From Polyangiales bacterium (lineage in GTDB: Bacteria; Myxococcota_A; Polyangia; Polyangiales; Ga0077539): DNA of 64,000 nucleotides. The DNA is taken from the NCBI GenBank assembly GCA_044229975.1, contig JBGARZ010000010.1, positions 64,001 through 128,000 of the forward strand. The letters are read 5' to 3'. Position 1 is the stretch's first letter; every line of letters begins with the position of its first letter. The notes under the pieces were generated by a model, which searched no databases, was not told the DNA's origin, and saw only the letters and a program-made list of their open reading frames with translations. Shown piece by piece: positions 1 through 64,000 of the stretch. Position numbers and translations under genes: made by a program.

Positions 1-116
1 TCATCCCGAGGTCGGCGTGCTCACCGCGCCAGACCTGTCCCATGCCGCCTTCGCCCAGGAGGGTTCCGACGGTGTAGCGCCCGAGCGCCCGCTCTCCGGT
101 CTGCAAGCTCATGGCG

Positions 117-1385
117 TCAGTTCACCGTGGGCACCAGCCGCACGGGCTGCGTCGGCTCGATGGTTTCTCCGTCGACCAGCACCTTCGGGCGCATCGGGTC
201 GCCCTCGTCGCCGGGCTCCAGCGCCATGCCCACGCGACCGTCGGCCAGCCGCACCGTCGCGCCCGGCGGAATCTGCCCGCACTGCGTCACCAGCGAGCGC
301 ACCCACCGCGCGTCGAACTCGCCGTCCATGCCCGACGCGGCGTGCGCGAGCAGGTCGACCCGCGCCAGCACGAAGCTCACGCCACCCGGGCAGCGGTGCC
401 GCTCCAACGCGTACGCGAGCTCGATGAGGGCCATCGCGCCCGTCCAGTTGGCGGGGTCGTCGGAGCGTGTGCAGATGCCGTGCACCAGCGCGAGCGTTCG
501 CAGCCGGTGCGGCTCGACGCCCGTGCGCGCGGGCAGCGGCGCGTCGAGCATCTTGCGCAGCGCCTGGTGGGCGGCCACCTGGAAGTCGGCGCCGTCGCGG
601 TCTTCGAGGCCGTGCATCGCGATCACCACCGCGGCGTGACCGATGGCGCGACGGGTCGAGGCGACCACCTTCAGCTCCGTCAGCGCCGTCATCACGTGGT
701 GACACGCCACCAGCGCGCGCCGCGCGACGGTCCATTCGCCGGGCGCCGTGTCGAGGGCGCGCATCGTCGCCGGGGCGCTCGCTTCCATCGCGCGCTCCAG
801 GCGTCGCAGGAGACCGACGCCCGCCGACCACGGCCACGGACCTTCGCGCTTCGCGAAGATCACCTCGGCGTCGTGGATGGCCAGCGCCACCTGCGCGATG
901 GTGAACATCTCCGGGTCGACGCGGGTCGAGTCGGTGCCCCAGCGCGCGGCCGGAATCTCGCGGAAACGAAGACCGGGAAGGTGCGCGCGTTCGAGGTCGT
1001 CGCTGGGGCCCTGCGCGCCGCGGGCGAGCACGACACCGAGCGTCGCGAGGGTCTCCGCGGTAGGCGCGACCTCGACGGCCATCTCGTGCACGCCGAGGTT
1101 GGAGAGCACGGCCGCGAGGTGCTTTCCGCGGGTGAAGTTCTCGGCGTCCATCGGGACGAGCACGCGGTCACGAAACACCCCCTGGCCCACGAACTGGAGC
1201 GCGTACGGCGGCCCCGCGGCGGCCATGCTGTGCGCGAGCGCGGCGACGGTCTGGTCGACGAGCGGGTGTCGCGGGCCGTGCATCAGCACCACGCGCGACA
1301 GCACGAACATGCGCTCGACGATGGCGCGCGAGTGCGCCGCGCCGGCGGCTTCGTCGATGACGGGGGCGGGCATGGAGTCGTTCAT
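117..1385 (-). CDS. Degenerate HD-GYP-like protein
   Basis: Start MNDSMPAP overlaps the stop of the upstream gene. The C-terminus GQIPPGATVRLADGRVGMAL matches the typical HD-GYP C-terminal extension, but the HD dyad appears replaced (VIAMHGL). Confidence 0.55.
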   Translation of the reverse strand: MNDSMPAPVIDEAAGAAHSRAIVERMFVLSRVVLMHGPRHPLVDQTVAALAHSMAAAGPPYALQFVGQGVFRDRVLVPMDAENFTRGKHLAAVLSNLGVHEMAVEVAPTAETLATLGVVLARGAQGPSDDLERAHLPGLRFREIPAARWGTDSTRVDPEMFTIAQVALAIHDAEVIFAKREGPWPWSAGVGLLRRLERAMEASAPATMRALDTAPGEWTVARRALVACHHVMTALTELKVVASTRRAIGHAAVVIAMHGLEDRDGADFQVAAHQALRKMLDAPLPARTGVEPHRLRTLALVHGICTRSDDPANWTGAMALIELAYALERHRCPGGVSFVLARVDLLAHAASGMDGEFDARWVRSLVTQCGQIPPGATVRLADGRVGMALEPGDEGDPMRPKVLVDGETIEPTQPVRLVPTVN

Positions 1386-3103
1386 GAGTGGGCTCCCTTC
1401 TCGGTGCGGGCGGCCTTGAGCTGCTTGCGCATCTCCTGGAGTCGGGCGCGGACTTCGGGCGGCTCGATGAGCTCGGAGAAGCTCCAGCGCGACGACTCCT
1501 CCACGAGCGCGAGGTCGGTCGAGAGCGTGCGGAGCGCCAGCAGGCGCACCCTGGGCTCGGCCTTCGACGCGCGCGCCACCGGGAGGAGAAACTGGCGACC
1601 GAGGCCCTTCGCGAGGAGGTAGGCGCAGGAGGTGTGCAGGGCCCGCGTGCTCCACCCGACGCCGAGGGTGCGCTGGAGGCACTGGCCGACGAGGGTTCCA
1701 GACTCGGGGAGGTCGGCCTCGACGAGGGCAGGGACGAGGACGTTGACCGCGTCGGCTTCGGCCTTCGCCAGCAGCGTCGCGGTGAAGTCGACCATCTGCC
1801 GGAAGCGCAGCGGCGGGAGCTTCACCACCATGGCCGCAGCGACGCGCGGGGGAAGGATCTTGAAGAGCTCGACGAGCATCTCGCGGGTGCAGTCGGTGCT
1901 CAGGACGAGCTCCAGCACCGTGGGCGCGACCTCCTCGCGGACGCCGTGCGAAAGCAGGTGCTGCATGAACGCTGGAACACCGAGATCGAGCGCCACGCCG
2001 CGCACCCACGGAAACACCTCGGGCGACCGCTTCGCCCGCTCGACGAGCCCGGTCGCGAGGCCGATGGCGACCTTCGGCGAGCAAACGCCGAAGAACTTCC
2101 GGATGGCGAGCGCGGACTTCGCGTTGGGCGTCGCGCGACCCGCGAGGCTCTCGCCGAGGGACGGGTCGTCGAGGGCTTCCGCGAGGGCGCGCACGTAGGG
2201 GTCTTCGCGGCTGCCGAGGGAGGCGAGCAGGTCGAGCGCGCGGTCGTCGAGGGCCTCGCTGAGCTGCTGGGTGATGAGACGCGCGAGGCGCTGCGGCGTG
2301 ATGGCGCTGCGCATCTCGGGGTGGCCGAGGGTCAGGGCGATCTCGATGCGGGTCCAGCCGTAGCTGTTCTCGCAGCCGTCGGCGAGGGCCGCGGCGTCGT
2401 CGGGGTCGAGGCGCAGGGCGTCGCGGGCGACCTTGCGGGTGAAGAGTTCGAGCGGGACGTTGAACTCGTCGCGCAGCGCCGCGACGTCGAGCTCGTGCGA
2501 GGCGATGAGCTGTGCGTCGACGCCGAAGGACGTGACCGACTCGCCGCGGAAGGCCATCAGCGCGTCGTGGTGGGTGTCGTCGGAGACGGCGGCGTCCATC
2601 ACTTCCATGAAGCTCATGTGGAGCTCGACCTCGAAGCCCTCGGCGCCGTCCGACCAGATCCAGTCGCGGAAGCGGGCGAGCGCGTCGGCCTCGGGGCGCA
2701 GCGTGCGGAGCTCATCGGTGAGCGTTCGCATGTCGGATGGACGGCACGTCGACAGGATGCGGATGGTTCGCACGCCGGCCATGAACGCGGGCAGCAGCCA
2801 CGGCCCCTGCCCGCTCTCGTAGGAGAGCAGCACCTGACCGCCGCCGAGGAGCTCGGTGCCCTTCACCTCCAGCGCCCCGCCGCCCATCTCGGACCACTGC
2901 TGCACGGCGCGTTCGGCGATGAGGTCGAGCGCCGCGGGGCTCGTGCGGTTGGCCTGCACGAGCGCGTCGATGGCGGTCGCGATGCCCTTCCACGCCATGG
3001 CATCACCGCGCACCAGCGCCGCGGGCGCGACCGATCCGAGCGCGGGCGGCGGCACCGAGGCGCCGGGAGTGTATGGCCCTGGTGGTGACGAGCGGGTGGT
3101 CAT
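1382..3103 (-). CDS. Hypothetical alpha-helical (HEAT-like) protein, partner of the HD-GYP-like gene
   Basis: Long ORF with normal codon bias from MTTRSSPP; Leu/Ala-rich helical repeats; 4-bp overlap with the next gene. Confidence 0.6.
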   Translation of the reverse strand: MTTRSSPPGPYTPGASVPPPALGSVAPAALVRGDAMAWKGIATAIDALVQANRTSPAALDLIAERAVQQWSEMGGGALEVKGTELLGGGQVLLSYESGQGPWLLPAFMAGVRTIRILSTCRPSDMRTLTDELRTLRPEADALARFRDWIWSDGAEGFEVELHMSFMEVMDAAVSDDTHHDALMAFRGESVTSFGVDAQLIASHELDVAALRDEFNVPLELFTRKVARDALRLDPDDAAALADGCENSYGWTRIEIALTLGHPEMRSAITPQRLARLITQQLSEALDDRALDLLASLGSREDPYVRALAEALDDPSLGESLAGRATPNAKSALAIRKFFGVCSPKVAIGLATGLVERAKRSPEVFPWVRGVALDLGVPAFMQHLLSHGVREEVAPTVLELVLSTDCTREMLVELFKILPPRVAAAMVVKLPPLRFRQMVDFTATLLAKAEADAVNVLVPALVEADLPESGTLVGQCLQRTLGVGWSTRALHTSCAYLLAKGLGRQFLLPVARASKAEPRVRLLALRTLSTDLALVEESSRWSFSELIEPPEVRARLQEMRKQLKAARTEKGAHS

Positions 3104-3323
3104 GGCATCGGCCCCGGTGGTGGTGATGGCGTAGGGGAATGCACGGAGCGCCTTGCGAGGGCGTCGCCCGATGAAGTCCCCAACGAGGTGGCGCGCGACG
3201 CCAGGAGCGCCGTGCGTCACAACCATGACAGCGAATCCCAGCGCTGCCGATGGCAGCCCGGTGGCAACAGAATGGAAACGGGGGACACGAGCGCAACTCC
3301 ATCCTCTGGTACCGTCGGCACCC

Positions 3324-3680
3324 ATGGACCGTCGCATCGACCCCGATCGGCTCGCTCGTCTCCGCGCCCGTGTGCTCGTCATCACCGGCGCCGCCGTCAC
3401 GGCCGTCGCGTGCAACCGCCCGCCGGAGCCGCCGGTCAACCAACCCGTCGAGACCGTCAACCGACCCGCCGATCCGCCGCCCAACCCGCCGCCGCCTCCG
3501 CCGCCGCCCGATGTGCCACTGGAGACGCCCACCATCAACCCGCCGCCCACCAATCCGCCGATGCCGCCGCCGATGCCGACGGTCAACCCGCCGCCGCCGC
3601 CTCCGCCCACGCACCGGCCCCCGACGCCCAACGCGCCGGCGCATCCGCCGCGCCCGGTGATGCCGCCCGGCAACGGCTGA
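3324..3680 (+). CDS. Small proline-rich lipoprotein
   Basis: Hydrophobic stretch, lipobox-like AVAC, then (P/T/V/I)NPPP repeats. Confidence 0.55.
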   Translation: MDRRIDPDRLARLRARVLVITGAAVTAVACNRPPEPPVNQPVETVNRPADPPPNPPPPPPPPDVPLETPTINPPPTNPPMPPPMPTVNPPPPPPPTHRPPTPNAPAHPPRPVMPPGNG

Positions 3681-3705
3681 TCAAGCGTGCGATGATCCCG
3701 TCGCC

Positions 3706-5349
3706 ATGGCGCGCACGGGATTTCAGTCGCGGTTCCTCTTCGGGCGGCGCGGCACCGGTTTCATCTACCGCTTCCTCCTGACCTTCTTCGTGCTGGGCAT
3801 CGGGGCCGCCTTCGCGGCGGTCGGCGTGGGCCTCGCGTTCCAGGGGCTGCGCGAGGCGCTCGACCCCACCGCCGCGATGTACCGGCTCCGGCACGTCACG
3901 CCCGAGACGCAGACCGCGGGCGCGTTTCGTCGCGCCGTGCGGGCGAGGGTGAGGCCGGGCGAGGCGCTGCCCGTCTGCGCGGTCGTCCACGAGCACTACG
4001 TCTCGGGGAAGAACGGCGGGTGGCGCAGCGACGGTTCGTGGACGCGCTCCATGGGCATCGGCCTCGACGATCGCGCGGGCATCGAGTCCAACGAGCCCGT
4101 GGTCTTCGACCCGCTCGACCCCATCGTGGTGGGCGGCGAGCAGGAGGAGATGCTCCGCGCGGTGATCCCCGAGATGCAGTCGGGCGGCCGGGTGCGCGCC
4201 CACTGCGTCGCCGACGGGGAGCCCATTTTCGTCGAGGGCTGCGTCCGCAGCAACGGCGTCTGGAGCCAGGTCGTCGGCTGCGGCGATCAACCCATCACCA
4301 TCACCACCGGCGACGGCACCGCGCAGCCCCGCATCGACGCCCACGCCTCCGACGTCGCGGGCAAGCTCTCGGCGGGCGCCCTCGCGCTCCTCTCGGCGCT
4401 CGCCTACCTCTGGTACACGCTGCGCGCCCGGCCGCTCACCGACGCGCTCATCCGCCGCGCGGGACCAGTGCCGACCTTCACGGCATGGCGACCCATCATC
4501 GCCGTGGCGGGCACGGCGTGGCTCATCGCGATCGCCCAGGGCCTCGTGGCGTGGACGGCCCCCGACGGCAGCGCCCTCTCGCGCGTGCGCCCGGGCTACT
4601 TCGCGGGGCTCTTCGCCGTCGCCGTCGCGGCGGTGCTCGCCGTGGTGGTGCGCCATCGTCGCAACAACCTCGATCGCGCGCTGGCCCCGGTGCTGGAGGC
4701 GCCGACGGTGTCGTTGCGCGACGCGCGCGGCGGCGTGGTCGAGCTCGCCGTGGTGGTGCGCGACGACGGGCCGACGGTGCAGGGCGTCCTCGACGGGCAG
4801 CCGCACGCCTGGGTCGACGTCCGCGTGGAGGAGATGCGGCAGCAGGGCAAGCAGCAGATCGTCGACCTCCGCAAGCGGGCGTGCTGGCCGGGGAGGGTTC
4901 CGGTGAAGGACGAGAGCGGCGACGGGTGGCTCGACCTCACGCACGCCGAGCTCGACCTGCGATCGACGGTGAAGTCCTACCGGCAGGGCCACGACGTGCC
5001 TCTCGCGACGGCGCTCGAAGCGAGCGCGGTGGGGACGATCCGTCCCGACCCGGCGCACGTCCGCTGGATCGTCGAGCAGAGCGTGCTCGACCCCGGCGAG
5101 CGGCTCTACGTGCTGGGTCAGTGCAAGCGCGTGGACAACCCCAAGGCCGACGGTGGCTACCGCGCCGACGCGACCGTCCCCGTGGTGGGCGGATCGGCCG
5201 ACGCGCGGCTCATCGTGCATGCGGGCACCGAGCGCTCGCTGCTGCGTTCGATCGGGCTGGAGCGCGGGTACCTCGACCTGCTCACCGCGGTGCTCGTGGG
5301 CGTGGCGGTGTCCGTGGTCGCGACGATGATCGCCCTCGCATCGCTTTGA
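3706..5349 (+). CDS. Multi-pass membrane protein with GIDE-like soluble domain(s)
   Basis: Several TM segments; EQSVLDPGERLYVLG resembles the GIDE signature, and a similar motif (HCVADGEPIFVEG) occurs in the N-terminal half. Confidence 0.55.
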   Translation: MARTGFQSRFLFGRRGTGFIYRFLLTFFVLGIGAAFAAVGVGLAFQGLREALDPTAAMYRLRHVTPETQTAGAFRRAVRARVRPGEALPVCAVVHEHYVSGKNGGWRSDGSWTRSMGIGLDDRAGIESNEPVVFDPLDPIVVGGEQEEMLRAVIPEMQSGGRVRAHCVADGEPIFVEGCVRSNGVWSQVVGCGDQPITITTGDGTAQPRIDAHASDVAGKLSAGALALLSALAYLWYTLRARPLTDALIRRAGPVPTFTAWRPIIAVAGTAWLIAIAQGLVAWTAPDGSALSRVRPGYFAGLFAVAVAAVLAVVVRHRRNNLDRALAPVLEAPTVSLRDARGGVVELAVVVRDDGPTVQGVLDGQPHAWVDVRVEEMRQQGKQQIVDLRKRACWPGRVPVKDESGDGWLDLTHAELDLRSTVKSYRQGHDVPLATALEASAVGTIRPDPAHVRWIVEQSVLDPGERLYVLGQCKRVDNPKADGGYRADATVPVVGGSADARLIVHAGTERSLLRSIGLERGYLDLLTAVLVGVAVSVVATMIALASL

Positions 5350-5375
5350 GGGCTGTACTAGGCTCCCGCGCCACG

Positions 5376-5759
5376 ATGCGGACAGAACAGGACGTCGAGC
5401 AGTACCTCCGGGATTTCAACATCCCCTATCAGGGTCTCGGGGATGGGCTCTTCGTGGTGACCGACGAGTCGTCGGGCCTGCGCAACCTGGCCATCAAGGT
5501 CGAGTCGCCCGTGGTGGTGTTTCGCCTGCGCGTGCTCGACGCGCCCGTCCCCGGCACGCAGGGCCGCGAAGCCCTCTTCGAGCGCCTGCTGCGCCTCAAC
5601 GGATCAGGGCTGCTGCACAGCGCGTTTGGTCTGCAGGACGACGGCATCTACCTGACGGCGGCGCTGCCGCTCGACAACCTCGACCCCAACGAGCTTCAGG
5701 CGGTGGTCGACGATCTGGGCATCGCGGCGTCGCAGCACGTCGCGGCGCTGCGCGGATAA
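5376..5759 (+). CDS. YbjN/CesT-type (T3SS chaperone fold) protein
   Basis: 127-aa acidic protein with LFERLLRLN...HSAFGL...LDNLDPNEL, typical of the CesT/YbjN family. Confidence 0.7.
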   Translation: MRTEQDVEQYLRDFNIPYQGLGDGLFVVTDESSGLRNLAIKVESPVVVFRLRVLDAPVPGTQGREALFERLLRLNGSGLLHSAFGLQDDGIYLTAALPLDNLDPNELQAVVDDLGIAASQHVAALRG

Positions 5760-5817
5760 AGGCCCTCTCTCAAGAGAACTCCTCCCCTCCCAACACCCGA
5801 TCGGACAGAGAGCCTCC

Positions 5818-6627
<810 letters not shown>

Positions 6628-6665
6628 CGGTCGCGCCGCGGCGGATTACCCGTCCGGCCACTCCA

Positions 6666-7043
6666 ATGCCTACCTACTCCTATCAGTGCAGCGCCTGCGG
6701 TCACGCCTTCGAGCAGGTTCAGCGCATGAGCGACGACCCGACGAAGGTGTGTCCCTCGTGCGGGGTCGAGGCGGTGCGGCGGCTCATCAACTCCGCCAAC
6801 TTCATCCTCAAGGGCTCCGGCTGGTACGCCGACCTTTACAGCGGCGGCTCCAACAAGAAGAGCGAGAGCAGCGGCAGCAAGGTCGGCTCCAACGTCGCGA
6901 CGCCCGCCACGGGTGACGCGTCGAGCTCGTCATCGAGCGGCGACGGTGCGGCGAGCAGCACGAGCAGCAGTGACAGCAGCAGCGCGGGGTCGAGCACCAC
7001 GGCCGCAGCCCCCCCTCCTCCCTCCACCACCAAGACGAGCTGA
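6666..7043 (+). CDS. FmdB family zinc-ribbon regulatory protein
   Basis: MPTYSYQCSACGHAFE...CPSCG...FILKGSGWY plus a Ser-rich tail. Confidence 0.9.
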   Translation: MPTYSYQCSACGHAFEQVQRMSDDPTKVCPSCGVEAVRRLINSANFILKGSGWYADLYSGGSNKKSESSGSKVGSNVATPATGDASSSSSSGDGAASSTSSSDSSSAGSSTTAAAPPPPSTTKTS

Positions 7044-7051
7044 GACCTCAC

Positions 7052-7369
7052 ATGGCGATTCTCAACGAGGAATGGCAGCAGCTTCTCGCGGACTACCGCG
7101 AGTACCACGACGACTTCATCTGCGAGGCGACGCACCTCGTGGGCATCCCGATGATCATGGCGTCGATCCCCGCGATGATCATTCCCCCGGTGGGCATCGG
7201 CCTCTTCGCCGCGGGGTGGACGCTCCAGGGCATCGGGCACGTGTCCAAGGGCAATCCGCCGAAGTTCTTCGGCGACAAGCGCAACCTGCTGGTGGGCGCC
7301 ATCTGGTGGTTCGACACCGTGCTGCGCCCGGTGGGCCTCGGCGAGCCGCTCTTCGGCAAGCGTGCGTAG
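7052..7369 (+). CDS. DUF962 / Mpo1-like membrane protein
   Basis: YREYH...THLVGIP...GWTLQGIGH..KGNPP.FF His motifs. Confidence 0.8.
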   Translation: MAILNEEWQQLLADYREYHDDFICEATHLVGIPMIMASIPAMIIPPVGIGLFAAGWTLQGIGHVSKGNPPKFFGDKRNLLVGAIWWFDTVLRPVGLGEPLFGKRA

Positions 7370-7574
7370 TCTCTCGTCGCTCCGCTGTCGTATGGCGGGT
7401 GTCCGTCGTCGTCGGAGGCACTCCGCCGCGCGCGTCGTCAACGCCAAAACCCGTCAGGCCGCGGTGACGTCGCTCGTCCAACCAACGTCACAAACACCCT
7501 GAATTCTCGCGGCCCCGGAATCGCATGGGTCGGCGGTTCGCCGTCGACATCCACCCCTGCATTTCGGAACCGCG

Positions 7575-10500
7575 ATGACCCACGCCTCACACTCGCTCGT
7601 CGCCGAGCGCGAGACTCCGCTCGCCCCGTGGCCCAACCACAACGACCTCGTCTCCGCTCTCGCCGAGCACGTCACACGCTACGGGAGCGTCTTTCGCCTC
7701 CCCGCCTTTCGCCCGACGTACGTGCTCAGCGGAGCAGAGGGCATGCGGGTGATGGACGACCTCCAGCACGTCGAACGCACGCTCGTCGTGATGCCGCCCG
7801 ACGCGCACCTGCTGCTCGCCAACGACGGCATCGGTCCGCTCAGCTCCACCGACGGCGCGGAGCACTTCCGCCGGCTCTCCGCGTGGGTCTCGCCCGACGC
7901 GCTCGACCCCGCGGGGCTCGCGGCGTCGTTTCAACGCATCCAACGCAGCGTCGACGACATCCTCTCGGGATGGGAGCGCCTCGGGCTCTTCTCGCTCGCG
8001 CTGGAGGTGCAGCGGGCGACGTGGCGCCTCTCGACGATGCTCCTGCTCGGGCGCGAGGCCGAAGGTCACCGGCTGGTCGACGTCGACACCCGCTCGAAGT
8101 CGACGCAGGCGTCCGAGCGTGAGGCCGCCAAGGCGCGGCTGCTCGCGTGGCTCGATGGTGAGGCCGCGGAGTTCGAGGGTGGCAGCGCCCGCGCGCCGTG
8201 GTGCCTGGGCGCGAAGCTCGCCGCCGCCGGAACGCTGTCGCGCGCTGAGCTCGTCAACGAGATCAACCACGGGCTGACCGCGGGGATGTTCGGGTGCGTT
8301 CCGACCACCGAGGCGTTGCACCGACTCTGCCGCGACCGCGAGCTGCTGGCCGAGCTCCGCGCCGAGCACCGCGCCCTCGGCGGTGACATTTCACTCGCAG
8401 CCCTGCGCCGCACGCCGAAGCTCCTCAAGCTCATCGACGAATCGCTGCGCCTCACTACGCCGGTTCCGCTGCTCTACGCCCGCGCGAAGCACGACTTCCT
8501 CATCGACGGCGTGCTCATCCCGGCGGGCGCGACGCTGCTCGGCGCCGCCCAAGCGACCAACCAGGACGCCGGCTTCGTGTCGACCGCGCACGACAAACAC
8601 GTCGCGTCGCCCGCGGCCAACATCGCCTTCGGCATCGGCCGCCACTGGTGCCCCGCGGCCAACGTCGCGACCGTCTCCATGTGGCTGCTCGCGACGAAGC
8701 TCCTCGCTTCGTACGACCTGCGCGCCCTCGACGAGACCGACATCCCGGTGCGCCGGGCGAGCGGACTCTCCGCGCCGCGGGGCGCCTGGGTGCGCTTCGG
8801 CCGCGGAACCCTCGATGGCCCCATGCACGCCGCCGCGAAGCGCGCCCCCACGCTGCCGACGCCCGCGGCGGACGACGCGTCGCCGCCGCCCGACCTCGAC
8901 GCGCGCATCGCGATCGTGGGCGCGGGCATCACCGGGCTCACCGTCGCGCATGAGCTGCGCAAGCGGGGCTTTCGGCACGTCACGGTGTTCGAGGGGGCGC
9001 CCTCGGTGGGCGGCAAGGCGGATACGGTTCACGTCGATGGGCGGCCGTACAACCTGGGCGCGCACCTCTGCCACGGCAGCCTCGGCGTCGCGGCGCTCGC
9101 GAAGGACGTCGGCGTCGCGATGGAGCGAACGACCTCCTACGCGCTCTGGGACATCGACCACAACCGCGCGGTGCCGCGCCGTTATCAAGACCTCGCGGAG
9201 TTCGACAAGCTGCGTCGGTGGATCGCCGCGCGCCCCGAGCTGACCCGCGAGGCGGGCTTCGCGGCCGAGGCCGAGACCTACCCCGTGGTCGACCGCTGGC
9301 TCGCCGCCAACGACCTCGGGGGATTGCGCGAGGTGGGGCCGTTCTTCACCGGCGCGGGCTATGGCTTCATGGACGAGGACGTGCCGGCGGCGTTCTTCCT
9401 GAAGTTTGCGCAGCACATGGCCGAGGAGGGGTGGACCCCGTCGGGCGGCTACAAGCACCTGCTGGAGACCGTGAGCCGCGGGCTCGATGTGCGCTGCGCG
9501 ACGACGGTCGAGCGCGTCGTGCGAACGAAGGGCGAGGGCGTCCGGCTGACGACGCGCGCTGCCGGAGAAGAGGCGCGGACGGAGACCTTCGACCGGCTGG
9601 TGCTCACCGGGCCGCTGGAGCACGCGCACCGCTACCTCGATCAGAGCGACGAGGAGTCGGCGCTGTTTTCGCGGGTTCGTTCGGACGAGTACTACACGGT
9701 GCTCGCCACGCTCGACGTCGCGTCGCCCCACGCGGCGGGGCTCTACATCGTGCCCGGCAACACCGCGACGCGGGGCGAAGGCGGTCGCACCACGGCCTTC
9801 GTCCGCATGTACGACGAGAGCCGCGTCTATCACTTCTTCGGCTACGGCGTGCCTGGTCAGAGCGACGAGTCCATCCTCGAACGGGTGCGCGCCGACGCCC
9901 GCTCGCTCGGCGGCGAGATCACCGAGGTGCACGTATTCCGCAAGTGGGCCTATGCGCCGCGCGTCTCGCCGCACGACATGGCGCTCGGCTTCCACGCGAA
10001 GCTCGATCGCCTCCAGGGGCGCGCGGGCACCTACTACGCGGGGAGCCTCCTGGCCTTCGAGCTCACCGACCACAACGTGCTCTTCGCGCAGAGCCTCGTC
10101 GCGCGCTTCTTCTCCCCCGACGCCGCGCGCCCCGCGGTCGACGCGCCCGTCGCCAGTGACCCGCTGTGCCGGGTACCCGAGCGCGGAACGTCGTCCATCC
10201 TCGACGTGCTCCGCGAGCGCTACGAGCGCACGCCCGACGCGCCGGTGACCACCTTCCTCGACGCCAGGGGCAAGGAGGTGCGCACGCTCACGTACCGCGG
10301 TCTCGTCGAGCGCGCGACGGCCTGCGCGGTGGCCCTCGGCGATGCGAGCGTGCGGGACGGCGACCGCGTCGCGCTGGTGTACCCGCCCGACACCGATGAG
10401 TTTCTCGTGGGCTTCTTCGGGTGCCTGTTGGCGGGCGCCGTGGCGGTGCCCATCGCGTCGCCCGACCCGCGCGCGCTCGACGTCGAGGTGCCGCGCTTCG

Positions 10501-13028
10501 CCCACCTCATCGGCGACTGCGGCTGCCGCGTGGCGCTCACCACCCGGCTCTACTACGGCGCCGCGCTCGTCGGCCGCGCGTGGCACCGCCTCACCGGCCG
10601 CGCCGCGGCGACGCCCGCGAAGTGGCCCGACCTCACCTGGATTCGCACCGACGGCCTGTCGCCCATCGCGCCGACCGCGCGCCGACCCATCCCCTCGGCG
10701 CCGGCCGACAAGCTCGCGTACCTGCAATACACGTCCGGATCGACCTCCGCGCCGAAGGGCGTGATGATCCGCCACGGCAACATCCTCCACAACGTCGAGG
10801 CCATCCGCCGCCAGGCGCACATGACCGCGCGCTCGGTGCTGGTCGGGTGGGTTCCGCTCTTCCACGACATGGGCCTCGTGGGCGGACCGCTCAACGCCAT
10901 CTACACGGGCGCGCACCTCATCTACTTCTCGCCGATGAGCTTCCTCCAGAACCCGCGGCTCTGGCTCGAAGCCATGAGCCGCTACCGCGCGACGCACACC
11001 GAGAGCCCCAACTTCGGGTACGAGTTTCTGCTGCGGCGCATCGAGGGTGATCCCCTCGACGGCATCGACCTCTCGCGCGTGACGCACGCCCTCTTCGGCG
11101 GCGAGGTGATGCGCCCCCGAACCGTCGAGCGGGTGGCCGAACGACTGCACAAGACCGGCTTCCGCCCGTCGGCGATGATCAACATCTTCGGCGCCGCGGA
11201 GGCCACGCTCTTCCTCGCGGGCGGCGGCGACGGCGAGACCCCGCTGCTGTCCGTCGTGACGCAGCCGCTCCAGGCGCAGCGCCGCGCGGTGCCGTGCGCG
11301 CCCGATGCGTTCTCCTCCACCACGCTCGTCGGGTGCCGTGTCCCGCCCGACGCGTGCGACCTGCGCGTAGTCGACCCCGAGAGCACGCGTCTCCTGCCCG
11401 ACCGCGAGGTGGGCGAGGTGTGGCTCTCCTCGCCCTCGGTCGCCGAAGGCTACTGGGGCCGCTCGCGCGAGGACAACGACCGCACCTTCCGCGCACGCGT
11501 CGCAGGCGACCCATCTCCGGCTCGAACCTACCTCCGCACGGGCGACCTGGGCTTCATCGACCGCGGCGTCGTCTACCTCTGCGGGCGCTTCAAGGAGATG
11601 ATGATCTTCGAGGGCCGCAACATCTATCCCATGGACGTCGAGGCGAGCGTGATGAACGCCCACCCCGCCATCCGCCAGGGCTGCGTCGCGGCGTTCTCGG
11701 TGGAGGAGGGCGAGCAGGAGAAGCTGGTCATCGTCGCCGAGCTCAAGGCCAACGGCGCCGCCCACTCCGCCGCCGCGGCGTCGGCGATCGCGCTCACCGT
11801 CGCGACGCAGCACCGCCTCACCTGCAAGGCCGTGCTGCTCGTGAAGACCAACTCCCTGCCGAAGACCAGCAGCGGCAAGCTCCAGCGCTACAAGGCCCGC
11901 GAGCTCTACCTCGCACGCCTCCTCGACGTCCTGCACACGCAGTCCGCCGACGCCGTCGTCGCTCCCTCCGACGCACCCATGGAGACGGTCGTCGACGACC
12001 TCAAGAGCCCTGTCTTCGCAGGCGACGTGGGCGACACCCGCCGCTGGCTGCAACGGCTCGTCGCCTCGGCGCTGCACGTCCCCGCCGAGGAAATCGACCC
12101 GACGGTCGCGCTCTCGCTCTACGGCGTCGAGTCGGCGCAGGCGCTGTCGATGGTGGTGAAGCTCTCGGAGTACGTCGGCCGGGACGTCGCGCCGTCGGTG
12201 CTGTTCGAGCACCAGACCGTCGACGAGCTCGCGGCCTACCTCTGCGGCGAGGAGCGGCCCTTGAGTCGCGTGCTCGTCCCGCTGCAACGCGGCGAGCCGG
12301 GGCGTTCGCGGACGCTGTTCTGCGTGCACCCGGTGGGCGGCAGCGCGATGGCCTACCTCGGGCTGGTGAAGCACCTGCCCGAGCACGTCCCCGTGTACGC
12401 CTTCGACAGCGACGGGGCGGAGGTTCCGTGCGACGACCTCGTGGAGATGGCGCGGCGCTACGTCGCGGAGATGCAGGTGGTGCAGCCCGATGGGCCGTAC
12501 ACCCTCGTCGGCTACTCCTTCGGCGGAACCGTCGCCTTCGAGATGGCCCGCCAGATGATCGCGGCGGGCCTCACGGTGGAGGGGCTCTTCATGATCGACG
12601 CGCCCGCGCCGCTCGCCGCCGAGGGCGCGGTCGAGTCGGCGCCGCACCCGCAGGAGGCCGAGACCTACGCGCGCTTCCTGGCGTCGGCGATGCTCAACCG
12701 CATCGTCTCCGACGAGCTCGACGACGACGCGCGCGACCGGCTGCGCGAGCGCGTCGAGCAGAACCACCAGGCCCACGCCCGCTACCGCGTGGGGCGGGGC
12801 GAGCGCGGGTCGTCGCCGGAGATCACGTTCTTCCGCGCGGCGGACGAAGCACCCAACCTGCGTGACCACCTGCGGCACCCGGCCTTCGACGCGCCCGACT
12901 TCGGCTGGTCGCAGGTCTCGCCCGACGCCCCGGTGCGCGTCGCCACGGTGCCCGGTGATCACTTCAGCGTGATGCGCGAACCCGCCGCGCTCGCGTCGCT
13001 GCTGGCCGAGGCGATCGGCCCGTCGTGA
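7575..13028 (+). CDS. Five-domain fusion enzyme: P450 - FAD oxidoreductase (PUFA-isomerase-like) - fatty acyl-AMP ligase - ACP - thioesterase
   Basis: P450 (~7575-8810): ESLR and FGIGRHWC. FAD domain (~8895-10112): IAIVGAGITG..E....VGGK. FAAL (~10190-11930): YLQYTSGST, FHDMGL, YLRTGDLG, PKTSSGK. ACP (~12030-12250): YGVES. TE (~12260-13025): GYSFG, GDHF. Confidence 0.9.
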   Translation: MTHASHSLVAERETPLAPWPNHNDLVSALAEHVTRYGSVFRLPAFRPTYVLSGAEGMRVMDDLQHVERTLVVMPPDAHLLLANDGIGPLSSTDGAEHFRRLSAWVSPDALDPAGLAASFQRIQRSVDDILSGWERLGLFSLALEVQRATWRLSTMLLLGREAEGHRLVDVDTRSKSTQASEREAAKARLLAWLDGEAAEFEGGSARAPWCLGAKLAAAGTLSRAELVNEINHGLTAGMFGCVPTTEALHRLCRDRELLAELRAEHRALGGDISLAALRRTPKLLKLIDESLRLTTPVPLLYARAKHDFLIDGVLIPAGATLLGAAQATNQDAGFVSTAHDKHVASPAANIAFGIGRHWCPAANVATVSMWLLATKLLASYDLRALDETDIPVRRASGLSAPRGAWVRFGRGTLDGPMHAAAKRAPTLPTPAADDASPPPDLDARIAIVGAGITGLTVAHELRKRGFRHVTVFEGAPSVGGKADTVHVDGRPYNLGAHLCHGSLGVAALAKDVGVAMERTTSYALWDIDHNRAVPRRYQDLAEFDKLRRWIAARPELTREAGFAAEAETYPVVDRWLAANDLGGLREVGPFFTGAGYGFMDEDVPAAFFLKFAQHMAEEGWTPSGGYKHLLETVSRGLDVRCATTVERVVRTKGEGVRLTTRAAGEEARTETFDRLVLTGPLEHAHRYLDQSDEESALFSRVRSDEYYTVLATLDVASPHAAGLYIVPGNTATRGEGGRTTAFVRMYDESRVYHFFGYGVPGQSDESILERVRADARSLGGEITEVHVFRKWAYAPRVSPHDMALGFHAKLDRLQGRAGTYYAGSLLAFELTDHNVLFAQSLVARFFSPDAARPAVDAPVASDPLCRVPERGTSSILDVLRERYERTPDAPVTTFLDARGKEVRTLTYRGLVERATACAVALGDASVRDGDRVALVYPPDTDEFLVGFFGCLLAGAVAVPIASPDPRALDVEVPRFAHLIGDCGCRVALTTRLYYGAALVGRAWHRLTGRAAATPAKWPDLTWIRTDGLSPIAPTARRPIPSAPADKLAYLQYTSGSTSAPKGVMIRHGNILHNVEAIRRQAHMTARSVLVGWVPLFHDMGLVGGPLNAIYTGAHLIYFSPMSFLQNPRLWLEAMSRYRATHTESPNFGYEFLLRRIEGDPLDGIDLSRVTHALFGGEVMRPRTVERVAERLHKTGFRPSAMINIFGAAEATLFLAGGGDGETPLLSVVTQPLQAQRRAVPCAPDAFSSTTLVGCRVPPDACDLRVVDPESTRLLPDREVGEVWLSSPSVAEGYWGRSREDNDRTFRARVAGDPSPARTYLRTGDLGFIDRGVVYLCGRFKEMMIFEGRNIYPMDVEASVMNAHPAIRQGCVAAFSVEEGEQEKLVIVAELKANGAAHSAAAASAIALTVATQHRLTCKAVLLVKTNSLPKTSSGKLQRYKARELYLARLLDVLHTQSADAVVAPSDAPMETVVDDLKSPVFAGDVGDTRRWLQRLVASALHVPAEEIDPTVALSLYGVESAQALSMVVKLSEYVGRDVAPSVLFEHQTVDELAAYLCGEERPLSRVLVPLQRGEPGRSRTLFCVHPVGGSAMAYLGLVKHLPEHVPVYAFDSDGAEVPCDDLVEMARRYVAEMQVVQPDGPYTLVGYSFGGTVAFEMARQMIAAGLTVEGLFMIDAPAPLAAEGAVESAPHPQEAETYARFLASAMLNRIVSDELDDDARDRLRERVEQNHQAHARYRVGRGERGSSPEITFFRAADEAPNLRDHLRHPAFDAPDFGWSQVSPDAPVRVATVPGDHFSVMREPAALASLLAEAIGPS

Positions 13029-14423
13029 GCGGCGCACCCGCCACCCTCGCGCGCATCGCCGACCTGCCGGGACCGCGGCCGCTGCCGCTCGTGGGCAACG
13101 TCCTCCAGGTCTCGGTGCCGCGCATCCACCAACACCTGGAGGCGTGGGCCCGCGAGTACGGCGACCGCTACGCCTTCCGCCTCGGGCCGCGCGCCTTCGC
13201 GGTCGTCTCCGACCCGGAGACCGTGCAGCTCACCCTGCGCAACCGACCGCGCGGCTTCAACAAGTCGGGCGCCGAGCGCATCTGCGAGGAGCTCGGCATC
13301 CCAGGGCCCATCTCCGCCGAGGGCAGGCAGTGGCAGCGGCAGCGTCGGCTGGTGACGGCCGCGCTCTCGCACGAGCACCTCGGCGCCTTCTACGCGACGC
13401 TGGCGGGCGCGACGGCGACGCCTCGTCGAGCGGCTCAGGGCGCGCGCGGGCGAGACCATCGACGTGCAGGCCGAGCTCATGCGGCTGCTGGTGGAGGCCA
13501 CGACGGCGCTCGCCTTCGGCCGCGAGCTCGGCGACGTCGGGGGCGACGCGATACAGCGGCACCTCGATCGGGTGTTCACGAAGCTGATGAGCCGGCTGAC
13601 GGCCCCGGCGCCGTACTGGCGGCTCGTGCGGCTGCCCTCCGACCGCGCGGTCGACGACGCCGTCGCGCAGCTTCGCGGGATGTTCGAGGGGCTCATCGCG
13701 GAGGAGCGCGCGTGGCTCGCGGGCGAGGGGAAGGGCGCCGCGCCGCGCAGCTTCATGGCGGCCATGCTCGCCGCGCGCGACGAGGACGGCGCGGCCTTCG
13801 ACGAGCCGGTGATCTTCGGCAACCTCGTGCAGATCTTGATGGCGGGCGAGGACACCACCGCCAACACCATCTCGTGGGCCGTGCACCACCTCTGCGACGC
13901 GCCGGACGACGTCACCGCGTTGCGCGCCGAGGCCGAGCGGGTGCTGGGGGACGCGAGGGTTCCGCCGACGCTGGAGGCCGCCCAGGCGCTGGCCTACGCC
14001 GGGGCGTGCGCCAACGAGGCGATGCGGCTGCGCCCGGTGCTCCCGGTGCACTTCTTCACGGCCAACGAGGGCGCCGACCTGCCGGGGCTGCGCGTCGAGG
14101 CGGGCGAGCACCTCATCGTGCTGACCCGACCGGCGGGTCTCGATCCGCGCGACGTGGCGCGGCCGATGGAGTTCGCGCCGGAACGCTGGTCCGACCTGGG
14201 CGTCGCGGCGGAGTGGCAGAAGCGAGGGGTGTACGTCCCCTTCGGGTCGGGCGCGCGCCTCTGCGCCGGGCGCACGCTCGCGCTGCTGGAGATGCGCGTC
14301 GTGCTGGGCGCGCTCTACCGCAACTTCCACGTCGAGCGCGTCGGCCGCAGCGAGGACGTCAGCGAAGAACTCCAGATGACGATGCGCCCGGTGGGCCTGC
14401 GCGTGCGGCTGCGACCGCACTGA
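13025..14423 (+). pseudogene. Cytochrome P450 interrupted by a single +1 frameshift near 13415-13418 (pseudogene or sequencing error)
   Basis: The N-terminal frame gives LPGPRPLPLVGN...WQRQRRL. The other frame continues RLVERLR...AGEDTT, EAMR, FAPERW, FGSGARLCAG. Removing one base restores a ~465-aa P450. Confidence 0.85.
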
Positions 14424-14439
14424 GCCCGCTCGTCGCCGA

Positions 14440-15504
14440 TCACTCCGTCCGTAGGTCCACCGGCGGCGCCTGGCGCGCCCACTCCAGCAGCACGTCGACG
14501 TCGCTCGGTGCGCCCGCCGCGCAGCGTCGACCGCCCGCCCGCAGCGCCCGCGCGCCCGCCTCCACCCGTCGCCGAACCGCCTCCGCCCCGACGCCCCACA
14601 GCCGCGCGCACACCACCCGCTCGAAGGTCGCGGCCACGTCCGCCGCGCCGTCGCGCGTCGTCGCCACCACGTCGCTCGCGCTCGTCATCCGCGGGCACCG
14701 CTCGCGGTCCGATCGCTTCGCCGCCGCGTCGTCGAGTCGAAAGCCGCCGCCCGTGACCGAGTGCACCGCCAGCAACGGCCCCACCGCGGTGTGCGGTGCC
14801 TCCCCGCACGGCCCCGGCGCCTCGCTCACGTAGCGCTCGTGCGTGAGCAGGTCGGGCCGCCCGTCGCCGTCGACGTCGCGCACCGCGGCCACCACCCACG
14901 CGCGCGACGGGGCGTACACGTCCACCGCGCCCTCGCGGAAGGACCACACGCGACCGTGGGCGGTGCTCGCCGCGCCGTGCCGCTCCGTCGCCACCCTCAC
15001 GAACACCTCGGGCTCCCCATCGCTGTCGTAGTCGAAGGTCGACAGCGTTCCGACGGAGACGCACTCGTCGCCCGCGGCGCACACGAGGTTGCCCTCGGGG
15101 CCCGTGACTCCATCGCTCCACGGGCGCACCGACGTTCGTGTCCCGTTCGCGGCCACGTGCACCAGCGAGAACGTCCCCGTCAGCGTCTCCGCCCGCGTGT
15201 CGGGGTCGCGCTCCACGGCGAGCGCGTCGACGTGCAGCGCCCACGCGCCCGTCGGGGTCGTCACGCACTGATCGAGCGCCGCGAGCGTCGGCCACGTCGT
15301 CGCGGGGCGCGCGCCGAGGGCTCGCGCGACGGTGGCCCGCGACTCGGCCTGGAGGGCATCGCACCGCGCCGTCGACGGAGCGGCGGGGCGACGACGACGG
15401 CGTCGGCGACGGGCGACGGTGGCCTCGGCGTTCGGGTCCGCCGGGGTCGGGGCGGCGGCGCATCCGACGAGGGCGAGCGCGATGAGGCAGCGAGCGAGGA
15501 GCAC
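14440..15504 (-). CDS. Hypothetical lipoprotein with FG-GAP/VCBS-like Ca-binding motifs
   Basis: Lipobox LVGC; DYDSDGEPE and DVDGDGRPDL motifs. Confidence 0.6.
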   Translation of the reverse strand: MLLARCLIALALVGCAAAPTPADPNAEATVARRRRRRRRPAAPSTARCDALQAESRATVARALGARPATTWPTLAALDQCVTTPTGAWALHVDALAVERDPDTRAETLTGTFSLVHVAANGTRTSVRPWSDGVTGPEGNLVCAAGDECVSVGTLSTFDYDSDGEPEVFVRVATERHGAASTAHGRVWSFREGAVDVYAPSRAWVVAAVRDVDGDGRPDLLTHERYVSEAPGPCGEAPHTAVGPLLAVHSVTGGGFRLDDAAAKRSDRERCPRMTSASDVVATTRDGAADVAATFERVVCARLWGVGAEAVRRRVEAGARALRAGGRRCAAGAPSDVDVLLEWARQAPPVDLRTE

Positions 15505-15570
15505 GGCGGCGGGCGCGGACTCTACCGCAACGGCTTATGCGCTAGCGCGAGAGGCGGTAGGGTCGACTCG

Positions 15571-15942
15571 ATGAACCCCAACGAGCCGCCCCGCAGTCGC
15601 CTCGCCGTGTCCTTCGCGGGCGCGGCGTTTCTCGCCGTGTTCATGGGCCTGGCGTGGACCATCGTGACCATCCTCGCGGCGCAGCGCGGCGTCGATCGCA
15701 CCCAGCAGGAGAGCGTCGGGCTGTTGATGATCTTCACGGGTCCGGCCGGGGCCTTCGGGGGCGCCATCGCGGGCTTCGTCGCGGGCGTCGTCGGCGACCC
15801 GACTCGCTGGCTCCGCCGCTGGGTCATCGTCGGCGTCGTGGGCACCCTGCTCGCGGTGGTCTTCAACGCGTGGATGCTCCACGAGTCGGCGCCCGAGAAC
15901 CGCCGCCCACCGCCCGCGCGCAGCGCACCCGCCGCTCAGTAG
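15571..15942 (+). CDS. Small membrane protein
   Basis: Three hydrophobic segments from MNPNEPP. Confidence 0.55.
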   Translation: MNPNEPPRSRLAVSFAGAAFLAVFMGLAWTIVTILAAQRGVDRTQQESVGLLMIFTGPAGAFGGAIAGFVAGVVGDPTRWLRRWVIVGVVGTLLAVVFNAWMLHESAPENRRPPPARSAPAAQ

Positions 15943-15946
15943 CCGG

Positions 15947-16453
15947 TCACTCCACCTTCGCCCGCGCGAACTTCCGCCACGCCTCGGGCAGCCGCATCCC
16001 CATCACCTTCTCGGTTCCGGCCTCGTCGAGCACCACGAACGAGAACATCCCCCGGTACACCTCCGCGCCCGACTGCCGCAGGCGCACGTCGATCTTCAGT
16101 GTTCGTCGGTTCTCTTCGACGATGGTGGCCCTGCCCTCGACCTCGACCCCGATGCGCACCGGCTTGAGCAGCCGCGCCTCGATGGCCCCGGTGAACCCGA
16201 ACTGCTTCCGCACGCCGATGACCACCCAGCCCGCGAGCTCGTCGGCGAGCGTCGTCACGAGGCCGCCGTGCATCACCCCCGCGGGCCCCTGGAATTCCGG
16301 CGGCGCGGTGTACTTCACCGTCACCTCGCGGCCCTCGCGCACCGGCTTCAGCTTCATGCCGAAGGGGTTGCTCGGCGAGCACCCGAAGCACGGCTGCCCA
16401 TCACCGAAGATCGCCCCGTCGAGCGCCTCCACGTCGTCGTGGTCGTGACTCAT
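15947..16453 (-). CDS. PaaI family (hotdog) thioesterase
   Basis: CFGCSPSNPFG and QGPAGVMHGGLVTTLADE motifs. Confidence 0.88.
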   Translation of the reverse strand: MSHDHDDVEALDGAIFGDGQPCFGCSPSNPFGMKLKPVREGREVTVKYTAPPEFQGPAGVMHGGLVTTLADELAGWVVIGVRKQFGFTGAIEARLLKPVRIGVEVEGRATIVEENRRTLKIDVRLRQSGAEVYRGMFSFVVLDEAGTEKVMGMRLPEAWRKFARAKVE

Positions 16454-16520
16454 CCGATCAACTCTCTCCCCCCTGTGGGTGCCTTCTCGAAACCATCGCG
16501 CCCGTCTGCCGCGACGGCCC

Positions 16521-18500
16521 TCACAGCCTCAACACCAGCTCCGCGATCGCCCCCTGAAACAGAGGGACGTCGCGACACACGCCGCCCGAACACACGCGCC
16601 CGCCCGGCGTCATGCCGCCGAACACCCGCACGAAGTTGTTGATGGTGAAGTTCCATCGCACTTCGAGCGAGGGGTACAGCACCGGCAGCAGCGGAACGCC
16701 CGCGTTGGCGAGGCCCCACGCCTGGTCGTCGAAGCTCCGCTGCCCGACCGAGCGCTTGGTGTTGTCCCAGCGCAGCGCCGCGCTCACCACCAGCGGCAGG
16801 CCGTGCGACCACGACAGCGCCACGCCGCCGCGCGACCCGGTGAGCAGCTCGTCCCAGCTAAACCCACGGATCGCGTCGAAGGTGTAGTTGCGCTCGAAGC
16901 GATGGTCGATGCGCAGCTCGATGGAGTCGTTGGCCCCTACCGGGAACGCGATGTCGAAGTCCGCCTGCACGCTGTCGTGCTTCACGTCCCCGGCCTGCCA
17001 CTGCGGCGGACCGCCGCCTTCCGCGCGGTCGGTCGCCACATAGAACTCGCGCCGATACCCCACGCTCGCCACCAGGTTGAAGTCGCCGCGCGCGACGCGC
17101 GTCACGCCCGCTCCGCCCATGCCCGCCGCACCGGGCTGCACGCCGCCCGCGCCCGCCGTCGCCGCTGCCGCCGCGGCGTTGTCTCTCGCCGGGGCGTTCG
17201 GATCGGCCGCCGACGGCGCCGCGGGCCTCGCCACGGGGCGCGACCGGCGACGGATCGCGAAGTACGTGTGCGTGGTGAGCAGACCGTGTGACGGGTCCCA
17301 CGGGTCGAGGAGGTTGCCGAGGCTGTCGGCGGTGTCCGCCCAGCCGTACATCACCGAGTTGAGGGTGAAGATCCACGGCGACGGCGCGACCGTGTAGTCG
17401 ATGCGGATGCGCCCGCCGCGCACGTTGGAGTTGGTGAAGATGCGCTGGTCGTCGCGCTCCAGCGACGGCGCGGCGCTGTACACGCGGGCGACGTCACGCG
17501 GCGCGCTGTTGGCGGCCTCGGTCGGAGCGATGAGGTAGTGGGTGTAGTCCTTCCACTCGGCGAGCACGGTGAAGCGCCCGCGCGTGAGCTGCGCGGCGAG
17601 GTACAGCGCGTGGCCGTTGGTGGTGCGCGACACGGGCGAGTCGGGGTCGAGCGAGGCGCGGCCGGTGCGCGACGCGCGGCGCAGGATGTCGAGCTCACCG
17701 TAGAGGGTGAGGGCCCCGTCGAAGAGCGAAGGAAACTCCACGCGCCACCCGGCGACGTCGACGGTGTCCTGCCGCTGGGCGTCGGCGAGCCGCTCGAAGT
17801 CGGCGTGGACGACGTGCCCCGACACCTCGATGTCCTCGTCGGGGCCGACGCGCGCGGCGAGCGAGGCGCCGCCGAGGAAGTCCGTGGGGTCTTCGAAGAT
17901 GGAGAGGGAGATGGGGTCGAGGTTTTGCGGGTTGGCGTTGCCCGCGAAGCCGCGGAGCGTGAAGCGCCCGTGATCGATTTCGAGGCGGCCGCCGCGCAGC
18001 GTGGTGTCGAGCCCGATGGGGTCGACCTTGCGAAACGCCAGCGAGAGGCCGCGCCCGAAGACCTGGTAGTAGTCGCCGCCCTCGGCCGTGATGTCGCCGC
18101 GGTGGTAGCGCAGCGAGAGGCGCTCGGGCAGCGAGCTGCCGAGGGAGTCGTAGCTGCCGAAGCGGTAGTTGGAGCGGAGGTAGCAGAGCGCCGCTTCGTC
18201 CGAGCTGCACGACGTGTCGTGGTTGAAGGGCGAGAAGCCGTCGACGCGCATGTAGAGGCGCCACGGGGCCGACGTCGCCGACAGGTCGAGGCGCTCGGTG
18301 AAGGACCCGAAGTGGTCGTCGTGGCGGTTGAACTCGAAGTTCGAGCCGCGGTAGCGCAGCAGGCTGGTGTTGGTGATGGTGAACGCCGTCGGCCCGAGCC
18401 CTGGCAGGCGCGCCACGAGGCCCTGCGCGGATGCTGTGCGGGAGATCGACGGGAGGAGGGCGGAGAGGGCGACGGCGAGCGCCGCAGAGCGGAGGTGCAC
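16521..18500 (-). CDS. DUF6029-like outer-membrane beta-barrel protein
   Basis: Signal peptide; GDYYQVFGRGLSL; C-terminal GGRVCSGGVCRDVPLFQG. Confidence 0.7.
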   Translation of the reverse strand: MHLRSAALAVALSALLPSISRTASAQGLVARLPGLGPTAFTITNTSLLRYRGSNFEFNRHDDHFGSFTERLDLSATSAPWRLYMRVDGFSPFNHDTSCSSDEAALCYLRSNYRFGSYDSLGSSLPERLSLRYHRGDITAEGGDYYQVFGRGLSLAFRKVDPIGLDTTLRGGRLEIDHGRFTLRGFAGNANPQNLDPISLSIFEDPTDFLGGASLAARVGPDEDIEVSGHVVHADFERLADAQRQDTVDVAGWRVEFPSLFDGALTLYGELDILRRASRTGRASLDPDSPVSRTTNGHALYLAAQLTRGRFTVLAEWKDYTHYLIAPTEAANSAPRDVARVYSAAPSLERDDQRIFTNSNVRGGRIRIDYTVAPSPWIFTLNSVMYGWADTADSLGNLLDPWDPSHGLLTTHTYFAIRRRSRPVARPAAPSAADPNAPARDNAAAAAATAGAGGVQPGAAGMGGAGVTRVARGDFNLVASVGYRREFYVATDRAEGGGPPQWQAGDVKHDSVQADFDIAFPVGANDSIELRIDHRFERNYTFDAIRGFSWDELLTGSRGGVALSWSHGLPLVVSAALRWDNTKRSVGQRSFDDQAWGLANAGVPLLPVLYPSLEVRWNFTINNFVRVFGGMTPGGRVCSGGVCRDVPLFQGAIAELVLRL

Positions 18501-18515
18501 GGGAGTGCGCGGAGA

Positions 18516-19232
18516 TTAGTCGCTGGTCGGGCAGGCCGGGTAGGCCGGATGCGCGAGCACGTCGTCGATGGCGGTGCGGATGGACGTGAGGCCCGTGTCC
18601 GAGCCGTACTCACGCCACCGGATGCGGCCGCAGCGGTCGACGATGATGTTGCCCGGGAAGGCCGTGTTGGGGACGAAGGGCTGCGTGATGAACATCGGGT
18701 CCATCAGCTGCGGGGTGCTGATGTTGTAGCGGGTCGCCCAGGTGCGACACGAGGCGGGCGAGATGGCCGAGTAGTCGGCGTTTTGCACCAGGAGCTGCAC
18801 GAAGCGAACGCGCATGCCGGCGTAGCGCTCGATGATCTCCGTCTGGATCTGCCCCGACTCGCGCTGGCAGGGCACGCACCACACGGCGGCGATGGAGATG
18901 ACCGTGAGGTCGCTCTCGTAGAAGTCGGGGCCGTCGAAGCGCCAGGTGGCTTCGTCGCCGGTGCGGTTGCACGCGGTGAGGGTGAAGGGCCGGAAGAGCG
19001 CGCCGACGCGTGAGCCGTAGGGGCCCGCGGGGTACGTCTCGGCGGCGCCCGCGTCGACCGGAGCGGTGGTGCCGGTGTCCGTCTCGACCACGCCCGCGTC
19101 GGTGCCTGCGGTGGTGCCGCTGTCGATGACGGTGCCTGCGTCGGGCGTCGGCGTCGTGGCGGTAGTGCCGCTGTCGCCGCAGCCGGCGAGGGCGAGGGTG
19201 GAGAGGGCGAAGGCATACGCTAGGGTCTTCAT
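18516..19232 (-). CDS. TlpA-like thioredoxin-fold lipoprotein
   Basis: Lipobox LAGC, YPAGPYG, AVWCVPC active site, FP.NIIVD. Confidence 0.8.
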   Translation of the reverse strand: MKTLAYAFALSTLALAGCGDSGTTATTPTPDAGTVIDSGTTAGTDAGVVETDTGTTAPVDAGAAETYPAGPYGSRVGALFRPFTLTACNRTGDEATWRFDGPDFYESDLTVISIAAVWCVPCQRESGQIQTEIIERYAGMRVRFVQLLVQNADYSAISPASCRTWATRYNISTPQLMDPMFITQPFVPNTAFPGNIIVDRCGRIRWREYGSDTGLTSIRTAIDDVLAHPAYPACPTSD

Positions 19233-19290
19233 GGGGCTCCTCGAAGGGTGACGGCGGGTGTCGGGCGGTGGGGCCCGCGGATGTTCACAC

Positions 19291-20406
19291 TCAAGTCGTG
19301 GGAAGGCAACGGCTGGTGGTCGTGGTGCCGCTCGTCCGGGTGACGCACGAGTAGCCCGACGGGCAGGTGCGGTTGACGCCCGCGTCAGCCGTGACTCCAC
19401 CGTCACTGGGGGCCACGCAGTCGATGGGCGCGCAGTAGCCGCGGGTGAAGGTGCGCGTGCGGGTCGCCGACACGCGGAACGTCCGCCGGCAGCCATAACC
19501 CTCGCTCACGCGGCAGTCGCTGTCCTGTGTGCAGCCGGGCTGGCAGAGGCCCATGTCGCCCTCGGCGTAGGTGCGGTACAGGAAGCACACGCCGCCTTCG
19601 GGGCAGTTGGACTGCGGCAGCTCGGGGTCGGTCCAGAGGTTGGAGGAGTTGTACCCCTGCGGGAGGATGCAGCGGCCGATGCAGTTGCCGCCGTTGTCGC
19701 CGGTCTGCACCGGGTTGCCGGCGGAGTCGCGGACGATCTGCGGGTTGCAGAGCCCCGACTGGCAGACCGTGGCCGGGGTCATGGTCGTGTCGCTGGTGGC
19801 GACGCAGGACTGCCCGAGGGTGCGGCCCGTGAGCGGCGGCGCGTCGGCGGGGCGGCAGCGGCCCGTCTCGTGGTTGCAGACGGTGCCGTCGATGCAGCTC
19901 GTCTCGGTGCACACCGGGATGCAGATGTTGACCGCCCGGATGGTGCCCTGGTTGATGCCGAAGCAGGTGTAGCCGTCGCGCTCGCAGTCGATGCCGTTGG
20001 CGCAGACGCGGCCGCAGTAGCGGTGGCCCGCGGCGTCGGCGGCCTGGCAGAAGCCGTCGACGGGCTTGGCGCCGCCGGAGCTGAAGAGCACGCAGTCGTC
20101 GTCGCGGGTGCACTCGCGGTTGCACTGCCCGCCGGGGTAGCCCGTGTCGGCGGCGCGGCGGCAGGTCATCTCGTCGCGGCACTCACTGTCGCTGTCGCAG
20201 GGGCCGTAGAGGGGCTGCGGGTTGCGGGGCGGCCTTCCCATGTCGACGGGGACGTCGGCGACCTGCACGTCGGGCGTCTGCACGTCGTTGATGGTCTGCA
20301 CGTCGACGGGGTTGCCCGCGTCGGGGGTGACCGCGGGGTCGGAGGAGCAGCCGAGGGCGATGAGGGCGGAGGGGAGCAACCAGGTGCAAGCGCGGACAGA
20401 AGCCAT
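19291..20406 (-). CDS. Cysteine-rich secreted lipoprotein
   Basis: Lipobox ALGC, DV-repeat linker, many CxxDxDC / GYC modules. Confidence 0.75.
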   Translation of the reverse strand: MASVRACTWLLPSALIALGCSSDPAVTPDAGNPVDVQTINDVQTPDVQVADVPVDMGRPPRNPQPLYGPCDSDSECRDEMTCRRAADTGYPGGQCNRECTRDDDCVLFSSGGAKPVDGFCQAADAAGHRYCGRVCANGIDCERDGYTCFGINQGTIRAVNICIPVCTETSCIDGTVCNHETGRCRPADAPPLTGRTLGQSCVATSDTTMTPATVCQSGLCNPQIVRDSAGNPVQTGDNGGNCIGRCILPQGYNSSNLWTDPELPQSNCPEGGVCFLYRTYAEGDMGLCQPGCTQDSDCRVSEGYGCRRTFRVSATRTRTFTRGYCAPIDCVAPSDGGVTADAGVNRTCPSGYSCVTRTSGTTTTSRCLPTT

Positions 20407-20471
20407 GGTCCGCGTCGCATATCCCAAGCGCGCCCGCGTGGCAACGACGCGACAGGGGCGCGGACAGGGTT

Positions 20472-21560
20472 TCAGCTGTTGTGGGGAGCGCCGCAGTTGG
20501 GGCAGGTGCTGAGCTCGGCGGCGAAGACGGTCTTGCAGTAGGCGCAGGCGCGGCGCGGGACGCGGGCGTCGGGCGAGAGCGGCTTGAGGCTCTGGAAGAC
20601 CTGCGCCATCTCGGCGGAGGACATCACGTCGTTGGCGTCGCTGGGCTGCCAGATGACCTCCATCGCGTTGAGGTTGGCGTCGCCCTGGAGAACAGTCTGG
20701 ATGCCCTGCGCGAGGCTCGCGCGGTCGTTGGGGATGCGGAACCCGAAGTACCCGCCGCGCCGCGCGGTGACGAGCGTGACGACGACGAAGCCGCCGCCCT
20801 CTTCGGCGCGCGCGGTGCTCCTGGGGCCTTCGATCTTGCGCACGCCGCCGGCGTCGTTGCGGACGGTCTCGACGATGAAGCGCCCGCGCTCGGTGCTGAC
20901 GGCGGTGTCGAAGTACTGCTGGGCCATCTGCATGGAGATGCCCTCGCTCAGCACGGGGTCGACCATGTACGCCGCGTCGAGGTGCTGCGAGAGCATCTGG
21001 GCGGTCTCCTGGGCGGCGCCGCCGAGGCCGTTGCCGCTCATGTTGCTGCGCTCGGCGATCTGGGCGAGGGCCGCCTGGATCTGCGCGCGAGCCCGCGAGT
21101 CGAAGGCGATGGAGAGCTTGGCGACGGCGAAGGTGTCCGTCCCTCCGCCGGGCGGGAACGGCATCGGGCCGCCCATCGGGGGGTAGTTGGCCATGGCGCG
21201 CCCGCCGCCGGCCTTCTTCTGCATGACGGCGACCACGATGACGATGACGAGGATGACGAGGGCGATGCAGCACAGGGCGCCGAGGCCGCCGCCAGAGCTG
21301 GAGCCGTAGGAGGTTCCACCGTAGGAGGTGCCGCCGTAGGAGGTGCGGCCGTAGGAGGTGCTGCTGCCGGTGCTGTACGAGGGTCGGCTGTATGAGGGCC
21401 GGCTGTACGAGGTGCCCGACGAGGACGGGCGGGAGCTGCCAGAGCCCCAGCGGGAGCTACCGAAGGAGCCGCCGCTGTGCTGCGAGAGCGCCGCGAGGGG
21501 GGAGAGAAAGAGAGCCGCGAGGAGGAGAACCAGCAGCGCCCACCAGCGTTGTTTCGTCAT
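20472..21560 (-). CDS. DUF1517 family protein with C-terminal zinc ribbon
   Basis: SGGSFG after the signal peptide, G/S/Y-rich region, TM helix, AMEVIWQP....DVMS..EM, CAYC...CPNCG. Confidence 0.75.
   Translation of the reverse strand: MTKQRWWALLVLLLAALFLSPLAALSQHSGGSFGSSRWGSGSSRPSSSGTSYSRPSYSRPSYSTGSSTSYGRTSYGGTSYGGTSYGSSSGGGLGALCCIALVILVIVIVVAVMQKKAGGGRAMANYPPMGGPMPFPPGGGTDTFAVAKLSIAFDSRARAQIQAALAQIAERSNMSGNGLGGAAQETAQMLSQHLDAAYMVDPVLSEGISMQMAQQYFDTAVSTERGRFIVETVRNDAGGVRKIEGPRSTARAEEGGGFVVVTLVTARRGGYFGFRIPNDRASLAQGIQTVLQGDANLNAMEVIWQPSDANDVMSSAEMAQVFQSLKPLSPDARVPRRACAYCKTVFAAELSTCPNCGAPHNS
21304..21359. repeat. 15-bp-period coding tandem repeat (CCGTAGGAGGT core, 4 copies)
   Basis: Encodes TSYG(G/R) repeats in the DUF1517 gene. 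Confidence 0.7.
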
Positions 21561-21615
21561 CGTGCTGCGAGACTACGCCGGGAGTGCGGTGGGGTTCCAG
21601 CGGGTCTAAGGGTAC

Positions 21616-22968
21616 TCAGCCCGCGCCGCCGCCCTCCGGGAGCACCGCGCGCGTGAGGTTGTCCACCCCGCTCCCACCCGGTGCCGTGCCCGTCACCACC
21701 AGGTCGTCCTCGATGCGAATCCCACCGAACGGCGCCAGCGCATCCACCAGCTTCCAGTCGACACGCGCGCTCCCGGCGCCCTCGCGCAGCGGCCGCAGCA
21801 GCGCGTCGATGAAGTACAGCCCCGGCTCGATGGTGAACACCTGCCCCGCCTCGATGACCCGCGTGTTGCGCAGGAAGGGATTGTCCGCCCTCGGCTTCAA
21901 CAGCGCGCACCCGACGTCGTGCGTCTGCAAGCCCAGCGAGTGTCCGAGCCCGTGCGGGAAGAACGCCCGCGTCACCCCCGACGACACCGCCTCCGCCCCC
22001 GAGCACGTCACCACGCCCGTCGCCGCGAGCAGCGCGCCCACCTCGTCGTGCGCCCGATCGTGCAGCGCCTCGTACGGCATCCCCACCGTCACCGCGTCGC
22101 ACAACCGCTGCTGCAACGACTCGACCCCGTCTACCAATCCGCGAAACGCCGCCGACGTCGCGTCGCCGCCGTCGCGCATCCACGTCCGCGTGATGTCCGA
22201 TCCGTACCCGAGGCACGTCGCGCCTGCATCGAGCAGCAGCGTCTTCGGACCACCATTGCCCGGCGCACGCCGCGCGTACGCCACGTGGTGCAGTGTTGCG
22301 GCGTTGGCGTCGTAGGCCACGATGTTCTTGTAGGGCGTCTCGGGGTCGTCCTGCTGGGTCGCCGCGAGGTACGCGAGGTGAAGCTCCAGCTCCGACCCCG
22401 CGCCCGCGAAGAACGCCTTCCGCAACGCCGCATGTCCCGCCGCCGCCCGCCGATTGGCCTCCGCCAGACACGCGCACTCGTACGGCGTCTTCAGCACCCT
22501 GAGCGCGTCGAGCGCGGCCACCAGCTCCTTCGGGTTGACCGCCTCGACGCCCCAGCGCGCCGCGATCGAGACGTCGTCTCCGATGAAGGCCACGCGCCCG
22601 GTCGGGAGGTGCGCCTTCGCGTCGTCGGCCGAGGCCAGGCCGACGTGCTCGAAGTGCTCGACGAAGTGTTCGCTCTCGGGCGCGACGGCGTGCTCCCAGA
22701 AGTCCACCGTGGTCACGCGCAGCAGCGTCGGCCGACGACCCGCGCGCACCACCAGCACGGCGCCCGGCTCGGTGAGCGCGACCCAATGGTGGAAGTGCGG
22801 CGTCGCCCGCAGCGGCCACCACTGGTCGTCGACGTCGCTTCGCTTCTTCGCCACGCCGCCGTGGATGACCACCGCGTCGAAGCCGTGCGCCGCGAGCGTC
22901 GCCTCGTAGGCGAGCTGCAACCCGCGAACGTGCGCGGGGTAGAGCTTCGTGATGGGCGCGAGGCTCAC
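21616..22968 (-). CDS. pepQ: Xaa-Pro dipeptidase (M24B)
   Basis: LLDAG, SDITRT, FPHGLGH.LGLQTHDVG, TIEPGLYF, GGIRIEDD. GTG start overlaps the dusB stop. Confidence 0.9.
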   Translation of the reverse strand: MSLAPITKLYPAHVRGLQLAYEATLAAHGFDAVVIHGGVAKKRSDVDDQWWPLRATPHFHHWVALTEPGAVLVVRAGRRPTLLRVTTVDFWEHAVAPESEHFVEHFEHVGLASADDAKAHLPTGRVAFIGDDVSIAARWGVEAVNPKELVAALDALRVLKTPYECACLAEANRRAAAGHAALRKAFFAGAGSELELHLAYLAATQQDDPETPYKNIVAYDANAATLHHVAYARRAPGNGGPKTLLLDAGATCLGYGSDITRTWMRDGGDATSAAFRGLVDGVESLQQRLCDAVTVGMPYEALHDRAHDEVGALLAATGVVTCSGAEAVSSGVTRAFFPHGLGHSLGLQTHDVGCALLKPRADNPFLRNTRVIEAGQVFTIEPGLYFIDALLRPLREGAGSARVDWKLVDALAPFGGIRIEDDLVVTGTAPGGSGVDNLTRAVLPEGGGAG

Positions 22969-23996
22969 AGGCTCACCTCCGCGTCGTGCAAACGCCCGCT
23001 CGACCGCCGCTGCCGCGACTCCTCCAGCAGGTCGAAGCACGCCGCCATGGTGTCGGTGACCACCAGCCGCTGCCGCAAGATGGCCGCGCCCGGCAGGCCC
23101 TTGAGGTAGCCCGTGAGGTGGCGCCGCGTGACGGCCACGCCGTGCTTCTCGCCGCGCTCGGCGACGTTGGCGGCGAGGTGCTCCTTGCACAGGTCGATGC
23201 GCTCATCCCAGGTCGGTGGAGCGCACTCCACGCCCGTGTCGAGCAGCGTGCGCGCCTCGCGAAACACCCACGGGTGCTCGATGGCCCGACGACCCACCAT
23301 CACGCCCGCGCAGCCCGTCTCGGCGAGCGCCCGCTTCGCGTCGTCGGCGCACTTGATGTCGCCGTTGACCACCACCGGGATGCTCACCACCTCGCGGGCC
23401 TTGCGCGCCCAGTCCCAGTCGGCCGCGCCCGAGTGGCCCATCTGCGCCGTGCGGCAATGCACCGTCAGCGCCTGAACCCCGACGTCCTCCAGCCGGCGCG
23501 CGAGGTCGACGATGGGCATGTCGCTCTCGGGGCCGTACCCGATGCGGGTCTTCACCGTCACAGGCAACGCCACGCGGCCGACCACCATCTTCGCCATCTC
23601 GACCATCGCCGACGGGTTGCGCAGCCACCCCGCACCCGCGCCGCGCCCCGCGATCTTCGGAACCCAGCACCCGCAGTTGATGTCGATGGCCGTCGGGTTG
23701 GCGGCCTCGGCGACGGTTGCTGCTTCGGCGAGGCGCTCGGGGTCGCTGCCGTAGATCTGTATCACCGTCGGCGTGTCGTCGGCCGTGATGCGCACCTTGC
23801 GCGCGGCCGTCTTGCAGCCGCGGAGGAGCCCCTCGACGTTGACGAACTCCGTCACGCAGAAGTGCGCGCCGACGGTGCGGCAGAGCCGACGGAAGACCAC
23901 GTCGGTGACGTCCTCCATGGGGGCGAGGATCACCGGTCGCGTGGCGTAGAGCGCCCGAAGCGTGTCGAAGGAGTTCATGGTGTGGGGATGGGCCAT
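22965..23996 (-). CDS. dusB: tRNA-dihydrouridine synthase (start may be 23978)
   Basis: LAPMEDVTD, QIYG, DINCGC, VTVKTRIG, NGDI, GVMVGR. Confidence 0.9.
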   Translation of the reverse strand: MAHPHTMNSFDTLRALYATRPVILAPMEDVTDVVFRRLCRTVGAHFCVTEFVNVEGLLRGCKTAARKVRITADDTPTVIQIYGSDPERLAEAATVAEAANPTAIDINCGCWVPKIAGRGAGAGWLRNPSAMVEMAKMVVGRVALPVTVKTRIGYGPESDMPIVDLARRLEDVGVQALTVHCRTAQMGHSGAADWDWARKAREVVSIPVVVNGDIKCADDAKRALAETGCAGVMVGRRAIEHPWVFREARTLLDTGVECAPPTWDERIDLCKEHLAANVAERGEKHGVAVTRRHLTGYLKGLPGAAILRQRLVVTDTMAACFDLLEESRQRRSSGRLHDAEVSL

Positions 23997-24071
23997 CGGT
24001 TACCGCATCAAAGCCGTGGAGGCCAGCGGGGGAAGGGCGGTACCATCGGCGCCGTTGAGGGAGCGGAGCGG

Positions 24072-25127
24072 TTGATCAAGTACCTCGGGTCGAAGCGCAC
24101 CCTCATCCCCGTGATCTTCGAGGCGATGCAGCGGTCGGCTGGCGTTCGGTCGGTCATCGACCTCTTCTCCGGGACGTCTCGTGTCGGCCACGCCCTCAAG
24201 GGCGCGGGCTATCGCGTGCTCTCCAACGACCACAACGCCTACGCCGCGGCCCTCGCGCGCTGCTACGTGCAGGCCGACGCCGAGGCCGTCACCCGCGACG
24301 CCGAGCAGCTCGTGAGGGAGTTCAATCTGCTCGCCGGGTCGCCGGGGTACTTCACCGAGACCTTCTGCGAGCGCTCGCGCTTCTTCCAACCCAAGAACGG
24401 CGCGCGCGTCGACGCCATCCGCGAGGCCATCGCCGCCAAGTGCCTGGAGCCCGAGCTCGAAGCCGTGATGCTCACGTCGCTGATGGAAGCCGCCGACCGG
24501 GTGGACTCCACCACCGGGCTCCAGATGGCCTACCTGAAAGCGTGGGCCCCACGCGCCTCGCATGACCTCGAGCTGCGCGTCCCCAACGTGCTGCCGCGCG
24601 CAACCCACGGGAAGGCGGAGGCCCACCAGCTCGATGCGTTCGAGGCGGCCGCGCGGCTCGACGCCGACCTCGCGTACATCGACCCGCCGTACAACCAGCA
24701 CTCGTACCTCGGCAACTACCACGTGTGGGAGTCGCTGGTTCGCTGGGACAAGCCCGAGGTCTACGGCGTCGCGTGCAAGCGCGTCGACGTGCGCGAGCGG
24801 AAGAGCGCGTTCAATTCGCGGAAGGAGTTTGCGGGGGCGATGCGGCGGTTGTTGGGCGCGGTGCGGGCGCCGGTGATCGTGGTGTCGTTCAGCAACGAGG
24901 GGTACATGGATCGCGCCGAGATGGAGGCGATGCTCTCGTCGCTGTGGGGCGGCGGCGCGCGGGTCACCACCATCGAGACCGACTTCAAGCGCTACGTCGG
25001 CGCGCAGATCGGCATCTACAACCCGAGCGGCCGCAAGGTCGGCCGGGTCGGCCACCTCAAGAACAAGGAGTACCTCTACGTCGTGTCCCGCGAGGCGGCG
25101 GCTCCGGTACTCTCCGCCTCCCCATGA
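24072..25127 (+). CDS. N6-adenine DNA methyltransferase (D12 / FokI-M-like), orphan
   Basis: TTG start after GGAG; IKYLGSK, DLFSGT (motif I), YIDPPYN (motif IV). Confidence 0.85.
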   Translation: MIKYLGSKRTLIPVIFEAMQRSAGVRSVIDLFSGTSRVGHALKGAGYRVLSNDHNAYAAALARCYVQADAEAVTRDAEQLVREFNLLAGSPGYFTETFCERSRFFQPKNGARVDAIREAIAAKCLEPELEAVMLTSLMEAADRVDSTTGLQMAYLKAWAPRASHDLELRVPNVLPRATHGKAEAHQLDAFEAAARLDADLAYIDPPYNQHSYLGNYHVWESLVRWDKPEVYGVACKRVDVRERKSAFNSRKEFAGAMRRLLGAVRAPVIVVSFSNEGYMDRAEMEAMLSSLWGGGARVTTIETDFKRYVGAQIGIYNPSGRKVGRVGHLKNKEYLYVVSREAAAPVLSASP

Positions 25128-26323
25128 CCTTCGCGCCGCTCGAAGCCCGCCTCGGTGACCGCTCGCTCTTCCTCGACCTGGAAGCCCGCGCCTACCTCGC
25201 CCACGCCGCCATCTCGCCGCCGTCGCTCGTCGCTCGTCGCGCTGTCCTCGGCATCCTCGGTGACTACGCCCGCCGCGGATCCAACGCCTTCGGCGTCGCC
25301 ATCGACCAGCGCCAACGCCTGCGCGCGAAGCTCGCCGCGCTCATCAACGCGAAGCCCTCCGAGGTCGCCCTCGTCCCCAACACCACCCTCGGCGTCACCC
25401 AGGTCGCCGTTGGGTTTCCCTTCGAGCGCGGCGATCGCGTGCTCTGCTTTCGCGGCGAGTTTCCCGCCAACGTCACGCCGTGGCAGCGCGCCGCCGAGCT
25501 CTTCGGACTCGACATCGCCTGGGTCGACGCCGACCTCGCGCGCACCGACCCCACCCGCTTCCTCGCCGAGGTCGATGCTGTCTGCGCGAAGGGCGTCCGA
25601 CTCGTCGCGGTGAGCGCCGTGCAGTTTCAGACCGGCCTCCGCATGCCCCTGCGCGAGCTCTCCGACCGCGCCCACGCCGTCGGCGGTGTGCTCTTCGTCG
25701 ACGCCATCCAGGCGTGCGGATCGACCCCCATCGACGTCGAGGCCGACGGCATCGACGCGCTCGCGTGCGGCGGCCACAAGTGGCTGATGGGACTCGAAGG
25801 CGCCGGGATGCTCTACCTCCGCGACGCCGTGTCGCGCGCGATGAAGACCCACCTCGCGGGCTGGATCTCGCACGAGGATGCCTTCTCCTTCCTCATCAAC
25901 GGTCCAGGGCTCTTGCGCTACGACCGACCCTTCCGCGGCGACGCGGGGCTCGTCGAGGGCGGGGCCTTCAGCACCGTCGGGTGCGTGGCGCTGGAGGCCA
26001 GCGTCGATGTGCTCGCGGGCATCGGCGTCGCCAACGTCCATGCGCACGTCAACCGCTACCTCGACGTGCTGGAGCGAGCGCTGGTCGAGCGGGGCTTTCG
26101 TAGCCTGCGCGCGTCGGACGCGGCGGGGCGCTCGTGCATTCTCGGTGTGCTGCCGCCGGAGGGCAGGGACGCGCCGTGGTGGTCGAAGGCGCTGGGTGAG
26201 CGGTCGGTGGTGACGTCGTGCCCGGATGGTGTTCTGCGGTTTGCGCCGCACTGGCCCAATGACATCGAGCGCGAGCTCGGTGTCATCACCGACGCATTGG
26301 ACGACGCGAGGAGGCAGTCATGA
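25124..26323 (+). CDS. PLP-dependent class V aminotransferase (cysteine desulfurase / C-S lyase-like)
   Basis: YLAHAAISP, EFPAN, FVDAIQ, GGHKWL. Confidence 0.85.
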   Translation: MTFAPLEARLGDRSLFLDLEARAYLAHAAISPPSLVARRAVLGILGDYARRGSNAFGVAIDQRQRLRAKLAALINAKPSEVALVPNTTLGVTQVAVGFPFERGDRVLCFRGEFPANVTPWQRAAELFGLDIAWVDADLARTDPTRFLAEVDAVCAKGVRLVAVSAVQFQTGLRMPLRELSDRAHAVGGVLFVDAIQACGSTPIDVEADGIDALACGGHKWLMGLEGAGMLYLRDAVSRAMKTHLAGWISHEDAFSFLINGPGLLRYDRPFRGDAGLVEGGAFSTVGCVALEASVDVLAGIGVANVHAHVNRYLDVLERALVERGFRSLRASDAAGRSCILGVLPPEGRDAPWWSKALGERSVVTSCPDGVLRFAPHWPNDIERELGVITDALDDARRQS

Positions 26324-27279
26324 CGGACGAGGGCGACGCGCTGACGGCGGCCATCGGGAGCGACGAGGCCGTGGTCATCACCGGCGTGGTGGGGCGCCTG
26401 GGCAAGCACGTGTGCCGGCTGCTGCACCGGATGGTGAAGGTCATCGGGGTCGACCGGCGGGAGTTTCCCGATCGGCCGAAGGACGTCACGCACCTGCGCA
26501 TCGACATCAGGCGCAAGAAGCTGCGCGACGTGTTTCGCAGCGGGAAGGTGAGGGCGGTGGTTCACCTCGGGGTGATGCACGACCCCCGCGCGTCGACGAG
26601 CGATCACCACTCCTGGAACGTCGTCGGCTTCGGCAAGATGCTCGAATCGATGGCGCAGTTCGGGGTGCGCAAGCTGGTGGTTCTCTCCAGCGCCAACGTG
26701 TACGGGCCGCGCCCCGACAACCCGCAGTTTCTCGCGGAAGAAGCGCCGCTGCTGGGCAGCCAGGACTTCAGCGAGATTCGCGACCTCATCGAGGTCGACA
26801 TGCTCGCGCAGAGCTTCTTCTGGCGTCACCCGAGCTGCGAGACGGTGATCCTCCGCCCGACGCACATCCTCGGCGCCGTGAAAAACGCCCCCAGCAACTA
26901 CCTCCGCCTCCCGGTGACGCCGACGCTGATGGGCTTCGACCCGATGATCCAGGTGATCCACTACGACGACGTGGCGCGCGCCATCGCGCTCGCGCTGCGC
27001 CCCGGCGTGCGCGGCATCTTCAACCTCGCGGGGCCCGAACCGCTGCCCCTCTCGCGCATCCTGAAGATGCTGGAGCGCACGCGGCTGCCGGTGCCCCACG
27101 GGGCCGCGCGCTCGATGCTCACGCAGCTCTTCCGCTACCGCCTGTCGAGCTTCCCCGCGCCGGAGCTCGACCACATCCGCTACGTCTGCATGGTCGACGA
27201 CCGCCGCGCCCGCGACGCGCTCGGGTATGCGCCGCGCCACGGCGTCAGGGACACCGTCTTCGCCGTCGACAACGGCTGA
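26320..27279 (+). CDS. NAD-dependent epimerase/dehydratase (SDR)
   Basis: VVITGVVGRLG, VVHLG, LSSANVYG, QVIHYDDVA, FNLAG. Confidence 0.85.
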   Translation: MTDEGDALTAAIGSDEAVVITGVVGRLGKHVCRLLHRMVKVIGVDRREFPDRPKDVTHLRIDIRRKKLRDVFRSGKVRAVVHLGVMHDPRASTSDHHSWNVVGFGKMLESMAQFGVRKLVVLSSANVYGPRPDNPQFLAEEAPLLGSQDFSEIRDLIEVDMLAQSFFWRHPSCETVILRPTHILGAVKNAPSNYLRLPVTPTLMGFDPMIQVIHYDDVARAIALALRPGVRGIFNLAGPEPLPLSRILKMLERTRLPVPHGAARSMLTQLFRYRLSSFPAPELDHIRYVCMVDDRRARDALGYAPRHGVRDTVFAVDNG

Positions 27280-27281
27280 GC

Positions 27282-27362
27282 GGGTGGGGACGGTCTCAGC
27301 TTTTCAAGTTGTGACGATTGGGCGGAACGTCACAACTTGAAAAGTTGAAACCGTCCCCACCC
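27282..27362. repeat. Intergenic inverted repeat, 35-bp arms with 2 mismatches (REP-like)
   Basis: GGGTGGGGACGGTCTCAGCTTTTCAAGTTGTGACG (27282-27316) pairs with CGTCACAACTTGAAAAGTTGAAACCGTCCCCACCC (27328-27362). Confidence 0.9.
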
Positions 27363-27386
27363 CCGCTCGGGTACCTTCCCCCTCCC

Positions 27387-28295
27387 ATGACCGACGCGCT
27401 CTCCTCCATCGCCGGTGTCGTCGACGTCGACCTGCTCCGCGGCACCGCCGCCTCCCCCATCGCCCCGCCCGACCTCGTCATCGAGATCCCCCACGGCGCC
27501 ACCACCACCGCCGACTTCACGTCGCTCGCCGCCGAGCTCCGCAGCCCGCTGCCCGAAGCGCTCGTCGACTTCTTCCACGTCAACACCGACGCGGGCGCCC
27601 CCGAGCTCGCCGTCGCCGTCGCGCGTCGCCTCGTCGCGCTCGACCCGTCGCGCACGGTGGCCATCTTCCGTTGCCGCGTTCCGCGCACCTTCATCGACTG
27701 CAACCGCCGCATCGACGCATCGCCCGCTGACTTCAAGGCCGGTAAGGTCACCCCCGGGCTCATGCCCTGGATCACGCACCCCGACGACCGCGCCCTCCTG
27801 CGCGCCCGCTACGACGCCTACGTCGCCGCCGTCCGTCGCGCCGTCGCGCTCGCTCTCCCCAGTGGCGCCGTGCTGATGCTGCACACCTACGCGCCACGCT
27901 CCGTCGACGTCGAGGTCGACGCGGACATCGTGACCAACCTCCGTCGGGCCTATCAGCCCGAGGTCGAGCCCACGTGGCCGCTGCGCCCCGAGGTCGACGT
28001 CATCGGCCGCGGCCTCGACGGGACCTCGTACGCGCCCGCCGCCGTGGTCGACGCGCTACGCAGCAACATGGCCGCGGTGGGCGTCACCGTCGCCGACGGC
28101 GAGACCTACCCGATGCACCCCAGCACGATGGCGTGGGAGCACGCCAACGCCTGGCCGGGCCGCACGCTCTGTGTCGAAGTGCGGCGCGACCTCGTGGCCG
28201 ATCCCTTCGACCCCTTCGCTCAGATGAACATCGGCGACGCCAAGATCGCTCGCCTCGCAGGCCCGATGGCTGAAGCCCTCCGCGCCTGGTGGTGA
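27387..28295 (+). CDS. N-formylglutamate amidohydrolase-like protein
   Basis: IEIPHG, NTDAG, RTFIDCNR, LMLHTY, VEVRRDL. Confidence 0.75.
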   Translation: MTDALSSIAGVVDVDLLRGTAASPIAPPDLVIEIPHGATTTADFTSLAAELRSPLPEALVDFFHVNTDAGAPELAVAVARRLVALDPSRTVAIFRCRVPRTFIDCNRRIDASPADFKAGKVTPGLMPWITHPDDRALLRARYDAYVAAVRRAVALALPSGAVLMLHTYAPRSVDVEVDADIVTNLRRAYQPEVEPTWPLRPEVDVIGRGLDGTSYAPAAVVDALRSNMAAVGVTVADGETYPMHPSTMAWEHANAWPGRTLCVEVRRDLVADPFDPFAQMNIGDAKIARLAGPMAEALRAWW

Positions 28296-28304
28296 GTTCA
28301 GCGT

Positions 28305-28429
28305 AGAAGGTCATCTCAACCCGTCGCGAGCACCCCGAGACGAGGGAGGCCGCGCGAGACATACGCGGGGTATTTCGAGCGCGGCCGACCGCTGTATCGG
28401 GGGGCGCAGCAGGGTTGTGATGACCTTCT
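28305..28429. repeat. ~125-bp structured element with 18-bp terminal inverted repeats between convergent genes
   Basis: AGAAGGTCATCTCAACCC / GGGTTGTGATGACCTTCT (17/18 match), with nested CCCCGA/TCGGGG, GGCCGCGC/GCGCGGCC and ATAC/GTAT stems. Confidence 0.75.
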
Positions 28430-29646
28430 CACTCCGCGTACATCTTGATGCCCGTCGCCGCCGCGAAGCTCAACCGATACGCCTCGTCCCAGTCGGGGTG
28501 CCGCACCATCAGGTGACCGTCCGACAGCAGCGTCTGCTTCCAGTTGCGGCGGTGCATCCCCGGTCGCAGCAGCTCCTCCTCCACCGCCCAGTGGCCCGCC
28601 TCGCGCAGCCAATTCCCCAACCCCTCGATGCGCGTGATGCGGCCCTGTCCCTGCGCCCGCTTGAAGATGATGCCCGCGTTGTACTTGCGCGTGGCGTCGG
28701 CCTTGAAGCTGTTCCAGCAGGCGACGCGCGCCCACTCGCGGAAGAGGTCGATGTCCGAGGTGTAGTTCATCTGGTCGACGATGTGCCCGCCGCCCGGCCT
28801 GCACCCGATCTCCCCAAACACCGCCTCGCCCTTCGGCGTCAGGAACCACTCCATGTGCGTGAAGCCCGTCCCCATCCCGAGCGCGCCCAGCACGTTGCGA
28901 CCAAGCTCCACGCCCGGCATCAACCGCGGCTGATACATGTCGCGCACCGTGATGATCACCGGGCTGATCCATTCGAGCGAGCGCATCTCGATGGGCTTCG
29001 GCAGGTACGACGCGACGTTTTCGTAGACCGGCTGTCCCTCGACGCACACCGTGTCGAAGGTGAACTCCTCGCCCTCGACGTACTCCTCGCAGCTCGCCTC
29101 GTGCACGCCGCGCATCAGCGGAATCACCCGGTCGAGCTCCTTCGCGTCGCCCACCCGATAGGTGTCCGCGCTCCCTGCTCCGGCGATGGGCTTCAAGATC
29201 AGCGGGTACCCGATGAACTCCGCCGCCTCGCGCATCTCCTTCTCCGTCCGCACCCGCCGCGAGCGCGGAACCCGCAGCCCCGCCGCGCGCACGCGCTCCT
29301 TCATGAGCTCCTTGTCGCGGAAGCCGTTGACGGCATCGACGCTCATGCCGGGCATCCCCCACCGCTCGCGAATGCGCGCCGCCAGGATCACCAGCGGCTC
29401 CCAGTTGGCGAGCACGCGGTCGACCTCCCTGCCGCGCATCCAGTTCGTCACCCGCTCGATGACGTCGTCCTCGTCCATGATGCGAGGAACCTGGAGGTAG
29501 TCGTGGAGGTACTGCTTCACCTCCCATGGCAGCGACTCGCGCGAGGCGTCGCCGACGCCAAACACGGTGGCCCCCACCTCCGCGAGCCCGCGGGTGTACT
29601 GGATCATCTCAGGGGGAAACGACGGAGCCAGGAAGACGACGCGCAT
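28429..29646 (-). CDS. ATP-grasp domain ligase
   Basis: FRDKELMK, GYPLILKPIAGAGS, EEYVEGEEF, THMEWF, EIGCRPGG. Confidence 0.88.
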   Translation of the reverse strand: MRVVFLAPSFPPEMIQYTRGLAEVGATVFGVGDASRESLPWEVKQYLHDYLQVPRIMDEDDVIERVTNWMRGREVDRVLANWEPLVILAARIRERWGMPGMSVDAVNGFRDKELMKERVRAAGLRVPRSRRVRTEKEMREAAEFIGYPLILKPIAGAGSADTYRVGDAKELDRVIPLMRGVHEASCEEYVEGEEFTFDTVCVEGQPVYENVASYLPKPIEMRSLEWISPVIITVRDMYQPRLMPGVELGRNVLGALGMGTGFTHMEWFLTPKGEAVFGEIGCRPGGGHIVDQMNYTSDIDLFREWARVACWNSFKADATRKYNAGIIFKRAQGQGRITRIEGLGNWLREAGHWAVEEELLRPGMHRRNWKQTLLSDGHLMVRHPDWDEAYRLSFAAATGIKMYAE

Positions 29647-29740
29647 GGCCGCGGACGCTATCACCACCCGGGTAACGATCGTGTGAGGGATTACCGTCAC
29701 CGTTGACCCTCGCGCGGCCGGTCCGCCATCCTCGCGCCCG

Positions 29741-30958
29741 ATGCCCCGCAACGTCGTCTTCGTCGCCCCGTTTCCCGCTGAAGTCACCATGCGCTTCGTG
29801 CGCGCCGCCTCACGCATCCCCGACGTGCGGCTGCTCGGCGTCGTGCACACGCCCCCCGGCGGCGCCGACGCCAACGTCTATCACGACATGGTGCGCGTCA
29901 CCGAGCCGCTCTCCGTGCGCGACATCATCGACGGCGTCGAGGTGCTCCGCCGCCGCCACGGGCAGCCCTTCCGCATCGTCGGCATCCTCGAATCGATCAT
30001 GGTGCAGCTCGCGCAAGCGCGGGCGCACTTCGGCGTCCCCGGCACACCACCGCGCGTCGCCGAACTCTTCCGCGACAAGTCGTTGATGAAGGCCGCGCTC
30101 CGCGAGGCGGGCCTGCCCGTCGCGCGCAGCCGCGTCATCCGCACCGAGGCCGACGCCCGCGGCTTCGCGGACGAAGTGGGCTTTCCCATGGTGCTCAAGC
30201 CCCCGTCGGGCATGGGCGGCAAGTCCACCTACCGGGTCAACTCCTACGAAGAACTCCTGCGCGCCGCCAGGGGCATGGGCGCTAGCGAGAACAACCCCGT
30301 GCTGGCAGAGGAGTTTCTGCGAGGGAGGGAGTTCAGCTACGAGACCATCACCACGGGCGGAGCGGTGCGCGCGCAGTCCATCTCGCACTACCTGCCAGGT
30401 TGCCTGGAGGCGATCGAGAACCCGTGGATCCAATGGACCTGCCTGCTCCCGCGCGACATTTCGGGCGCCGAGTACAACGGCGCCAAGGCCATGGGTCAGG
30501 CCACCGTGAAGGCGCTCGGACTCGATGACGGCATGACCCACATGGAGTGGTTTCAGCGCGCCGACGAGAGCCTCGTCATCGGCGAGATCGCGCAGCGCCC
30601 GCCGGGCGCCAACATCAGCCTGATGACGGGCCTCGCGCACGACGTCGACCTGTACGCCGCGTGGGCGCGCGCCGTGATCGACGGGGACTTCCACGGGCCC
30701 TGGGAGCGCAAGTACGCGGTGGGCAGCGCCTTCCTACGCGGCATGGGTCACGGCCGCGTGGCTGCGGTGCACGGCATCCACGAGACCTGGGAGGCCATTG
30801 GGAAGTGGGTGGTCGAGGCCAACCTGCCGACGGTGGGCGCGCCCAAGAGCGACAGCTACGAGGGTGACGGCTACGTGGTGGTGCGCGACCCCAACACTGA
30901 GGTCGTGAAGAAGGTGCTCAAGACCATCATCGAGACCATCCGCGTGCAGTACGCATGA
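29741..30958 (+). CDS. ATP-grasp domain ligase (paralog)
   Basis: FRDKSLMK, GFPMVLKPPSGMGG, EEFLRGREF, THMEWF, EIAQRPPG. Confidence 0.88.
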   Translation: MPRNVVFVAPFPAEVTMRFVRAASRIPDVRLLGVVHTPPGGADANVYHDMVRVTEPLSVRDIIDGVEVLRRRHGQPFRIVGILESIMVQLAQARAHFGVPGTPPRVAELFRDKSLMKAALREAGLPVARSRVIRTEADARGFADEVGFPMVLKPPSGMGGKSTYRVNSYEELLRAARGMGASENNPVLAEEFLRGREFSYETITTGGAVRAQSISHYLPGCLEAIENPWIQWTCLLPRDISGAEYNGAKAMGQATVKALGLDDGMTHMEWFQRADESLVIGEIAQRPPGANISLMTGLAHDVDLYAAWARAVIDGDFHGPWERKYAVGSAFLRGMGHGRVAAVHGIHETWEAIGKWVVEANLPTVGAPKSDSYEGDGYVVVRDPNTEVVKKVLKTIIETIRVQYA

Positions 30959-32541
30959 CCCGCGGGGTGTCGGTCGTCGTCGCGCTCGCCGCGCTGTGTG
31001 GCTGTGCCCGACCCGTCGTCCTCGCACCCGTTACGCGATCGCCGTCTCCGCCACCGACTCCGCCACCGATCGAAGCACCGACCGAGACAGCGGTCGAAGC
31101 GCCGCCTCCACCGCCGTGGCCCATCGACGATCTGCCCGCGGCCACCGCCACCACGCAGACGACGCTGGGTCGACCCGGTCCCGCGACGCCCGTGTGGATG
31201 AGCGCCAACGGGCGCTTCGTCGTGGTCTACCGGTGGAACCCGGACGACGTGGACTACCGCGCGTTTGGTCCGCTGTCGGTCGACCTTCATGACGTCCACA
31301 CGCGCACGACCACCCGCATCGACGAGGTGATCGCCTTCGACCAGACGCGGCGCTGGTGCCTCTACCGGCGCAACGGTCACCTCGTGCTGCTCGACGGCGC
31401 GGACGGCACGCGACTCGACCCGGAGCGCGAAGGAGTGCTCACCGAAGACAACGGCTACCTGCTGCTGACCCGCATCGTCTCCTTCAGCTTCGATGGCCTG
31501 CGCGCTCTCTTCCCACTGCGCGATGGCAGCGGCTTCGTCGAGTTCGATCTCGCCACCCGCACGGCCCGCCGCACCGTTGTTCCTGGTGGCGTCTGGTATG
31601 TGGAGGCGCTCGCGCTCCCGCAGGGCCACCGCATCCTCCAATGGCCGGCCGGGAGCCCTTTGCCCCGCGGGTTTCAGGGGTTGAGCAGCGGCTACATCGC
31701 GCGCCCGATCGAGTCGCGGGATCACCCTCCGTTTCGTCGGCACGCTCCGCCGGAGGCCGACGCGCGCCTCGTCGTGACGCCCAGCGGAACCCACCGACTG
31801 CCAACCGCCGCGCCCGCGAGTGGGGGGACGGTGATGTTTGAGTCGACGCCGGTGACCACGCTCGATGAACTGGAGCTGTTCCACCCCGGGATCACCGCGC
31901 TCCTCCCGCCCGAGACGCGCTTCCACCCGACTCCCGGGGAGGCAGCCGGCTTCGTGTGGCGGAGTGAAGAGGTCAGGCTCTACGCCGACACACCCGACGG
32001 GTGGCGAAGCTGGCCGATTCCTCCGCATCTGCACGCGGTCGATGGAGCCCGCCTCGTGTCCGTCCTCGGACACCGACTGCTGGCGATCAACGCGGAGGCG
32101 CGTCGCGAGCACTACTTCATCCACCGCATGGGATGGATCGACCTCGACGCGGGGTCGACGGAGGTGATGCCCTCGGTGCTCGACAACGGCGTCGTGAGGG
32201 AGCGCGCCGGCTGGCTCCTCGGCAACTCGGAAGGGTCGCTGGTCATGATCCGGGTGGGCGAGCGGCGGGTGCGGCGGGTGCCGTCGGTGGAGCCGACGTT
32301 GACGGGCCATTGGTTTCCGTACGGGCGCGTGGGCGGGGACTCGATCGTGCCGTTTCCCGAGCACGGTGGGTACGTCCGCGCGCCGGGGTGGCTGGTCGAC
32401 ACGTCATCCGGCGGGTGCGCGCTCACCGCCGTGAGCGACCTTCGCGACAACTGGTACCAGGGGCCGTTTACCGTGACCTGTATGCGCGTGACGGCGACCG
32501 ACGGCGGCGCACTTCCCGCCCAAGCCCCTCGATCGCGCTGA
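30955..32541 (+). CDS. Hypothetical lipoprotein
   Basis: Lipobox LCGC, Pro-rich linker, beta-rich body; ATGA overlap with the ATP-grasp gene. Confidence 0.6.
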   Translation: MTRGVSVVVALAALCGCARPVVLAPVTRSPSPPPTPPPIEAPTETAVEAPPPPPWPIDDLPAATATTQTTLGRPGPATPVWMSANGRFVVVYRWNPDDVDYRAFGPLSVDLHDVHTRTTTRIDEVIAFDQTRRWCLYRRNGHLVLLDGADGTRLDPEREGVLTEDNGYLLLTRIVSFSFDGLRALFPLRDGSGFVEFDLATRTARRTVVPGGVWYVEALALPQGHRILQWPAGSPLPRGFQGLSSGYIARPIESRDHPPFRRHAPPEADARLVVTPSGTHRLPTAAPASGGTVMFESTPVTTLDELELFHPGITALLPPETRFHPTPGEAAGFVWRSEEVRLYADTPDGWRSWPIPPHLHAVDGARLVSVLGHRLLAINAEARREHYFIHRMGWIDLDAGSTEVMPSVLDNGVVRERAGWLLGNSEGSLVMIRVGERRVRRVPSVEPTLTGHWFPYGRVGGDSIVPFPEHGGYVRAPGWLVDTSSGGCALTAVSDLRDNWYQGPFTVTCMRVTATDGGALPAQAPRSR

Positions 32542-32628
32542 CCCGCAGTGGCGTCCGCGCCCCGTGCGTGGCGCCGACGCGTCGCCGCGGCGAACCCGCA
32601 GGTGCGGTGATCGTCGACGCCCGCCGCG

Positions 32629-32644
32629 TGGCACCCGCGGTGCT
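32629..32644 (+). promoter_or_regulatory. Candidate sigma-54 (-24/-12) promoter
   Basis: TGGCACCCGCGGTGCT has GG-N10-GC spacing and ends about 30 bp upstream of the ATG at 32675, with AGGAGG in between. Confidence 0.5.
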
Positions 32645-32674
32645 GAAGGTGTCCGGAGTCCACAGGAGGATTCC

Positions 32675-35600
32675 ATGCACCACGAACAAACTTCGTCGGG
32701 GGGCCGCGTCGACGCACGCGCCCCGCTCCACCAGACCCGCGCGTCGCGCCTCGCGGTCTTCGCGTTGTTCGCCGCGGGCCTCGTCGTCGCGCCCGGCACC
32801 GCGCGGGCGGTGACCGAGACGTACACCTTCCACGACACCCTCACGCCAGTAGAGGGCGCGGGCAACGTGATGGTGCCCGTCTACAACAGCCCCGGGAGCA
32901 TCCTCACCAGCGGCGGATCGGGCTTCGTCAACGGCAGCTTCGTCACCCAGACCATCAGCCCCACGGCCTGCGCGGCGATGCCCACCGTGCGCTCGTGGTC
33001 GTTTCCGGCGCGTGGTGGTTTGCGCTACCTCAACGCCACTCCAGCGGTGGTCACCGGCTCGTACACGGTGTCGATCCTGGTGCGCTTCAACCCGCTGTCG
33101 GGCGCGTGGGCGCGGCTCATCGACTTCTCCAACTCCACGCTCGACACCGGCATCTACGAGCACAACGGCGGCGTCGGCTTCTACCCCGTCGGTGACTACG
33201 CCGCGGGCAGCTTCGTCACCAACCGCGACACCTTCGTCACCATCACCCGCAACGGAACCTCGCGCCTCGTCAGCCTCTACATCAACGGCAACGCCGCGGG
33301 CACGTACACCGACACGGGCAACCTCTACGCCCCCTCGGCGTCGGTGCTCTACCTCTTCATGGACAACACCACCGGCTCGGCGAACATCACCGAGGCCAAC
33401 GCCGGCGTCGTCTCGTACATCCAGATCTCCGACGCACCCTTCACCGCCGCCGAGGTCACCGCCAGCCTCGCCAGCATCTGCGGCTCCATCGCGTGCGGCG
33501 ACGGAACCCTCCAGACCGGCGAGGGCTGTGACCCCGGCGCGGGCGGCGGCTCCACGACCTGCACCGCGGGCTGCCGCATCCCCACCGGCCGCGCCTGCAA
33601 CGCCACGTCGCCCGGCCTCACCGGCGGCGCGTCGTGCGTCACGGGCCTCTGCGACACCACCAACTACGCCGCCCCCGGTCGCTGCGCTCAATGTGTCACC
33701 AGCGCGCAGTGCTCCGGCGCGACGCCGAGCTGCAACACCACCACCAACCTCTGCGTCGCCTGCAACGCCCCCGGCGCCAGCGCCTGCGGCGGCGGAACCG
33801 TCTGCATCACCAGCGGCGCCATGGCCGGTCAGTGCGGCCCGTGCACCGCTGACGCGCAGTGCTCTGGCGCGACGCCCGCGTGCGACCCGATCACGAGCCG
33901 ATGCGCGGCTTGCACCATCGCCAACCCGGGCGCGTGCTCGGGCGCGACGCCGGTCTGTGCGCCCGCCACCAACACCTGCGTGGCGTGCTCGGCGGTGGGC
34001 GCCATCCCCTGCGCGACGGGGACGACCTGCTCCACGACGGGATCGACCGCGGGGCGCTGCGTGCAGTGCTCCAGCAACAGCGGATGCAGCGGATCGACCC
34101 CCGCGTGTGACACCAGCACCGGCGCGTGTCGCGGGTGCTCGGTGGCGTCGCAGTCCTCCGTGTGCGGCGGCTCGACCAGCGCCTGCAACCCCACCACCGG
34201 CGCGTGCGTGGCTCCGTCCGTGACGATCACCGCGCCCGCGGATGGCGCGTACTTCCCGTCGGGCGCGCCGTCGTTCTCGGGCACCGCGACGCCCGGTCAG
34301 ACCGTCACCATCACCATCGACGGCGTGGTCGTCGGAACCGTCGTCGCAGGCACCTCCGGCGCCTGGACCTTCGCGTGGCCCGCCGGGCGCGCGGCGCTCA
34401 CCAACGGCGCGCACACCGCGAACATCTCCATCACCACGGGGTCGTCGCCGACCAGCGTCACGCGCACCATCAACGTCGGCTGCGGCGCCTCGTCGGACTG
34501 CTCCGGCGCCACGCCCGTCTGCGACACCACGGCGCGCGTCTGCGTGCAGTGCCTCAACGCCTCGCAGTGCACTTCGACCCGCCCGGTGTGCGCGAGCAAC
34601 GCCTGCCGCGCGTGCGCCGTGGCGACCCAGGGCGCCGACTGCCCCGCGAGCGCGACCAGCGCATGCAACGGCGCGACGGGCGCCTGCGTGGCCCCGACGG
34701 TGACCCTCACCGCGCCCGCCAACGGGTCGGCCTCGGGGAGCGGCTCACCGACGCTCTCGGGCGCCGCCACGCCCGGTCAGACCGTCACCGTCACCGTCGA
34801 CGGCGCCGTCCTCGGAACCGTCATCGCGGGCACCTCGGGTGCCTGGATGCTCGCCTGGCCCGCGGGTCGGAGTGCGCTCGCCAACGGGTCGCACACCGCC
34901 ACCGCCGCCGTGACCGCGGGCTCCACCGTGAGCGCGATGAGCACCTTCACCGTCGGGTGCGTCACCAACGCGAGCTGCTCGGGGTCGACGCCCATCTGCG
35001 CGACCGCCACCAGCACCTGCCGCGCCTGCGCGATGGCGGGCATGACCTCGACGGACTGCGCGGGCAGCGCGATGACGCCGTTCTGCTCGGGCGCTGGGGC
35101 GACGAGCGGGCAGTGCGTCGCCGCGCCGCCGCGCGTGGTCGACCCCGCCAACAGCAGCCGCACGGCGCTCACCCGACCGACCGTTCGCGGCACCGCTCCC
35201 GCCAACGGAACCGTCCAGGTGTTCATCGACGGAACCTCCGTCGGCACCGCGGTTGCGGATGCTTCGGGCAACTTCAGCTTCGTTCCCGCGACGGCGCTCT
35301 CGGTCGCGATGCACACCGTCGCCGCGGCCAACGTCGTCGCGAGCGTGGTCGGGCCGACCGGCACCGCCAACACGTTCACCGTCACGGGGTGCACCGCGGC
35401 CGCCGACTGCTCCGGGTCGTCGCCCATCTGCGACGCCACCTCGCGCGCGTGCCGGGCGTGCAACCCGTCGATGGCCAGCGACTGCGCCGTCGCTACGCCG
35501 CTGTGCAGCACCTCCGGGGCGAGCGCAGGGATGTGCGTCGCGTCGGTTCCGACCATCACGGCGCCGACCGAGGGCGCGCGGCTCGCGTCGCGTCGACCCG

Positions 35601-36571
35601 AGGTGCGCGGCACCGCCGTCCCGTCGGGGAGCGTGTCGGTGCTCATCGATGGTGCCGCCGCGGGGCGCGCCACCGTGAGCGCGGCGGGGACCTTCACGTT
35701 CACGCCGACGGCCGACCTCGCGCTCGGCGCTCACACCGTCGCCGCCGCCCTCGTCGCCGCGGGCGGTGACGGCGGAACCACCGGCGCGCCGGGCCCGTCG
35801 GTGCGCTTCACCCTCGTCGGCTGCGCCACGGCCGCCGACTGCTCCGGCGGAACGCCCATCTGCGACGCGTCGGGCGTCTGCCGCGCGTGTGACCCGATGC
35901 GCGAGGAGACCGACTGCCCCGACGACGAGGCCAACACCTGCGCGGTCCGTGGTCCCGATCAGGGGCGATGCGTCGAGCAGGCGCCCGTGGTGATCGAGCC
36001 CGCCGAGGGTTCGCGCACGCTCTCCCGCCGACCCGTTCTCAGCGGCCTGGCGGCGCCGACGGAGGAGGTCGCCGTTCGCATCGACGGCATGGAGGTCGGT
36101 CGCGGTCGCGCGAACTTCATGGCGATGTGGACCGTCTCCCTGAGCGGCGACCTGTCCATCGGCGAGCACACCGTCACCGCGCAGTACGTCTACCTCGACG
36201 GCTCGCTCGGAACGGTCGGCCAGCCGAACCGCTTCACCGTCCTCGAATGCGGGAGCGACGTCGATTGCATCCCCGGCCGCTGCGACGTCGCCGCGGGTCG
36301 CTGCATGAGCATCGCCGTCGACGGAGGAACGCCCACCGACGCAGGAGGCACCGTCGTCGACGCGGCCGTGAGCTCGGACGCGCCCGTCGGGTCCGACGCG
36401 GGTGTCACCACGCCCGACGTCGAGACGCCCGATGCCGGGAGCACGCCGACGATGACCACGCCCGCGAGCGGCTGCGGCTGCCGCGTGGGCGACCCGTCGT
36501 CGACCGGCGGTCGCCCGTGGCTGGCGCTCGCCGCGCTGGCGCTCGTGATCCGCCGCCGTCGCCAGCGCTGA
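32675..36571 (+). CDS. Large MYXO-CTERM surface protein: LamG-like domain, Cys-rich repeats, five Ig-like domains
   Basis: Signal peptide; WARLIDFSN LamG-like region; repeated CSGATPxC modules; P.(V/I)..P..G....P...GTA.PG..V.(I/V).IDG Ig repeats; C-terminal SGCGC...LALAALALVIRRRRQR. Confidence 0.85.
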   Translation: MHHEQTSSGGRVDARAPLHQTRASRLAVFALFAAGLVVAPGTARAVTETYTFHDTLTPVEGAGNVMVPVYNSPGSILTSGGSGFVNGSFVTQTISPTACAAMPTVRSWSFPARGGLRYLNATPAVVTGSYTVSILVRFNPLSGAWARLIDFSNSTLDTGIYEHNGGVGFYPVGDYAAGSFVTNRDTFVTITRNGTSRLVSLYINGNAAGTYTDTGNLYAPSASVLYLFMDNTTGSANITEANAGVVSYIQISDAPFTAAEVTASLASICGSIACGDGTLQTGEGCDPGAGGGSTTCTAGCRIPTGRACNATSPGLTGGASCVTGLCDTTNYAAPGRCAQCVTSAQCSGATPSCNTTTNLCVACNAPGASACGGGTVCITSGAMAGQCGPCTADAQCSGATPACDPITSRCAACTIANPGACSGATPVCAPATNTCVACSAVGAIPCATGTTCSTTGSTAGRCVQCSSNSGCSGSTPACDTSTGACRGCSVASQSSVCGGSTSACNPTTGACVAPSVTITAPADGAYFPSGAPSFSGTATPGQTVTITIDGVVVGTVVAGTSGAWTFAWPAGRAALTNGAHTANISITTGSSPTSVTRTINVGCGASSDCSGATPVCDTTARVCVQCLNASQCTSTRPVCASNACRACAVATQGADCPASATSACNGATGACVAPTVTLTAPANGSASGSGSPTLSGAATPGQTVTVTVDGAVLGTVIAGTSGAWMLAWPAGRSALANGSHTATAAVTAGSTVSAMSTFTVGCVTNASCSGSTPICATATSTCRACAMAGMTSTDCAGSAMTPFCSGAGATSGQCVAAPPRVVDPANSSRTALTRPTVRGTAPANGTVQVFIDGTSVGTAVADASGNFSFVPATALSVAMHTVAAANVVASVVGPTGTANTFTVTGCTAAADCSGSSPICDATSRACRACNPSMASDCAVATPLCSTSGASAGMCVASVPTITAPTEGARLASRRPEVRGTAVPSGSVSVLIDGAAAGRATVSAAGTFTFTPTADLALGAHTVAAALVAAGGDGGTTGAPGPSVRFTLVGCATAADCSGGTPICDASGVCRACDPMREETDCPDDEANTCAVRGPDQGRCVEQAPVVIEPAEGSRTLSRRPVLSGLAAPTEEVAVRIDGMEVGRGRANFMAMWTVSLSGDLSIGEHTVTAQYVYLDGSLGTVGQPNRFTVLECGSDVDCIPGRCDVAAGRCMSIAVDGGTPTDAGGTVVDAAVSSDAPVGSDAGVTTPDVETPDAGSTPTMTTPASGCGCRVGDPSSTGGRPWLALAALALVIRRRRQR

Positions 36572-36580
36572 GTCGCAGCA

Positions 36581-36603
36581 GCCCGTCGCGTCCTGCGACG
36601 GGC
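36581..36603. terminator. GC-rich hairpin between convergent genes
   Basis: GCCCGTCGC-GTCCT-GCGACGGGC perfect 9-bp stem; no clear U-tract. Confidence 0.5.
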
Positions 36604-36616
36604 GTTGACCCGCGAA

Positions 36617-37774
36617 TCAGAACACCCCGCCCACCGAGAACATCGCCCCGCCCGACAAGGGCACCACGCTCCCGCCGAGCCGCAGGGCAGCCCGTGGCGT
36701 GGTCACCCGAACCTCCTGCGTCGTCCGCGCAAACAACGTGATGTCGAGGACCATCGCCGCGAGGTAGCCGAGGCCCGCGCCGACGATGATGCCGGTCGAA
36801 TCGCGTTGTCTCGCCCCGAGACCGATCAGCGCGCCGATCCCAGGGATCCCGAGGCGGATGCCGAGGGAGCCGAAGCCCACGCCGATTCGCCCGTGCGCCC
36901 AGTGCACGATCGCCGGGCCGAGGTAGCTGATTCCGCCGGCCACGTACGCGAACTCAGTAGCTCCGGTAAACGCCAGCAGGCTGATCGCCGACGCTCCGCC
37001 CTCCACGATGAGTATCTGCCAGCCGTACCACTGCCTCTCACGCACCATCGGTTGAAACAGTGGCTCACAGACGCAGGCACCCATGGCGGTCCCCCTGAGG
37101 TTGCAGGTCTGCGCGCCGCTCACGCCGTTGGCGCACGCGCACGCCGACTGCGCGCCTGGGACGCACGCCGCCGGGGGCGCGGTCGCGATCACCACTGGCG
37201 GGGGTGCTTCGGGCGCAGCCTCCAGCGTGACTTCGAGCGGCACGCGCTGACGGGCGGCCACGCGCACCATGCGGCTCTGCGCGACGTGACCGGGCGCCTC
37301 GACGTGCACCACGCGCTCGCCCGGATCGACCAGCAGCACGCGCCCATTGGGGCTGAAGAGCGGCGGTCGGCCGTCGACGGTGATGGTCGCGCCCGCCGGT
37401 CGCACCTCGAGCGGGATCAACCCGCAGCCCTCGCGGAGCGTCACCAGCGTGGCGCGGATGGCGGCGGAGCGCGCGGGCTCGACCTCGGTCCCGGCGTCGC
37501 TGAGGTACTGCTGAAAGGTCGCGATCGCTTCGAGGTTGTGCCCGAGCGCGCGGTACGCGAGCGCGAGGTTGTAGAGCACCGTCGGCACCGCGCGGATGCG
37601 ATACGACTCTTGAAACGCGACGATGGCGTCGGCGTAGTGCGTCGCCTGCATCGCCTCGATGCCCTGGCGAAACGACGCCTCGGCCCGCGCGGCGTCCCCG
37701 GTCTGCGCCCGCGCGTTGGCCGACGTGAGCGTGAGCGCGAGGAGCAGCGCGAGGCCCGCGCGCGACGCTCTCAT
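36617..37774 (-). CDS. TPR + PEGA domain protein with C-terminal membrane segments
   Basis: FRQG...VLYNLALAYRALG TPR; PAGATITVDG...PG....VEAPGH PEGA; RQWYGWQIL. Confidence 0.8.
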   Translation of the reverse strand: MRASRAGLALLLALTLTSANARAQTGDAARAEASFRQGIEAMQATHYADAIVAFQESYRIRAVPTVLYNLALAYRALGHNLEAIATFQQYLSDAGTEVEPARSAAIRATLVTLREGCGLIPLEVRPAGATITVDGRPPLFSPNGRVLLVDPGERVVHVEAPGHVAQSRMVRVAARQRVPLEVTLEAAPEAPPPVVIATAPPAACVPGAQSACACANGVSGAQTCNLRGTAMGACVCEPLFQPMVRERQWYGWQILIVEGGASAISLLAFTGATEFAYVAGGISYLGPAIVHWAHGRIGVGFGSLGIRLGIPGIGALIGLGARQRDSTGIIVGAGLGYLAAMVLDITLFARTTQEVRVTTPRAALRLGGSVVPLSGGAMFSVGGVF

Positions 37775-39243
37775 GGCCGATGGCCAGGGTAGGAGGTGTC
37801 GACCGCGAGCGGATCAACCGCCGCCGGGGGAGCCGCCGCCGCGACGGGATGCACCACGGGACGCACCACCGGTCGCGCCGCACGCACCGCGGGTCGCGCG
37901 GGTGGAGCCACGACGGGTGGAGCCACGACGGGTGGTGAGCCCGCATCGACGATCGCGACGACCGCGGGGGGCGGTGGTGGCGGTGGCGCGACGGGGAGCG
38001 GGGCGGCGGGTGCGATGGCCGTCACGACGGGTGGTCCGGGCACGAGCGGCGGGGCGGTGCGTCGGCCGAACATCACCCCCATGGTCGCGGCGCCACCGAC
38101 GAGCGCGACGACGAGCGTGGCGACGACCGCGCGTCGGTTGGTGAGGCGCGGCATCCAGCTCTGCACCGACGCGGCCTGCCACTGGGTGGGCGTGAGCGTC
38201 GGGGCGCTGTGGGCGTCTTCTTCCGTCGGGGCGAGCGGCGCCGCGGGCTCCCGGCTCGGCGTCGAGGCGGGCGGCGGTTCGCTGGAGTCGCGCAGCACCA
38301 CGCCGCTCAGAAACGCGTCTCGCTGGGCCGGGTCGACCAGCGGCGCGCCGTCGTCGAGGGGGCACTCCAGCACGGCCGACAGAAACTCCGACATGCTGGC
38401 GTAGCGTTGCGCGAGATCGGGTTCGAGGGCGCGGTGGATGACCGCAGCGAGCTGCCTGGGAACCCCGGGAGCGACCTCTTCGATGCGCGGCGCCGGCGTG
38501 GTCAGGATCGCCACGATGAGGAGGTTGTAGTTGGGCGCATCGAAGGGCAGGCGCCCGGCGACGAGCTCGTAGAGCAGCACGCCCATGGACCAGACGTCAC
38601 TGCGACCGTCGACGTCGGAGCGGCCGCGGGCCTGCTCGGGGGACATGTACTGAGGCGTTCCGATGGCGACGCCGGTCTGCGTGCGCGAGCGGTCGGCGGA
38701 GGGGCCGTCGAGCACCTTGGAGATGCCGAAGTCGATGAGCTTCGGTGCGGTGACGCCGCGTGGCCCGGTGGTGAGGAAGATGTTCTCGGGCTTGATGTCG
38801 CGGTGGACGATGCCCAGCCGGTGCGCGGCGACGAGCGCGGACATCACCGGCGCGAGCAGCGCGAGGGACTCCCGCATGGTGAGCGCGGGCACCTGCTGCA
38901 TCCGCCGCGCGAGGTCCAGGCCCTCCAGAAACTCCTGGACGATGAACAGCCCGCCCTGCGCCGGGTCTTCGCCCATGTCGAGGACGTCGACGATGTTGGG
39001 GTGCGAGATGGCCGTCGCGGCCTTCGCCTCGCGCAAGAAGCGCCGCACGATCTCGGGCTTCCGTGCGAACTGCGCGTGCAGCATCTTCACGGCGACGCGC
39101 CGCCCCGTCCACGAGTTGCGGGCCTCGTACACGGCGCCCATCCCGCCCGACCCCAGCAGGCGCACGACCTGATACTTCCCTCCGATGACGGCATCGGGCG
39201 GGAGAGTCCCTTCCAGGTCCAGATCGTTTCCCTCCGCGCTCAT
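37771..39243 (-). CDS. Membrane-bound Hanks-type Ser/Thr protein kinase
   Basis: [36 protein letters not shown] helix, Pro-rich tail. Confidence 0.95.
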
Positions 39244-39324
39244 CGGGATTTTCAGCGCCCCGGGAGTACCGCACTCCGCCGCCGGACAGCAATGCCCCGC
39301 GACCCGAAGCGAAAGCCCGCGGGA

Positions 39325-40665
39325 CTACCGCTGCGGCAGCGTGAGCAGGTCGCAGCGCACGTGCACCGCGTCGATGCCGCCGCCGAGCTCGTCGACGTTG
39401 GCCATCACCGCCACGATGCCGTCCTCCGCGGGCAGCAGCACCGGCGGCGCGATCACCCGCGCCCGCAGTGGGAACACGTCCCTCCGCGGAAACGGCTGCC
39501 CCGTCCCGTCGAAGTAGACGAGGTACGCGTGCAGCCCTCCCGCCACCGCGTCGCCGTGCGTCGCGAGGTCGTACAAGACCCCTTCGCCGCCCGTCACCAT
39601 CGCGTGCCCCAGGGAGAGACCGTCCAGGTCGCGCGTGGTCCACAGCCGCGGCGTCTCCACCTGCAAGCGTCCGCGCGCGATGGGCAGCGTCGACACCGCC
39701 AGGCCGCGACCCTCCGCCCACTGCGAGAGCAGCAGCGACGTCCCGCGCATCGCCGCCGCCGTCGCGTACGGACCGAGGCCCAACCGCGCCGGATCACCCG
39801 ACGGTTCGAGCGTGTCGGTGAGCCGCACCAGCACCTGCTCGCGCGCCTGCTCTCCCGTGAGCGTCGTGCCGCGCACCGGACGCTCCAGCAGCGCCGCCGG
39901 ATCAGCCTCCAGCGGCAACGGCAGCAGCCGCATCGATCCGCCCACGCGCTGCTGCCACAGCACCGGATCACCCACGCGCTCGCCCGCTCCGTCGAAGGAG
40001 AGGGCGGTCACCTCACCGTCCTCTGTCCCCGCAAGCGCGACGGCGCCCGCGTGACCGTTGACCGAGCGCGCGGTCGCCGTGAGCCACACGTACCCGTGGT
40101 GCCCTGCGGCCGAAGCGGGCGGCGATTGTGCGACGCGACGCATCGGCGCGACGGGCCCCTCCGGGGTCACCATCGTCGCGTAGAGGTCGCCCGCGATGTG
40201 CGCGATGACCAGCACGCCGCCGTCCACCGTGACGCCCACCGGAACCCCCGGCGGAAAGGTCTCCCCCTCCCGCCGCGACGGAACCGGGTCCTCCACGAAG
40301 ACGGGCTCACCCACCACGTTGAGCTCCCGATTCACGCGCGCAAACACCGTCCCCGGAACGTGGTCCGTCTGGGTGGCGGTCCCACGCAATTCGAGCTCGG
40401 TGATGTTGCGTCGGAGAGCGCGTCGCTCGCCGACCCGCAGCGTGCGCTCGGGGTCGCGCACCGCCACCACGAAGGCCGCGCCGCCGGGGGCGGGTCGGGC
40501 GAAGGGAGCCGCCACGATGCGGTCGCTCCCGTTGGCGAGGAGGTACGGCGCGCTGATGAGCCGACGCGCCTCGGTGGTGACGCACACACGCTCGCGGGAC
40601 TGGGCGCCTGCGGTCACGGAGAGGAGCCCGAGGGCGATGGAGAGGAGGCTACGTCGGAGAGTCAT
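39325..40665 (-). CDS. Secreted hypothetical protein
   Basis: Signal peptide [13 protein letters not shown]; coding-type codon bias; overlaps the stop of the upstream gene. Confidence 0.6.
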
Positions 40666-43187
40666 CGCGGGGCTCCGGGGAGGGTGCAGGTGAGGTCGAT
40701 CCAGCGCCACGTGACGCCGCGCTCGGCGCTGCGGGGGTAGAGCGCGACGAGGTGCGTGGCGTCGGCGTCCATGCTGACGCCATCGGCCACGGCGCTGGCA
40801 TCATCGGGGAGGCGGAAGTGCGCGCCGACGAGGGTTCCCTGATCGACGGCGGCGAAGGTGAGCGACGCGGCGGACTGACCCTCCGGCGCGAGGCCCGTGG
40901 CGAGCGCGAGCCAGTGACGACCGCCGACCCGAGCGCCCGCGAGCAGCGCCCCACCACCGGGATGAACGGCGAGCAGACTGCGCGGATTGCGCAGCGAGTC
41001 TTGCGTGAGGTCGGCGAGTCGGAGGGCTGTTCCGAGGCGCGAGACGAGGGCGAGCGCGCGACCAGGGAGATGGTGCCAGAGGGCCGCGCCCGCGACGTGA
41101 CCGAGGGGATCGGCGAAGGCGTCTTCACCGGGTCGCAACGGAGTGGGCGTGGCGCCGACGAAGCGCGCCGCGAGGGTGAGGGAGACGTCTTCACCGAGCG
41201 TGTCGGGTCGGCCGAGGAGCAGCGCGGTGCGGTCGTTGTCGCGAACGGCATCAAGGAGCGTGTCGCCGTCGCGCAGCGTGGCGAGGGCGACGGGCGCGCC
41301 CGCGCGACCCGCGGTGGTGGGGATGCGCACGAGGACGGTGTCGAGGGCGTCGTTCTTGGCGACGACGTAGACCTCGCCGGTCTCGGGGACGACGGCGGCG
41401 GCGCTCGCGTCGCGCAGCCCGGTGGGGACGAGCGAGTGGGTGACCACGGCGCCGCGGAAGGTGACGAGGTCGAGGCGCTCGACGGACTGGAGGGGGTAGG
41501 TGATGACCGCGAGGGCCGCGCCGCCGGGGATGCGTGAGGCCGCGAGCAGGTCGGTGGCGGACGAGCGTCCGACGCGCAGCGGGGTGGTGCGGTGCTGGGC
41601 GTTGAGGGTCGACGCGACGAGGCGGCCGGGGGCGTCGGCGGCGCCGCGCACGATGGCGATGAGCGTCGCGCCGGTCGGCGTGACGACGACCGCGGAGGCG
41701 GTGTGCGCGAGGGCGTTGGCGTTGGTGTTGGCGTCGACGTGGGCGACGAAATCACCTGACGCGGCGGCCGAGCAGGTCATGGCTGCGGGCGTGGACTGCG
41801 GTCGCGCGAGGGTGACCGACGGCGTGTCGGGCGCCGCGGGTTCCTGCACGAAGGTCGCCGGCGGAACATCGAGCGGATCGACGTTGGCGCTCGCATCGCA
41901 ACGGATGCGGGTGAGGATGAGCTGCGGCGATCCGTCGTCGACGTCGCGTCCGTCGACCGCGACGAGGGCGTCGTCACCGTCGGGTGCGGTGGCGACGGCG
42001 AAGCTCGCGGTGCGGGTGAGAAAGCCCGTGAGGATGGGCGCGCGACCGAGGTAGCGGCCGGCGTCGTCGAGGAGCGAGAGGTTGACCGATCCGCCCGCGT
42101 CGTCGGCGAGCGAGGAGAGGGAGAGCGCCGCGATGCGGTGGTGGCCGACGGGTGTGAGCGCGACGTGGAGGTCGGCGGCGCCGCGGTAGGTGGCGAGGGT
42201 GATGGGCGCCTGCGCGGCGGCGTCATCGGCGGAGAGCACGGCGAAGCGCGCGGCGGTGTCGCGTCGGGCGACGCGGGCGCGCCAGGCGACGAGGGTGCGA
42301 CCGTCGGCGAGCGGGAGCAGCGCGGGGTGGTCGAGGTCACGCGCGACGAGGGTTGGGCGGTCGTCGTCGAGGCGGACGAGGGCGCGCTCGTCGTCGGTGG
42401 TGGCGTGGGCGCGGACGACGGTGGCCCACACTGCGGTGGAGTTGGCAGTGACGAGCAGGCGCGGCGCCTCGCCGGTGTAGGCGCCGCCGTCGGGGGCGGG
42501 CGCGGGGTGGACGCTGCCATCGGGGTCGACGCGAACGAGGAGCGGGGCCCACGCGGTGGTGTCGGCGCGGCCGACGTCGGGGGCGCGGGTGTCGGCGCGG
42601 GCGAAGGCGACGACGGGCTGATCGTCGCGCAGCGCGAGCGCAGGCGCGCCGAGGAAGCCGGTGGGGGTGAGCAGGCGTGCGGCGGAGGCGGGCGTTCCGT
42701 CGCGGCCGAGCGCGCGGAGGGCGATGCGGTGCTGGCCGGGGAGGCCCTCGCGCCACGCGAGGAGATAGCCCTCGCGGGTGGCGACGAGGGCGGGGTGTGA
42801 TGGGGCGGCGCCGACGCCGTCGAGGTCGATGGGGCTGTGGGGCGTTCCGTTGGTGGTGGAGCTGCCGTCGGCGTCGATGGGGAGGAGGCGGAGCGTCGGG
42901 TGGCCGTCGCGGTTGGGGTCGACGATGAAGGCGACGAGGCCGCCGTCGGCGCGCCGCGCGATGGCGGGAGTGGCGGGCAGCGCCGGGGTGAGGGTGGCGA
43001 CCGCGAGCGGATCACCGGCCTCGCAACGGGGCATCGCAGGCGCGGGGAGACCACGGACGGCGAGGGAGGTGTCGGCCGGTGGAGGCGCTTCGGGCATGGC
43101 GACGGGCGCGGTGACGGGCACCGGGCGCGGGGCGCTGCTGCACGCGGCGAGGACGAGCGGGAGAGCGAGGGTGTGTGGGCGTCGCAC
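40662..43187 (-). CDS. Large hypothetical lipoprotein (beta-propeller-like repeats)
   Basis: GTG start, lipobox LAAC, repeated PAL......(Y/T)L(L/V)AW blades. Confidence 0.6.
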   Translation of the reverse strand: MRRPHTLALPLVLAACSSAPRPVPVTAPVAMPEAPPPADTSLAVRGLPAPAMPRCEAGDPLAVATLTPALPATPAIARRADGGLVAFIVDPNRDGHPTLRLLPIDADGSSTTNGTPHSPIDLDGVGAAPSHPALVATREGYLLAWREGLPGQHRIALRALGRDGTPASAARLLTPTGFLGAPALALRDDQPVVAFARADTRAPDVGRADTTAWAPLLVRVDPDGSVHPAPAPDGGAYTGEAPRLLVTANSTAVWATVVRAHATTDDERALVRLDDDRPTLVARDLDHPALLPLADGRTLVAWRARVARRDTAARFAVLSADDAAAQAPITLATYRGAADLHVALTPVGHHRIAALSLSSLADDAGGSVNLSLLDDAGRYLGRAPILTGFLTRTASFAVATAPDGDDALVAVDGRDVDDGSPQLILTRIRCDASANVDPLDVPPATFVQEPAAPDTPSVTLARPQSTPAAMTCSAAASGDFVAHVDANTNANALAHTASAVVVTPTGATLIAIVRGAADAPGRLVASTLNAQHRTTPLRVGRSSATDLLAASRIPGGAALAVITYPLQSVERLDLVTFRGAVVTHSLVPTGLRDASAAAVVPETGEVYVVAKNDALDTVLVRIPTTAGRAGAPVALATLRDGDTLLDAVRDNDRTALLLGRPDTLGEDVSLTLAARFVGATPTPLRPGEDAFADPLGHVAGAALWHHLPGRALALVSRLGTALRLADLTQDSLRNPRSLLAVHPGGGALLAGARVGGRHWLALATGLAPEGQSAASLTFAAVDQGTLVGAHFRLPDDASAVADGVSMDADATHLVALYPRSAERGVTWRWIDLTCTLPGAPR

Positions 43188-43324
43188 GGGGGTGTTCTGT
43201 GCGACACGCGGGGCGGAGGGAAGTTCCCGGCAGGAGAGGGCGGCGGGTCCACTGAGCAAAACCGACGTCGACCATCACCGGGCTTACGCCGCAGCGTCAG
43301 CGCGGCGCGCGACCGCGACCATCA

Positions 43325-44308
43325 TCAATCGCGCATGCCACCGAACTCCCGGTCAACGAGCGCCGCCACGTCCAGCTCGCGGTTGCTCCCGCCCGCCTCT
43401 CTGGTCCGCCGCGCGAGGTCCGGCTCGAACGCCCGGCGCGCGAGCGCCTTCACCGCCGCCGTCGCATCGGCCCGCCGCCCGCTGGCGACGACCATCAACA
43501 ACGCCGAGGTCGCGCGCTCGCTGCGGAAGAGGGCCAGCGCTCCCATCGCCCGCGCCCGCCGCCCGGGAAAAACGTCGCGCAGGGCGGTCAACAACAACTC
43601 CAACGCCGCATCGAGCCTCGACTCGCCGAGCACCAGCGCGGCCACGTCCGCGGCGCCCTCGTCGTTGCCGCCGAGCATCGAGGCAAGCCGCGGAAGCGAG
43701 ACATCGGGCGCGAGGTGGAGCAGCGCCGCGTGACACGCGATCAGCACCTGCGGCTCCACGTCGCCCACCGCGAGCTTCAGCAGGAGGAGCCCAGCGCCTG
43801 CGCGATCGCCGCGGTGGGCCAGCGCGTCCGCCGCGGCTGCCCGCACGGGGGCCTCCGGGTCGGCGAGCATCTCTCCCAGCAGCAGCGACAGGTCGCGATG
43901 CCCCAGGCGCGCCAGCCCGGCCGCCGCGTGGGCCCGCACGCCGGCCGCCGCGTCGATCGGCGGGCCCCACGCCTTCTCCATCTGCACATAGCGCGCGGCG
44001 TGGACGAACGGCGCGTCGTCGGTCGACTCCAGGTGGTCGAGCGCCTCCAACAGCGCGACGCGAGCGCGGCAGCCCGTGTCGTCGCCGGGGAGCGACGCGT
44101 AGGCCCGAACGAGCGCCTCCTCGACGTCGGGGAGCGCGGCCTCGCGGATGGCCCGCGCCGCAAGCGCCACGACGGTCGCGCGAGGGCTCGTCAGCGCGGC
44201 GAGCAGCGGGGCACGCGACGCCGGGTCGTCGGGCTTCGACAGCGCGGGCGCGAGGTCTGCGAGCTCGCGTTCGAGGGCAGTCGGTCTGCCAGGTCCGCGC
44301 TTCGTCAT
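43325..44308 (-). CDS. HEAT-repeat protein
   Basis: LADPEAPVRAAAADALA and similar repeats; CRARVALLEALDHL. Confidence 0.7.
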   Translation of the reverse strand: MTKRGPGRPTALERELADLAPALSKPDDPASRAPLLAALTSPRATVVALAARAIREAALPDVEEALVRAYASLPGDDTGCRARVALLEALDHLESTDDAPFVHAARYVQMEKAWGPPIDAAAGVRAHAAAGLARLGHRDLSLLLGEMLADPEAPVRAAAADALAHRGDRAGAGLLLLKLAVGDVEPQVLIACHAALLHLAPDVSLPRLASMLGGNDEGAADVAALVLGESRLDAALELLLTALRDVFPGRRARAMGALALFRSERATSALLMVVASGRRADATAAVKALARRAFEPDLARRTREAGGSNRELDVAALVDREFGGMRD

Positions 44309-44327
44309 GGGCCCTTCATCGGCACCG

Positions 44328-45530
44328 CTACCGCACGGGCCGAAGCGTCACGAAGGACACGCTGTCGCTGCCGCTGTTGCGCGTCGTGTCGAGCACCACC
44401 GTCACCGTCCCCGACAGCGCCCGCCGCCCCCACACGTCCGTCACGATCGCCAGCGCCCCGTCGCCTGTTCGCTGGTCCACCCGCACGGCCTCGCCGTTGA
44501 CCGTGAACAGCGCGCGCATGTCGTTGCGGTTGCTGGAGTGCCGCGACCCGATGAGCACGTCGTAGGTCGCCGCCGCCACGTCGGTGAAGCGAAACGTCGC
44601 CGTGCCGCGCAGCGTTCCGTCGGGCGCGTAGCCGCCGGTGCAGTCCTCGGAGGCGTGGTCGCCGCGCGCGGTGTACGCGTAGTTGGCGTCGCAGCGAAAC
44701 ACCCAGTTGCCGCGCTGGGTGTACGTCGCCGAGCGGTACCCGATGGTGCGCTCGACGGCGGGCCCGGTGGGCGTCCCGGCGTCAGCGGGCATGGGCATCA
44801 CGACGCCCGGACAGCGCTCCACCCGCGCCGTAAACTCCATCGCGACGCGCCCGATGCGGAAGAACGACCGCGACAACGGCCCAGGTCCAAACTCCACCAC
44901 GTTGCTCCCCGCGACGACCGAACCGGTGACGACGATGGTCTGCCCGGGCACCGTGACGTTGTCCCACGCGGTGTCGGCGGGCATCGGGAAGCGCCGCCCG
45001 TTGAGGGTCGCGAAGCCCTCCTCGCCGGGGTGGTCGGCGTCGAAGGAGTCGTAGTGCAGCGTCGCCGCCGTGACGCCCGCAGGAATACCCGGCAGCGTAA
45101 ACCGCAGGCGCGTCGACGACGTGGGCGCGACGTCGAGCTCCTGCATCGCGGCGCCGTAGGTGGTCGACTCCACGCGGCAACGCTGCTCGGGCAACGTCGG
45201 CGTGGGCGACCCCAAGTCCATCGGCGTCGGCGGCACATCGACGATCGGTGTCGGTGGGACGTCCACGATCGTCGGAGGGACATCCGGCGCGACCGGCACA
45301 TCGACCGTCGCGGGCACATCCGTCGTCGTCGCCGTCACGTCGTCATCGACCGCGACGGGAACATCCACCGCGGGCCTCGGCCCGACGTCATCGTCGACCG
45401 AGGCGTCGGCGGGCCACGGCGGTTCATCCTCCGAGTTGGGGTCGGTGGTGACGGCGTCGTCGGGCGAGCACGCCGCCATGAGCAACGCGGCGATGGCCCA
45501 CGCCGACGGGGCGATACGATGAGCGCGCAT
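44328..45530 (-). CDS. Lipoprotein with DVP linker and beta-sandwich (CBM-like) domains
   Basis: Lipobox MAAC, VDVP repeats, ATFRF....ATYDV...DSVSF jelly-roll-like C-terminus. Confidence 0.6.
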   Translation of the reverse strand: MRAHRIAPSAWAIAALLMAACSPDDAVTTDPNSEDEPPWPADASVDDDVGPRPAVDVPVAVDDDVTATTTDVPATVDVPVAPDVPPTIVDVPPTPIVDVPPTPMDLGSPTPTLPEQRCRVESTTYGAAMQELDVAPTSSTRLRFTLPGIPAGVTAATLHYDSFDADHPGEEGFATLNGRRFPMPADTAWDNVTVPGQTIVVTGSVVAGSNVVEFGPGPLSRSFFRIGRVAMEFTARVERCPGVVMPMPADAGTPTGPAVERTIGYRSATYTQRGNWVFRCDANYAYTARGDHASEDCTGGYAPDGTLRGTATFRFTDVAAATYDVLIGSRHSSNRNDMRALFTVNGEAVRVDQRTGDGALAIVTDVWGRRALSGTVTVVLDTTRNSGSDSVSFVTLRPVR

Positions 45531-45611
45531 CACGAACCTCCGCCGCAGAGGCTCGCACACGTCGCGCTCGTCGCTCAACGCCATGCTTGCCCTGAGGGTG
45601 TCAGCGCGCCT

Positions 45612-45847
45612 GTGTGCCGGAGTTCGCGTGCCCCGATTGCGAGCGCGTGCAGTCGCTCACTCCGGGCTATTTCAGGTGGTCACCTCGCAGAGCGAGGTTG
45701 CAGCACTGGATTCCACGAGCAACCCATCGACCTGCTCAGCATCGGTCGCGAGTCCCTGCAACCTCGCTCTGCGAGGTGACCACCTGAAATAGCCCGGAGT
45801 GAGCGACTGCACGCGCTCGCAATCGGGGCACGCGAACTCCGGCACAC
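45612..45847. repeat. Perfect 92-bp inverted repeat with a 52-bp spacer (MITE/REPIN-like)
   Basis: 45612-45703 is the exact reverse complement of 45756-45847. The 25-bp direct repeat GCACACGTCGCGCTCGTCGCTCAAC lies at 45555-45579 and 45842-45866. Confidence 0.92.
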
Positions 45848-45861
45848 GTCGCGCTCGTCGC

Positions 45862-46326
45862 TCAACCGAGGTCGGCCAGCACCTTCGCGGCGTGGCCCGC
45901 GGACTTCACCGTGCCGTAGACGTGCGTGAGCTTGCCGTCGGGGCCGATGACGAAGGTGCTGCGAATCGTCCCCTCGACCTTCTTGCCGTACATGTTCTTC
46001 TCGCCGAAGGCGCCGTACGCCTTCTGCACGGCGAGCTCGGGGTCGCTCAGCAGCGCCACCTTCAGCCCGTACTTGTCCCTGAACTTGCAGTGGCTCTTCA
46101 CCGTGTCACGCGACACGCCCAGCACCACGGCACCCTTCTTCGCGAACTCCCCCGCCAGCGCGGTGAACTCGTTGGCCTCCACGGTGCAGCCCGGCGTGTC
46201 GTCCTTCGGATAGAAGTACAGCACCAGGGTCTTGCCCGCGAAGTCCGCGAGCGACACCTCGGTGCCCGCGTCGGTGGTCCCACTGAACGCCGGCGCGGCG
46301 TCGCCCGGCTTCAACGTCGTCGTCAT
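45862..46326 (-). CDS. bcp: Peroxiredoxin Bcp/PrxQ
   Basis: LYFYPKDDTPGCTVEA, SHCKF, IRSTFVI. Confidence 0.93.
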   Translation of the reverse strand: MTTTLKPGDAAPAFSGTTDAGTEVSLADFAGKTLVLYFYPKDDTPGCTVEANEFTALAGEFAKKGAVVLGVSRDTVKSHCKFRDKYGLKVALLSDPELAVQKAYGAFGEKNMYGKKVEGTIRSTFVIGPDGKLTHVYGTVKSAGHAAKVLADLG

Positions 46327-46349
46327 CGATCTCGTCTCCCGTGTCCGAA

Positions 46350-46742
46350 CTAACGAACGCTGATCTGCCCGCCCGCGCGGAGCTGCGTCTCCAGCCGCAC
46401 GGCGCCCTTCGCGGTCTTGCTCGCGAGCTGCGCCGTGATCTGGAACTTCAACACCAGCACCTCGTCGTCGCGCACGTGCTGCACGATGACGTTCTTCAGC
46501 CGCGGCTCGTACTGGAGCACCGTCGCCCTGATCGAGCGTTGCAGCGTCTGGATGGCCTCCGGAAACGTGTGCATGAGGTCGGTGAAGTCGACCACACCGA
46601 AGTCGAGCGCCGCGGGGCACTCGCCCTGTCGTGTGTTGAGCAGCCCCCGCAGGTGCTCGACGATCGACTCGACGTCGTTCTCCGTGCGCGTGCGGTTGAC
46701 GTCCTTCGAGCCGATCCGTGAGAGCAGTCCGCGTCCAGCCAT
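46350..46742 (-). CDS. tssE: T6SS baseplate gp25-like protein
   Basis: HLRGLLNTRQG...FGVVDF...YEPRL. Confidence 0.9.
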   Translation of the reverse strand: MAGRGLLSRIGSKDVNRTRTENDVESIVEHLRGLLNTRQGECPAALDFGVVDFTDLMHTFPEAIQTLQRSIRATVLQYEPRLKNVIVQHVRDDEVLVLKFQITAQLASKTAKGAVRLETQLRAGGQISVR

Positions 46743-46962
46743 CGCGTGGGCATAGTACCCCCGCGGGCGCGCGTCCCAACACCTCGCGCGAAAACCTCGA
46801 CGCCCGCTGTTTTCCCGAGCGATCGCGCAGAGCTCCCACCCCGCTCCGATCGCCATGGAGAAGTATTGCTTCGCCGTTGACCACCGTGCGATTCTCCGCC
46901 CGAATCCGTGGCGGCGCGGGCTGTGAGGTGTCGCGCCATGACGCTGGGGAAGGTCGATCAAC

Positions 46963-47814
46963 GTGCGTAAGACGGGAAGCAAACAGGGTCTCCGGGGACT
47001 GCTCGCCTGCCTCGCATTGACGCCAATGCTGGCGACGTGCAGCAGCACCCCCCGGCTCCCCACGCAGCCGGCCACCTGCAACCTGCCGCAGAACATCGGC
47101 CTGGTGTTGCGCGGCTCCGAGCGGCTCAACCCCAACGACGACGGGCGCTCGCTCCCGGTGGTGGTTCGCATCTATCAGCTCAAGTCCGGGGCGCGGATGG
47201 AAGAGGCCGAGTTCGACGGCGTCTGGCGGCGCGACCGCGAGGTGCTCGCCGACGACATCCTCAAGATGGACGAGATGTACCTCTACCCCAACCAGCGCAT
47301 GGCCCGGTCGTTTCGCCGCGACCCCGCCGCCACGCACGTGGTCGCGGTGGCCTTCTTCCGCCACCCCGCGGGTCAGTCGTGGCGCACCATCTACGAGCTC
47401 CCGCCCGCGCCCGGCGACGAGCGCTGCGCCGCGCAGTCCGCCAACGCCGAGGCCAACCCGCCGCCCGTCCGCGACCCGCGCTACGTGTTCTATCTCGAGG
47501 ACTACTACATCGAGCCTGGCGTCGATGACCCGCCGGTCGACGGCGGCCTCCGCGACAGCCGCGGCCGTCTTCGTCTCCCGAGCACGCTGCCCGGTCGGCC
47601 CGCCAACCCGACGCCCGCCAGCGGCGGCAGCGGCCTGCCCGAACTACCGCAGGTGCCGCAGGTGCCGGGCGCTCCCAACGCGCCGCAGGTGCCGGGTGCC
47701 CCCAACGTCCCGAGCGCTCCCAGCGCGCCGTCGCTGCCCAGCGCTCCGAGCGCGCCCACCGTCACGCCGCCGTCCATCTCGATGATCTCCGCGACGCGCG
47801 AGGTCTCGGCATGA
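46963..47814 (+). CDS. tssJ: T6SS lipoprotein with Pro-rich C-terminal tail
   Basis: Lipobox LATC, LNPNDDGRSLPVVVRIYQLK, VAVAFFR.P....WR. Confidence 0.88.
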   Translation: MRKTGSKQGLRGLLACLALTPMLATCSSTPRLPTQPATCNLPQNIGLVLRGSERLNPNDDGRSLPVVVRIYQLKSGARMEEAEFDGVWRRDREVLADDILKMDEMYLYPNQRMARSFRRDPAATHVVAVAFFRHPAGQSWRTIYELPPAPGDERCAAQSANAEANPPPVRDPRYVFYLEDYYIEPGVDDPPVDGGLRDSRGRLRLPSTLPGRPANPTPASGGSGLPELPQVPQVPGAPNAPQVPGAPNVPSAPSAPSLPSAPSAPTVTPPSISMISATREVSA

Positions 47815-49187
47815 GGGTTCCGCAGCGGGTCATCTGGTCGGAGGGGATGTTCATGTCCCCGCAGCACCTCCAACAGCTCGACCGCTACCACGAGGGTCTG
47901 CTGGAGGCGCGTCTCTCCGCGCTCAGCGCCTACGACTGGGGCGTCGTGTCTCTCGAACTCGACGAGCGCGCGCTCGTGGCGGGTCAGATCCGCCTGCAGC
48001 GCTTCGAGGGCGTGCTGCCCGACGGGCTCCCCATCGCCTTCGACGGCGCGCACCCCGAAGCCCCCGCGGTGCGGCCCATCGAAGGCTTCTTCGCGCCCAC
48101 GCAGCGGGTGCTCGAGATCTTCATCGCGGTGCCCGCCGAGCGCGACGGATCGCCCGTCGTCGCCCCGAGCGCGGTGCCTACGCAGGGCATGCGCTTCTTC
48201 ACGGCGCAGCGCGCGGTGGTCGACGCCGCGGGCGGCGCGCAGGACGTCGCGGTGGCTTTCGCCCAGAGGCACGTCGCCGTGCTCTTCGGCACCGAGAGCC
48301 GCGACGACTACGAGTCCATGAAGGTCGCGGAGATCGTCCGCGACGGCGCGGGCCAGCTCGTGGTGCGCGCGGAGTTCATCCCGTCCATCCGCCGCATCGG
48401 CGCGTCGGCGTGGCTCATGGGCTCGCTGCGCCGCCTGCTCGCGCTCATGGCCGCCAAGCAGAACTCCCACTCCGAGCAGCGCCGCCAGCGCGACGGCGCG
48501 ACGGTGGAGTTCACCTCGGCGGACATCACGCGCTTCCTCCTGCTCAACGCCGTCAACTCGTACCTCCCGGTGGTCAACCACCTCTGCGAGCGCGGCGACA
48601 CGGCCCCCGAAGACGCTTACCTCTTCCTCTGCCAGCTCGCGGGCGCGCTCTCGACCTTCGCCACCGACGCGAAGTTCTCCCCGACCACGCTGCCGAAGTT
48701 TCTCTACAACGACCTCCAGAGCACCTTCGCCGAGGTCATCGACCGCATCACGGTGCTGCTCAACATCACCGACATCCAGAAGTACATCGTCGTGCCGCTC
48801 CAGAGCCGCGAAGACGGCCTGCACTTCGGTCAGCTCGACGACGAGCGCCTCGCGCGCGGCGCTCAGTACATCCTCTCGGTGCGTTCGGGTCAGCCCGAGC
48901 AGACCGCGGCCGAGCAGATTCCGCAGCTCTCCAAGATCGCCGCGTGGAGCGACGTCACCTCCATCGTGCAGAGCGCGCTCCCGGGCGTGGCTCTCCAGGT
49001 GACGTACCGCCCGCCGCCGGAGATCCCACCGCGCGCCGGCATCCTGTACTTCATGCTCAACCAGAGCGGGCAGTTCTGGAGAAACGTCGCGGGCGAGCGA
49101 ACGATCTCCATCTACCTCCCGCCGCCGTACGACCCCGCCAACGTCAAGCTGGAGCTGCTGGCCATCCCCAAGCCCGCGGCTCAATAA
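47811..49187 (+). CDS. tssK: T6SS baseplate subunit
   Basis: VIWSEGMFMSPQHLQQLDRY, GVLPDG, PPPEIP. Confidence 0.93.
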   Translation: MRVPQRVIWSEGMFMSPQHLQQLDRYHEGLLEARLSALSAYDWGVVSLELDERALVAGQIRLQRFEGVLPDGLPIAFDGAHPEAPAVRPIEGFFAPTQRVLEIFIAVPAERDGSPVVAPSAVPTQGMRFFTAQRAVVDAAGGAQDVAVAFAQRHVAVLFGTESRDDYESMKVAEIVRDGAGQLVVRAEFIPSIRRIGASAWLMGSLRRLLALMAAKQNSHSEQRRQRDGATVEFTSADITRFLLLNAVNSYLPVVNHLCERGDTAPEDAYLFLCQLAGALSTFATDAKFSPTTLPKFLYNDLQSTFAEVIDRITVLLNITDIQKYIVVPLQSREDGLHFGQLDDERLARGAQYILSVRSGQPEQTAAEQIPQLSKIAAWSDVTSIVQSALPGVALQVTYRPPPEIPPRAGILYFMLNQSGQFWRNVAGERTISIYLPPPYDPANVKLELLAIPKPAAQ

Positions 49188-49217
49188 CGCCTCCCCCACC
49201 GGAGCACTCGTACCGGC

Positions 49218-49892
49218 ATGGACCGAATCGACGACCTCACCGCGGATGTCTTCAACTTCCTGATCCAGCTCCGACGGCTGGACGCCAACGCGCAGCCGCC
49301 GCCGGAGACCGTCCTGCAGCGGCTCCGCTCGCTCATCGACACCATGGGCAAGCGCGCGGCGGACCTCGGGTTCTCCCGCGAGGACGTGCTGGAGATCACC
49401 TACGCCATCGTCGCCCTCGCCGACGAGGCGGCCATCTACGCGGGCGGCAACCTCCGCCAGTACTGGATGCAGCGGCCGTTGCAGCTCCAGTACTTCAACG
49501 AAAACGTGGCGGGCGAAAACTTCTTCGCGCGCGTGATGGCGCTGCGTCAGGACGCCCGCCGCGTCGACGTGGTGCGCGTCTACTACACCTGCCTGGTGCT
49601 CGGGTTTCAGGGCAAGTACCGCGTGCGCGGCGGCGAGGCCGAGCTCGCGGCCATCATGGATCAGCTCGCCGGTGACCTCTCCCGCGCGGGCCTGCTGGGT
49701 CCCGAGCTCCTCTCCGTGCACGGCGATCGTCCCGACGGCGAGGTGCGCACCCGATCGCGCGCCGACCTCCCCGTCGTCGGCCTCGCCGCGGCGGCGGTGG
49801 TGATCTCCCTGGTGCTCTACGCCGGGCTCTACTTCTCACTCAACGGCGAGGTCTCTTCGGTCCTCGCCCGCATCGCCCAGTTCGTTCGCTGA
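49218..49892 (+). CDS. tssL: T6SS DotU/TssL protein (no OmpA domain)
   Basis: YAIVALADE, W...PLQLQYFNENVAGENFF, CLVLGFQGKY, C-terminal TM. Confidence 0.92.
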   Translation: MDRIDDLTADVFNFLIQLRRLDANAQPPPETVLQRLRSLIDTMGKRAADLGFSREDVLEITYAIVALADEAAIYAGGNLRQYWMQRPLQLQYFNENVAGENFFARVMALRQDARRVDVVRVYYTCLVLGFQGKYRVRGGEAELAAIMDQLAGDLSRAGLLGPELLSVHGDRPDGEVRTRSRADLPVVGLAAAAVVISLVLYAGLYFSLNGEVSSVLARIAQFVR

Positions 49893-49912
49893 AAGCATAG
49901 AGGGGCGACACC

Positions 49913-52900
49913 GTGTTCAAGTACATCTTCGCGTTCCTGGTCATCGCCATCGCGTGGGCGGCGGCCTTCATCCTGGGGGAGCGCCTGCCCCACGGCTTCA
50001 ACATCGCCGTGGCCGTCACCGTCGTCACGGTGCTGGTGCTGGTCGGCCTCATCGCGTACCGGAAGTACCGCGCCCGCAAGGCCGCCCGGGAGATCGAGAA
50101 GGCCCTCAACGCCCAGGCCGAGGAGCACGCCCGCACGGTGCGCCCCGAGCAGCAGGCGGAGGTGCGCGCGATGCAGGCGGAGGTCACCCGCGCCATCGCC
50201 TCGCTCAAGTCCTCCAAGCTCGGGAAGAGCGGCGCCGAAGCCCTCTACGCGCTGCCCTGGTACGTCATCATCGGGCCGCCCGGCTCCGGCAAGACCACGG
50301 CGCTCCGCAACTCGGGGTTGCAGTTCCCGTACATGTCCCAGAACGGCGGTGGCGTCCGCGGTGTGGGCGGAACGCGTAACTGCGAGTGGTGGCTCACCAA
50401 CGAGGCCGTGCTGCTCGACACCGCCGGTCGCTACATGACCGCCGACGACGACCGCGACGAGTGGCTGTCGTTCCTCGACCTCTTGCGCAAGCACCGGCCG
50501 GAGAAGCCCCTCAACGGCGTCATCGTGGCCGTCAGCGTGGCGGAGATTCTCGGCGCTCGCGAGCACGAGATCGAGGCCGTCGCCAAGCGCGTGCGCGAGC
50601 GCGTCGACGAGGTGATGGGCCAGCTCCAGATGACCATGCCGGTCTATCTGCTCTTCACCAAGACCGACCTCGTCTCGGGCTTCAGCGAGTTCTTCGGCGA
50701 CCTGCGGAAGAACGAGCGCGGTCAGATCTGGGGCTTCACGTGGCCGCTCAACCAGCAGCTCCAGTCGCCCGGCGCGGCCTTCGGTGAGCGCTTCGACGAG
50801 CTGGTGAAGGTCGCCGATCAGCGCAAGTTCCGCCGCCTCGCGGGCGAGCAGAAGCTCGAAGTGCGCGAGCAGGTGTTCCAGTTTCCGCAGCAGCTCGCGG
50901 GCGTCAAAGCCAACCTCGCCGACTTCGTCGAGAACCTCTTCTCGTCCAACGTCTACCAGGGCGCGCCCAACTTCCGCGGCGTGTACTTCACGTCGGGAAC
51001 GCAAGAGGGCCGGCCCATCGACCGGCTCACCCAGAAGCTCCGCGACACCCTCGGGCTGCCGCAGACCGCGGCCCCCGCGCCGACCGTCACCGAGGCCAAG
51101 AGCTTCTTCCTCCGCGACGTGTTCGCGCGGGTGATCTTCCCCGACGCCGACGTCGCCGCGCGCAGCCCGGAGGAGATCCGTCGGCAGCGTCGGCAACGCT
51201 ACCTCGTCGCCGCGGGTGCCTTCGCCACGGCGCTGCTCATCCTCACCATCCCGGCCATCGCCTACGTCGAGAACCGCGACTTCGTCCGCGAGTCCGGCGC
51301 CGAGGTCGAGCGCATCGCCGCCAACGCGGGTCAGCCCAACGCGGCGCCGCTCACCCTCGCCGAGCTCGAGCCCGTGCGCCTGCGCGTCGAGCAGCTCCGC
51401 AAGTGGGAGACCGGGGCGGAGTTCATCCCGCTCTACATGCGCTTCGGCATGTACCGCGGCCACGACATCTACCCCGACGTTCGTCGGCTGTACTCGGCCG
51501 CCCTGCGGCGCCGGGTCATCGAGCCGCTCGCCCAGCGCGACGTGCGCGGGATGAGGGACTTCGTGGCGGCGCACCCCGCGGGCACCGTCGCGACGCAGCC
51601 CGAGCGCACCGCCGAGTACGACCTGCTCAAGACGCACATCCTGTTGAGCCCGGCCACGCCGCGCGCGGCGGGTGAGCCCGACACCGACGCGCAGAAGGCC
51701 TTCCTGACGCGCGTGCTGGTAGCAGCCTGGTCGGCGGGGGCGCCGCAGTCGCCGGCCGACCTCGCGGCGCGCACGGCCAACGTCTCGGCCTACCTCGACC
51801 AGCTCAAGGACCACCCGCAGGAGCTCGCGCTCCCGCGCGACGCCAACACCGTGCGGTCGGTGCGCGAGGTGCTCAACCGCACGTCGAGCGTCGACCTCGC
51901 GCTCGAAGGCATCATCAGCGCCGTCACGCCGATGGGCTTCGACATCACGCTGACGCGCGCCGTCGGCCGCTCGCCCGAGCACATCTTCCAGGTGGGCCCG
52001 GTGGAGGGTCGCACCGTGCGCGGTGCCTTCACCCGCCGCGGCTGGGAAGAGTACGTGCGCGACCGGCTCAACGCCGCGCCCGAGGAGATCGTCGGCGAGG
52101 CCTGGGTGCTGGGGCAGAACCCCAACATCGACCGCACCGCGCGCCTCGCGGACGCCCTCGCTGACGTGCGCTCGCAGTACTTCCAGCAGTACATCGCCGA
52201 GTGGAGAAACTTCCTCGCGAGCCTCCGGGTGCGCGAGCCGGGCGACCCCATCATGGCGCTCCAGATGCTCCAGTGGTTCACGCAGGGCGGCTCGCCGGCC
52301 TACGAGTTCCTGATGCGGACGGTGGCGGAAAACACCCGCCTGCTCGACCCGCAGAGCGCGGCCGCCAACGCGGCGGGCAGCAGCCTGCTCGGGGCGGCCC
52401 AGCAGATGGCCAACGCGCGCTTGCAGTCGCAGGGGCGCACCGGCATGGCGGCCAGCAACGCCGCCAACTCGGCGCTCGCGGCCCGCAACGGGCAGACGGG
52501 CTTCGTGGCCGACGCGCGCCGCCGCCGGGAGGACGTCGAAAACGACGCGCTCCTGCACGGCATCGTGGAGTTCGGCGTGCCCCCGACGCCGCCTCCGCCC
52601 GCGGCCGCCGCGGCCGGCGCTCCGCCCGCTCCGCCGCCCGCTCCGGCGGGCCCGACGGCGCTGCGTGAGTACCAGGAGCAGCTCGCGTTCGTGCGCGACG
52701 CGCTCCAGACCCACGTCGACAACCCGGTGGCTCCGTCGGCGCCGCTCATCACGGCGCTCCAGACGGCGCAGACCCGCGTCGAGGCGCTCATCAACGGCGC
52801 CGCCGTCGACGCCCGCCCGGTGCTCCGCAACCTGCTGCCGCCGCCCATCGAGTTCACCGTCCGCCGCGCCACCGGGGCGCTCGCGGGCGCGGGGTCGGAC

Positions 52901-53746
52901 CGCTGGTGCAGCGCCGTGGTGGTGCCGTACGCGCGCACCCTCCACAACCGCTACCCCTTCTCGGCCAGCGGGCAGGACGCGGCGCTCAGCGACGTCGCGG
53001 ATTTCTACCGTCCCACGCGCGGCGCTGTGTGGGCGTTCTACACGGAAGCGCTGACCACGGACGTCACCCGTCAGGGCGACCAGTACGACTTCGTTACGCG
53101 TCTCGGCAGCGACATGGCCGACAACTGGCGCCCTGAGCTGCGCACCTTCCTCAACCGCTCGCAGGACCTCTCCACGGTGCTCTTCCCGGCTGGTGCCGAG
53201 GGGCCGCGCGTGGACTTCGAGGTGCGCCTGCGCGCGACGCCCTCCATCGCGGAGCTCACCTTCTCCGTCGACGGCGAGTCGCTCCAGTACCGCAACGGCC
53301 CGCCCGAGTGGCGGCAGTTCCACTGGCCCGGAGCGGGCGCGGTGCGCGGCGCCAAGATCCGCGCGCGCGGCCTCAACGGCACCGACGAGACCATCGAGCA
53401 GGAGGGCGAGTGGGGCCTCTTCCGTCTGTTCGAAGCGGGCGTCGTGCGGGGCTCTCCCGAGGCCCGCATCTTCTCGGTGGTCTGGCGCCTGCGCGACCAG
53501 GACATCGAGGTCGGCGTGGACATCCGCCCGGCCCGCAGCGAGAACCCCTTCTTCGGGGTTCCGCGCGCGGACAACGCCACGGTGGGGCGCTTCCTGCTGC
53601 CCTTCCGCGCCGAGGGCGTAACGGCGCCGCACCCCATCGCCCGCCGCGGCAACCCGTGCAACCTCTCGGGCGTTCCGGGCATGCCGTCGGCCCCCGACGA
53701 CGAAGGCTCGCGTCGTCGCCGTCGTCGCCGTCACAGCGACGGCTGA
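49913..53746 (+). CDS. tssM: T6SS membrane subunit IcmF
   Basis: LYALPWYVIIGPPGSGKTT, NCEWW, DTAGRY, PLNG, RGVYFTSGTQEG, RYPF, GEWGLFRL. Confidence 0.95.
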   Translation: MFKYIFAFLVIAIAWAAAFILGERLPHGFNIAVAVTVVTVLVLVGLIAYRKYRARKAAREIEKALNAQAEEHARTVRPEQQAEVRAMQAEVTRAIASLKSSKLGKSGAEALYALPWYVIIGPPGSGKTTALRNSGLQFPYMSQNGGGVRGVGGTRNCEWWLTNEAVLLDTAGRYMTADDDRDEWLSFLDLLRKHRPEKPLNGVIVAVSVAEILGAREHEIEAVAKRVRERVDEVMGQLQMTMPVYLLFTKTDLVSGFSEFFGDLRKNERGQIWGFTWPLNQQLQSPGAAFGERFDELVKVADQRKFRRLAGEQKLEVREQVFQFPQQLAGVKANLADFVENLFSSNVYQGAPNFRGVYFTSGTQEGRPIDRLTQKLRDTLGLPQTAAPAPTVTEAKSFFLRDVFARVIFPDADVAARSPEEIRRQRRQRYLVAAGAFATALLILTIPAIAYVENRDFVRESGAEVERIAANAGQPNAAPLTLAELEPVRLRVEQLRKWETGAEFIPLYMRFGMYRGHDIYPDVRRLYSAALRRRVIEPLAQRDVRGMRDFVAAHPAGTVATQPERTAEYDLLKTHILLSPATPRAAGEPDTDAQKAFLTRVLVAAWSAGAPQSPADLAARTANVSAYLDQLKDHPQELALPRDANTVRSVREVLNRTSSVDLALEGIISAVTPMGFDITLTRAVGRSPEHIFQVGPVEGRTVRGAFTRRGWEEYVRDRLNAAPEEIVGEAWVLGQNPNIDRTARLADALADVRSQYFQQYIAEWRNFLASLRVREPGDPIMALQMLQWFTQGGSPAYEFLMRTVAENTRLLDPQSAAANAAGSSLLGAAQQMANARLQSQGRTGMAASNAANSALAARNGQTGFVADARRRREDVENDALLHGIVEFGVPPTPPPPAAAAAGAPPAPPPAPAGPTALREYQEQLAFVRDALQTHVDNPVAPSAPLITALQTAQTRVEALINGAAVDARPVLRNLLPPPIEFTVRRATGALAGAGSDRWCSAVVVPYARTLHNRYPFSASGQDAALSDVADFYRPTRGAVWAFYTEALTTDVTRQGDQYDFVTRLGSDMADNWRPELRTFLNRSQDLSTVLFPAGAEGPRVDFEVRLRATPSIAELTFSVDGESLQYRNGPPEWRQFHWPGAGAVRGAKIRARGLNGTDETIEQEGEWGLFRLFEAGVVRGSPEARIFSVVWRLRDQDIEVGVDIRPARSENPFFGVPRADNATVGRFLLPFRAEGVTAPHPIARRGNPCNLSGVPGMPSAPDDEGSRRRRRRRHSDG

Positions 53747-53772
53747 ACCCTCCGCCAACCGCTCAACCAGTC

Positions 53773-54711
53773 ATGTCATCCGCCGCGGCTGATCGGGACG
53801 CGCTCGGTGTGTACGGGAAGATCCCGGCCCAGGGGGACTTCGTCCGCATCAACGCCTCCGACCAGGCCGCGCAGTCGCTCGACGTGTGGATCCAGGAGGG
53901 CCTCGAAACCCTCCACCGCATGGGCGCTCCCTTCCCCACCGAGCCGCTCTACTTCCTGCACCACGGTCACCCGTCGCTGCCCGCCACCGTCGGCGCGATG
54001 ATCGCCAGCCACGACAGCGTCGGGCGCGTCTACCCGATGACGGTGTTTGCGCGCGTCGACCCGACGTGGCTCGCCACGCGCTGGTCGGGCGCGCCGCTCG
54101 GGTACGGGCTCTTCCTGCGCGACGCGACGCGCATCCTCCACGACCTCGGGCGGGCCGACGCGCAGCTCCTCGCCGCGTGGTCACGCAACCTCCGCCTTCC
54201 GTCCGCGCACGACCTCGCGCAGGTCGACGTGGTCTGCATGCACGCGCTCCAGAACTTCACCGGCGCGCAGGTGCTGCCCCGGATGACCGGCGACCCCAAC
54301 GCCTCGACCTGCTGGTACGCGATCAAGACCGCCGTCGACGCGTGCGACACCGCGCGCGCCCGACCGAGCCGCACGCCCATCGTGCTCGACGGTCCGCTCA
54401 CGGGTGACCTCGACCTCTTCGCGTGGTTGGAGCTCATGCGCCGACGGTTGCAGGGCGCGTTCGTGCCGACGGTGCTGTGGCGCGAGTCGGCGCCCGCCCG
54501 GATGCTCGCGTGCGTGGGCCCGCCGTCGGGCGTTCTCTTGCGCTACCTCGTAAACCCCGAGGACAACGCCCCGCAGCACTGGCCCCTGTGGACCAACCGC
54601 GCCGAGGCCGTGGCGCTCGCGCGGCAGGGCCTCTCGCCCGCGCACCAGGCCGCCATCGCGCAGTGGAACGCTCCGCTGGAATCGCTTCTCTCTGCCCTTG
54701 GGTGGGCTTAG
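53773..54711 (+). CDS. tagF: T6SS-associated regulator
   Basis: GVYGKIPAQGDFV, S.DSVGRVYP. Confidence 0.85.
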   Translation: MSSAAADRDALGVYGKIPAQGDFVRINASDQAAQSLDVWIQEGLETLHRMGAPFPTEPLYFLHHGHPSLPATVGAMIASHDSVGRVYPMTVFARVDPTWLATRWSGAPLGYGLFLRDATRILHDLGRADAQLLAAWSRNLRLPSAHDLAQVDVVCMHALQNFTGAQVLPRMTGDPNASTCWYAIKTAVDACDTARARPSRTPIVLDGPLTGDLDLFAWLELMRRRLQGAFVPTVLWRESAPARMLACVGPPSGVLLRYLVNPEDNAPQHWPLWTNRAEAVALARQGLSPAHQAAIAQWNAPLESLLSALGWA

Positions 54712-54749
54712 CCTCCCGTCCCCTCGCACAACCCTACGACACGGTGGTC

Positions 54750-56486
54750 ATGGACGTCGAAGAACTCCGCTCACGCGCGCAGCCCTGGACCGCACCGATC
54801 TCCGACGCGCAGCCCGCGGGCACCAACGCGTCGGCCGACCCGCAGTACGCCGAGCTGCGCGACGAGGTGGCCAAGCGCGACTCGCCGACGGGCGGACAGA
54901 TCCAGTGGCGCAAGGTCATCGACAACGCCACGGAGGTTCTCCAGAACCGCTCGAAAGACCTGCTGGTGGCGTCGTACATGGCCTTCGGCCTGTACACGTC
55001 GCGGGGCCTCGACGGTCTGGTCACCGGGCTCTCGGTGCTCTCGGTGCTCATCGAGGACTACTGGACCACGGCGTACCCCGAAGCGAAGCGCATGCGCGGC
55101 CGGGTCAACGCCATCGAGTGGATCATCAAGAGCTGCGACACGGTGCTGCCCAACCTCGCCGTCGCCGAGAAGGATCGTAAGACCCTCAACGACCTCGACT
55201 TCGTCGCCAAGCACCTTGCGAAGGTCGCGCGTGAGAAGTTCGCGGACAGCTGCCCCGCGATGCGGCCGCTCACCGAGGGGGTGACGCGGTTGATGTTCAA
55301 CCTCCCGGCGGAGAAGGCACCGGAGCCGCCGCCGCCCCCGCCGTCGGCCGAGCCCGCGCCGCCTCCGCCCGTCGCCGCGCCGCCACCCGTCGCTGCGCCG
55401 CCGCCCGTCGCCGCGCCGCCGCCCGTCGCCGCGCCGCCGCCCGTCGCCGCTCCGCCACCCGTCGCGGCTGCGGTTGCAGTGGCGATGCCCGCCGCGGCGC
55501 CCGTCGCAGCGCCCGCCGACGCCAGCGCCGTCGTGCAGTTTCTCTCCGAGGTCGGCGCCAATGTCTTCAGCGCGTCAGGGACGCTGCGCAACGCCGACGC
55601 GACCAACCCGCTGTCGTACCGCATGGTGCGCCTCGGGCTGTACCTGCACCTCGTCGACCCTCCGCCTTCGGACAACGGCAAGTCCAAGGTGCCGGCGCCC
55701 AACCCGGCGCGCCGCGCGCAGCTCGCGAAGATCGCCGAGAACGGCAAGTGGGCCGCGCTGTTGGAGGAGACCGAGTCCGAGCTGCGGTCGGCGCGCTTCT
55801 GGCTCGACCTCCACCGGTACTCCGCGATGTCCCTCGCGGGCCTCGGCGCGACGCACCAGAAGGCCCACGCCGAGCTGCTGCGCGAGACGGCGCTGGTGCT
55901 CAAGCGCATGCCCGCGCTGGTGGACATGAGCTTCGTCGACGGGTCACCGTTTGCGAGCGACGAGACGAAGTCGTGGATCTCCTCCGAGGTGCTCGGCGCG
56001 CTCGGTGGTGGCGGCGGCGGCGGGATGTCGGCCTCGTCCGGTGGTGGTGGTGGTGCGGCGCGCGTGGTCGTCGTGCAGGGCGGCGGCGGTGGCGGTGGTG
56101 GCGAGGACGAGGCGGTGATCAACGAGGCGCGCACGCTGGCGACCTCGGGCAAGCTGCCGGACGCCATCGCGATGTTGCAGGGGCGCCTGGCGTCGGCGGG
56201 TTCGGCGGCGTCGCGCTACCGGGTGCGGCTCGGCATCGGGCAGGTGTGCATGGCGGCGGGGCAGGTGGCCCTGGCGCGCGCGGTGTTCGAGTCGACGGAG
56301 AAGGAGGTCGAGCGCTACGGGCTGGAGGAGTGGGATCCCGCGCTCGCGGCGGCCTCGTCCGAGGGCTTGTATGCGTGCTTGAAGTTGTTGGCCAAGGGGG
56401 GGAAAGCGATGCCCCCCGAGGCGGGCTTGCTTTATGATCGCGTCTGTCGTCTTGATCCCACGGCGGCGCTACGCCTCGGGGCTTGA
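54750..56486 (+). CDS. tssA: T6SS TssA (ImpA-N, middle and C-terminal domains)
   Basis: PISDAQPAG, SKDLLVASY, FWLDLHR, FVDGSPFA, LEEWDP, LDPTAALRL; PPPVAA and poly-Gly linkers. Confidence 0.9.
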   Translation: MDVEELRSRAQPWTAPISDAQPAGTNASADPQYAELRDEVAKRDSPTGGQIQWRKVIDNATEVLQNRSKDLLVASYMAFGLYTSRGLDGLVTGLSVLSVLIEDYWTTAYPEAKRMRGRVNAIEWIIKSCDTVLPNLAVAEKDRKTLNDLDFVAKHLAKVAREKFADSCPAMRPLTEGVTRLMFNLPAEKAPEPPPPPPSAEPAPPPPVAAPPPVAAPPPVAAPPPVAAPPPVAAPPPVAAAVAVAMPAAAPVAAPADASAVVQFLSEVGANVFSASGTLRNADATNPLSYRMVRLGLYLHLVDPPPSDNGKSKVPAPNPARRAQLAKIAENGKWAALLEETESELRSARFWLDLHRYSAMSLAGLGATHQKAHAELLRETALVLKRMPALVDMSFVDGSPFASDETKSWISSEVLGALGGGGGGGMSASSGGGGGAARVVVVQGGGGGGGGEDEAVINEARTLATSGKLPDAIAMLQGRLASAGSAASRYRVRLGIGQVCMAAGQVALARAVFESTEKEVERYGLEEWDPALAAASSEGLYACLKLLAKGGKAMPPEAGLLYDRVCRLDPTAALRLGA

Positions 56487-56570
56487 TCGTTCTTCAACCG
56501 CCCGGTACGCCATTCGACGCACCGGGTTCAACGGGTCTGCTGGCCAAGGCACTGAGAGGAAGGTACGGGC

Positions 56571-57068
56571 ATGTCGAAAGAGGGTTCAGTTGCTCCCAAG
56601 GAGCGGGTCAACATCGTCTACAAGCCGGCGACGGGCGGTGCCCAGGAGGAGGTCGAGCTCCCCCTGAAGATCATGATGGTGGGTGACTACACCCTCCGTC
56701 CCGACGACCAGGCCGTCGAGAACCGCAAGCCGATCAACATCGACAAGGACAACTTCAACCAGGTGCTCGGCGAGCAGAAGCTCGAGCTCAACCTGGGCGT
56801 CGCCGACAAGCTCTCCAACGAGCCCGGCGCGGAGATGGCCGTCAACCTGAAGTTCAAGAAGCTCTCGGACTTCACGCCCGAAGGCGTCGCCAACCAGGTG
56901 CCCGAGATGCGCAAGCTGATGGAGCTGCGCTCGGCCCTCAACGCCCTCAAGGGGCCGCTCGGCAACGTGCCGGCGTTCCGCAAGAAGATCCAGGGGCTCC
57001 TCGGCGACGAGGAGGGGCGCGCCAAGCTCATGTCGGAGCTCGGCCTCGGCGACAAGGGCGGCACCTGA
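56571..57068 (+). CDS. tssB: T6SS sheath small subunit
   Basis: SVAPKERVNIVY, EVELPLK, DF.PE.VA.QVPE. Confidence 0.96.
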   Translation: MSKEGSVAPKERVNIVYKPATGGAQEEVELPLKIMMVGDYTLRPDDQAVENRKPINIDKDNFNQVLGEQKLELNLGVADKLSNEPGAEMAVNLKFKKLSDFTPEGVANQVPEMRKLMELRSALNALKGPLGNVPAFRKKIQGLLGDEEGRAKLMSELGLGDKGGT

Positions 57069-57113
57069 CACACCGTCTCGACACCAGAAATACACTGAGG
57101 AACAGAAGCACCC

Positions 57114-58595
57114 ATGAGTGACCTGAAGACCCAGTCCCAGGGCGGGACCGAGACGCTGGAGCAGGGTTCGCTGCTCGACGAGATCCTCAACGAAGGCAAG
57201 ATCAAGCCGAGCGAGGAGGGCTACGACGTCGTCCGCCGCGGCGTGCAGCACTTCATCGCGGAGATGCTCGCCCCCGGCCGTCAGACCGAGCGCATCGACA
57301 AGAACATCGTCGACGCGATGATCGCCGAGATCGACTCGCGGCTGTCGGCGCAGATCAACGCGATCCTGCACCACAGCGATTTCCAGAAGCTGGAGAGCGC
57401 CTGGCGCTCGCTGAAGTTCCTCGTCGACAAGGTGGACTTCCGCGAGAACATCAAGGTCGAGATGCTCAACTGCTCGAAGGAGGACCTCCTCAACGACTTC
57501 GAGGACTCCCCCGAGGTGCCGAAGAGCGGCCTCTACAAGATCGCCTACTCGCGCGAGTACGGCACCTTCGGCGGCAAGCCCCTCGGTCTGATGGTGGGCA
57601 ACTACGAGTTCGACGCGAGCCCGCAGGACATCTCGCTGATGCAGAAGATCGCTTCTGTCTCCGCGATGTCCCACGCGCCCTTCATCGCGGCGGCGTCCCC
57701 CAAGATGTTCGGTGAGAACTCCTGGGAAGCGCTCCCCAACATGAAGGACCTCAAGAGCCACTTCGAGGGTCCGCAGTACGCCCGCTGGCACGCGTTCCGC
57801 GAGAGCGAAGACGCGCGCTACGTCGGCCTCACGATGCCGCGCTTCCTGCTCCGCCTGCCGTACGGCGCGGAGACGGTCCCGGTGAAGTCCTTCAACTTCG
57901 AGGAGGACTCGACCGGGTCGCACGACAAGTACCTGTGGGGCAACGCCGCCGTCGCGATGGCGACGCGCGTGGCCGACTCGTTCGCGAAGTACCGCTGGTG
58001 TCCCAACATCATCGGCCCGCAGGCGGGCGGCACGGTGGAAGACCTGCCGCTGCACCAGTACCAGGCGATGGGCGAGATCCAGACGAAGATCCCGACGGAG
58101 GTTCAGCTCACGGAGCGCCGCGAGTACGAGCTGTCCGAAGAGGGCTTCATCGGGCTCACGTTCCGCAAGGACTCCAACAACGCGTGCTTCTTCTCGGCCA
58201 ACTCGGTGCAGAAGGCGAAGTACTTCGGCCAGAGCCCCGAAGGCCGCGAGGCGGAGACCAACTACCGCCTGGGCACCCAGCTCCCGTACATGTTCATCAT
58301 GAACCGCCTGGCGCACTACCTGAAGGTGCTCCAGCGCGAGCAGATCGGTTCGTGGAAGGAGCGCCCCGACCTGGAGCGCGAGCTCAACGCCTGGATCGGC
58401 CAGTACGTCGCGGACATGGACGACCCCGCTCCGGGCGTTCGTTCGCGCCGCCCGCTGCGCAAGGCCTCCATCGAGGTGAAGGAAGTCGAAGGCCAGCCGG
58501 GCTGGTACCGCTGCGACCTCAAGGTGCGCCCGCACTTCAAGTACATGGGCGCGGCCTTCACGCTCTCGCTCGTCGGCAAGCTCGACAAGGAGTGA
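57114..58595 (+). CDS. tssC: T6SS sheath large subunit
   Basis: FQKLESAWR, EYGTFGG, HAPFI, PRFLLRLPYG, RLAHYLKV, LSLVGKLDKE. Confidence 0.97.
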   Translation: MSDLKTQSQGGTETLEQGSLLDEILNEGKIKPSEEGYDVVRRGVQHFIAEMLAPGRQTERIDKNIVDAMIAEIDSRLSAQINAILHHSDFQKLESAWRSLKFLVDKVDFRENIKVEMLNCSKEDLLNDFEDSPEVPKSGLYKIAYSREYGTFGGKPLGLMVGNYEFDASPQDISLMQKIASVSAMSHAPFIAAASPKMFGENSWEALPNMKDLKSHFEGPQYARWHAFRESEDARYVGLTMPRFLLRLPYGAETVPVKSFNFEEDSTGSHDKYLWGNAAVAMATRVADSFAKYRWCPNIIGPQAGGTVEDLPLHQYQAMGEIQTKIPTEVQLTERREYELSEEGFIGLTFRKDSNNACFFSANSVQKAKYFGQSPEGREAETNYRLGTQLPYMFIMNRLAHYLKVLQREQIGSWKERPDLERELNAWIGQYVADMDDPAPGVRSRRPLRKASIEVKEVEGQPGWYRCDLKVRPHFKYMGAAFTLSLVGKLDKE

Positions 58596-58720
58596 CGCCC
58601 GCGCGGGCGTGGCGCATCCTGCGGCTTACGTCCTCGCTCCCTCCCGCGGCGTAGCGCTGCTACGCCTTGGTCGGTCGCTGCGGGCGCGCTCGCAGGCTGC
58701 ATCCACGTCCGCACGGCGTC
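58594..58720. repeat. Structured intergenic palindromic element between tssC and the Clp gene
   Basis: Imperfect terminal IR GACGCCCGCGCGGGCGTGG.GCATCCTGCG / CGCAGGCTGCATCCACGTCCGCACGGCGTC around the central hairpin GGCGTAGC-GCT-GCTACGCC. Confidence 0.65.
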
Positions 58721-58786
58721 CCCGCTTCAGCCCGATCTCCCTCCAACACTCCCGCTCGCGGGGCGCGTGGTACCGTCCGCGCCCCG

Positions 58787-61420
58787 ATGAGCAACACGAC
58801 CCGAAGCTGGAAGCTCGATGGTTATGGCCCCGACGCGAAGGCCGCGCTGGCCGGCGCGCAGAGCCTCGCGGACGAGCGCTCGCACGCCGAGGTGGAGTCC
58901 CTGCACCTCCTCTTCCGACTCCTCGATCGCGACCCGCTGGTGCAGCGCGCATTCGAGCAGGCGGGCGTCGACCCGGGCGACCTGCTCTTCGAAGTCGAAG
59001 CCGTGCTGCGGAAGATTCCGCAGGTGCCGGGCGCCGTGGCCTTCCTCTCTCCGCGGCTGCTCGGGCTCACCACGCGCGCGGAGTCCGAGGCGTCGCGCGA
59101 CGCGAGCCCGGTGCGCGTGCGCCACCTGCTCATCGCGATCGTCAACGAGGTCACCGGGCTCACCGGTGCGGTGCTGCGCGCGCTCGACGTCGACGAGGCG
59201 AAGGTGCGCGCCGCGCTCAAGGGACTGCCCGACTCCATGGCGTCGACCGAGGGCGTGAGCAGCCCGAGCGTTCCGACGCCGGGCGGCGGTGGTGGCAGCG
59301 GCGGCGGAGCGACGGGCGACGTGCTCGCGCGCTACACCCGCGACCTCATCGCCGAAGCTGGCAAGGACCGCTTCGACCCCATCGTGGGCCGCGACGTCGA
59401 GCTGCGGCGCCTGCTCCAGGTCATCGCGCGCCGCACCAAGAACTCCCCGGTGCTCGTGGGCGAAGCGGGCGTGGGCAAGCGCTCCATCGTGTACGCGCTG
59501 GCAACCCGCCTCGCGCGCGGGGATGTCCCGGCGCCGCTGCGCAAGAAGCGCTTGATGCAGCTCGACCTCGGGCTGCTGGTGGCGGGCGCGCGGCTGCGGG
59601 GCGAGCTCGAAGACCGGCTGCGCGCGGTGCTGGCGGCGGCGAGCGCGCTCGACGGCGAGGTGATCCTCTTCGTCGACGAGCTGCACGCGCTCTTCAACAA
59701 CCCGGGCGCGGGAGGCGGGCCCGCCGACCTGTTGAAGCCGGCGCTGGGGCGCGGCGAGGTGCAGATCATCGGCACCACGACCCCGGGCGCCTACAAGAAG
59801 ACCATCGAGAGCGACTCGGCGCTGTCGCGGCTCTTCGCGGCGCTGCTCATCGAGGCGCCCACCGAGGAGGAGGCCATCGGCATGTGCCGCGGCATCGTGG
59901 AGCGCTACGAGGTGCACCACGGCGTTCGCATCAACGACCCGGCGGTGGTGGCCGCGGTGAAGCTGGGCAAGCGCTACCTGGGGGGCCGCGAGCTGCCCGA
60001 CGCGGCCATCGACCTCATCGACGAGGCGGCCGCGCAGTGCCGGCTGGCGCTCGACGCGGGGCCGCCGGAGCTCGACTCGCTGGCGCGGCTCCAGTCGGCG
60101 CTCGAAGCGCAGCACCGCTCGCTGGTGGACGAAGAGGACAGCGCGTCGGTGGAGGTTCGCAAGAAGGTCGAGGCGCAGCTCGCCGAGACGCGCGCGAAGC
60201 TGGAGGTGCTCCGGCCGCGGTGGGACAAGCAGCGCGACGTGATCGCGGCGCTGCGGTCGGCGAAGGCGAAGATCCTCGGGCTGCGGGCCGAGCGCGACAA
60301 GGCGGCGGCGCAGGGCGACACGGGGGCGGCGTCGCGGCTGGCCACCGGCGACCTCCCGGCGGCGGAGAAGGTGCTCGCGGAGGCGGAGGCGGCGCTCGCG
60401 AAGGAGGGCGAGCTGCTCTCGCGGCTGAGCGTCGACGAGACGGGCGTCGCGGGGGTGCTGGAGCAGTGGACCGGGGTGCCGGTGAGCAAGATGCTCGCGA
60501 GCGAGACCGAGAAGCTGCTGAAGATGGAGGACCACATCCGCAGTCGGGTGGTGGGTCAGGACGAGGCGCTGCGGCTCATCGCGAAGGCGGTGCGACGGGG
60601 CAGGGTGGGGCTGCGCGATCCGGGCAGGCCCATCGGGAGCTTCTTGTGCCTTGGGCCGACGGGTGTCGGAAAGACGGAGCTGGCGAAGGCGCTGGCGGAG
60701 TTCTTGTTCGATGACGAGGCGGCGATGGTGCGCCTCGACATGAGCGAGTTCATGGAGAAGGGCTCGGTGTGGCGGCTCATCGGATCACCGACGGGCTTCG
60801 TGGACAGCGAGTCGGGCGGCATGCTGACGGAGGCGATTCGTCGACGGCCGTTCTCGGTGGTGTTGTTCGATGAAGTGGAGAAGGCGCATCCCGATACGTT
60901 CAACATTCTCCTGCAGGTGTTGGACGATGGTCGGTTGAGCGACAACCGCGGTCAGCTCGCCAACTTCAGCGACACGGTCATCGTGATGACCAGCAACATC
61001 GGCGCGCACCGCATTCTTGAAGCGACGGAGCAGGGGACTTCGGATGAAGACCTGCGGGAAGAGATCCAGGGAGAGCTGAAGAAGCACTTCCGGCCGGAGT
61101 TTCTCAACCGCATCGATGACGTGTTGATCTTCGATCGATTGAGCAAGGTGGCGCTGCGGGGGATTGTCGATATCCAGTTGAAGCGGCTGGGCAAGCTGCT
61201 CAAGGAGAGCCAGATCGGCCTGGAGGTGACCAACCCGGCGCGCGATCTGCTGACCGACCTCGGGTATGACCCGGCGTATGGAGCGAGGCCGTTGAAGCGG
61301 GTGATCTTGAAGCAGCTACAAGACCCGTTGGCGGAAGAGCTGCTGCGTGGCGGGTATGGGCCCAACGACACGGTGCGGGTGGACGTCGGCGACGCGGGGT
61401 TCTCCTTCGCGAAGGTGTGA
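58787..61420 (+). CDS. Clp/Hsp100 AAA+ ATPase (ClpB/ClpV-like; probable TssH by position)
   Basis: Clp-N domain; NBD1 GEAGVGKR / LFVDELH; coiled-coil middle domain; NBD2 GPTGVGKT / LFDEVEKAH; FRPEFLNRID; YGARPLKR. Confidence 0.9.
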   Translation: MSNTTRSWKLDGYGPDAKAALAGAQSLADERSHAEVESLHLLFRLLDRDPLVQRAFEQAGVDPGDLLFEVEAVLRKIPQVPGAVAFLSPRLLGLTTRAESEASRDASPVRVRHLLIAIVNEVTGLTGAVLRALDVDEAKVRAALKGLPDSMASTEGVSSPSVPTPGGGGGSGGGATGDVLARYTRDLIAEAGKDRFDPIVGRDVELRRLLQVIARRTKNSPVLVGEAGVGKRSIVYALATRLARGDVPAPLRKKRLMQLDLGLLVAGARLRGELEDRLRAVLAAASALDGEVILFVDELHALFNNPGAGGGPADLLKPALGRGEVQIIGTTTPGAYKKTIESDSALSRLFAALLIEAPTEEEAIGMCRGIVERYEVHHGVRINDPAVVAAVKLGKRYLGGRELPDAAIDLIDEAAAQCRLALDAGPPELDSLARLQSALEAQHRSLVDEEDSASVEVRKKVEAQLAETRAKLEVLRPRWDKQRDVIAALRSAKAKILGLRAERDKAAAQGDTGAASRLATGDLPAAEKVLAEAEAALAKEGELLSRLSVDETGVAGVLEQWTGVPVSKMLASETEKLLKMEDHIRSRVVGQDEALRLIAKAVRRGRVGLRDPGRPIGSFLCLGPTGVGKTELAKALAEFLFDDEAAMVRLDMSEFMEKGSVWRLIGSPTGFVDSESGGMLTEAIRRRPFSVVLFDEVEKAHPDTFNILLQVLDDGRLSDNRGQLANFSDTVIVMTSNIGAHRILEATEQGTSDEDLREEIQGELKKHFRPEFLNRIDDVLIFDRLSKVALRGIVDIQLKRLGKLLKESQIGLEVTNPARDLLTDLGYDPAYGARPLKRVILKQLQDPLAEELLRGGYGPNDTVRVDVGDAGFSFAKV

Positions 61421-61429
61421 GCTGGGAGA

Positions 61430-61870
61430 TCAGGCGTCGCGCAGCCACGCGGCGAGCGCGGTAGCGTCGAGCGTAGCGAGCGCGTGGCCCGCTGCGGTCG
61501 GGCCGTCGACGTCGAGGCGACGCTCGAGGACGCCGCGCTCGGCGTCGGTGAGGGGGCGGGCGAGGGTGAGTTCCGCGACGCGCACCAGCGCGGGGAGCAA
61601 GGCGTGGGTGGTCTCCTGCTGGCCCTGCCGCTGACCCTCCAATCGTCCCGCCTCCAGTCCCTCCTCCAGTCCCAGGGCGTGCTGGGTACGCATGTATTCT
61701 TCGGCTTCCGTGACGTCGAGCATGAGCGCCTCCGTGAGAGCGATGCCGCGACGTTGCGCGGCGAGGAGCAACTGTACCACCGCCGCATAGAGCTTCTTGC
61801 CGCGCGGCACCTGACCGTAGCGCTCGCGCAGGGAGCGGAGCGCCGCCTGGAAGGTCGCGCCTGCGCCCAT
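61430..61870 (-). pseudogene. C-terminal fragment of an Rpn-like / PD-(D/E)XK-associated protein
   Basis: TLPLRLMGAG...GLEEGLEAGRLEGQRQG repeat and terminal LAAWL helix; no plausible N-terminal part upstream. Confidence 0.45.
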
Positions 61871-61894
61871 GAGGCGGAGAGGGAGCGTGTCGTC

Positions 61895-61933
61895 GGTGGC
61901 GGCGGTGGGTGGCGGCGGTGGGTGGCGGCGGTG
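61895..61933. repeat. 13-bp tandem repeat, 3 copies (GGTGGCGGCGGTG)
   Basis: Perfect copies start at 61895, 61908 and 61921. Confidence 0.85.
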
Positions 61934-61962
61934 CGCGGCGACGGTGGTAGGTTGCGGCGGCC

Positions 61963-62526
61963 ATGACGACGAGACCACTGCCGTGCGGGGCGATGTTCCG
62001 CGCGGTCGCGACGATGCTGCTGGGGTGCGTGGGCTGCACGGAGGCGCACGCGCAGCCGCGGCGGGACGCAGGCGCGGTGGTGCGGAGAGACGCGGGCGTC
62101 GTCGCGAGGATGGACGCGGGGGTGACCGCGACGCGCAGAGACGCGGGCGTGGCGACGACGCGCAGAGACGCGGGCGCGACGGCGAGGAGAGACGCGGGTG
62201 TGGACGTAGCGGTGGCGGTGTTGCCGCCGACGCACGGGCGCATCGAGCCGCGAGAGGCGCAGCGGGTGCTGGCGACGCGGGCGACGGAGGTGCGCGGTTG
62301 CTACGAGCGGGCGTTGGCGCGCGACGCGACGCTGGCAGGTGAGCTCACGGTGCGGCTGCGGGTGGAGAGCGACGGTCGGGTGTCGCAGACGTCGCTGAGC
62401 GGGGACGACGCGCTGCGCGGAGCGGGGCGATGCATGGAAGGGGTGCTGCGAGGGCTGGTGTTTCCAGCGCCGACGGGCGGGCCCGCGACGGTGACGGTGC
62501 CGTACGTGTTTCGCGCGGGGGAGTGA
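61963..62526 (+). CDS. AgmX/PglI C-terminal (TonB-C-like) domain protein with RRDAG repeats (start may be ~61993)
   Basis: VRGCYERALARD..LAGELTVRL......GRV...C.......LVFP.P.GG...V.VPY.F; six (R)RDAG-type repeats. Confidence 0.8.
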   Translation: MTTRPLPCGAMFRAVATMLLGCVGCTEAHAQPRRDAGAVVRRDAGVVARMDAGVTATRRDAGVATTRRDAGATARRDAGVDVAVAVLPPTHGRIEPREAQRVLATRATEVRGCYERALARDATLAGELTVRLRVESDGRVSQTSLSGDDALRGAGRCMEGVLRGLVFPAPTGGPATVTVPYVFRAGE

Positions 62527-62599
62527 GGGCGGCAGTCGGGCGTTCTCGCGAACGCCGGTCCCCTGATATACGAGGTGGATGGCGGATGGCGGAGCCTCG

Positions 62600-64000
62600 A
62601 TGAGCGTCCGATGGCGTACCCTCTGTGCCCCGCTCGCGTTGCTCACGTGGCTCGCCCTCCCCCTCTCCGCGGGCTGCGGCGCTCGTGGCGGCGATTGTGT
62701 CACCGGCAGCCCCTGCGCCTGCCCCGATGCCCGCCGCGGCGTTCGCTCGTGCGCGGTCGACGGCACTGCCGCCGCCTGTCGTTGCGCCGCCAGCGGTGAG
62801 CTCCCGCCGCCGCCGCCAGGCATGGCCCTCGTCCCCGGCGGAACCTTCCCCATGGGCTCCACCACTGGCTTCCCCGACGAGATGCCCGTCCATCAGGTGC
62901 GCGTCGAGTCGTTCTATCTCGACGTCGAAGAGGTCACCGTCGCGGAGTACCGCCAGTGCTCGGACACCGGGCGCTGCACCCCGCTCGGGCGACGCGCCGC
63001 GTGGCCAGAGATCTTCCCCGACGAGCGCGAGTCGTGGAGCCAGTTCTGCAACGCCAACCTCCGCAACCACGACGACCACCCCGCCAACTGCGTCGAGTGG
63101 TCGCAGGCCGACACCTACTGCCGCGTCCACGGCTGGCGACTGCCCACCGAGGAGGAGTTCGAGTACGCGGCCCGCGGCGGCAGCGAGGCGCGCACCTACC
63201 CGTGGGGCGAGCAAGCCCTCGACGAGACGCGCCTCAACGCGTGCGGCTCCGAGTGTCAGGGCGAGATCAGCCGCATCCGCGGTGGGTGGCAGGCGCTCTA
63301 CCCCGGTTCCGATGGCTACGCCGGAACCTCCCCCGTCGGCAGCTTCCCCGCCGGCCGCGGCCGCTGGGGACACTCCGACCTCGCGGGCAACGTCTGGGAG
63401 TGGACCTCCACGCTCTACTGTCGCTACGACGACGCAGGCTGCTTCAGCGATCAGCGCGTCGTGCGCGGGTCGGGCTTCCTCCAGACCAACGCCATCAAGG
63501 CGCGCGCGACGCGCCGCAATCAGGACACCGAGTGGCACGTGAGCGGCGACAGCGGCTTCCGCTGCGCCACCAGCATCGGGCCCAACCCGCGCGCCAACTC
63601 GTCGGCGCCGTCGTTCACCCTCATGCACCAGCGGCCCGACAGCGCGCGGGCCGTCGTGCTCATGGTGCTGTCGCTGCTCACGCTCGTGCTCACCGGCGCG
63701 GTGCTCGGCCTCCTCGGCGGCGGCGGCTCGGTGCTCACGCTCCCCACCATGCTCCTCGTCGTGGGCCTCGAACCCATCACCGCATCCGCCATGAGCGTCA
63801 TCGTGATGACCGCCACCGCGCCCGTCTCCGCGCTCGCCCACGCGCGCCGCGGCAACGTGCGCCTCGGCCTCGCGCTGCCCTTCGGTCTCCTCGGCTCCGC
63901 TGGCGCGTTCGCGGGCGCCCGACTCGCGCAGCTCGTCCCGTCGCCCATCCTGCTCGCGGGCTTCGTCGTCGTGATGCTCGTCACCGCGCGCGCCATGCTG
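62600..64000 (+). CDS. Lipoprotein FGE-sulfatase (SUMF1-like) domain fused in frame to a TauE/SafE-family permease; runs off the window end
   Basis: Translated by hand from ATG 62600 with no stop: LSAGC, GGTFPMGS, HPANCVEW, RLPTEEEFEYAARG, YPWG, DLAGNVWEW, RVVRG, GFRC, then GAVLGLLGGGGSVLTLP and further TM helices. Confidence 0.8.
   Translation, partial: MSVRWRTLCAPLALLTWLALPLSAGCGARGGDCVTGSPCACPDARRGVRSCAVDGTAAACRCAASGELPPPPPGMALVPGGTFPMGSTTGFPDEMPVHQVRVESFYLDVEEVTVAEYRQCSDTGRCTPLGRRAAWPEIFPDERESWSQFCNANLRNHDDHPANCVEWSQADTYCRVHGWRLPTEEEFEYAARGGSEARTYPWGEQALDETRLNACGSECQGEISRIRGGWQALYPGSDGYAGTSPVGSFPAGRGRWGHSDLAGNVWEWTSTLYCRYDDAGCFSDQRVVRGSGFLQTNAIKARATRRNQDTEWHVSGDSGFRCATSIGPNPRANSSAPSFTLMHQRPDSARAVVLMVLSLLTLVLTGAVLGLLGGGGSVLTLPTMLLVVGLEPITASAMSVIVMTATAPVSALAHARRGNVRLGLALPFGLLGSAGAFAGARLAQLVPSPILLAGFVVVMLVTARAML

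Follow-up and report, generated by a model that had tools for sequence, protein, structure and literature searches.

A Thr-less, His-type cytochrome P450 domain leads a flavin-FAAL-ACP-thioesterase megaenzyme and may use acyl peroxides without a reductase

What chemistry is to be expected of a cytochrome P450 domain that lacks the residue pair used for O2 activation and is built into a fatty-acyl megaenzyme? This question is raised by an ORF (7575-13028, + strand) in a 64,000-nucleotide stretch of DNA from a Polyangiales bacterium (hereafter, the window), which encodes an 1817-aa fusion whose residues 1-412 match PF00067 (E = 7e-15). The original prediction had taken this domain for a noncanonical P450 with CYP74-like, hydroperoxide-rearranging traits, of a peroxide-driven or isomerase type or degenerate. 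A Pfam scan of the ORF gave the domain order P450, PAI-like flavin, FAAL, ACP, and thioesterase (Table 1). The best PDB match of the flavin domain was far ahead of the runner-up, which reached only 1.7e-7. For the ligase, FAAL models ranked at the top in NCBIfam, yet under their cut-offs. The FAAL, the ACP serine, and the thioesterase Ser and His are all present, as in FAAL-ACP-TE fatty-acyl tailoring systems. The key pieces of the P450 (helix I, ExxR, meander, and Cys) showed zero to one difference per piece against contigs of runs X1 and X2, which come from two studies; one of the runs may be the source sample.

Table 1. Features of the fusion ORF and the adjoining second P450 (positions in the window)
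Feature	Position	Strand	Evidence
Thr-less, His-type cytochrome P450 domain (aa 1-412)	7575..8810	+	PF00067; AF2 pLDDT 92.3; CYP120A1 fold Z 37.4
Helix C HxxxR: His97 kept, Arg101 replaced by Leu	7863..7877	+	alignment of 13 close copies
Helix I: Glu229, conserved His232, Phe239-Gly240 at acid-Thr positions, conserved Pro243	8259..8303	+	profile alignments
ExxR (ESLR) and the strand after it	8439..8498	+	sequence
Shortened meander, PERF absent	8559..8627	+	alignment; model pLDDT
Heme loop FGIGRHWCPAA with Cys359, CYP74-type insertion absent	8628..8660	+	compared with AOS loop
FAD domain, related to P. acnes PAI	8898..10118	+	PDB 2B9W, E 4e-28; PF01593
FAAL domain	10188..11930	+	PF00501; NCBIfam FAAL models
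Acyl carrier protein, Ser1520	12042..12242	+	PF00550; motif
Thioesterase, Ser1648 and His1796	12309..12998	+	PF00975; motifs
Canonical P450 (AGEDTT), frameshifted near 13410-13425	13025..14423	+	overlaps stop codon of fusion

The ExxR motif (ESLR, residues 289-292) and the heme cysteine (Cys359, within FGIGRHWCPAA at 352-362) are both present, as originally predicted. The helix-I segment EINHGLTAGMFGC (229-241) was said to be without an acid-Thr pair, and Phe239-Gly240 indeed stand at those positions in profile alignments carried via the sister family to CYP120A1. The meander, from which PERF had been reported missing, is only 23 residues long (329-351), where standalone His-type relatives have a median of 34, and the alanine noted two residues after the cysteine occupies a position that varies within the close clade (Ala in 8 of 13 copies, Gly in 5). 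Of the features of canonical monooxygenases, the window copy thus has the heme Cys and ExxR and lacks the acid-Thr pair, PERF, and the HxxxR of helix C, whose Arg binds a heme propionate. AlphaFold, run with an 89-row alignment, predicted a complete P450 fold (mean pLDDT 92.3), in which residues 338-347, inside the shortened meander, were the sole internal segment with pLDDT below 50. The best fold match of this model was CYP120A1 (rmsd 2.8 over 390 aligned residues), followed by CYP725A4 (Z 36.0) and CYP152N1 (Z 34.5), and its F-G region is short (median 43 vs. 56 residues). An Atlas search returned generic P450 clusters only.

The nearest profile relatives of the fusion P450 are standalone P450s of a His type (prob 99.96, E = 9e-39), which share a helix-I E-x-x-H motif that His232 matches. 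A helix-I His occurs in 43 of the 71 standalone relatives, all 43 of which keep Cys and ExxR; the AGx[DE]T motif was present in 1 of these 43, compared to 19 of the 28 others, counted under a slightly looser pattern. The sister family's best PDB matches were CYP120A1 (E = 7e-90), CYP725A4, CYP51, CYP90B1, and CYP152. In two quick trees, whose rows were picked by similarity to the query and excluded P0019, P0020, and L012, the fusions formed one group (support 99 and 97) nested with CYP152-like proteins in a Thr-less group (support 100 and 92) of unresolved internal branching. Acid-Thr P450s stood apart. By profile and tree, the fusion P450 is placed as a descendant of an unnamed Thr-less, helix-I-His family near CYP152 and CYP120. 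The standalone Thr-less ExxH P450s (P0025-P0076, L002, and L136-L144) are widespread, have an invariant helix-I His, and are in some cases fused to TerB. We found no characterized member of this family, and no lipoxygenase was recognized by eye among the ORFs of 10 loci that carry one.

The fusion architecture recurs in at least 11 closely and 3 distantly related proteins. A search with the flavin domain yielded 15 long proteins, 11 of which were full length with the same domain order; the distant fusions P0021, P0023, and P0024, along with partial copies, came from searching 1.84 billion representatives with a profile. Copies of the fusion also lie on one metagenome contig and in the genomes of two Pseudomonadota. 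Within the order to which the window belongs (401 genomes), a close match was found only in the window's own genome, the other nine matches being standalone P450s. Alignment-based scans recovered 3 true relatives among 124 loci, locus scans with the flavin domain alone found none, and there was no standalone close form of the P450 among proteins of 226-721 aa (one weak match). Conservation does not extend to the genes next to the fusion in L011 and L012; in the former, from a Pseudomonadota host, the fusion (L011:5836-10506) is followed by a FabH-like gene and a gene for a thiamine-dependent enzyme. In P0023 (3739 aa), a KS-AT-DH-ER-KR-ACP module separates the first ACP from the thioesterase. 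A search by title and start of abstract, with most subscription journals outside its scope, found no published description of the architecture, and a fatty-acyl megaenzyme of this domain order is apparently undescribed so far.

In the genomes of two congeners, a homolog of 14440-15513 comes next after the Mpo1-like gene, and both the fusion and the second P450 are absent. These loci indicate that the fusion, together with the second P450, forms a lineage-specific inserted cassette. The Mpo1-like gene itself (7052-7369) was considered as a cassette member and rejected, since it occurs in six of eight congeners, whose loci are free of the fusion. It belongs to a block conserved in congeners (5818-7369: pspA, a small CxxC zinc-ribbon-like ORF, and the Mpo1-like gene), and the DNA after this block is a variable insertion site. 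Over 13368-13519, an independent X4 contig differed from the second P450 by one gap and no mismatch, and the frameshift there may therefore be an assembly error. The window's genome holds another split P450 (G000:C10:79979-81121).

What, then, might the fusion P450 do? Our preferred answer, which we put forward tentatively, is that it could well bind heme and use, with no reductase, a peroxide of an unsaturated fatty acyl chain carried by the ACP. The FAAL would charge Ser1520 with a (poly)unsaturated fatty acid or the hydroperoxide of one, and the PAI-like flavin domain would take a hydride from a diene and then either isomerize the diene or hand electrons to O2. The ferric heme would split the O-O bond, with His232 as a candidate distal polar residue, and the thioesterase would free an oxylipin-like acid. 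For the heme step, we lean somewhat toward a reaction that rearranges or cleaves an acyl hydroperoxide (AOS/HPL/EAS-like) rather than a peroxygenation driven by H2O2; the short F-G region would suit a tethered substrate. Consistent with a peroxide-using role, the acid-Thr pair is absent, and the Thr-less His-type relatives keep Cys and ExxR; the chemistry of that family we infer from sequence. In addition, 12 of 13 close copies (a set without L012, a near-copy of P0009, and without P0019, P0020, and the distant fusions) retain all three of His97, His232, and Cys359, and P0004 has lost all three. This joint retention and loss suggests selection on heme chemistry where the residues persist. Lipoxygenase matches lie at four loci of the window's genome, and none is in the cassette; neither of the two Pseudomonadota hosts, whose genome completeness is not given, has one, and the heme peroxidases there are on other contigs. 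Against peroxide chemistry stand the fast evolution of the P450, the loss of PERF and, in most close copies, of the ExxR Glu, the substitutions confined to the window copy, the lack of a lipoxygenase in the cassette and in those two hosts, and, in the sister megaenzymes described below, the residue changes of a catalase-related AOS-like domain and the scatter of its rows over more than one clade.

These sister megaenzymes emerged from the 401 genomes, where the three best non-self matches of the flavin domain were the long fusions L187, L188, and L189, one of them in the window's genome. In all three and in P0016, a catalase-related AOS-like (cAOS-like) domain directly precedes the flavin domain, in the slot held by the P450 here. 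Coral AOS (1U5U) is matched by L187 (E = 1.3e-25) and L189 (E = 1.6e-25), and the four cAOS-like domains share 49-63% identity with one another. The one slot before the flavin domain is, on these assignments, filled by two unrelated heme folds. The P450-linked rows formed one group (90) in the tree of the flavin domain, where the cAOS-linked rows lay nearby but not as one clade (3 changes). Since the cAOS-like domain occupies the same slot, a peroxide-using role of the P450 gains independent support. Among the coral AOS residues named in PMC5617202, L187 keeps Arg64, His67, and Tyr353 and has Phe for Thr66 and Thr for Asn137; with these two changes, its cAOS-like domain may not be an AOS. L187:7788-13166 (G000:C13) and L188, the latter near a fatty-acid desaturase, have the order FAAL-cAOS-PAI-ACP-acyltransferase; the partial L189 reads cAOS-PAI-ACP-hydrolase-TE, and P0016 reads FAAL-cAOS-PAI-ACP-TE with 584 unassigned residues. 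L177 was grouped with these four.

The main alternative, which we regard as a real possibility, if a doubtful one, is that the P450 is a relic, decaying or structural, whether throughout the close clade or in the window copy, while the flavin-FAAL-ACP-thioesterase part works alone, making, for example, a conjugated fatty acid. Among 11 close copies, mean identity is 0.46 for the P450, compared to 0.71 for the PAI-like and 0.75 for the FAAL domain; tree lengths are 5.81 vs. 2.48 and 1.91, such that the P450 evolves 2.3 and 3.0 times faster than these partners. The gap is smaller in the distant pair P0021/P0023 (0.42 vs. 0.55 and 0.52), which has kept ExxR and the meander. The ExxR Glu persists in 4 of the 13 close copies and PERF in none, both being retained in the distant fusions, and the residues lining the helix-I groove are not conserved. 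Individual copies have gone further: P0004 has Tyr for Cys at the heme ligand with the rest of the fusion intact, P0019 is without the Cys loop, and P0022 retains just a remnant of the P450 and has no flavin domain. The window copy is alone in R101L (the other 12 of the 13 close copies have Arg), with P120Q and H326Q likewise confined to it. On the other hand, a full fold is predicted, loss of the ExxR Glu may simply fit loss of its PERF partner, and His97, His232, His357, and Cys359 stand in 12 of 13 copies although only 55 of the 391 alignment columns show no variation across 11 copies. Were the domain decaying, the family would offer a graded series from intact enzyme to remnant.

We consider it improbable that the domain is an atypical monooxygenase that oxidizes an ACP-bound chain with O2, with its ferredoxin provided in trans and with proton delivery by His232 or the substrate. 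P450s that act on ACP-bound chains are known, BioI being an example, and this precedent fits, as do the nearest solved folds, CYP120A1 and CYP725A4, both of which are monooxygenases. No 2Fe-2S ferredoxin domain was found on the contig, as the original prediction had noted for the DNA it covered, but eight such domains lie elsewhere in the genome, in which PF13459 had no match. Conversely, the lack of a ferredoxin on the contig counts against this reading, the acid-Thr pair is absent, the domain groups with Thr-less peroxygenase-like proteins, and the meander, which sits on the proximal face where redox partners dock, is shortened.

That the fusion P450 truly belongs to the CYP74 clan, as a strongly diverged member, we judge very improbable, its profile matching His-type P450s at E = 9e-39 and the lipoxygenase-linked, CYP74-like set at only 4e-4 (prob 35). 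CYP74 enzymes have a nine-residue insertion in the heme-binding loop (PMC10813956, in part) and a helix-I FN321xxGG motif with Asn321 (PMC10813956 and PMC13049297, both in part). Membership is not supported by these motifs, as both the insertion, whose absence had been cautioned from the start, and the Asn are missing; by eye, the helix-I register of EINHGLTAGMFG puts Gly233 at the Asn321 position and has a G-M-x4-P spacing in common with AOS. CYP74 was not among the top 60 PDB sequence matches or the top 50 fold matches listed, and a scan of the retrieved proteins found no CYP74 heme-loop motif. The K-helix resemblance that had suggested CYP74 is real, with 10 of 20 residues identical to Arabidopsis AOS, but is not diagnostic: the same score is found in three of the 71 standalone relatives, and values among the 18 fusion rows run from 4 to 11. 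With CYP74-like proxies in place of authentic CYP74 and fungal dioxygenase-CYP sequences, the unconstrained tree sets the fusions and the proxies apart, although an AU test did not reject their grouping (p = 0.363). Of the original prediction, the noncanonical, Thr-less character and the range from peroxide or isomerase type to degenerate domain stand; kinship with CYP74 is not supported.

The same genome supplied a control P450 from outside the window (C39:206392-207738) that is adjacent to a lipoxygenase gene and reads FAASFNATGG in helix I. Its profile placed CYP74A at ranks 2-4 (E = 7e-5 to 2e-4); its model reached a pLDDT of 37 and was left out of comparisons. It is very divergent, with a lengthened Cys loop, and occurs in 4 of 401 genomes, all of one genus (orthologs L198-L200; lipoxygenase L201). 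The two genes are convergent in G000, the window's genome, and in G001, where the pair lies directly after the Mpo1-like gene, at the site of the window's cassette. This protein is a good candidate for a bacterial CYP74-like enzyme.

Returning to a peroxide-using fusion P450, a wider scheme is conceivable but on the unlikely side as a whole: a one-polypeptide, carrier-templated oxylipin line in which the PAI-like flavin domain makes or prepares the peroxide, and an interchangeable heme module (catalase-type AOS or new His-type P450) rearranges it, the ExxH standalones adding a peroxide-using family, so far undescribed, to CYP152 and CYP74. To our knowledge, the known hydroperoxide-rearranging heme enzymes use free fatty acids and occur beside lipoxygenases or dioxygenases. 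If the scheme held, bacterial oxylipins would have a new biosynthetic route in this thiotemplated version, which, with its two unrelated heme folds in one slot, would also exemplify the convergent replacement of domains, and a reductase-free His-type P450 independent of the substrate carboxylate would be of interest for biocatalysis.

Among known systems, CYP152 (P450 BSbeta, SPalpha, and OleT) is likewise Thr-less and falls in the same tree group, and the CYP152-like L158 has a helix I of equal length from the Glu to the helix end. The Arg-Pro motif with which CYP152 binds the substrate carboxylate in helix I (PMC5818669, in part) is absent here, Thr235-Ala236 standing in its place in an ungapped register with L158, and 12 of 13 close copies have no Arg. 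Unlike CYP152, the fusion P450 also has the conserved His232 and a fused FAAL-ACP, has no extended Cys loop, and has lost PERF. CYP120A1, a cyanobacterial retinoic acid hydroxylase, is the best match by structure and, for the sister family, also the top PDB hit, but it is a standalone protein with AGHET and a full meander. The flavin domain matches P. acnes PAI over its full length, with PAI Arg88 aligned to Arg518. Of Phe168 and Phe193, which belong to the PAI substrate pocket, the former aligns with Ala and the segment of the latter is deleted, and the domain here sits within a carrier-protein system. A proposed maracen cluster of Sorangium, described in part of PMC12800573 and cited in part of PMC13071607, resembles the locus by its gene list (a P450, two flavin amine oxidoreductases, a lipoxygenase, and an Mpo1-like gene); it differs in having separate genes, a PUFA synthase with a lipoxygenase, unproven tailoring steps, and no FAAL fusion in part 1 of 4 of its Table S7. 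Coral catalase-related AOS-LOX and fungal dioxygenase-CYP proteins likewise fuse a self-sufficient heme domain to a fatty-acid enzyme, but the partner here is a PAI-like flavoprotein with FAAL-ACP-TE in place of a lipoxygenase or heme dioxygenase. CYP74 (AOS, HPL, DES, and EAS), finally, also lacks the acid-Thr pair and performs hydroperoxide chemistry without a redox partner (PMC10813956, in part), which for the fusion P450 is only proposed; it differs in its nine-residue insertion, its Asn321 motif, and its nearest relatives. By its motifs, the fusion P450 is not a CYP74, yet it plausibly works like one.
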